The notes below the pieces were generated by a model that saw only the letters and a program-made list of their open reading frames with translations, did no database searches and had not been told where the DNA came from. A stretch of 57,308 nt of DNA, filler included, from Squatina squatina (taxonomy: Eukaryota): assembly GCA_031763465.1 (NCBI GenBank). It is 4 parts of 4 records of this genome, joined end to end, with 100 filler letters (N's around TTAATTAATTAA, not from the genome) between each part and the next. Parts side by side here need not be neighbours in the genome. Positions count along the whole stretch, not along the records: positions 13,936 to 27,008 come from JARFOE010000051.1; 3 more parts are not named here. One strand, given 5' to 3'. This document shows positions 1 through 57,308 of the stretch, piece by piece. Within the stretch, counting starts at the first letter, position 1, and the number at the start of each line of letters is the position of its first letter. The translations under genes were made by a program, and so were the position numbers.

Positions 1-12399: not shown

Positions 12400-13089
12400 G
12401 GGGGCCCAATTGGTCTGTTTTAGTGCCATGGTAGCACCAAAAAGTGGCGCTACCCCAGCGCTAAAGCAGCGCAAGGGTCAATTTTTTAGTTTAGCAGAAT
12501 TGGGCATGGCACCCCGGTGGCGCAAAGGCCTCTTCGCCGGGACATCATCAAGTAGCACGCTGACCCTGTAGCGCTGCCCCATGACCCCTTTTGTAGCGCC
12601 GGCGAGCCACAGCCAGAATTGGACCGCGGCTCACCAGCGAGGCCCGCGTCCTTGGCAACGACAGGCCTGAAAGGTGCAGCGGTAGCGCCACCGGCCGCCA
12701 TTCTTTTCCTTCCGCATCAGCCGATGTTTGGCAGCCGATCGGCCATCAGCGCCACTGCACCCACTTGCCGGCGCACACTCTGGCGCTCTCAGGCCCCAGC
12801 CCGGCTGCCCCACGGCATTTCCGTGCCCCGAGGCTCCACTGCCTCAGTTGGCGGCCTTCCCCTTTCAAGGCAGGGGGCAGGGCCGCGGCCAACGCAAACT
12901 CGCACCCCTCGGGACTTCGTCGGGTCGGCGCCGTGGCAACGCTTAGTTAGCGGTGCTACTTTGCGCTGACCCAGAAATGAGGCAAAGACACCAATTCCAG
13001 GTCGTAACGCGTGCTCCAGGGCCGGCGCAAACTAAACGAGCGGCCTACTAAAGCAGCGCCCTATTCCGGTGCTCTCCAATTGAGTCCAC
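12400..13089. mobile_element. Complete PIF/Harbinger-type MITE
   Basis: TIRs GGGGGCCCAATTGG and CCAATTGAGTCCAC match at 11/14 positions; TAA flanks both ends (12397-99, 13090-92), the PIF/Harbinger target-site duplication. Confidence 0.8.
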
Positions 13090-13249
13090 TAAGAGATTTG
13101 TCTATCTCTCTTGATTTTTTTTTCCTATTTCTCCTCTTTCCCTATTCCCTTCCAACAATAATGAAGAAGCAGGTGGACCTTCCAATGTCGGTCCTCGCCA
13201 TTAGGTTAAACTGTCACATTGGGGAATAGTTGATTATTTATAAAAAAAA

Positions 13250-13500
13250 GTTTGCTGACTTAGCTGACCCCAGCGAGGATGGGGCTGCTAAAATTGCCTG
13301 AAATGCCTCTGGTCGAGGGGAGGAAAGTATCAGCCAGATTGGTGCTATTGATTGCTCCTGTTGGAAGATGCATGCAAGTGGATATTGGATGAAGATTGAA
13401 ATGGGCAGTGCTGTGATGCCCCCTATAGATGAATAAACTGTTGACATTCAGTATCTAGGCTGACACTGGAAGAATTACCACTTGGGCAAGGTATTTTGGA
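13250..13500 (+). mobile_element. Old SINE-like repeat (family not named)
   Basis: gctgacttagctga...gaggggaggaaagtatcagccag...ctgtgatgccc...ctaggctgacac..gaagaattaccacttgggcaaggta; overlaps in sequence with the 40705 copy. Confidence 0.5.
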
Positions 13501-13835
13501 ACCCCAATTGCTATGCCTTCACGCCCGGGTTGCGCCAATCAGCAGCACTACCCGGACGTGAAAGCAGCATAGAGTCAGAAAAATGACACATTGCAGTATT
13601 GGGCCTGGCGCACTGGTGGCGTATAGACCTCGTTGCCAGGGCCGCCATTGGCGCGGGGTTGGACACACGACGTTATAACATCGCGCACTGGCCCCTCTCT
13701 GCCTGCTCTTGACCCACCTGTGCGCCGCGGGGACACTGCCTCTGGAATTGGAGGCCAGCTGACCCGCTATGCCACTGGCGTTGGCAACAACATGTTTCCC
13801 CTGTCGTAGTCAAGGCACTCTAAAGGCGCAGATGT
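13497..13835. mobile_element. Harbinger-type MITE, partial
   Basis: Starts ggaaccccaattg, like the TIR at 12400; GC-rich; truncated by a gap. Confidence 0.6.
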
Positions 13836-13879
13836 NNNNNNNNNNNNNNNNNNNNNNNNNNNNNNNNNNNNNNNNNNNN

Positions 13880-13891
13880 TTAATTAATTAA
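13880..13891. other. Artificial scaffold linker TTAATTAATTAA
   Basis: Flanked by exactly 44 N on each side; gives stops in all six frames; occurs three times in the window. Confidence 0.95.
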
Positions 13892-13935
13892 NNNNNNNNN
13901 NNNNNNNNNNNNNNNNNNNNNNNNNNNNNNNNNNN

Positions 13936-14245
13936 GAAAGAAAGAAATAATTTGCATTTATGCAGCATCTTTCATGACTTCAGGATAACCCAGAGTACTT
14001 CACAGTCGATTGAGTACTTTTTGAAGTGTTGCAATGTAGAGAAATGCAGCAGCCATATTGCACAAAATAAGGTTCCAGAAACAGAAATGAGGGAAATTAC
14101 CAAGCCATCTGTTATTGTAATGCTGGTTGAGGGATAAATGTTGGCCATGGCATCAAATTGAAAGCCTAGATTATGCGCTCAAGTATCTGGAGTGGGGCTG
14201 GAACTCTGAACCTTCTGACTCAGGGGAACGTGCTATCACTGACCT
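13936..14245 (-). mobile_element. Deu-domain SINE, near full length
   Basis: Tail (gaaagaaagaaa..ttgcatttat) through the Deu core to the reverse complement of a tRNA-like head (tggagtggggctggaac..aaccttctgactcagg). Confidence 0.75.
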
Positions 14246-17200
14246 AGCTTCTCTAGTCTATCCACATAACTGAAGTCCCTCATCTCTGGAATTATTCTCG
14301 TAAATCTTTCCTGAAGCCTTCTCTAAGGCCTTCACATCCTTCCTAAAGTGTGGTGCCCAGAATTGGACCAGTACTCCAGATGGGCCCAAACCAGTGTTTT
14401 ATCTAGGTTCATCATAATTTCTGCACTTTTTTACTCTATACCTCTATTTAAGAAGCCCAGGATCCCGTAAGCCTTTTTAACTGCTTTCCCAACCTGTCCT
14501 GCCACCTTCAGAAGTCTGTGCACTCATACCCCCGGTGTCTCTGTTCATGCACCCTCTTTAGGATTGTACCATTTAGCTTATATGTCCTTTCCTCAATCTT
14601 TCTACCAAAATATATCACTTCACACTTTTCTTCGTTAAATTTCATCTGCCACGCATCCGCCCATTTCACCAGACTGTCTACGTCTTCCTGACGTCTATCA
14701 CTCTCCTTCTCACCGTTCACTATACTTCTGCATTTTGTGTCATCTGCAAATTTTGAAATTGTGNNNNNNNNNNNNNNNNNNNNNNNNNNNNNNNNNNNNN
14801 NNNNNNNNNNNNNNNNNNNNNNNNNNNNNNNNNNNNNNNNNNNNNNNNNNNNNNNNNNNNNNNTTCGTAAATTATTTCTGCACCCTCAGGCCTTCACATT
14901 CTTTCCAAAGTGTGGTGCCCAGAATTCGGTACAATACTCCAGTTGAGACTGAAACAGTGTTTTATAAATGGTTATCTATGCCTCTATTTCTAATGCGCAG
15001 GATCCCATATGCTTTTTTAACCTCTTTCTCAACCTGCCCCACCTTCAATGATTTGTGCACATATACCCCAGGTTTCTCTGTTCATTCACCCCCTTTAGAA
15101 TTGCACCCTTTTGGTTTATATTGCCTCTCCTCATCACTTCACACATTTCTGCATTATATTTCATCTGCCACATGTCTGCCCATTTTACCAGCCTGTCTGT
15201 GTCTTCTTGAAGTCTATCACTCACTTTTCACTTGACTAACAAGTTTTGTGTCATCTGCAAATTTTGAAATTGTGCTCAGTACACCCAAGTCCAAGACAAT
15301 ATATATATCAAGAAAAGCAATGATCCTAGTACCGGCCTCTGAGGAACACCACTGTGTACCTTCCTCCAGTCCGAAAAAAAAACATTCAGCACTACTGTCA
15401 CTTCGCCAACTTAGTCTCCATGCTGCCACTGTCCCTTTTNNNNNNNNNNNNNNNNNNNNNNNNNNNNNNNNNNNNNNNNNNNNNNNNNNNNNNNNNNNNN
15501 NNNNNNNNNNNNNNNNNNNNNNNNNNNNNNNNNNNNNNNCTTCATTACATTTCATTGGCCACGCGTCTGCCCATTCCACCAGCCTGTCAATGTCTTCTTG
15601 AAGTCTATCATTATCCTCCTCACTGCTTACTATATTTCCAGGTTTTGTGTCATCTGCAAATTTTGAAATTGTGCCCTGTACACCCCATAGTCATAGATAT
15701 GTATCAAGAAAAGCATTGATTCTTGTATCGACTGGCAAGTCTATTATGTGGCACTTTATCAAACTCCTTTTGGAAGTCCATATGCATCACATCAACCGAA
15801 TTGCCCTCATCAAAAAAACTCAATCAAGTTTGTTAAACATGGTTTGTCTTTAACAAATGTATGCTGGCTTTCCTTAATTAATCCATATTTGTCCAAGTGA
15901 CTGTTAATTTTGTCCCCGATTATCATTTCTAAAAGCTTCTCCACTACCGAGGTTGAACTGACTAGCCTGATGTTGCTGAAGTTATCCTTACACCCTTTTT
16001 TTTGAACAAGTGTGTAACATTTGCAATTCTCCAGTCCTCTGGCACCAGCCCCATATCCAAGGAGGATTGGAAGATTCTGGCCATTACCTCCGCAATTTCC
16101 AATTACTTCCCTCAGCATCCAAAGATGCATCCCATCTGGTCCTGGTGACTTATCTACTTTAAGTACTAAGTTTCTAGTACATAGAAACATAGAAAATAGG
16201 AGCAGGAGTAGATCATTCGGCCCTTCGAGCCTGCTCCGCCATTCAATATGATCATGGCTGTTCGTCTAATTCAGTACACTGTNNNNNNNNNNNNNNNNNN
16301 NNNNNNNNNNNNNNNNNNNNNNNNNNNNNNNNNNNNNNNNNNNNNNNNNNNNNNNNNNNNNNNNNNNNNNNNNNNNNNNNNNACACGTCTATGCTTCTTT
16401 CATGCCTCAGTCATGTAGGCCCCAGCAGATGTATCCTATTATCTCAACTGTCTTGACTTCAAGACCCTTACTGCTGCTTGCCTGTGGTTTCCAAACATTT
16501 CACCTAGTTTTCAGTTGCCCTTATCTTTGCTCATTATTTCAGTTTTGTGAGAAATAATGTTTATGTCTGAAACTGCTGCAGCACTGCTTTTAACATCTTA
16601 GCTTCCCATCATGCCTTGCAATTACCCCAGCTGACTACTGGCATAGCTTCTACCATAACTTCTGCATACATTTAAGGTTTATAGTAACACTACTGCAATA
16701 TCAGCACCTTACATATATTTTAATACTAGGCACGTTGTGTCCTTTTACTATAGCCTCTGCATTTTACACTCGTACCCCTTCTGGTACCACATCAGTGTCA
16801 TCTGCAAATTTTGAAATTGTGCCCTGTATACCCAAGTGCAAGTCATTACTATATATCTAGAAAAGCAGTGGTCCTAGTACCGACCCCTTAGGAACACCAC
16901 TGTATACCTTCCTCCAGTCTGAAAAACTACCGTTCACCACTGTTTCCTGTCACTTAGCCAATTTCATATCCAGGCTGCCACTGTCCCTTTTATTTCATGG
17001 GTTTCAACTTCGCTTGCAAGCCTACTTTGTCGCACTTTAACAAATGGCCTTTGGAAGTTCATGAACACCNNNNNNNNNNNNNNNNNNNNNNNNNNNNNNN
17101 NNNNNNNNNNNNNNNNNNNNNNNNNNNNNNNNNNNNNNNNNNNNNNNNNNNNNNNNNNNNNNNNNNNNNATTTCTCACTTTTGTGTGTTAAATTTCATCT

Positions 17201-17480
17201 GCCACGTGTCCGCCCATTCCACCAGCCTGTGTCCTTTTGAAGCACATCATTCTCCTCCTCACTGTACTTCCAAAGTTTTGTCATCTGCAAATTTTGAAAT
17301 TTTGCCCTGCACACCCATGTCCAAGTCATTAATGTGTATCAAGAAAAGCACTGGTCCTAGAACCAACCCCTGGGGAACACCACTGTACACCTTCCTCCAG
17401 TCTGAAAAACAACCGCGCACCACTACTCGGTTTTCTGTCACTTAGCTAATTTCATATCCATGCTGCCAGTGTCCCTTTTA
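14246..17480 (-). mobile_element. Cluster of decayed CR1-clade LINE reverse-transcriptase fragments
   Basis: Translations [57 protein letters not shown] and CLTNLIEFF, with stops and frameshifts. Confidence 0.9.
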
Positions 17481-17619
17481 TGCCCTCTTGCAATACTGTC
17501 CTGCACTGCTCCAGAACGGAGGCAGATGAGCCAGGCTGACACTTTGATACGTAGGGAGGTGCTGTCCTAGAGATGGCACTTTAAACCAAGAATGGTAAAC
17601 CAAGACCAAGCACACGAGA

Positions 17620-17710
17620 CATGATCAGCCATGATCGTGTTGAATGGCGGTGCAGGCTCGAAGGGCCGAATGGCCTAATCCTGCACATATTTTCTATGTC
17701 TATGTTTCTA
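17620..17710 (+). mobile_element. CR1 LINE 3' end
   Basis: gatcagccatgatcgtgttgaatggcggtgcaggctcgaagggccgaatggcct plus a (tctatg)n tail. Confidence 0.8.
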
Positions 17711-17858
17711 TCATTCTTGATGGATGGTTATAGNNNNNNNNNNNNNNNNNNNNNNNNNNNNNNNNNNNNNNNNNNNNNNNNNNNNNNNNNNNNNNNNNNN
17801 NNNNNNNNNNNNNNNNNNNNNNNNNNNNNNNNNAGTTTTTAAACATATTTATATTTAG

Positions 17859-18002
17859 GTTCCTTGTGGACCAAGAAGAGCAGGAGTGCTCATCTGAGCC
17901 CCACAGCGAAATCTCCCCCACCCCAGGCTCCCTTCCCCAACCAGGAGCCTCATCCCAGTACATATCTTTTGCTGAGGACCATTCCCGCACGATTTATGAC
18001 GG
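17859..18002 (+). CDS. Candidate internal exon of an unidentified protein
   Basis: 144 nt, phase 2-2; acceptor atatttag, donor GG|gtgggc; FLVDQEEQECSSEPHSEISPTPGSLPQPGASSQYISFAEDHSRTIYD. Confidence 0.5.
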
Positions 18003-18589
18003 GTGGGCAGCCGCTTCCCATCAATTACCCAGACCTTACTGCCCAGGAGTTAAACTGAAGCCCACAGTTTCTAATACTTTGCCGATGCCTTAATGGTCGA
18101 TTAGCTGATCTATAATTACATGGCTTATCCTTCCCTTCTTTAATAGGGGCATTACGTTGACTGCTCTCCACCAGTCTCGTGTCACGATTTGTATGTCTAA
18201 GGAATATTGGTGCCAGGGCCTCTGCTATCCTTAGACTACCTTCAAATGCTTTGATTTGGTTTAACAGCATTGATCAGTTTTCAGGAGAGTAAATGAAGAG
18301 TACTCTTCTGGGCGGGAAGGGAGCTCTTTATGAATATTTTGACTCTGTATTGAGGACTGCAGGCCCTGAATTTGCTTCTGTTTCTGCCAATGTAAGTTAA
18401 TTATGCTGCCTATCCTGTTTTCCTGCCCCCCACCATTTGACTTCTGTGTGTACTCATCAGGTTGGCAGCATCTACTTTGATTCAGATATTCTGGGATTGT
18501 GCCTGTGCATCCTCTCCAATATTACTGTGATCAACAGTTTTTTGGTGAGACACATCTGGGGGATTCTTCTCTTCCCTCCTTTTTCCTTT

Positions 18590-18950
18590 TATAGAGTCAT
18601 AAAATCATTATGGCACAGGAGGCTGTTCGGCCCATCGAGTCCATGCCGGCTCTTTCGAGGAACAATCCGGTTAGTCCCACACCCCTCGCTCTTTCCCCAG
18701 ATCCCTGCAATTTTTTCTCCGACAAGTATTTATCCAATTCCACTTTGAAGACTGCTATCTGTATCCCCCACCCAATCAGGCAGGGCATTCCAAATCCTAA
18801 CCACTATATTGCCCTCATCCGCTCTCTCTGTTACCTCATCAAAAAACTCGATTGAGTCAGTCAAAAATGATTTGCCCTTAACAAATCTGTGCTGGTTCTC
18901 CTTTATTAGCCCATGCTCATCCAAGAGGCTGTTAATTTTCTGCCGGATTC
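18590..18950 (-). mobile_element. CR1 LINE fragments (3' end joined to an RT piece)
   Basis: FKVELDKYL, VVRIWNALP and GLIKENQHRFVKGKSFLTDSIEFF motifs. Confidence 0.8.
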
Positions 18951-19406
18951 TTGGCCAGGATTTTAATTTGGAGATGGGTAGGGTGCCAGGGNNNNNNNNN
19001 NGAGACGGGGTTTTCCACAGGTCCTGCTGAATTTAACGGCAGGGCCAGATTAGCATTTCAAAGCATTGATTCCGGCCCACAGCGAGCCAGATGGAGGGGC
19101 TGGTTGGCTGTCCGGCGGGCAGGCCTGTGGCACTAGGCCACAGAGAGGAGAAAGGAAGAGAGTGATTTGAAGTGGGGTCGGATGCTAGGGGAGAATTGTG
19201 GGGGCAGGAGTTTGGGGGGAGATCGGAAGGGTCGGGGGGAGTGGGGTACGATTATGGGGGAATGGCGAGGCAGGGACGCTGTATCTAGCAGGTCAGTGGT
19301 AGAAAGNNNNNNNNNNNNNNNNNNNNNNNNNNNNNNNNNNNNNNNNNNNNNNNNNNNNNNNNNNNNNNNNNNNNNNNNNNNNNNNNNNNNNNNNNNNNNN
19401 NNNNNN

Positions 19407-20116
19407 CAAGGAGGACAGAATTAGAGGAGTGCAGATATCTCGGGAGGTTGTGGGGTTGAAAGAGATTACAGAGATAGGGATGGGTGAGGCCATGGAGGGA
19501 TTTGAAAACAAGGATGAGAAGTTTGAAATCAAGGCATTGATTAACCGGGAGCGAATGGAGGTCAGCGAGCACAGAGGTGATAGGTAAGCAGGACTTGGTG
19601 CTAGTTAGGACACAGGCAGCTGAGTTTTGGATCACCTCCAGTTTACGTAGGGTAGAATGTGCGAGGCCAGCCACGTGTGTGTTGGAATAGTCAAGTCTAG
19701 AAGTAACAAAGGCATGGATGAGGGTTTCAGCAGCGGATGAGCTGAGGCAAGGGCGGAGACGGGCGATGTTACAGGGGTGGAAATAGACGGTCTTAGTTAT
19801 ACAGTGGATATGTGGTCGAAAGCTCACTTCAAGGTCAAATATGACGCCAAGTATGGTTCAGCCTCAGACAAAACTTGGAGAGAGGGATCGAGTCAGTGGC
19901 TTGGTAACGGAGTTTGTAGCGGGGACCGAAAACAATGGCATTGGTCTTTCCAATATTGAATTGGAGAAAATTTCTGCTAATCCAGAACTTGATGTCGGAC
20001 AAGCAATCTGACGATTTAGAGATCGTGGAGGGGTCGAGAGAAATGGTAGTGAGGTAGAGCTGGTTGTCATCAGCGTACATGTAGAAACTGATGCTGTGTT
20101 TTCACATGATGTCGCC
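19407..20116 (-). mobile_element. L2-clade LINE reverse transcriptase, C-terminal part
   Basis: YADDNQLY, NFLQFNIGKT, ETLIHAFVTSRLDYSN, IQNSAA and LADLHSLPV; frameshifted. Confidence 0.9.
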
Positions 20117-20384
20117 NNNNNNNNNNNNNNNNNNNNNNNNNNNNNNNNNNNNNNNNNNNNNNNNNNNNNNNNNNNNNNNNNNNNNNNNNNNNNNNNNNNN
20201 NNNNNNNNNNNNNNNNTCTACAGCCTTCACTGGACCTCCCCGGGAAAGAGAAGAGCTCCGATGCAAAACTCCAACTGTGTGGGGCAGAAAATCGCAAGCA
20301 ATCCAGGACTGTCAGGTAAGTTTTAGATATTTTTGCGATAGGAGGCATGCGCATGCAAGAAGCCTCTGATTGCAAATTCAGGGC

Positions 20385-20560
20385 CATTATCTGGTCATCA
20401 TCTCATTGCTGTTTGTGGGAGCTTGTTGGACACAAATTGACTGCCACATTTCCTACATTACAACAGCGACTACACTTCAACAAAAAAATATATTTCATTG
20501 GCTGTAAAGTGCCTTTGGGACATCCTGAGGTCATGAAAGGTGCTATATAAATGCAAGTCC
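20385..20560 (+). mobile_element. Deu-domain SINE 3' half
   Basis: cattgctgtttgtgggagcttg...tttcctacattacaacagcgactacacttcaa...aaaggtgctatataaatgcaagtc. Confidence 0.8.
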
Positions 20561-22256
20561 TCCCTCCCTCCCCGCGAGCAGGAAGGTCTCTGAGCAACTT
20601 ACAATAAAGAGCAAAGGAATGCAGCATGGGGAATGGAGAGAGTAGGATTGGCAGGGAAAGTAGAGAGGAGGGGAGTGGGAAGGAGAGGGTCAGATTGGTA
20701 ACTGAAAGGGAGGGTTTTGAGAAGGTTTTTCAAAGCATGGAGAGCCTGCAAGGTAGAGGGAACTGGAGAGAGAATTGCAGAGGGCAGTGCAGTAACTGAA
20801 TGGGCAACCACTGAAGACAGAGTGAAGGGAGAAGGAGGTGAGGTGTTAGAGGAAGATATATTTCATGACCATGAATGGTGGTAATTTGAGGCATTGCGAC
20901 CTACTGATCATGCAATTGGACTAGGTATCTGGAGGTCATGGGTTCAAATCCACCATGTTAAGTTGTGAAGTTGGGAATTCATGGGCTGGTACCAGAAAAT
21001 GACCACCCAAGGGNNNNNNNNNNNNNNNNNNNNNNNNNNNNNNNNNNNNNNNNNNNNNNNNNNNNNNNNNNNNNNNNNNNNNNNNNNNNNNNNNNNNNNN
21101 NNNNNNNNNNNNNGCCAACATACCATTTGCCTTCTTAACCGCCTGCTGCACCTGCATGCTTACTTTCAGCAACTGGTGCACAAGGACACCCAGGTGTTTC
21201 TGAACCCATACTTTCTGAACCCTGGTATGTATGTGTCATGTCTTTCAAGCACAATGCTCTTCTCTACAATGCAGATCCCCCGAAGGTTAAGTTAGTAAGT
21301 GCTATACACAGTGGTGTTGGCAGGATTATTTTTCGGGCGGTGTTTGGCAATGAACTGTATTGATTTACTTATCCTACCCCAGGCAGCAAAGTTAATAATT
21401 TGGATGACTTCCATTTGTTTTTTTGGAGAATGATTTCTGGTGAAGTTCAGATGCTTTGGGTTCAATTGACTATTGGACACTGGAATTTTGGTGCTTTCTA
21501 CTAGAATGTCAGTTGATGTTCTATAACAACCCTTTCCACTCACTTCCTCAGCACAGTATAAAAGTCTCTTATTGGGGTCCTGTGTAACAAACCATAAATT
21601 GTTTTTCCTATACTTGCTTTCATTTCTTTCCTTTGTGTTTTATGTGCTTAAGATACGGACCTAGTACTTCTACAGACCTGTCCCCATCTGCTGTCAGATT
21701 CTGCTGAAGTATAATGCAGGAAACATTTGCCACACTGAAAGGTTAGGCCTACGCTTATCTTTAAATGAGAGCACTTAGTCGCAAGAGATTGGCAGTCTTT
21801 GTAGAAGAAATGTCTGCAAGAGTAGATTGTCAGGAGTTCTGAAAAGGAGAAGCTTGCATCCTCGACCTGGCTGACTTGAAATGCAGGGGAGGAAGTGCTG
21901 ATCCGACCCACTGCACCAGCCTGTCTGTAAGAACTATCTGTGCAGTTGATGGCTTTGCTTTGCTACTGGGAGATGAGGGGAAACAATTGCATTGTGATTT
22001 CTAACTACAGCAAAAGCATGTTGAACTGACTTATCTTTATTAAACTGTCGTTTGGTGAAGGGTATAACTGACAACTTTGCCAGACAGAGTAATGTGACTA
22101 GTAACATGCTGCAATCACTAGAGAAGCTGGGGTTGTTTTCCTTGGAGCAGAGAAGANNNNNNNNNNNNNNNNNNNNNNNNNNNNNNNNNNNNNNNNNNNN
22201 NNNNNNNNNNNNNNNNNNNNNNNNNNNNNNNNNNNNNNNNNNNNNNNNNNNNNNNN

Positions 22257-22855
22257 CCATGCTTGACCTGATGTCATGAGACTTTATGGTGTCCGGAGTC
22301 AGTGTTGAGGGCTCCCAGGGCCACTCCCCCCCAACTGTATACCACTGTACTGGTGGGACAGGACATACCCAGGGATGATAATGATGGAGGAGTTTGGGAC
22401 ATTGGTTGAAAGGTATGATTCTGTGAGTATGATAATGTCAGGCTGTTGCTTGTCCAGTCTGTGTGACAGTTCTCCCAAATTTGCTACAAGACCCTAGATG
22501 TTAGTGAGGAGGAATTTGCAGGGTCAACTGGGCTGGGTGTGCTGGTGCCTTGTCTGAATTCAGTGCTGAGGTTGATGCCAGGTGGTCCGTCCGGTTTTAT
22601 TATTATTGTTTTTCCTTGTGGTTTGTTACTACTGAATGGCTTGCTAGGCCATTTCAGAGGGGAGTTAAGAGTCAACCACCTTGCTGTGGGTTTGGAGTCA
22701 CAAATAGGCCAGACCAGGTAAGGACAGCAGATTTCCTTCCCTGAAGGACTTTAGTGAATCAGGTAGGTTTTTATGACGACCATTACTGATAGCTTGTTAT
22801 TTAACTGAATTTAAATTCTCCAGCTGCCATGGTGGGATTTGAACTCACATCTCTG
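22257..22855 (-). mobile_element. LINE 5' region (APE endonuclease start) with a tRNA-like head
   Basis: Near-duplicate of 23628-24070; the minus strand reads gagttcaaatcccaccatggcagctgg, then runs into endonuclease-like coding sequence. Confidence 0.6.
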
Positions 22856-23627
22856 TGCATCTGTTTCCTGATTGCACCGGGCCACGCAATACCAGGTACG
22901 CTTCCACACACACTGGGATCCGTGGGCCATTATGCTGCCCCCTAATACGCAGCATCAAACAGCAAGTTCACATAGAAGGGCTCCATCAGGTAAGTGCACA
23001 TTCTATTCAGATGCTGGCGGGGTACTCCATAGGTATGCCTTCGATCACAAAATCTAGGCGAATATCTCTTTGAATTAGCATTTTTTTTTTCTTATCGCAC
23101 CTTCGTGTAGCATTTTGAGACAATTTTCTATATTAAAGTTACTATATAAATGCAAATTGTTATTGGTATTGTATTTGCAACAATTACCTTGATCCCCGAA
23201 AATGTCTCATCTTTGGGACAAGGGACCGAGGTGACTGCATTGTCACTTTTGATGACCTTGAACTCGAGGGTGAGCTTTTGCCACAGATTAATTTCAATGC
23301 AACAAAATCGAAACTACCTAGGAGCCTATTTTCCTCTCCTAACGCTCCCGTTGCTTAGATGTAAGGCGGGAGACCAGGAAAACCTTTGCAGAATTTAAGA
23401 ATGAATTTAACTCCTGGGCGGTTGGCGAGCAGAACGTACAGGCCTGTTGCCTGAGTGGTGCTGTGAAAGGATCAGTCCATTTTAACAGCTGGACCTCATT
23501 AACATGGATGCGGTGAACTGCCAACAGNNNNNNNNNNNNNNNNNNNNNNNNNNNNNNNNNNNNNNNNNNNNNNNNNNNNNNNNNNNNNNNNNNNNNNNNN
23601 NNNNNNNNNNNNNNNNNNNNNNNNNNN

Positions 23628-24070
23628 TGAGTCTGAGTATGACTGTCAGGCTGTTGCTTGACAGCTCTTCCAATTTTGGCAGAAGTCCCCAGATGTTAAT
23701 GAGAAGGACTTTGCAGGGCCCACTGGGCTGGGTTGGCCATTGTTGTCTGTTGCCAGCGCCGAGGTCGATGCCGAGTGGTCCGTCCGGTTTTATTATTGTT
23801 TCTTGTAGCGTTTGGTACAACTGAGTGGCTTGCTAGGCCATTTCAGAGGGCAGATCGATAAATTTCCTTCCCTGAAGGACATTAGTGAACCAGGTGGGGT
23901 TTTACGGCAAGTTTCATGGTCACCATTACTGACATTAGTTTTTATTCCAGATTTATTTAATTAACTAAATTTAAATTCTCCAGCTGCCATGGTGGGGTTT
24001 GAACTCGTGTCTCTGGATTGTTAGTCCAGGCTTCTCGATTAGTCCCATGACTAAACCACTAAGCTACCGT
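23628..24070 (-). mobile_element. Second copy of the tRNA-headed LINE 5' region
   Basis: Translation KVLLINIWGLLPKLEELS resembles the N-terminal motif of LINE APE endonucleases; the head has a B-box-like gagttcaaaccc. Confidence 0.6.
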
Positions 24071-24285
24071 TCTTCACACCAAGGGTAGCAGGAATCTGGA
24101 ATACTCTTCTCCAAAAAGCTGTTGAGGCTAGGTGAATTGAAAATTTCAAAACTGAGATTGATAGATTTTTGTTAGGGCATTAATAGTTATGGAACCAAGG
24201 TGGGTAGAAGGAGTTAAGATCAGCCATGATCTAATTAAATGACAGAACAGGCTTGAGGGGCTGAAGGGTCTATTCCTATTCCTGT
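24071..24285 (+). mobile_element. CR1 LINE 3' end
   Basis: ggaatctggaa..ttcaaaactgagattgatagatttttg..gatcagccatgatct..aggcttgaggggctgaa. Confidence 0.75.
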
Positions 24286-24770
24286 GAGTATATGGAGGTG
24301 GAAGATAATGGTTTTAGTCTTCCCAATGTTTNNNNNNNNNNNNNNNNNNNNNNNNNNNNNNNNNNNNNNNNNNNNNNNNNNNNNNNNNNNNNNNNNNNNN
24401 NNNNNNNNNNNNNNNNNNNNNNNNNNNNNNNCATCACAATTTAAAAAAAAATTCTGTTTTAAGTTTTAGCTTTCCCGGCTCCAGTGGAAATAGTCACGGT
24501 ACTCCAAGTACTCATGCCGGTCAATCGGCTGGTGCCTTTTCTTGGCTAAGGTAGATTGGTGTTGAATCGTGGAGAAATCCCTGATGCACTTGCTTAATTT
24601 CCTAGCTGCGAACAAATGTGTACTAAGAGCTCTGGAGGGTGTGTGGTAGAACTGTGGAGAAAGTTACTTTGAAGATTAGCACTCTGGGCAAACTGTTATC
24701 GATAGCATCAGGAGAAGTCCCGTGCATTTTTTTTTGAGTCTGACAGAAACAACTTTTTGTTTTGATTGAG

Positions 24771-24963
24771 GTTTCCATCGAATGACAAAGAAAGACTCGC
24801 TCAGTGGCTTTCAAATATGAAAAGGGAGAAATGGGTTCCGTCCCCATACCAATACATCTGCAGTGAACATTTTACTTCTGACAGCTTTGAATGGAGGTGG
24901 GGGACACGATACCTGAAGGCAGATGCTGTACCTACAGTTTTTTCTTTTCCGGAGCAGCCTACG
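24771..24963 (+). CDS. THAP-domain protein exon 2 (THAP8/THAP5 subfamily)
   Basis: FPSNDKERLAQWLSNMKREKWVPSPYQYICSEHFTSDSFEWRWGTRYLKADAVPTVFSFP carries the FP, W, CSxHF and AVPT motifs plus the RWG.RYL signature of THAP5/THAP8. 193 nt, phase 2-0, acceptor gag, donor gtacgt. Exon 1 is not in the window. Confidence 0.9.
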
Positions 24964-25154
24964 GTACGTTTGCTCTCAATAGGTTTGCATTTTCCTCCAT
25001 GTGTACTGTATCCCAATAGCTAGAATAATGCTCGAAATCAACCTGGAATTGCTTCGTGTCTACCACACGGTACAGTAGGGCTCTCGTGACTTAAGGAGAT
25101 GGCGACAAAGTAAAACCTTATTAGCCCATTCTGACCCAAGTAGCCAACGAGGAT

Positions 25155-25385
25155 TACGCTAGCACAGTGGTTATGAATAATCCAGCGGTCTGGACTAATG
25201 TTCCAAAGAATTTGAGTTCAAATCCCACCAGAGCAGTTTGAGAATTTTAAAACTTTTTTAAAATCTGGATTTTTAAATTTAAAAGAACTGCTACCAGTAA
25301 AAGTGACCATGAAGCTGTCATATTACCATAAAAACTCAACTGGTTCATTAATGTCCTTTAAGGAAGGAAGCCTGCCATCCTTACC
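25155..25385 (+). mobile_element. 5' head of the tRNA-headed LINE/SINE family
   Basis: tagcacagtggtta...gagttcaaatcccaccag...tgtcctttaaggaaggaagcctgccatccttacc is the reverse of the 22700-22850 region. Confidence 0.65.
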
Positions 25386-25639
25386 NNNNNNNNNNNNNNN
25401 NNNNNNNNNNNNNNNNNNNNNNNNNNNNNNNNNNNNNNNNNNNNNNNNNNNNNNNNNNNNNNNNNNNNNNNNNNNNNNNNNNNNNTATTCAAGACAGAGA
25501 TTGATAGATTCCTAGATATTAAAGGAATCAAGGTATATGGGGATAGTGCAGGAAAATGACGTTGAGGTGGAAGATCAGCCAGGATCTAGTTGAGTGGCAG
25601 AGTAGGCTCGAGGGGCCGAATTTCTTATGGTCTTATGTT

Positions 25640-26280
25640 CTTCGTGGCAGCCACTGGTTCGCAGGGAGCCGTGAGTGGAGCAGGCCCCAGCCCCGGCCAG
25701 TTTAGCAGAGGGGTCCTGGAAGTGGCGTTAGGCCTCTCATTTGCATATATAACAAGGTCTAATGTGTGTGTTTTAAAAAAACAGCCTGGCTCACCACTGC
25801 AGAAAATTAAAATGTTTCCCATTTACGGTCGCCAACTCTGGTATTCGTGGAGGTTTTGTCACATGACTTCCCGCCTCCAACTGCCCCGCCCGGTCAAGCT
25901 TTTTCCCCCTTTTCCAATATTATTTTATCAATAATAAAGAAAAGAGTTCAAAGGAAATTAATAAAACACGCAATTAAAAAAAAAATAACGATTAAAAAGT
26001 GAATAAAATATGCGAAGATGCACCATGTGAATTTGGTCGCTGTGAGACGAGTGTTAAACCTTTTTTTTTACCCCCTCTTTTTCAAATCAGTTTCGGAATA
26101 TAATCGGAGTTTTTTTTTCCCACGCCAGGATGTCCTGCCCGAGCCCAGCATGGAGCGGCCGCCTCACCCCCGGCGATGGCTGAGAAAGGCCAGGAGCTGA
26201 CGGGCTTCTCTCGCTGATTCCCCCTCATGGCCGGGCATTGATCGAGGCGTCGCTGCGAACTGCAAGCTGCAAACCCGATA
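25640..26280 (+). promoter_or_regulatory. CpG-rich promoter-like region upstream of the T-box ORF, with overlapping octamer and TATA
   Basis: ATTTGCAT (25739-46) overlaps TATATAA (25746-52); GC boxes near 25870-25892; CpG-rich patches. Confidence 0.45.
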
Positions 26281-26284
26281 GCAA

Positions 26285-26528
26285 ATACAGACACACACAC
26301 ACACAATATATATTTATACACCCCACTATATCTATACACCACACACACCCAATACTATAAATAAAGCACACATACCCAACATTCTATATACACTGCACAC
26401 ACCCAATACTGTATATACACCACACGCACCCAACACTATAAATACACCGCACGCACACTACAAACCCCCAACACTATATACACCACACAAACACACACCT
26501 CAATATATACAACACACACACACAAACT
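26285..26528. repeat. Imperfect CA/TA-rich minisatellite (about 28-bp unit, roughly cacacacccaatactatatatacac)
   Basis: About 8 degenerate units ending just before the ATG at 26534. Confidence 0.75.
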
Positions 26529-26533
26529 TCACC

Positions 26534-27008
26534 ATGGACGGAGAAGCCCCTGCAGCCATCACCCCCAGCAATGTCCGCCGAGCAGAAGGTGACGACATGA
26601 TCAAGTCCCCTCCCTCCTGCCTGAAATCTGGCAATGTCAAGGTCTACCTGAAAAAGTGGAGCATCTGGGACAAATTTTACAACTTGGGCACCGAGATGAG
26701 GATGTCCAAGCGAGGGAGGTTTATGTTTCCATACTGTGAATATTCTGTCTCCGGGCTGGATCCCGAGAAGAACTACATCATGGCAATGGATATCTCGCCG
26801 GTGGACACCTATCGCTATAGGTACAATGGGTGCAAATGGCAGATCAATGGGAAAGCCACCCCACATGTGATGGGGAGGCTTTATTTCCACCCCAATGGCA
26901 GTGTTTCTGGAAGAGAGTGGATGGTCAAGCCAGTGTCTTTTGCCAAACTCCGGTTAACCAACTGCCCCAGTGCAGAAGAAGGCAATGCAATCCTTCATTC
27001 GATGCATC
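26534..27008 (+). CDS. Divergent MGA-like T-box transcription factor, 5' part (truncated by a gap)
   Basis: Kozak ACCATGG; uninterrupted T-box (WDKFYNLGTEM..GRFMFPYC..GLDP..MDISPVD..GKATPHVMGR..HP..PVSFAKLRLTN..EG..ILHSMH). FPYC, MDISPVD, PHV.GR and EG.xILHSMH, and the lack of introns in the T-box, are MGA-subfamily traits. Confidence 0.88.
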
Positions 27009-27052
27009 NNNNNNNNNNNNNNNNNNNNNNNNNNNNNNNNNNNNNNNNNNNN

Positions 27053-27064
27053 TTAATTAATTAA
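27053..27064. other. Artificial scaffold linker TTAATTAATTAA
   Basis: 44N + 12-mer + 44N. Confidence 0.95.
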
Positions 27065-27269
27065 NNNNNNNNNNNNNNNNNNNNNNNNNNNNNNNNNNNN
27101 NNNNNNNNCTTTCAAAACACAAATCAGGTTAACATCTGATGGATGAACATTCCATATTTATTGCACACTAAAGACGTGCATTGAGTCTCCAATATTGAGT
27201 GTGAATAACAGTAAATAAGAATCCAAAAAAGGGTAAGCTTGGTAGCAACAACAAAGAGGCAAGAAAAAG

Positions 27270-27366
27270 AAAAAAAGAAAGACTTACATTTATATAACAC
27301 CTTTCACGACCACCAGACGCCTCAAAGCGTTTTACAGCCAATGAAGTACTTTTGGAATATAGTTAC
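27270..27366 (-). mobile_element. Deu/L2-type SINE tail
   Basis: aaagacttacatttatataacacctttcacgacc...aaagcgttttacagccaatgaagtacttttg. Confidence 0.75.
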
Positions 27367-27618
27367 TGAGGAGAAGCATCCGCGAAGGCGCCAACCACTT
27401 TGAGTTTCTCCGGCGGGAGCACGTGGAGGCCAAGCGCAGGCAGCGGAAGAAGTGCGCAGAAACGCGAGCATCCCATCCTCTCGCCCCATCAAACACCACC
27501 TGCCCCACCTGTGGTAGAGTTTGTGGATCCCGTACAGGACTATTTAGTCACCTTAGAACCCACAATACTGGAGTGAAAGCAAGTCATCCTCAACCCCGAG
27601 GGACTAAGAAGAAGAAAG
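27367..27618 (+). mobile_element. RTE-clade LINE 3' end with C2H2 finger
   Basis: RRSIREGANHFE..KRRQRK..CPTCGRVCGSRTGLFSHLRTH, then a short UTR and a (gaa)n tail. Confidence 0.8.
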
Positions 27619-29523
27619 TAGTGTAAAACTTATTTCCAGATATGGAAGGTACAAAGTTTAAGGCAAAGCTTGGCACTGAAGATACAATCCCATTGGGCTA
27701 CAGCACAATCTTTAAATTAATCTTCTGCATATGGCCCAGTGAAAATGTTATTATATTCTTGTAACCTCCTACATAGGTCATTCTGATATTTAAGGATGCC
27801 GTTACACGATGATGTCAGCTTTACACAGACTCTAAAGATGCAATATTTATCCACAGTCAAAACCCAGCCTGACTCCAGAGGGAAGGCCCCCTGAAGGAGG
27901 TAATCTCAAGCGGTTTGATTTTCTCACTGCATGGTGTGTAATTCCAGTGTTAATCCAAGTATAAGAAGTGTTCATGGTGTCCCTTGAACTTCATGGGCCT
28001 TTTTCAAATTCACCTGGAGTTAATTTAAATATTTAAACAGTACAAACACTGCTGTCCGTGTCTTCTAAACATTTAAATATTAACTGTTGGGAAAGCAGCT
28101 CTCTGTATTTGCATGTCTGTGCTTGTGTGTAGTTATGCATGCACGGAGTTCTCTCTCGGGTAGAAGAATCGGGATTCCAGCCAGACTGTGTAAATAAGGT
28201 GTTGCCTTGCTGGAATCCACGGTGCAGCCAGTGCTGCGAGAGTATTGGTGCAGTATCAATGCTACATTTTCCACATGTTACACATTGCATCATTTCGAAT
28301 AGTCATTTCCTGACTCTTTTCATAAATGCCCTAACCTGCACTGCTGTATATTCTTTGGTTTGTTTTCACTCTGCATGAGGAATTCAGCAGTACATGGGTT
28401 AAATTATACTCCTTGTTATAAAAGTTAAAGTGCGCCGTTTTGTAGCTTCCTCTCCACATTCAGAACATAGCCTGAGGACTATCCTGCTGAAGGGAAGTAA
28501 TTTAGCTTATCCTATTCTACAGGCCCGACATCTTCTTTTATTTTTTGTGGGGTCTTTTCCTCATTTAGTGCAACAAAGATTGTCCTCATAGCTTGACCTT
28601 CTAAATGACTGCAGGGCAATGCCCTGATGCAAGTAAATAGATAACACACTCTATCAGAGATTTACAAATCATTGGAAAGTGCTGGGGTTGATAGTGGCAT
28701 CAATCGAAGTTTGACACAGGCCCAGGTCACCCATCCATCTCACTAAAATGCCTGTGGTTACTAAAGGAAGACACCTTCTTTACCAGTGAAGAACTACATT
28801 GATGAGAAATACAGTACTTATTAGTTGACAAGGCCCCTAACTTTCCCAAGACCTAATTCCAAAGGCACTANNNNNNNNNNTAAGATTATCCCAGAAGGGC
28901 AGGAATCACACAAATTCAATGTAGCAAATACTTTAGGTTTGTGGATAGAACTAGGACAAGATACTGAAATAGACTGACTCGCCAACACAATCAATAGTTT
29001 AAGAAGCAGCCTCCCCATGCACTTCTCTATCATGACAGAATTGGTTCCAAAAATATGGGGGCTTGATAAAAACAAAAAGCCAGCTCTGTGTTGACATGGA
29101 AACTGAAGATGCAACAAAAAAAAACCCAGAACTTTTCAAAGCAGTTTTCAAAACTTTTTGTGTACATGCATGTATGGGGGGGATTTAATAGACCTTACAG
29201 CAGCTACTATTAAATGGCTTGCTTGATTACTATGAAGGGAGACTTTCAAAACTGTGTCATATATTAAAACAAAGAAGTGTCTTCTTCTTTCTCCCCACAT
29301 CACATTTTCCAAAGACCTTGCAACATTTCTACTTGCTGGCAAATTTTAAAACCACACCTACTGTAAAAATCGCTTTCACCAATGTTTTTAATTTGTTGCA
29401 AATCCTACAGAAAGCAAGGAAAGAAAGAAGCTGGTTTAAGGCATATGTATACATTTCCAATTATCTTTGGAGTGATTACAGTTCCACATTTTCTTCCCTG
29501 AATTTACGTAGTATCTTGCAGCA

Positions 29524-29760
29524 CTGAAACAGGCCATTCGGCCCAACAGGTCTATGTCAGTGTTTATGCTCCACCCGAGCCTCCCCCCACCCTACTTCAT
29601 CCAATCCCATCAACATATCCTTGTATTCCTTTCTCCAGCATGTGTTTCTCCAGCTTCCCCTTAAATGCTCCTATGCTATTCACCTCAAATACTTGTGGTA
29701 GCGAGTTCCACATTCTCACTACTCTTTGAGTAAAGATGTTTCTCCTGAATTCCTTAGTCA
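29524..29760 (-). mobile_element. CR1 LINE 3' end
   Basis: RRNIFTQRVVRMWNSLP..FKGKLEKHM. Confidence 0.8.
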
Positions 29761-30842
29761 GCAATATCTCCTGGTCCACAAATGCTGAACATCAATTTTC
29801 CTTTTAAAAATAGGAACTCAAAATATGAAGACATATAAAAAGTGTAAATAGCAATAGTGGAAATTGTGACTGATTACTCCTGTGTTACATTATAATGCCA
29901 ATCTGTGCTATGTTTTCTCAACCTTCCTACACTTAAAACAAACTTTAGAATCTCCAATTTCCTTCTGGCCGTCGTCATATTTTTCAATCAATTGAAATCC
30001 CATTGGATTGGAAGATTGGAACAGTGGGTCAAATCTTTGCATCAAAACAGTTAAAAGCTGATGAAGGAGTAGTCTGACAGGCAGCATCTGCAGCTCCATA
30101 ACCCCTGGTCAAATAACCATGTCTGAAGTGCCGTAAGGGTTAACGTGCATTGACTAGTCTGTCAGATAACACATTGGCCAATTCAACTGCCCTGAGTTTC
30201 TGGCGCTAACGGACGAATTGGGGAGCGCTAACTTCAGGTCTTTGAATTTTGTTTTAAGTCAAGCAATTCGACACTTAGAAAAAAACTCAGACAGTTTTAA
30301 ATAACGTGCTAATTTCAGCGCTAAAGGGCCCATGCTTAGCGTTGATTTTCTTAGTTTATTTCAGCTGGCGAATTCCTCAATTGACCCGNNNNNNNNNNNN
30401 NNNNNNNNNNNNNNNNNNNNNNNNNNNNNNNNNNNNNNNNNNNNNNNNNNNNNNNNNNNNNNNNNNNNNNNNNNNNNNNNNNNNNNNNCAATTCAAATTC
30501 TTACAGAAACTGGAGTGTGATATCAATCAGAAAATAGCCATTTATGCAACTTAGATACTATACTGTAAGCTGAATTGGTCAGAATATTCAAACTCACATC
30601 AATTTTATCATCCATAACATTATAGCATAGGATAGAATTTAAGTGTGATCATCAAAATGATTTGCGTTTGTCACTTCCCTTAAAATAAGGCAATTCCAAC
30701 ATGTCTTGAAAAAGGAAAGGCTTACAATGGAAATCGATATTAAGGGCCTATATGGTTTGACACCGGAGCAAACCTTGTTCGCACCTGTAACAGTTTGTGA
30801 CAGAGTAAGGGTTAGCTAATAGGCTCGGTGACATTATGGTAC

Positions 30843-30999
30843 CTGGATGTTTTGTCCCCAGTGTTCCAATGTCTCTGTTATCTTCACTGTAACCGGCTCT
30901 GGCTGTCGAAACACCTCACACTCTATCACTGCCTTCATCGCCATGGAGACATTGCAGGAGCCATTATAGATGAGAACTTCATCTTTTTCTACTTTAGGG
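30843..30999 (-). CDS. PKHD1: Fibrocystin exon (region just before the first G8 domain)
   Basis: [52 protein letters not shown] matches remembered human PKHD1 [47 protein letters not shown]. 157 nt, acceptor ctctcatttcag, donor CAG|gtacca. Confidence 0.85.
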
Positions 31000-32004
31000 C
31001 TGAAATGAGAGGGGAGGTTAAATGGGGTGCCATCAATCTTAATGAAATGCAATTATTGTTGTTCATCCGTTTGAAGACTTGTCTGAATTTGAGTTTTATT
31101 TAACAAGTGTCGCTTTCCCTTACCTTGCTTTCTTTTTGATTTATCCAGTGTGACTTTTCTGGCTGGCATGTGTAGCCACTAAATCCAAATCCTGGACTGT
31201 TGTTGGTGACACGTTTTTCTTGGGCTTTCCTGAAGCGACTGTACTTGTGTGAACAAATGCGGTTGAGACAGGCATTAGGTAGCTACCTTGCTATGGTTGG
31301 AACAAGCTCCCCCTGGATCCAGCCGACTTTGGATGCTCATTTTAAACTGAGCATATGTTTGTATCTTTGAGCAGCTTCCCATGTTTTCCCTTTTTTTGAA
31401 GTTTCTCCTGGCTGTCCTTACCACTTGGAGCATTGCTCTTATAATATTTATTCATCTGGGATTTCTCAAGGTTAGCGCCCACCTCATTTGTTGTTTTACA
31501 TTTGCCTCATCTGTCAGATTGCTTTGTGTGAAAATAGACAAAAATTAATGAGTCTACTTCATAATTTTTGTGTGACCATAATAACTGCACTGAACGTCGT
31601 GTCAGTCTATTAATTTTGTTCTTCTTTTATTGGTTAACTGCATGTAGTACACCATCAAATGGCTTATTTTCATTCTGGCCCCAAATTTCTTTCAATTGCA
31701 TTGCTGCAAAAAAACATTCTCTGACATGCATTCACCATAGTAGTTCGCTCCCCATCCCAGTATATAACTTTAATAATAACATTAACAGCATGATAAATAC
31801 ATAAAATAAACAATTGAGAAAAAAATTACAAAAGTACTCATACCATCCTCAAATCCCTCTCCTTCCTCCCATGGCCAAATGCTCCCCACAAGGCTTCATG
31901 ACCATACCTGACTTTGGGTACGTAACCCCTTGGGACTTCATGACTGCTCCACCCCAGCTAAGACCCAGTATTCTGAGGTGCAAAATTGGGTGTGTTTGCG
32001 CCTC

Positions 32005-32606
32005 CTCATTAGCGTCCCCTGGGGGCGCTACCAGGGCACAAATGGCTTTGTGACCAGGCGCGGCGATGCTATCGATTCCCACCATATTTGGCAAGACATT
32101 TGTGGCAGTGCTACAGCATTGCGCCCTGATCTCATCCGCCCAGAAATTATGACATCATCGCCGTGTGCATCGCCCCGTTAGCGCCCCGGAGCCAAAATTG
32201 CCTTCCGCCCCCTGCAGCACCGACAGCTGCAGGAGGTGTGCATCAGGTGGCCAGCCGCTTCGGGGACAATGCTTAAAGGCGAGGTGGCTGAGGTAAGTAA
32301 ATAATAAACTTACCTTTTTTCTTTTTTTTGCTGGCTCCTGCCCGTGATCGATCTGCTTGAGTGCCGGGCTGATCGCGTAGGATCACTGCTGCCATGGTGG
32401 TCCAGGTAAGTTTTTATTTTGCAGAGCCTGCAGTGATGGCCCTTCCATTTAAGGGAGGGAAGGAGCCTTTCAACGCGGCAGTGCTGCGGGACCCAGTGTG
32501 CAGCGCTGCTGAAGGCACTGCCCCGCCTGCTGCAGATTGCGCTCCAGGAAGGAAGTGGAGCGCTTGACTTAGTGCTCCACTTCCTTCATGGAGCACAAAC
32601 GTCAAA
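32005..32606. mobile_element. GC-rich Harbinger-type non-autonomous element
   Basis: CpG-rich island sharing motifs (catttaagggaggg, gacatcatc) with the elements at 9041 and 12400. Confidence 0.55.
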
Positions 32607-34044
32607 NNNNNNNNNNNNNNNNNNNNNNNNNNNNNNNNNNNNNNNNNNNNNNNNNNNNNNNNNNNNNNNNNNNNNNNNNNNNNNNNNNNNNNNNNNNNNN
32701 NNNNNNCTTTTAAACTAATAGCAATAACCATGGGTATGCATACCCTGTGCTTGTACAGCAACAGAAGGATACAGGCCTGTTGCCAGTACTAAGAAGATGC
32801 AGTTGGAAGAGGTATATGCTGTTGCCTCGGAAACCAGGATTGGCTTCAGTAGCAGCTACTGTGGTAACTGAAGCCTTGGGCAAGGAGTTAGTGGTTGCTA
32901 AGGAGCAAATTATGGACAGAATACCTTTATACTAAAAATGTATTTTATTGAAACTTCCCTGATCATGGACCGTATCAGCAAAATAGGATTTTATCAATTT
33001 CACTTCTGAAAGATTTTTTGGGATTATTTGATTTTTCAGATTGCAGCAAAGATACACAATGTACTTTTAGCATGCTATTGTTGTTGCTGCATAGCACAAA
33101 GGAATATATGTGTTGTTTTACCTTTTAACTCCTGTTCAACTTTAATCTTTCTTTCTTTACTTCTTTTACCCTTTTCTCCGACTATGCTCTATCTTCTCCC
33201 CTCCCTCATTTTTGCTTTGTTACTCTAATTTCCAGACAATTAAATGTTAATAATTAATTTTCATAAACCAACTGCAGGTAGTGTTGACCAAAGACAGTTT
33301 ACTTTCACAGCCAGTTTACTCACTGTGTGGTTCGACCATATGGTGTTCCTCACCTGTATCCTATAATATTGGAGTGCATCTTTTTATGTATATTGGGTGA
33401 TATAACAAAAGCTATCGCAAAACACAACCGTGACAAGAACAGATGTCTTGTGAAATTAATCCTGGTGGTTGGTGACAGCACACAAGGAATGGAACATTTG
33501 TGCTTGAACGCCAAGGGGCAAGTCTCAGCACCTTTCAGTGGCCTAATACATGATCTCAGTTCAGCAAGTGATGGTTAAAGGGAAATTATCACAAAGGGAT
33601 AAGTACTAGAAATTTGAAACTTATTCCTACATGAATGCAGCTTTTTATTCCCATCAATTCCTCATTGCAACAATCTTATTCAGCCTCATGGAATCTTGAG
33701 TTCAACTATTTTAGAAAAATGAAGGTGACTTAGGTCAGGACGTGCATTTAAAGAGCATCCGCTCCGTATCATTGAGGACAATTGCACTTGTCTGGCAAGG
33801 AGAAGAAAGGCTCTTGGCACTATTGACATCCTACCTGAAGTCAATGGAAATAAAAATCAGAGGAGAAATGTAACCCGCGCTGCCAATTCGCTACTGCCCG
33901 TTGTACACTATCGCACAGTCAAAACTACCCGCAGTGACATTAGANNNNNNNNNNNNNNNNNNNNNNNNNNNNNNNNNNNNNNNNNNNNNNNNNNNNNNNN
34001 NNNNNNNNNNNNNNNNNNNNNNNNNNNNNNNNNNNNNNNNNNNN

Positions 34045-34279
34045 GAGAGGGGTTCACAGGAGAGAGGTTTACAGGAGGAAGTTCCACAGGTGAGAGGTTA
34101 CAGGAGGGAGTTCCACAGGAGAGAGGTCCACAGGAGAGAGGTCCACAGGAGAGAGGTCCAGAGGAGAGAGGTTTACAGGAGGGAGGTCCACAGGAGAGAG
34201 GTCCACAGGAGAGAGGTCCACAGGAGAGAGATTTACAGGAGAGGACTTTACAGGAGAGAGGAACAGAGGAGAGAGGTTT
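34045..34279. repeat. 15-bp tandem repeat (CAGGAGAGAGGTCCA)n, about 15 copies
   Basis: Directly visible; translates as RREVH or QERGP repeats. Confidence 0.95.
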
Positions 34280-35480
34280 GGAGGTGGAGGATGAAAAAGG
34301 GGCTCATTACTCATCTTTGGATGAGGAGAACAAAGAGGAGGAGGAGGAGCAGGGGAGGATGAAAATGGGGCATCCATCGCCAGACCAGCCACTTACATTG
34401 CTGTCTGGGATGCCCTAATATCAGGAAGATTCACATAGTGTGAAACATAACAAGTGAAAACCCATGCTACGTTCCCGCCACCAGCACCAACCTGCGCCCC
34501 TCCCTTTGCACTAACTACGCATCCACCCATTGTCTATCTGCCCAGTGGGTCCTGTCATGTAATGACATTTATTGTGAAACAAATGAAAGGACGAGTTGGC
34601 CCTCAGGACACAATAGTAGACAAGGTGTGGAAGTGGAGCTAACCATTAAATTTTATGTGGCATTAAAATAAAAAAAACAAAAATATAACATTTTTGTCAA
34701 CCATCTATGTGCATACCCTTGAAGAATTAGAATTTCTTAAACCTACGCTTCCTTCCGCTTCTACGTGGTACATCCCGTGTAGCCTCAGCAGAAGTAGAGG
34801 CAGACTGTTCAGATCCCTGCCCTGAGTGCCGAGATGCCTAAGTGCCTAAGCCCTCTGCATTTTGGAGCCCCTGAGGGCCCCACCAAAGATTGGTCCACCT
34901 GCACCTGTGCAGGGGCAGACCCAACCATTGTGAGACAGGGCAGCATGTTGTGTACTGGTTTGGGGGAGGCAGGGGGCAATGAGTGAGAAGTGGAAGCGCT
35001 TTTGTGGAGTCCTCACTTCCATATCCGCTTTTGCTATTATCCCTCACCTGGGCCAGCGCCACATCAGTCTTACTACTCTGCTGGAGAGCAACCTGCTGCT
35101 GATCAGTGATGCGTTGTAAGGCCAAGGCTAACATATATGTCATCCTGTTTAAGGCGGCAGACAAGTTGACATCCAAAGTCTGCATGGCCATGGTCATGAC
35201 CTGCATGCAGTCATTTCAGAGTCTTGCTTGAACTTGAACTTGAACTTGCTTGAAGTTCCATGGAGGCCGACTCTCTTCCCATGGCAGACATTCTCACAAT
35301 CCTCTACACCGCCAATCCACTAGTGATCAAGTTGGACTCCTCCATCCTCACCGCTATTGTGAAGAGTGTGCGTGGCACCTTTAGCGTTCTCCTTCTCAAT
35401 GATGTCCCCCATGGGTTCAGTATCTGTGTCCAACTGAGCAGAGCTTAGAGAGGATTGCACCCCGACGGGACTCTCCACAA
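34045..35480. mobile_element. Internal relic of an autonomous Harbinger: transposase 3' end (+) converging on the accessory ORF (-)
   Basis: An acidic stretch then AVWDALISGRFT* (stop 34436-38) resembles the R..LI...F C-terminus of Harbinger transposases. An AT-rich spacer follows, then a decayed minus-strand ORF (MQTLDVNLSAALNRMT..). Confidence 0.6.
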
Positions 35481-36799
35481 CTGTCCTTGCCAGCGTCTGC
35501 TCGTTAAAGAGTGAATCACCAGGTGAAAACCCAACTAACTCTCAAAATGGAACTATCAGGGCCTAAATGTTTAACCATTACTCCTGGCTTCTTTCTGTTA
35601 AGTTAGTCCACCGAGCGAACATTAATTAATTCCAGATTTGTGACCAGCAACATTTCAGTGAATATGTCAGCATTCAATCCCAAAATCTAAAGCAAATCAA
35701 CCAGTCCATTTTTTAAAGGATCAACCATTTGGAAATTTTATTAATGTGAGTGATTCTTACCGGTTGGGTAGTTAAACTCAAAGTCATTTTTCACAAGCAG
35801 AATATTTTAACCTTGTGTTCATTTTTATTAATATATTTTCATATACAGTATGCATTAAAACTCCATGTCAGTTTGGCTTCTGAGTGATTAAACCAATACC
35901 CACGGCATAGTAATTCACTCTGTTATACTGCACGCATTGTAATTGTACACTACTGTGAAATATCCACATAATGTGCAGGCTAGCTCCCATTATGGTGATN
36001 NNNNNNNNNGGTACTCTAACGGGCTGAAATTATGCTGTGCAGATGTTTTAGCATGTCCAAATGAAACTTCTTTCTTTGCTTGTTAACCCAGATGGGATCA
36101 TGATTTTGTTATTGATCTCACTTCACATGATTTCAGCTCGCAAGTCCTTTCTACTCAGTATTAAATGGCACTGGACTGGGCAGCATCACCTAACTGTTTT
36201 CCTCTCATTAAGGCTCTCAAGAATTCCATATTCTGAANNNNNNNNNNNNNNNNNNNNNNNNNNNNNNNNNNNNNNNNNNNNNNNNNNNNNNNNNNNNNNN
36301 NNNNNNNNNNNNNNNNNNNNNNNNNNNNNNNNNNNNNCTGAACAAGATATAAAGTAATTTGATCAGCCCAAGTCAAATCCAAACCTTCCCAGCTCAATTT
36401 TGGTTGTAACTCAATTGTAAAATCCCCAAATATCATAACTGTATATACATTGACATTTCTGAATAAGCAGTTACACTTAACAATGCTAGGGGGCAGAAAC
36501 CCTATTGCCACAGAGTAACTGCTTTGCATTTGCCTAATTTGTCGTCTACTTACTAGATATTATTTTCAAACTGTACATGCTCATATTTTGCCTTGAGGTG
36601 TACAATACCATTTCTGCCACTTATGTAAATTTTAGGACAATATTATCTTGCTTCAACTCTCAGAAGAGGTGCTTACAGAATACATGGATGAATACATTGA
36701 CCGACCTTTCGTTTGCTGTCTATCCCTGTGGATGCAATCAAAATAAGAGCTATTGCATAGTCTGTCAAATACAGTATTATAAAATACAGATCAACTTAC

Positions 36800-37075
36800 C
36801 TGTATTTCTGGAAGCCAGTCCACTCTGACTCGAATCTCCTGTCTCTCCCTGTGGTATGTATTTACAACCTCTGGATCTAACCAAGTGTTATGCAGCTGTA
36901 CGCCAACTTTCATTTCTGTGGTAAGGGTCTTCCCCCAATATAGTGCTTCCATGTAGTACTTCCTTCCTCCACTCAGTTGAACTTTCCCGGATTTCTGCTG
37001 CCACTCTTCGCCCCAGTTGCATTCCCACTTATCTGTCCACGTGGAGATAGCACTTTGGATGGAGGCAATCTTCAC
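36800..37075 (-). CDS. PKHD1: Fibrocystin exon (PA14-like region)
   Basis: VKIASIQSAISTWTDKWE..WQQKSGKVQLSGGRKYYMEA..MKVGVQLHNTWLDPEVVNTYHRERQEIRVRVDWLPEIQ matches remembered human PKHD1 ([64 protein letters not shown]). 276 nt, phase 0-0, canonical acceptor and gtaagt donor. Confidence 0.92.
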
Positions 37076-37234
37076 CTTCAAAGAGAAAGTATGAAGGTGC
37101 CACAACTTTCAGCTTATTAACCCAAAGAACCTTACTTTTTCAAAGCTGTAGGGATTCTTCTTCAAACCAAAAATAATGCCAGTTTTTGTTTTATTCTTAA
37201 TTGCTACTTATTTGATTTGTTTTGCTTTGTGACT

Positions 37235-37374
37235 TGTGTCAGCTGTGGTTCAGTGGGTAACACACTTGTGTTCTGAGTCATGAAGGTTGTGGGTTCAAGC
37301 CCCACTCCAAGGACTTGAGCCTATGAGGCTGACACTCCAGTGCAGTACTGAGGGAATGCTGCACTGTTGGAAGT
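37235..37374 (+). mobile_element. Deu-SINE 5' tRNA-derived head
   Basis: gtggttcagtgggtaa (A box) ... gggttcaagcccc (B box) ... ggctgacactccagtgcagtactgagggaatgctgcactg. Confidence 0.8.
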
Positions 37375-38701
37375 NNNNNNNNNNNNNNNNNNNNNNNNNN
37401 NNNNNNNNNNNNNNNNNNNNNNNNNNNNNNNNNNNNNNNNNNNNNNNNNNNNNNNNNNNNNNNNNNNNNNNNNNCGCCAGCACCATGTTTATCTCTTTAG
37501 CGTAACCTTCTTGAACCCAGGGAGAGAGGCAGGAGGCTTGAGCTTTTCATGCTGCTGCCCAAAATGAGGTGCAGTCACCGAGGGACAAGAAGCTCCCTCA
37601 CTGGGGTGTCCATGCGGCGTCAAGGTAACCCATTGGGCATGAATGACATTGGTGTGGTGACCCAAAAGAACCAGGTCAAGGAGACCTTATTTATATGTTG
37701 AGAGGGGTAGGTGTCAAATGCTTTAGGGGACCGTAAGCATCCATGAAGGAGAAGGCTGACAGTTCAAAATGGCCTCAACACCCATATTAGCCATATTCCC
37801 AATTCAATTGTTGCTTCAACATATTGAAGTCCCTATTCTGACTGTTATGAATGGATTTGAGACCCATAAGAACTTAAGGCTCAATCTTATGACCCATAGA
37901 GTTGAGCATTGAATGTCTGAAGTTGTCTAATGCTGGTGCATACCTGACTTTGATTATCTTGAGGTCCAGATTATGAACACCATGGTGAGGGGTGGGGAGG
38001 AATATTATTAAACCTTCCCTATCATTTGGAGAGTTTTTATTCAGATTAACACAATTCTCTGGTAGAGGATTAAAGGTTAAAGGGGCACTGTCTTTGTGGA
38101 AAAGTGTTCATCGGATCTTTTATTTTTGGGAGTTGGGGAGAAGAATACTATGGGTCATTTTTGTCACTGAGATATCAAATGCAAGTGATGTGCGCATCAC
38201 CATCATCAGGAAGAAAAACGAAAAAGCTTGTTTGGCCAAACCCTCCCCTTACCCAATGAAGATGGTGCCCCTTTAATTATGTTGGACTAGAAACAACTCA
38301 TTAAAAATAGCAGTTCTTGCCCATTTCACTCCTGCTGCTCAAGGAGAATTAAAGTGCCTCAAGGTGACTATTGCTGGAGACACAGAATTCCTGGGAGGAA
38401 CCAACCTCCACATGATATGGACCCATACCTCTCAGTCGCCACACATCTTGTGCAGCAGTCCACAGTTCTGGCACAAGTTTATTTCACTTTCTCCCCACGA
38501 TATACCAAATGTTCCGCATCATCTCCATTCGATGTTTTTGTGTGTCTTTTATCCCTGAGAAATAGTGGATTCAGATGCTGGTCTACGTTGTTTCTTTCAT
38601 TNNNNNNNNNNNNNNNNNNNNNNNNNNNNNNNNNNNNNNNNNNNNNNNNNNNNNNNNNNNNNNNNNNNNNNNNNNNNNNNNNNNNNNNNNNNNNNNNNNN
38701 N

Positions 38702-38880
38702 CCTGGTATATTTAAGGCTGAAATAGATAGATTTCTAATCAGTAAGGGAATTAGGGGTTATGGGGATGGGGCAGGAAAGTGGACTTGAGGAATGTCGGAT
38801 CAGCCATGATCCAATTGAATGGCAGAGCAGGCTTGAGGGGCCAAATGGCCTACTCCTGTTCCTACTTCTTATGGTCTTAC
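38702..38880 (+). mobile_element. CR1 LINE 3' end
   Basis: FKAEIDRFLISKGIRGYG plus the conserved 3' UTR. Confidence 0.85.
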
Positions 38881-39534
38881 GGTCATACACATATACCTCT
38901 AATGCAAACATAAATTTCCAGTTGCACATTTTCAATACTGCCTCATGCAACAATGATTTACCAAAAGAAAAGTGAATTTAAACAATTTTCCAATATAATT
39001 CATTTGTTTATCAATACTAAAGTAATGAGGGCAGATGTTAGGAAGCTGAGATTGTGGCTGGCACAGTGCACTGGAGTGCCAACATGGGTTTACAACCACG
39101 ATTTCCCATACGATGAATTCCCCATCTCTGCTGGGCTATATCCAAAAGGAAATAGACCTAAAACAATCTCACATACCTCCCAGTGGCCAATTAAAAAGCT
39201 AAACTTGTGGAAGGGTTGGAGCATGTCTCCAGTGTGTTTTCTCAGGCAAAGACTGGAGACTCCAAACTCGTAAATTTACCACCAACTCGCTCAACAGGTT
39301 TTATGGGGGTGGGGGAGGCACTGTCATTTGAGAGAGGATGTTGTGAGTATATTCAGCAGGCACAATCATGTCTTCAATTCAACAAACTGCTTAATCGTCT
39401 CATGGTCTTTCCACAGGAGCACAGAGAATGAACCAAACTACTTCTTTTATTATTATATGCCAGGAAAAACTTGAATACACCATAAGCACAGTTACTATTG
39501 TCCATAGCAATTCATCAGGCGGTTTCACAACATT

Positions 39535-39722
39535 CTAATACTCCACGTTCTTTACACGCAGCACTACTGGTACTGAGGTACAGGGGATCATTCCCAAGTC
39601 TGTGATTACCAAATCAACAAAGTCAGGCGGTGTGACATCATATACTAGGTTAAGAAGGTGCAGCTTGGAATTTGCGTGCCAGTTCTTCAGAGGAGTGCTT
39701 TCATTTCGAGTCACCAAAAGGT
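39535..39722 (-). CDS. EIF2B4: Translation initiation factor eIF2B delta subunit, last exon (start lies in a gap)
   Basis: [47 protein letters not shown] is the eIF2B-delta C-terminus. TAG at 39537-35 and AATAAA at 39451-46. Confidence 0.95.
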
Positions 39723-40067
39723 NNNNNNNNNNNNNNNNNNNNNNNNNNNNNNNNNNNNNNNNNNNNNNNNNNNNNNNNNNNNNNNNNNNNNNNNNNNNNN
39801 NNNNNNNNNNNNNNNNNNNNNNAGAGCGCTCAATAACTGCAATAAATAGAGAAATACCTGATGTCTGGTTTCAGTTTGTTGACCAAGTCCCTTGACAACT
39901 CTTCATTAGGTGGAGTTGAGTAATCATGGATGACCTGAAGCAGGGCAGGAAAAACCAGTTACAATTTTGTTTGACAAGAGTGAGACACAAATATGAGATT
40001 AGCCACTGTTGGCATCACACAGTGGTCACCATTTCAAGATCTGTAACAATCAAAAACTACCTTAAGG

Positions 40068-40182
40068 CAGAAGCAAAATACTGCGGATGCTGGAAATTTG
40101 AAATAAAAACAACAAAAGATGGAAATACTCAGCAGGCCAGGCTGACCTGCTGTGTATGTCCAGCATTTTCTGTTTTTCTTTC
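40068..40182. mobile_element. Penelope-like terminal relic in inverted arrangement
   Basis: aaaatactgcggatgctggaaat..ggaaatactcagcaggccagg followed by ctgacctgctgtgtatgtccagcattttctgttttt; the same start recurs at 40886-40913. Confidence 0.65.
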
Positions 40183-40704
40183 CTCAAGGCACTTTTATCA
40201 GAAATAATGTGGTGGTATAAATAAAAAATATACATAAAATCATTCAGGGCATTTTTCTGGGATTGATGCATTATTGTTCCTAGATATGCCCAGTGATACA
40301 GAATTATGTTATTCACTTTGTTTTTGCATTAGTCTGGACTCATGATTTGTGTCCTCACAGAACAGTTCTGCTAGCAGTTTGCCATCAATGAGAAGTGACA
40401 GGATATTTTTGTGCTTTTCTTTCTCAGCTCAGAAGAGCTGCATATTTCCCAAAGCTACATATTTGTTTATGTTCAGCTGTGGGTCTCATTTCAAGAGCCA
40501 GCACAGCTCCAGTATCAATATTAATCATATAAACTAATACAAATATTGTTTGGATGGGGCCTATGTTTTTATTAGTTGTACCCCAAATAAAGGTTAGTGT
40601 AATCCAGTAACATTTCATCTTAATGATTTTTATTTATGCTGTGTAAGTCCTTCAAACTTTGGTTCAAGTCCAAATCAGATAAGTGGGATGAAAGTCTCCT
40701 CAAA

Positions 40705-40885
40705 TGACCTAGTGGGTAAAGAGACTGTTGAGTGTCGCAATGAACAATATAAATAAGAAGATCTCAAGTTTAAATCTGGTCTGTGCTGAGTTAGCTAAAC
40801 CAGAGCAACAGTTGGGATGCTACTGCAGGGCTAAGCTAGGAAAGGGAAAAGTAAATCAATCAGCCAGGTTCGTGCTCTTGATTAC
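40705..40885 (+). mobile_element. 5' part of the old SINE-like family (see 13250)
   Basis: Decayed tRNA-like head, then ggtctgtgctgagttagct...ctaggaaagggaaaa..atcagccagg. Confidence 0.5.
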
Positions 40886-40957
40886 AAAAACAAAATACTG
40901 CGGATGCTGGAATNNNNNNNNNNNNNNNNNNNNNNNNNNNNNNNNNNNNNNNNNNNN

Positions 40958-40969
40958 TTAATTAATTAA
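40958..40969. other. Artificial scaffold linker TTAATTAATTAA
   Basis: 44N + 12-mer + 44N. Confidence 0.95.
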
Positions 40970-41013
40970 NNNNNNNNNNNNNNNNNNNNNNNNNNNNNNN
41001 NNNNNNNNNNNNN

Positions 41014-41478
41014 CAGGAGAATGCTGCAGACAAGTCCGAAAACTATGTCCCACTAATACCGAAGCTCTACTGAGAGCCCTGCCACTTATACTCCACAAGC
41101 ACAGCAGCAGCAGCAAGAATTGCCAAATAAAAATGGCTGGCAGACACGTCCCTTTAAAGACTGCCATCCTGGACAAGATGGTGGTGGTCTGCGCTCAAAA
41201 AAACGGGCATGAACAGCGCCCCCTTTCAACAATGCTGGCGCAATTGAATGCTGGAAGTTATGTTTAGAATCGGCAGCGGCAGGATGATGAGGTCATCGAC
41301 ACCTGCTGCCACCACAACCCCGCTACCAGCGCCCGGCCTCCACTGCCGCTTTGACGCTGGCATCAGCCCCTGCAGAAATCTCCTCTTTTTGCTGCAGATG
41401 CTATCAGTGGATGTTAGGGCTCTACTGCCCATTTGGCACCCAATTCATGCCAGTCTAGAACCTCCAATTAGGACCCCA
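41014..41478. mobile_element. Harbinger-type MITE, right part
   Basis: Ends ccaattaggacccca|taa, the same TIR type as 12400-13089. Confidence 0.65.
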
Positions 41479-42404
41479 TAATGTTTAAATGCTTGGAAGG
41501 CATATCCTTGCGTATGAACTATGATGCGTACAGGAGAATGCAAGATTTAATAGATAGAAGCTTCAAGGGAATGATCATTAAGAAAAGCTTTTTACAATGA
41601 CTATTCAAATGACTCAAACAATCCTTATTTTAAAAATCTTAGAAGATTGTCCAATCCAAAAACCTCTTTTGACTTTCCTGATCTCACTGTTACTTGTGTG
41701 CAGCAATTTTGGCTTAGTTTTAGGACTGACCATTCAAAATGATATATTATGCCTGTATAAAATTGATGCTTACAGCCATTAAAGACGCAAATCTGATTTG
41801 GGCTCTGGGATTAGTGCATGTGAAAGTGCTGTTAACCTGTGTGGTCTGAAGTCAGTAATCATCTTTGGCCATTACACATATGCATGGAAAAGCTTTGTTG
41901 CCAAGGGGATGTGGAACATGTGTAAGGCTACTGGTGCTGGAGCGTAATGGTTATGGTACTAGACGAGCACTCGAGGTTGAGAATTCAAATCCAACCATGG
42001 AAAGTGGGAAATCACATNNNNNNNNNNNNNNNNNNNNNNNNNNNNNNNNNNNNNNNNNNNNNNNNNNNNNNNNNNNNNNNNNNNNNNNNNNNNNNNNNNN
42101 NNNNNNNNNNNNNNNNNNNNNNNNNNNNNNNNNNNNNNNNNNNNNNNNNNNNNNNNNNNNNNNNNNNNNNNNNNNNNNNNNNNNNNNNNNNNNNNNNNNN
42201 NNNNNNNNNNNNNNNNNNNNNNNNNNNNNNNNNNNNNNNNNNNNNNNNNNNNNNNNNNNNNNNNNNNNNNNNNNNNNNNNNNNNNNNNNNNNNNNNNNNN
42301 NNNNNNNNNNNNNNNNNNNNNNNNNNNNNNNNNNNNNNNNNNNNNNNNNNNNNNNNNNNNNNNNNNNNNNNNNNNNNNNNNNNNNNNNNNNNNNNNNNNN
42401 NNNN

Positions 42405-42500
42405 CAGGCAACATCCTGGTAAATCTCCTCTGCACCCTCTCCAAAGCTTCCACGTCTTTCCTAAAATGAGGCGACCAGAACGTTGCAGAACACTGGCAGA
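42405..42500 (-). mobile_element. CR1 LINE fragment
   Basis: EALERVQRRFTRMLP. Confidence 0.8.
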
Positions 42501-45500
42501 ATAACTGTCAAGAGAAAGTTGGCCATGGTCCATCTAAGGAAACCAGCTGATGATGCATCATCAGACAATGTTATCAGACCGGCTTCCTGTTAATTATCCA
42601 GGAACCTCACAGCATGGGCTTAACAAGCTCCATCAATGGATAATTGTGTTGAAAGGGCGGGACAGAGCCAGGAGCACGTTCCCCACTCGCCACCAAAGCC
42701 GGCCGCACCAGTCTCGCCACTATTGGCGAAATCACAGCTAGTGTGTACAGTCAACACCTCTAGGCCCTCACACTTCTGCCAACAGAGATCAGATTTTAGA
42801 ATTATCAATGATCAGACCTACATAACATTTTCCTTCAATTGTCTAATCTAGTCGTTATGGCAAAAATATTACAATTTGCTTTTGCTAAAGGGCAGGTCAT
42901 TTAAAAAGAGCTAAAATATGCTCTATCTACACTGAAACAAAAATTTAACAAAAACATTTTTTTTAAAGTCTTACAATCGATCCATTTAGAAAAAATATAT
43001 AATGTATATCTTTATATATCTTATCAAAAATCTAACATTTGGATGTTTTTTGGATTTACACTTGGATGTCTTTATTGTCTACATACATTACTTCCTGTTG
43101 TCACATTTTTTGTCACACTTTTTGTCAACTTTTTCCTTTGTAAGTTCATTTGTTCACATTTCTTATTCAATTTCCCAATGTCATCTTTCACCATCACGGA
43201 TTGTTGATGAACCAGTCGAATCATTCAAGGTGCTTTTCTTTAAAGAAAATGGTTTGCCATTTTTTCCTCAGTAACTGAAATTTATAATGTCCAAAGTAAG
43301 ATTTTAAACAAGAATATACATATTTCACAATAACACAATTGCATTTACCCATTGAATTGTCTTTGGTCTCTTTTAATACCTTCATTAAAGCTTAAAGCTT
43401 CCAGCCTGTCTCAAAAGCTTGGATTTTGACTTGATATTTTTACCTCACAGCAGTTTTCAGTCCATTATCATGATATAATACTTTGTGACATTTGGTTAAG
43501 CCTAGAAATAATGTCTGTTTCTATTACTTTTAACAGCTAATACCATAACATCTGTTACTCCAGCGACCCACAGTCCCACTGCTAGAGGTACAGTGACTCA
43601 TTTCTGCATGTCATTGTGTTTGTGCTGTTTCACATGTCAAGTAAATTATACCTGTTAAATTTACGTTATTCTATATTTAATAACATTTCCTCCTTGCAAA
43701 TTTTTACCATTCTTGATTTCNNNNNNNNNNNNNNNNNNNNNNNNNNNNNNNNNNNNNNNNNNNNNNNNNNNNNNNNNNNNNNNNNNNNNNNNNNNNNNNN
43801 NNNNNNNNNNNNNNNNNNNNTTAGGCAATTTTTTTTTTCTCCCAGTTGGTTGGACCATTTTCTATCTAAAGACATGAGGGACAGTCTGTGCAGATGCCCT
43901 TGCTCCTGCTCTGCTGAGATGTGGTAGCTAACTCGTCAATGGTTGTTTATCTCCCTGCTGCTTGGACTCGTCGCTTCATTCAGAAGCCTCACGGAGACCA
44001 GCAACGTGCTGTGTGGAAAATTGAAAAGGGAGGATATACATCCTACTCCTGCGCTGTGCAGTGTATCGATAAATGAACACACTTAGCCACTAACTGTAGC
44101 ACATGTGTGACGGGCAAAATGATAAGTGTGTTCAGCAGTGAAGAGAATTCCCCCCACCCCGCCCACCCAGCCCCAATCTTTCCGATTATCCAGGACCTCC
44201 ACGTCCTGGGATTTCCAGGTTGCCCCGACACTATTGCGTTCCTCCGCAGCCTTCCCGTAAATATCAGAGCCATTGTTTCTTCATTGCTCTACTGAATATA
44301 TAAAAATACATGGTTCATACCAATACTTGAATGTGTTTGCATGCCTATACACCACAGCAACCCACATCTCTGTTCACTAAAGTGAGAAAATCTGCCCATT
44401 TGACATAATTCTCTCTCTCGACCACTCTCTGTCTCTCTCTAATTTGCCCCATCATCTCAGCAAGCCTCTAACCAGCTGAGCTAAGGTCAAACATAGGTTG
44501 GGCTGGTGAAAGGCAGTTGTCACTTCACCACCTGAGACACAAGGCAACCAGATTCCTGAGTGCTTTTATTTTATTTATATTAGTGAGTGTGAGTGTATAC
44601 AAATGACAGGAAGAAAACAGCTCTAAGTTCATGGCATTTTACAACGTTGCAAATGGCAGCATAGGATTTATTTCAAATACACAAGGCATTTTGTATTGAT
44701 TTTTTTACTATTTAGTAGAGTTTTATGCTATATTCACAGCAGGGCTAAACTGATAATGCTGTCAGGCTTGTTGGTATTATAGGATATTGGAAAAATGTGA
44801 CAAAAATCTTGAGATGCCACAAGCTTTGCATTTGGCTGTTGATGAGTTGATTGTAAACCAAATACTGACTTATCCTTTTCTTTAATTCTTCAGATTCTTT
44901 TCAGTGTCTCACTCTGGTACTGTGTCTGATTTGCTTTTAAAGGTAATGGCAAAAAGTACTGCCAGCCCAGCCACAACCAAAAGACTACAAATAGACTTGG
45001 CAAGATTGCTTGTATTTGCCACATTGTACTACTATCAGGTATTGTTCCATGGCTCCTTCAATCGTGTGTACATAACAAGTTAGGGAAACCTCAAGGGTGA
45101 AACTGGTCTTCAGCAGTAGTGAAAAGCAGGCAATAGGGAATTTACAGCCCAGTTTACAGCTCAGTTTGAAGTCAGTGGATAGAAAATCAGATGGGGACGG
45201 GTGTGAAGCAAACTTTGCTATCTCCTGCTTTGTGCTGCTGCCGAAGACCAATTTCACCCCCTTCATGTTTTAGGTGTACTGAAAGCACTTGTTCTAGACG
45301 GCTGAATATTTCTTAATCCTATGCATTTATCCTTCGAGATTATTTAGATTTCCCTCTGTTCGAGGTCATGTTCTCTGTGGTTAGAATTACTGTATTATGA
45401 GGAAATGAAAGATCCTCCACTGATTTGGCTTTGTTGTTCCACAAATACCTTTTAGAATGGTATGTCTTTCATTGTTTATGTAACAATATAGACCACACAG

Positions 45501-45711
45501 TAATCTTATTGTTTACACAACTGCTTAATGCTGGTTAAAAAGTCCCATTACATACACAGATCTAAAAGAACTGCAAACATTAGCTGATGGTTGCAAAAAT
45601 CTTACTGAGTTTATTCACTTTAAACCATTCATGCTACACATCACCAACTCCAGTTGTCGTGCATAGGTGGTAATTTCTTTCAGAACGTACAACAACTTGC
45701 AGTTATATACC

Positions 45712-45955
45712 GGGGCCCCAATTGGTCTGACCTCACACCCGGGTAGTGTCGAATAGAGGCGCAACCCAGGTATGAAATCAGCATTGAGACCAAAAATGTT
45801 TTAATGGTTTATTGGACCTGGCGCCTTGGTAGCATATGGGCCTCGCCGCTGGGGAAGCTGTTAGCGCCAGCAATGGACGCCAATGTCATACTGTTGCATG
45901 CCAACCCCTCAGCGCGCCCCTGCGACCCCCATGTGCGCTGCGGGGAAGCCGCGTC
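45712..45955. mobile_element. Harbinger-type MITE, left part
   Basis: Starts ggggccccaattggtctg, nearly identical to the end at 12400. Confidence 0.7.
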
Positions 45956-47404
45956 NNNNNNNNNNNNNNNNNNNNNNNNNNNNNNNNNNNNNNNNNNNNN
46001 NNNNNNNNNNNNNNNNNNNNNNNNNNNNNNNNNNNNNNNNNNNNNNNNNNNNNNNAATATACTGTACTTCAATGTCCATTATAACACCTGTCACTGGCAA
46101 AATAAATAAAGTGGCACGAAATTGCCCCAATAATTCCCTATGGGATATGTGATAGAGGAAAATGACTACATGACTTCAAGGCTAATCTCATCCTGGGGTC
46201 AGGCAACAGTTACCTTTGTAGTTTACGATGTTATGTAATCACATTTGGCTATCCATTATTCTCAATATAAACTAGTTTAAAAAAAAGGGGAAGTGAGACA
46301 GGAAATGCGCTGTACTTCAAATAAAACTTAATCTGATAATGTGCTTCAGTGGGAAATAATTTAATGCTGAAAACTTTTAATTTTTAAATTGCAACTGCTT
46401 TAGATTAGTCTCTGGAGAAACACAGATGACAAAGGCACTTCAACAACTGATTACATATGTTAAACCAGATGATGCAAGCTATGCCATGACACACACTGAC
46501 AGAGAAGTTGGCCTTTTGCTTTTTCCTGCTTCTTGTCTGCTGTCACAGAAGCCCAGCTGACCACTGCAAAGACAAATGATTTGATGAGGGAGTTTTGTCC
46601 TTTTGCTCTTTACATGGTGCAAGTGATGGAGAACATATGTGGTATAAAACAGTTCAGTCCACATTCTGTTTACAGGGACCTTTAGAAGTGTCAGCATCTC
46701 TCATCACATCCTATAAAGGCTGTTACAGTCTAAGAGTTCCATTGAGATACACAATCATTTCTTCACACCCACGTGTATGATATGCTCTACCGGACTGTGT
46801 GCTGACAGGAAGAGAGACAGGAATATCCAATCCCTTTTTCTCTATCCCCTCCCCCTCACAGACTGCTGGTAAATGTCATCTAGTCCTGTTAGATTGTTTG
46901 CTTAGTTTTGTAATAAATGTAAGAGTGTAGTTCAGGATAATTTGCAAGTGCTTTTCACATGTGCTTTCTTAGTGTAATCAGAAACATTGTCACGTGCAAA
47001 TGATGAGGTTAAATCATTGGAACAAAGGGCAATCGATTAATGAAGTCAACATCAGTCTACTTTTCCTGGTAACTATACAAACCCAAAACTAGGAAATGAG
47101 TCATAAGATTTCCTCAGCCTCCAACCCACCCACTCACACTGCAGCTTCCCTTATATTGAGATCAAAATAAGGAAAACTATTGCTTTTGTTCCTCAAAATA
47201 CAAATGAAGCTTAAGAGGATGAATCCTGATATAAAGCTTAAAGAAGGACCTGTATTATCAGATTCCACTCACAACAAAAGTTTTTTTCAATATTCGTTCA
47301 TGGGNNNNNNNNNNNNNNNNNNNNNNNNNNNNNNNNNNNNNNNNNNNNNNNNNNNNNNNNNNNNNNNNNNNNNNNNNNNNNNNNNNNNNNNNNNNNNNNN
47401 NNNN

Positions 47405-47602
47405 CCCACAGAGAGCACTGTGATAATGATGTTTTGTTTTTGTAATGTTGATTGAGGAATAAATATTGGCCAGGGCACAGGGAATAAATCCCCTGCACTG
47501 GAGTGCTGGCTGAGATTTTTGTGCTGCAGTCTCTGGAGCAGGACTGTGAACCCACAATATTCTGCCTCAGTGTCAAGATGCTACCAACTGAGCCACAGCT
47601 TA
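47405..47602 (-). mobile_element. Deu-domain SINE
   Basis: aatgttgattgaggaataaatattggccagg ... gctaccaactgagccacagct (reverse of the tRNA head). Confidence 0.75.
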
Positions 47603-50600
47603 TGAATTCAATTAGAAAGAACATAGTTACGACTTTGCTACAAGTAACACACTGGCTTTCACCCAGATCGAAGCAGAAATGAATTGAAATTTACTGCTAT
47701 TTTTATCGTAAAATGTTTATAATTTGTCACAGGTCCAGACTGCAAGCATCGCCAAATAGCTGAGAAGATGATAAAAAGGATACAGCTCTCTGAATCCTCA
47801 TAAGACTCATGATTGTGCATCACTGATAGCTCCAGTTGGAATCTCAAGGCATATATCAAGCATCAATAATTTGTAAGTCATACCAGACTCCTTATTGAGA
47901 TCCAGTACTGGAGAATTAATCAATTTCAACCTATGTAAAGCTGTAAAGCTTAGCTGGCTGACAGGGACATCAAGAATATTAGTAGAAAGAAATCAATGAG
48001 TACTGGCTAGACTATGCTTTAAGAAAATCTGGCAGGTACTAATACACAAGCACACTGNNNNNNNNNNNNNNNNNNNNNNNNNNNNNNNNNNNNNNNNNNN
48101 NNNNNNNNNNNNNNNNNNNNNNNNNNNNNNNNNNNNNNNNNNNNNNNNNNNNNNNNNCCGCATGAACCCCGAACTAAAGCGAGCCGGCAGAGTTTCGTGT
48201 GTAAAAGCCACCTATTTAAAGAAGTTGGCTCGCGTCCCTTCGCGCTGCTCGTCTGCTCTCATCCACCGCAACTCGGTGCGAAACTTTTATTTCTTCTTTA
48301 CAATAGCCAAGTCCCGGAGCCAAAGAGCACGGCCAAACCGGTACTAGGAGGACAACTATATAAGAATAATCAGATTATTAGTCGCTTATAACAAATTTAT
48401 CATTTTTTAATTTCCCTCAGTGTTGAAGGACATATTTTAAATTAAACCTACATTCACTACACGGGACTTTGGGGGCTTTGCCTTACGGTTTCTCAGAGCA
48501 CAGTGCTGAAACATGAAAGGGAATTCAAGCACAGTCATTCACCTTTAGGTTTTCTTTAATAAGGCGCATTGCAAAAGATGTATGTTTGTTATATATTTGT
48601 TGGCGGGTTATTAGAGGCTTGTGTCATTTTCAACAATGAAGACAGGAGAATGCTTTATTTTCTGAAATAATTGTATTCTACCAATTGAAATAAACAATAT
48701 TGAATTTGCAGGAAGGCTTGACTTATTTGTTGACGATTTGTAATACAATCTTAGCGAAAGGAGTAGCCTATCTGGCAGTACTGGACCGAACTTGTCAGCC
48801 GACAGGTAGGTTGTGGTGTTTGGAAATTGGCGAACACCGAGTGTGGCAAATGTAGATCCAGCCCTTACAGAATAAGGTATCTGGATGAAGGACAGAGTAT
48901 ATTGCAAAACTTTAATCCCGCTCTTTCTAAAATTGTCAAATGGCAAGGCATCTCCAGCCTGATTTTTTTTAACAGATTAGTTTATCCGTTTTTATTTAGA
49001 TATCGTACATTGATTTAACTCCAGCTAACAATGCGGTTCTTGCTGAGTGTAGGGAAAGTGTAAGCCTCTGTGCGCAATATATATGTATGAACTCGAATTT
49101 TCTTCGCTCTTCATTCTGCTTTTCCCGTCTCGATATTTACAAAATTATCCTGGAAAGCTTTAATTATGGTTTTACGTTTGTAGAAAAGTTTTGATCGTAA
49201 GATGTTGCTATTCTACAGCTTCAATCATGCTGATATCATTACAAGTATAGATTTGAGGCTAAATGATAACGAGCCTATCGCAGCGGATCCCAGCTGCAGA
49301 GTAATACCGCAAGATTTTTTGTTGCCGCCATTCATTTCACAATGAGCAAAGTCTTCTTTGCTTCTACTAACATCAACGGAACGAAAAATAATATAAATTC
49401 TTAATTATTCTGTTTTATTTCTAAATTAGTTGTCTTAATTTTGCAGCGAGCGTTTTTGAAAATTTAATTTTATATAAGTAAATGCCAGGGCTTTTCTGTA
49501 GATTGTGCAGTTGTGTGAAATACCGCTGAATACAGATAGTATGATCTGTCCATTCTGACTGATATCGATTTCCTCTCTTCACACTTCCTGGTATTAACTG
49601 CAAAAATTACGTTTAAACTAACGATCAATATTATTGGATTTCTAAATTTTATATTAATGCTACAGCATAAGAAGAAGGCCGATCCCTGTTCTTATGCATA
49701 AGAGCCTATGGCCACATGGACAAATATTACACTATAACGGAAGAAATGTTAAGTTAGTAAAATTAAAGTAGTTCAGCTGTACTTCAAAAGTATCGTATTA
49801 ATCAGTAGAAATGTTTGGAAAAGCGTTGGATACAAATGATTGTGGAGTTGGTTTAAATATTACAACTTTTAATTTATAATATGTGTGTGTATATCGACAG
49901 TAGAGACAGAATATGGGTGGCTGTTGATTTGTAATGTGCTGTCGGCCGTTTTATTATTTCTCCATTTTGATACTTGACTCCGTGCTTATTCTGAATGTAA
50001 TATTAAACTCCGCTAATCTTTCCAAGTGTAAAATATTAAATATCACGCGGGAGCAGATACTGCATTGCTGAATCTCGGCCTCTTAAAATGATGAATCGGC
50101 CCTTACAACCTGAAGTACGTTTGCTTAACCTTATGGGCAAAACTATCAAAAGGTCAGATCTGGGACTGTCCTGTGTGTAGACTCAGTTAATTATTTCGAA
50201 ACAAATTACTGTCTTATAGTGTAGATTAATACTGTACTGACTGCACAGTTCACGCGTGTTGCTATTAAAGTGAATTTGGAAATGCAAGAAGCGCTCATGG
50301 CTTTCTATTTTAAAAACGTTGTTGACAACAACAGCTACTGCACAACTAAAGTTAATATATCGACCTAAGCTAAACGAGGTCCAAAAAATCCCCGAATTAC
50401 TTTTGCCTTATTCCTCGCAATCCTCAAAGATGGCTCGAGTCTCTTTAGCAGAGGTGAAAAGAATACCAGAACTTTGAACCCAAGAACAAGTGAGACTCGC
50501 AGTTTAGGAAACACATACTTTTGAAACTGTTTAAATATTAACTTTAATTTGTTGATTGTTTGTGAACTTGAAATGATTTAAAAGAAACAACCTGATTTCT

Positions 50601-51754
50601 GTCAATTCTGTAAGTATTTCAGTTGTGCTTCCTGCGTTCAGTACAGACACGATATATATGTTAAATCTACCGCTGCACGTTTGATGTTGTGAGGCTGTTG
50701 AGGATAAATATTTCTTCCATATCTATTTGTGGTATTGCTCACTGAAAATGCACTTGAACGAAAATTTATCCATACAATACCATAGATTCCATAAGTATTC
50801 CGTCAATATTATCTCCGTTGTCTTACGTGTGCATTTCACTTTAAACCTTTCTTCACCCTGTCAAAGTGCCTTAGCTAGTCTATTTGTCCAGTGGCGATTG
50901 ATGATTGAGAGTTGAAGAGCTGATTGGACTATTTTAGATAGATGTCGTTTTCTGATATTTATGTATATGTTGTTTATAATCTTTGCATCATTTTATAGAA
51001 TTGCACCGTGATTGCGTTGCGTTCAGGAACATTGACTAATTCACTGTAGTTTATTTTAAAATTAGATCAGTTCAATCTGAGCTTTATTAAAGGTCTCGAT
51101 TTTCAGATTGCATGGCTCATTCAGCTCGTTTCATTTGCTGCTTTGAATATTGTTTGACTCCTTACATAAACTTGTGCTACATATGTTTCATACTGCGTCT
51201 CACCACTATTATGCGCATTGCTAATATGGAAAATTCCTACAAATATTTCAGAATTCTAATAACTGCGGGAATTGGAGACACCAAACATTCGCAAACATAC
51301 AGTCTGGGGAAATGGTCCCATATCATGGGTAAACGTGCCTGGTAACCTTCTGCATTTAGCAGTCTGTTAGGTTCTCATTGCGGGTTCTTGTTATAAGCTT
51401 TATGAATACTAAATAATCGGGATTCCATTGTAACTTGCCATCTTTCAACGAAATAAATCGTTATATTAAAACATATCTGCTGACAAAGTCTCGTTAGTCC
51501 TGCATAGTGTCTGACCATNNNNNNNNNNNNNNNNNNNNNNNNNNNNNNNNNNNNNNNNNNNNNNNNNNNNNNNNNNNNNNNNNNNNNNNNNNNNNNNNNN
51601 NNNNNNNNNNNNNNNNNNCTCAGTTCTGTCATAAAACTAAACCCCAGTATCGATTAGGACGTCAATGTTTATTGAGAAGCTTACTCGGAACGTGACCTGT
51701 CATTAGAATGGGGCAATAAACTATAATTAAATATTCATTTATTCAGAGATAGAA

Positions 51755-51767
51755 TGAACTTTGACCT
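51755..51767 (-). promoter_or_regulatory. DR1 nuclear-receptor element AGGTCA-A-AGTTCA
   Basis: Plus strand TGAACT T TGACCT; both half-sites are perfect RG(G/T)TCA. Confidence 0.55.
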
Positions 51768-51962
51768 CAAACAAGGATAACAATTTGCTTAATACCCTGT
51801 ATTTTGTTGTGGATTCTGATAGGTTTTTTGTAATTATGCGTCGTTTGCTTACACCATGTCGCCGGTGTAAGGGATTTGTCTGAAGTTTGTAGCTGGGGCT
51901 CACCCCGAGCTAAAACAGGAGGGCTAATTTGAAAATGACCCAACGCTGAATTAATTTCGGCT

Positions 51963-51979
51963 TGAACTTTCGGTGAACT
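51963..51979 (-). promoter_or_regulatory. HoxA1 3' retinoic acid response element (DR5)
   Basis: AGTTCA-CCGAA-AGTTCA, with the same spacer as the known mammalian Hoxa1 3' RARE (GGTTCAccgaaAGTTCA); about 3 kb 3' of the HoxA1 stop as assembled. Confidence 0.92.
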
Positions 51980-53045
51980 GGAGATTAAACAAGGCTGAGC
52001 AGGCAGAGTGGAACAGTTTCTTAGCTATAGGGTTTTCAGTCAGCCTTTCACACTGAGTAAATATTGATCAGTTTTAATCTGATTGCCCTGGAGGAAAATG
52101 CAGAGTCCCTGTATCGAAAAGTAAATTCAAGACGGCGAATGTTACAATGGAATGAACTTTACGGGCGATCTCTCGCTTTTCCTGTGACACTTCTCCGATT
52201 TAAAAGAACAGCGTCGAAGAAGGCAACCGTATTCATGATAGGTCAATTCAGTACAAAAAGTGACCGTAATGTAAAAATAAAGTGTATAATGTCCCCATGG
52301 GGTAATAGAATGATTATTTAAAAATTGGCTTGTACAAGGTAAATAATCAGGAATCCAAACCTAAATAAAATAAAAACTCATTACCATTCAGTGTTAGAAA
52401 TTAGATGATTGAACTCTTCTAACGCAAAACAATACAGCGAGTTTAGGTTGACAGTTGGATTCTTTCCGAATATAAATTCCACCTCAAGTTAAAAGATTTG
52501 GAAATGCAGTAAAGGTCTGCTATACACATGCCAGTAAATCAGAGGAAAGTGGTCTCCTGGCTTTTGTAGTTATATTTTAAAAGGTGTCACCTTCTAAGAT
52601 GTGATGTATGTTTTGTTGCTGTTGTTAAGAAATGTGCGAACGATAATTGTTGAATATTGTATCAGTATTTAAATTGTGTCTATATTAACTGAGCTGTATG
52701 TGAATTGACAAGAAGTCTTAAAGATGACCAAGAATCGTTCGATTCTTTTTCCATAGAATGGTATTGCATGTTTCTAGCAACGAGGGTTGAGGTGTGTGGA
52801 GTGAGGAAGCAAACGGACCCCACAACCACTGGATCTTACACCTAATCACTAGCAACTGGTTAGGCATTACACCCTGCGTAATAGCGGAGACCTTGAAATG
52901 GAATAATATCTGCTCTAAACGGTTTTTAAGAGTTTGTATGGGAGTCCCTAATTGTTATATTTGAACTTTTATAAGTATTTATTATATAGATGTAAAATGT
53001 TCTACTTCAAGAGAATTTTATTTCCAGCCTACGTGGATTCATCTC

Positions 53046-53147
53046 ATTTCCTACATTACAACAGTGACTACGCTTCAAAAGTACTCCAGTGACTTTTGGA
53101 CGTCCTAAGGTCCTGAGAGGCGCCATAAAAATGCAAATGTTTCTTTT
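53046..53147 (+). mobile_element. SINE 3' tail fragment
   Basis: tttcctacattacaacagtgactacgcttcaaaagtac...gaggcgccataaaaatgcaa, matching 20448-20557. Confidence 0.75.
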
Positions 53148-55003
53148 GTCGTTTAGCTGAAATTGTTTTCAGCAATCCTTTTCAAATTTTAAACTCTAGG
53201 TGCTCTTAATGTACTGCAAGTAAAATAATAGATTTACGTTTTGGTGAACTTAATGGTTATAAAAAGAAACAAGCGTACGTGTGTAAAAGGAGACATTGCT
53301 TAGTGGCTTCCGAGTTTTGACTTTGTACAAGTTGTTTTCTTTAGTAAACAGAAAGTGATACTAGAAAAGCTGAGCATCAAATAAGTCAGAAGTTGAAGGT
53401 TTCTTTGAAGTTCTTTTGCATCGTCTCCAGGCAGACAGCTCTATAGCAGATATCTCCCTTGATATGGCCGACGTGCCCTAAAACACCATCGACTTTTGCT
53501 ATTGACACCAAACTGCATCTAATCATGTTGATTCTGAAGCAAATGCCACTGACATTCTAGTCACGCGGCTTCCACGGTTTGTTCAGTCNNNNNNNNNNNN
53601 NNNNNNNNNNNNNNNNNNNNNNNNNNNNNNNNNNNNNNNNNNNNNNNNNNNNNNNNNNNNNNNNNNNNNNNNNNNNNNNNNNNNNNNNNNNNNNNNNNNN
53701 NNNNNNNNNNNNNNNNNNNNNNNNNNNNNNNNNNNNNNNNGTTTACATATATGTAAATAAGCTATTCAAGGTGAAAAGGTCAGCCCTTAGATCTGGTATG
53801 TGTAGTATTTAACATTGCAGTGAACGTTTCTTTAAAGGCCCCCAGGTCTTTCCTGCGAACAGAAAACATGTCCCACTTAAGTTTAGATTCAGTTTGCTTG
53901 AAATGGCACGCATCAACCTCATTGAAACCTCATGATTTTTCTCTCTCCGTGTCTTATCAATTAAGAATCCAAAATAAATAAAACGCGTGAAATGTAAAAT
54001 TACCCAGTCTCTGCAGGAAGATGACGTTTTTAACAATATTACTGAGTATACAAGTTTATGGAAAGGAAAGAGAAACGGTCACATTCTTGATCATCATAGA
54101 GAAGCGCAGCATTTTAATAGAATTTATTATTTGGACCCGTAAATTCTGTTCTGGATTTCAGTCACAGAAAATCTCAGAACTGTCTCAAATCACGTGCTGA
54201 TTGTATATAACATTTAGTCACAAGTAAAACTGATAAAACTCAGCAATGGGGAGGTACACACTGACAGCATTGTATCATGCAAAATTCCAGACACAAACCN
54301 NNNNNNNNNNNNNNNNNNNNNNNNNNNNNNNNNNNNNNNNNNNNNNNNNNNNNNNNNNNNNNNNNNNNNNNNNNNNNNNNNNNNNNNNNNNNNNNNNNNN
54401 NNNNNNNNNNNNNNNNNNNNNNNNNNNNNNNNNNNNNNNNNNNNNNNNNNNNNNNNNNNNNNNNNNNNNNNNNNNNNNNNNNNNNNNNNNNNNNNNNNNN
54501 NNNNNNNNNNNNNNNNNNNNNNNNNNNNNNNNNNNNNNNNNNNNNNNNNNNNNNNNNNNNNNNNNNNNNNNNNNNNNNNNNNNNNNNNNNNNNNNNNNNN
54601 NNNNNNNNNNNNNNNNNNNNNNNNNNNNNNNNNNNNNNNNNNNNNNNNNNNNNNNNNNNNNNNNNNNNNNNNNNNNNNNNNNNNNNNNNNNNNNNNNNNN
54701 NNNNNNNNNNNNNNNNNNNNNNNNNNNNNNNNNNNNNNNNNNNNNNNNNNNNNNNNNNNNNNNNNNNNNNNNNNNNNNNNNNNNNNNNNNNNNNNNNNNN
54801 NNNNNNNNNNNNNNNNNNNNNNNNNNNNNNNNNNNNNNNNNNNNNNNNNNNNNNNNNNNNNNNNNNNNNNNNNNNNNNNNNNNNNNNNNNNNNNNNNNNN
54901 NNNNNNNNNNNNNNNNNNNNNNNNNNNATTACATGTCTTCCTTCTAACTTAAAACAACTAGCAAATTAAATGATTCCCAGTCTGGGTTTGTTTTCGGAAT
55001 GTT

Positions 55004-55356
55004 TCAGCCTGAAGTATTAATGGTTTCTGAGGTAGATGATGATGGGGAGGGAGTCGATGAGGTAGAGCTAGATTTGTCTGAGGTGTCTTCTGTGTTTGCT
55101 TCACTCCCAGGAGTGGTTGGAGAAGCTGAGGTAAGACCCTCCTTTTCCCGTTTTTTCTGCTTCATCCGCCGATTCTGGAACCAAATTTGTACCTGGGTTT
55201 CGTTGAGCTGGAGGGCAGCAGCGATTTCCACCCGCCTGGCCCGAGTCAAGTACTTGTTGAAGTGGAACTCCTTTTCCAGCTCCGTTAGTTGTTTGGTGGT
55301 GAAATTGGTTCTCACCGTATTGGGCTGACCGGCAAAACCGTACTCCCCAGCCTTTC
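55004..55356 (-). CDS. HOXA1: Homeobox protein Hox-A1, exon 2 (homeodomain)
   Basis: [75 protein letters not shown]...; paralogy-group-1 homeodomain with an A1-type tail; acceptor ttag, phase 1; TGA at 55006-04. Confidence 0.97.
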
Positions 55357-56102
55357 CTAAATCAGTAAGAATGATCACAAAACAAGCAGGTAAGTCAGGA
55401 AGGATTTACAAGAGAGAATGTGATAACTACTTGCGATTGCTGGGCTACTTTTACTGCACTGATAATCAATCATAGCCGTTTCAGTACTTTGGAAATGTCT
55501 TGTCAGAAAGTCTAAAAGGATTACTCTACAACTGTTACATGTCATCAGCTGGTTGATGTTTNNNNNNNNNNNNNNNNNNNNNNNNNNNNNNNNNNNNNNN
55601 NNNNNNNNNNNNNNNNNNNNNNNNNNNNNNNNNNNNNNNNNNNNNNNNNNNNNNNNNNNNNNNNNNNNNNNNNNNNNNNNNNNNNNNNNNNNNNNNNNNN
55701 NNNNNNNNNNNNNNNNNNNNNNNNNNNNNNNNNNNNNNNNNNNNNNNNNNNNNNNNNNNNNNNNNNNNNNNNNNNNNNNNNNNNNNNNNNNNNNNNNNNN
55801 NNNNNNNNNNNNNNNNNNNNNNNNNNNNNNNNNNNNNNNNNNNNNNNNNNNNNNNNNNNNNNNNNNNNNNNNNNNNNNNNNNNNNNNNNNNNNNNNNNNN
55901 NNNNNNNNNNNNNNNNNNNNNNNNNNNNNNNNNNNNNNNNNNNNNNNNNNNNNNNNNNNNNNNNNNNNNNNNNNNNNNNNNNNNNNNNNNNNNNNNNNNN
56001 NNNNNNNNNNNNNNNNNNNNNNNNNNNNNNNNNNNNNNNNNNNNNNNNNNNNNNNNNNNNNNNNNNNNNNNNNNNNNNNNNNNNNNNNNNNNNNNNNNNN
56101 NN

Positions 56103-56383
56103 GTGATGACTGTAGCCTGTGTTAAAGCTCTGTGCTGGGTATCCTGTCCCACAATTGGGGTGGGCACTGTAGGAGATGCCCAGGTTGCTGTGATGTGAGT
56201 AGCTAGTCTGGTGATGGTGATGGTGAGGAGGACCACCTATTTGGATACTTCTGCTCACGATATAGCGGTCATCTGTATTGCAGTTATTATTACTAACAGC
56301 ACAAGACTGATAAGTTGTAATTCCTTGATCTGCATNNNNNNNNNNGAGTAGTCCAGAAAAGAGTTCATCCTTGCATTGTCCAT
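56103..56383 (-). CDS. HOXA1: Hox-A1 exon 1, visible part (the rest is in the gap 55562-56102)
   Basis: [13 protein letters not shown]..[10N]..[41 protein letters not shown]; ATG at 56383-81. Confidence 0.96.
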
Positions 56384-56530
56384 CTGTCACTGGGGTAACC
56401 AGCATGTAAAGTGACTGTCCACCAACCTGGATGGACCGTGCCAACTTGCCCACTTCCTCAATGGGGCTGAAAGAAAATGATATCAATATACAGTGAAGTG
56501 TCGCCACGTGACTCGATCCGTCCAATCGCG
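56384..56530 (-). promoter_or_regulatory. HoxA1 5' UTR and proximal promoter
   Basis: Minus strand ATATCATTTTCTT..GCCCCATTGAGGAAGTG..AAGTTGGCAC..CAGTGACAGATG resembles the remembered human HOXA1 5' UTR; E-box CACGTG at 56505-10; CCAAT at 56522-26. Confidence 0.8.
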
Positions 56531-56541
56531 GGGTCCCCTGC

Positions 56542-56804
56542 GAAGTTTGCATGCTCTTGCTGGTGATCGATCACTGTTTTAGTGGCATTTAAATTACAAA
56601 CGCTCTTCCATCAAGGTTACGCGCATTATTAGCCCACAAATGCATTATACTTCAAAGCATGCCCGGCAGAATGCAGCAGGAATTTATTCAAGATGCACGT
56701 ACTCTCTTTTGGTCGGGTCTGCAATGGCATTAGTATTACCACCGATCGCGCGTCTACAACAGGGGACTATCCCGTCTTCTTCCGCACAGCAGCCTCTCCG
56801 TCAG
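56542..56804 (+). ncRNA. HOTAIRM1: HOTAIRM1-like divergent lncRNA, exon 1
   Basis: AAGTTTGC...GTGATCGATCACTGTTTTAGTGGCATTTAAAT...AGGTTACGCGCA closely resembles the remembered 5' end of human HOTAIRM1; correct position and orientation; strong donor CAG|gtaaga at 56804/5. Confidence 0.65.
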
Positions 56805-57308
56805 GTAAGAAAAGCCGCTCGATGAAATACCTAACATCCAGACTGTAAAGAGCTATCGGAAATGTGTTAATGCCAGCATCGCTCCACAGTGGAAAAAGAA
56901 TCAGATGTTCCTCGCTAGTGTCTTAGCTATAGCATTGTGGGTGAGCGGCGTTTTTTTCAATAGGTCNNNNNNNNNNAATAGGTCGGGAAAAGCTATGCAA
57001 TTCGGGTCTATTATGTGTCAAGTCGTTTCGTGCACTTCAATGAAAGAAAATACAGGTAATTGCTCCAGTTACATTTTGTTCAGACACAGAATAGCCTGTG
57101 CACATTTATTATTAACTGATTATAACCTCAGTGCTAATCGGTGCAGCATAACTCTGAGGACGACCCTCAAAGCAAAGAGTAAAATGATTGATTGGATTGA
57201 AGAGGTTTATGATGTAGAGATTTGTATTTAAGCTGTGTGTGATATGGTGTGCGGTTGTAAAAGGAGGCGCCATGCCTCCACTGTGCAATAATGTCACAAG
57301 GAAGCAAG

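Follow-up and report, generated by a model that had tools for sequence, protein, structure and literature searches.

A T-box reading frame of Squatina squatina and a divergent MGA paralogue of cartilaginous fishes

An open reading frame (ORF) of Squatina squatina encodes the beginning of an MGA-like T-box with changes at conserved sites, which raises the question of whether it is the MGA of this species grown divergent or a second gene of the same family. An earlier note on this DNA had proposed a fast-evolving, genome-duplication sister of MGA, lost in mammals. We regard it as practically certain that the ORF belongs to an MGA paralogue, and present below the evidence for this assignment, for the age of the gene and for its putative function.

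The reading frame and its scaffold

The window, that is the whole stretch of DNA analysed (57,308 nucleotides of assembly GCA_031763465.1), consists of four unrelated scaffolds linked by N44-TTAATTAATTAA-N44 joints, of which three identical copies are present against 0.01 expected by chance. The second scaffold (13936-27008) is built of contigs of ~1 kb, with gaps of mostly 100 N between them, and carries the ORF at its very end; since the joint that follows is artificial, sequence past 27008 is not part of the T-box locus. The features of the locus are:

24771..24963, + strand: internal coding exon of a THAP-domain gene, same-strand upstream neighbour (Pfam THAP, E 1.2e-14)
25386..25485, no strand: THAP contig and T-box contig joined across 100 N, a gap whose real size may differ (N map)
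25632..26431, no strand: CpG-richer stretch, possible promoter (CpG observed/expected)
26309..26531, + strand: CA-rich tandem repeats, periods 18-54, abutting the ATG (Tandem Repeats Finder)
26534..27007, + strand: first 158 codons of the proposed paralogue, running off the scaffold end (start Met in CACC-ATG-G context)
26633..27007, + strand: N-terminal two-thirds of the T-box, residues 34-158 (Pfam, PDB matches, diagnostic sites)
27009..27108, no strand: artificial joint of unrelated scaffolds, N44-TTAATTAATTAA-N44 (N map)

Translation of 26534-27007 (+) gave 158 codons (158 aa) without a stop, in which Pfam recognised the T-box (PF00907, E 1.2e-39, positions 2-122 of 182). The domain starts at residue 34-35, with PDB matches running from residue 34, in agreement with the ~33 aa counted ahead of it in the earlier note. 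When the window was compared by tblastn with the orthologous protein of Cetorhinus, residues 1-158 were matched without a gap at 91.8%, which indicates that the start Met is conserved and that the stretch is without an intron; the gene had been called intronless, and this holds for the visible stretch, across the 121 visible Pfam positions. It had also been called intact, which is more than the window shows: the ORF runs off the scaffold end at 27008, so that two-thirds of the T-box are visible and the last third of the domain is cut off. No further exon of the gene was found in the window by tblastn with six full-length relatives, and Rfam returned 0 matches on the window. The four motif changes listed earlier are all present, namely EMRMS (54-58), SKRGRFMFP (58-66, R62 retained, R63F), HPNGS (119-123) and KLRLTN (138-143). 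However, N121 of HPNGS is also present in canonical shark MGA, thus G122 and S123 alone are diagnostic in this motif.

Pfam matches among the 140 ORFs of at least 45 aa in the scaffold were limited to the T-box, a single THAP exon and two fragments of reverse transcriptase. The THAP exon is bounded by AG (24769-24770) and GT (24964-24965) and its frame is open. Its matches in the PDB, where the THAP entries are THAP1 and THAP2 only, were THAP2 and THAP1, and an Atlas search returned generic THAP clusters only; we take it to be of THAP5/THAP8 type. The 'THAP8-like' neighbour described before is indeed a THAP domain exon, although the Atlas and PDB searches do not distinguish THAP8 from THAP5. 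As the other exons of the THAP gene are absent, either the gap to the T-box contig is large or the join is uncertain, and if the join is right the gap at 25386..25485 must hide the 3' exons of the THAP gene. A fusion of THAP and T-box, both on the + strand and 1.6 kb apart, was considered and rejected: in 7/7 elasmobranch orthologues translation begins at this same Met and a THAP domain is missing, and a splice acceptor ahead of the T-box ATG is absent. Neither a pyrimidine tract nor an acceptor was seen in the CA-rich repeats (26309..26531), which are therefore probably 5' UTR. Many LINE reverse-transcriptase fragments, with two Pfam RVT_1 matches, lie upstream of the THAP exon at 14450-20120.

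The CpG-richer stretch, in which CpG observed/expected is 0.55-1.11 in four 200-base bins vs 0.43 for the window, is a possible promoter, on weak evidence. It contains an octamer (25739), TCACATGA (25859) and an E2F-like GGCGGGAA (25868-25875, minus strand); GGCGGGAA occurs 3 times in the window against 0.49 expected. These motifs cluster at 25739-25886, upstream of the T-box ATG. Targets of PRC1.6 are marked by E2F and E-box sites, according to passages of PMC5806899, so that the paralogue might itself be under repression by MGA, a speculative idea.

The other scaffolds of the window hold unrelated features. At 55004-56570 (minus strand) lies a two-exon homeobox gene (Pfam Homeodomain, E 6.6e-23), presumably hoxa1-like, and about 3 kb 3' of it, at 51963-51979 (minus strand), a perfect DR5 retinoic-acid response element, which we take to fit the known Hoxa1 3' element. 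No second DR5 occurs in the window, for which 0.12 would be expected (12 of 100 shuffles contain one). The terminal coding exon of a gene for an eIF2B subunit, in our view delta-like, is found in a different scaffold at 39538-39720 (minus strand; Pfam IF-2B, E 3.6e-07), and a 15-base tandem repeat of 15.6 copies at 34045-34277 has one open frame that would give QERGP-like repeats.

Orthologues, a separate MGA and the age of the duplication

Orthologues of the ORF protein were found as nine proteins of eight species, all annotated as 'uncharacterized' and predicted gene models throughout: Callorhinchus, Cetorhinus (two isoforms), Amblyraja, Mobula birostris, Hemitrygon, Stegostoma, Scyliorhinus torazame and Rhincodon. 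They are 78-92% identical to the window protein, the seven elasmobranchs share its start Met, and the elasmobranch proteins are about 2,200-2,300 aa long. Among the best 120 of 223 matches the orthologues scored 550-934 bits, the next match, mammalian MGA, scoring 285. Moreover, a HMMER search of 1.84 billion representatives with residues 1-962 of the protein from Cetorhinus produced 2,877 matches. Among the best 150 of these, four were at orthologue level (two full proteins and two fragments at 79-84%), the rest being MGA-type or other T-box proteins, and no orthologue from outside the chondrichthyans was present.

Canonical MGA is named in 16 shark and ray species, in one of them as Stegostoma 'MGA a'. 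Five named species have both genes, always on sequences of different size (longest contigs, MGA/paralogue 96.4/26.2, 94.4/18.1, 406/49.4, 210.7/62.8 and 254/148.7 Mb), the paralogue being on the smaller one in 5/5, an indirect sign of different chromosomes. Within one species the two T-boxes share 50-56% identity, whereas between the shark MGA T-box and that of the named human reference identity is 78%. The presence of both genes on different sequences in five species implies a paralogue, neither a divergent orthologue nor a tandem copy; the view that the ORF is too divergent for the shark MGA orthologue is thereby upheld, and five related species carrying MGA plus the paralogue speak against its being the only MGA of the genome.

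It could still be argued that the ORF belongs to the sole MGA of S. squatina, grown divergent, or to a decaying pseudogene or processed copy, as the window holds 158 codons, the 3' exons are absent and the canonical MGA of this species is unseen. We find this hardly credible, given the coexistence of both genes in five species and a T-box 97.6% identical to that of the Cetorhinus paralogue and 54-57% identical to those of shark MGAs. Between shark and ray, too, the T-box is more conserved in the paralogue (93.7%) than in MGA (86.3-86.8%), which also counts against this reading.

The assignment to the paralogue was also examined site by site, in a T-box alignment of 280 rows comprising 8 paralogues and 272 others, many of the latter being isoforms from mammals and birds. 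Neither this count nor the trees include nine rows without a name that resemble mammalian MGA (one of them perhaps human), three more nameless rows, or any of the non-MGA T-boxes that lack a name. A site was termed diagnostic when invariant in 8/8 paralogues and differing from the residue found in at least 90% of the 272 rows. There are 22 such sites, of which other rows share at most 2; three MGA-type rows that had escaped this selection share 1 residue each. The ORF protein has 15/15 of the diagnostic residues within the T-box stretch that it covers, and along 126 residues of the T-box its identity is 90-98% with three paralogue proteins, as against 54-57% with seven named shark and ray MGAs.

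In the bony vertebrates sampled no orthologue was detected, either by the searches, by the 22 diagnostic sites or in a tree with teleost MGA-like genes. A loss is thus not mammal-specific, and 'lost in mammals', as it had been put, is too narrow. The teleost MGA-like genes nest within ray-finned MGA (100/100). This clade was considered as a candidate orthologue, since a quick tree of the T-box alone placed it beside the paralogue, among long branches, but joining it to the paralogue was rejected (AU p 0.002).

The paralogue clade stands apart from shark MGA with support of 100/100 (30 rows, 383 columns), on a stem of 1.39 changes per site with tips of 0-0.28. Whole-protein identity between shark and ray is 63% for the paralogue vs 59% for MGA; for the bHLH it is 89 and 84% in repeats 1 and 3 and 74% in repeat 2 of the paralogue, vs 77% in MGA. 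The label 'fast-evolving' therefore fits only the stem branch; the present-day T-box changes more slowly than that of MGA. The tempo is that of a single early burst with constraint afterwards.

The age of the duplication was tested with 17 rows rooted on one long-branched MGA-type protein, P0181. A duplication confined to chondrichthyans was recovered in 2, 10 and 3 of 1000 bootstraps, with AU p values of 0.031 (LG+G4), 0.152 (site mixture) and 0.075 (non-T-box blocks). The proposal of a genome-duplication sister thus gains from the bootstraps, where a shark-only origin reaches 0.2-1%, although AU rejects that origin in 1/3 tests only. Because long-branch attraction pulls towards the ancient answer, genome-duplication age is likely, not proven. 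The root itself, P0181 (3,449 aa), is a deep-branching MGA that has all blocks and its own altered T-box C-terminus, and is possibly a jawless-fish (cyclostome) MGA.

A segmental or transposed copy made in the chondrichthyan stem, which would never have been in bony vertebrates and would require no loss, would agree with the four orthologue-level rows among the best 150 of 2,877, none from outside the chondrichthyans, with the single AU rejection and with N121, which the paralogue has in common with shark MGA. We nevertheless think such an origin rather unlikely: bootstrap support is minimal, the copy lies on a different, smaller sequence in each of the five species, and the THAP5/8-type neighbour would fit a duplicated chromosomal block, as follows.

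On skate chromosome 9, promoter baits are placed at 62.18 Mb for Tyro3, 62.54 Mb for Mapkbp1 and 62.69 Mb for Mga-7 (Table 10 rows of PMC10115646), so that canonical MGA lies beside MAPKBP1/TYRO3, as expected in the earlier note, with the three genes within 0.5 Mb. Other rows of that source give a bait of a Thap5-labelled gene at 5.83 Mb on chromosome 38 of 40, a microchromosome, and 20 named symbols in 60 of the 217 places that name chromosome 38. The same rows (PMC10115646) place a bait of UnkProt_1949 20-40 kb beyond the Thap5-labelled gene. UnkProt_1949 is a candidate for the paralogue in skate. Eleven of the 20 chromosome 38 symbols belong to human 19q13 (Hnrnpl, Hnrnpul1, Bhmg1, Psmd8, Zc3h4, Tbcb, B9d2, Itpkc, Clptm1, Ccdc97 and Actn4). 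Human THAP5 is located at 7q31 and THAP8 at 19q13, thus the skate Thap5-labelled gene would be the THAP8 counterpart. MAPKBP1 and WDR62 are paralogues, and THAP8 and WDR62 are adjacent. TYRO3 lies at 15q15 and AXL at 19q13.2 (passages of PMC8323642), and the TAM family was expanded by 1R/2R (passages of PMC4898815), the two genes forming a duplication pair. The THAP5/8-type neighbour fits this 15q15/19q13 paralogous pair, which counts against a chondrichthyan-only copy. Taking these indirect synteny data with the trees, we consider a genome-duplication origin of the paralogue likely. The shark X matches human chromosome 12, in the text available of PMC10620051, and nothing was found in support of an X-chromosome placement of the paralogue; the parts consulted of supplements of shark genome papers, including PMC11406177 and PMC13100897, gave no matches.

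Architecture and DNA-reading surfaces of the paralogue

A T-box (Pfam E about 1e-57 in full orthologues) and a Max-network bHLHZ are combined in one protein in 9/9 of the orthologous proteins; the bHLH lies outside the window. Outside the DNA-binding domains, four conserved blocks occur in the order of MGA in 6/6 paralogue rows, which establishes that the gene descends from MGA. By contrast, the MGA domain (PF16059, DUF4801) was detected by Pfam in 0/9 paralogue proteins, and with a profile built for this analysis the paralogues reach at most -1.7 bits vs 66-76 bits in elasmobranch MGAs. The domain is present in 18/19 elasmobranch MGA rows; the one exception is a Leucoraja copy that lacks the T-box. 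In three paralogues the corresponding interval measures 198-215 residues and contains 0-4 Cys; in two MGAs it measures 484-487 residues and contains 18-23 Cys. In human MGA the DUF4801 region binds L3MBTL2 (passages of PMC8266391), and targeting of PRC1.6 requires MGA (passages of PMC5806899). The earlier note had left open whether the bHLHZ and the PRC1.6-binding parts are retained; the bHLHZ is kept, in elasmobranchs as three repeats, and none of the nine proteins carries the L3MBTL2-binding MGA domain. Judging from this architecture there is good reason to expect that the paralogue is uncoupled from PRC1.6.

Three HLH stretches were recognised by Pfam in 8/8 elasmobranch proteins of 7/7 elasmobranch species. 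The Callorhinchus model has one bHLH and ends right after repeat 1 on an 88-kb contig, and may thus be truncated and incomplete. In Stegostoma the repeats are 45-61% identical among themselves and 32-37% identical to the MGA domain of the same type by pairwise alignment, so that they arose by internal duplication once the paralogue had separated from MGA; when the repeat region was compared with itself by BLAST, the full-length self match alone was returned. The best PDB matches of repeat 1 were MYC and MAX, although weak (E 0.098-0.65), and an Atlas search with it returned only plant ILR3-like clusters (0.75-0.78), below lead level. The precomputed PF23177 label on the orthologues is probably the same bHLH cross-match. 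In the literature searched we found no report of three bHLH-zippers in one vertebrate protein.

The T-box changes concentrate in helix 3 and in the C-terminal helix, the two segments described as specificity determinants of T-boxes in passages of PMC4434323, where T-box motifs are also said to be nearly constant across animals. Between residues 198 and 218, 20/21 positions are invariant across paralogues and many differ from MGA, including F214Y, A215G, K216T and G217A. The earlier reading of changes at conserved sites is upheld, in that DNA-facing segments are altered, and fixed, in the paralogues. An AlphaFold2 model of the T-box has a normal fold (pLDDT 89.5, TM 0.88 to TBX1), with pLDDT <50 in residues 189-199 of the last helix. 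We lean towards a paralogue T-box that would read a changed site.

In the bHLH repeats, H5, E9 and R13 are retained in 22/22. Basic position 12 is Ser in 15 and Trp in 7 of the 22 repeats, and is Arg in 95/96 canonical rows. According to passages of PMC3177325, the bases are contacted by b5, b9 and b13 and the backbone by the near-invariant b12, and H5, E9 and R13 are the residues that were mutated to abolish MGA binding (passages of PMC5806899). With Arg12 lost in all repeats, their binding to E-boxes may be weak or lost. The zipper leucines are kept, and one zipper core position, in a heptad register that is inferred, is Lys in 22/22 repeats, a position taken by Lys or Arg in MGA and by Glu in MYC. 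A shared core Lys would disfavour self-pairing and fits MAX as partner; from these residues, pairing of each bHLHZ with MAX appears fairly probable.

Two other uses of the repeats have to be weighed. The same gene, of the same origin, might act as a MAX sink or decoy, whose repeats would pair with MAX but have little affinity for E-boxes, drawing up to three MAX from MYC, MXD and MGA complexes or parking them at T-box sites. The replacement of Arg12 in every repeat by Ser or Trp would agree with such a decoy, as would the retained zipper leucines and the additional acidic changes in the basic region of repeat 2 of Mobula and Hemitrygon; on the other hand, the base-contacting H5, E9 and R13 (passages of PMC3177325 and PMC5806899), conserved in all 22 repeats, would be needless for a pure decoy. 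On this balance we hold the decoy to be possible, though unlikely. Alternatively, the repeats could pair intramolecularly into a MAX-independent single-chain bHLHZ dimer. The shark repeats are spaced 236-297 residues apart, enough to fold back, and double-bHLH proteins exist in the REF-1 family of C. elegans (passages of PMC4683635), yet Lys would face Lys in the inferred register, and an odd number of repeats would leave one unpaired, which makes this arrangement improbable.

The explanation that we favour on balance, from origin through to a MAX-linked, PRC1.6-free function, runs as follows. The ORF is the opening part of the coding sequence of an MGA paralogue that cartilaginous fishes have conserved, which most likely originated in a vertebrate whole-genome duplication, would have been remodelled in one burst before the chimaera/elasmobranch split and kept under strong constraint after it, and would have been lost early in bony vertebrates. 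Its product would be a nuclear transcription factor with a T-box site other than the standard T-element, whose three bHLHZ would each pair with MAX; as a multivalent MAX partner it would suit E-box-like sites that are spaced or variant. Lacking the L3MBTL2-binding region, it would not scaffold PRC1.6 as MGA does. The most specific form of this proposal, an undescribed, Polycomb-free MYC-network factor born by genome duplication and lost in bony vertebrates, with at most three MAX per chain and a T-box site unique among vertebrates, is a tentative one, and we would doubt it as a whole.

Relation to known genes and meaning

The paralogue resembles MGA in its N-terminal T-box coding stretch, uninterrupted as far as it is visible, in its four motifs in MGA order and in a C-terminal bHLHZ with H5, E9, R13 and zipper leucines. 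It differs from MGA, which combines a T-box, DUF4801/PF16059 and one bHLHZ, in having no MGA domain, three bHLHZ and no Arg12, in a T-box only 50-56% identical, in being ~800 residues shorter and in its place on another chromosome-scale sequence. Teleost mgaa/mgab and the squamate 'MGA-like' genes are likewise extra MGA-family copies; unlike the paralogue, these duplicates nest in bony-vertebrate MGA and share at most 2 of the 22 diagnostic residues, and those of teleosts retain the MGA domain.

Several of these copies have features of their own. Nine teleost-type MGA rows (P0144, P0154, P0155, P0159, P0164, P0166, P0167, P0169 and P0183) gave two bHLH matches with a profile built for this analysis, some of them weak, so that duplication of the MGA bHLH may have recurred. 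In lizards, the 'MGA-like' P0091, P0092, P0104 and P0108 have a degraded MGA domain (24-32 vs about 100 bits); the squamate copies lie within squamate MGA, so that the Polycomb-docking region was lost there independently and more recently. Leucoraja erinacea P0274 (2,465 aa) is MGA-like with a bHLH and without T-box or MGA domain; it is 62-92% identical in pieces to skate MGA, on a sequence of the same size, and is probably a recent local duplicate. Several Mga copies are named in the skate supplement (rows of PMC10115646).

Passages of PMC10115646 count 19 ohnologues that persist in chondrichthyans but have disappeared from bony fishes, and describe beta copies as changing faster and being lost more often. 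The paralogue has the same distribution as these 19 genes and its long stem fits the beta-copy pattern; it could be among them. More than one bHLH per chain is also known from the C. elegans REF-1 family (passages of PMC4683635) and from an amphioxus MGA-like protein with more than one bHLHZ (passages of PMC3177325); these proteins have two bHLH and no T-box, REF-1 being HES-like, whereas the paralogue has three and a T-box. In nematode TBX-33, -39 and -40, changed DNA contacts go with non-canonical motifs (passages of PMC4434323). The paralogue is like them in its changed DNA-contacting residues, although theirs is an unrelated lineage and its own motif is only predicted.

No description of the paralogue was found in the literature searched, outside of which most subscription papers lie, and its gene symbols LOC125447831 (Stegostoma), LOC109924273 (Rhincodon), LOC116967820 (Amblyraja), LOC144671331 (Cetorhinus) and LOC103191498 (Callorhinchus) are absent from that literature. 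Mga is given as single-copy in human and mouse, with its origin unknown, in passages of PMC3177325, and zebrafish as having mgaa and mgab only in passages of PMC9916924; the parts consulted of PMC6172302 hold no passage on MGA paralogues. The gene is a real and conserved MGA variant, apparently undescribed.

Retention of an ohnologue in sharks alone is a pattern already known. A second MGA-family gene extending from chimaera to shark and ray, its recognition helices carrying fixed changes, would offer a natural test of the residues that set T-box specificity, and its having kept the four MGA motifs while dropping the L3MBTL2-binding domain suggests that DNA binding by the MGA family may be separable from PRC1.6 scaffolding.
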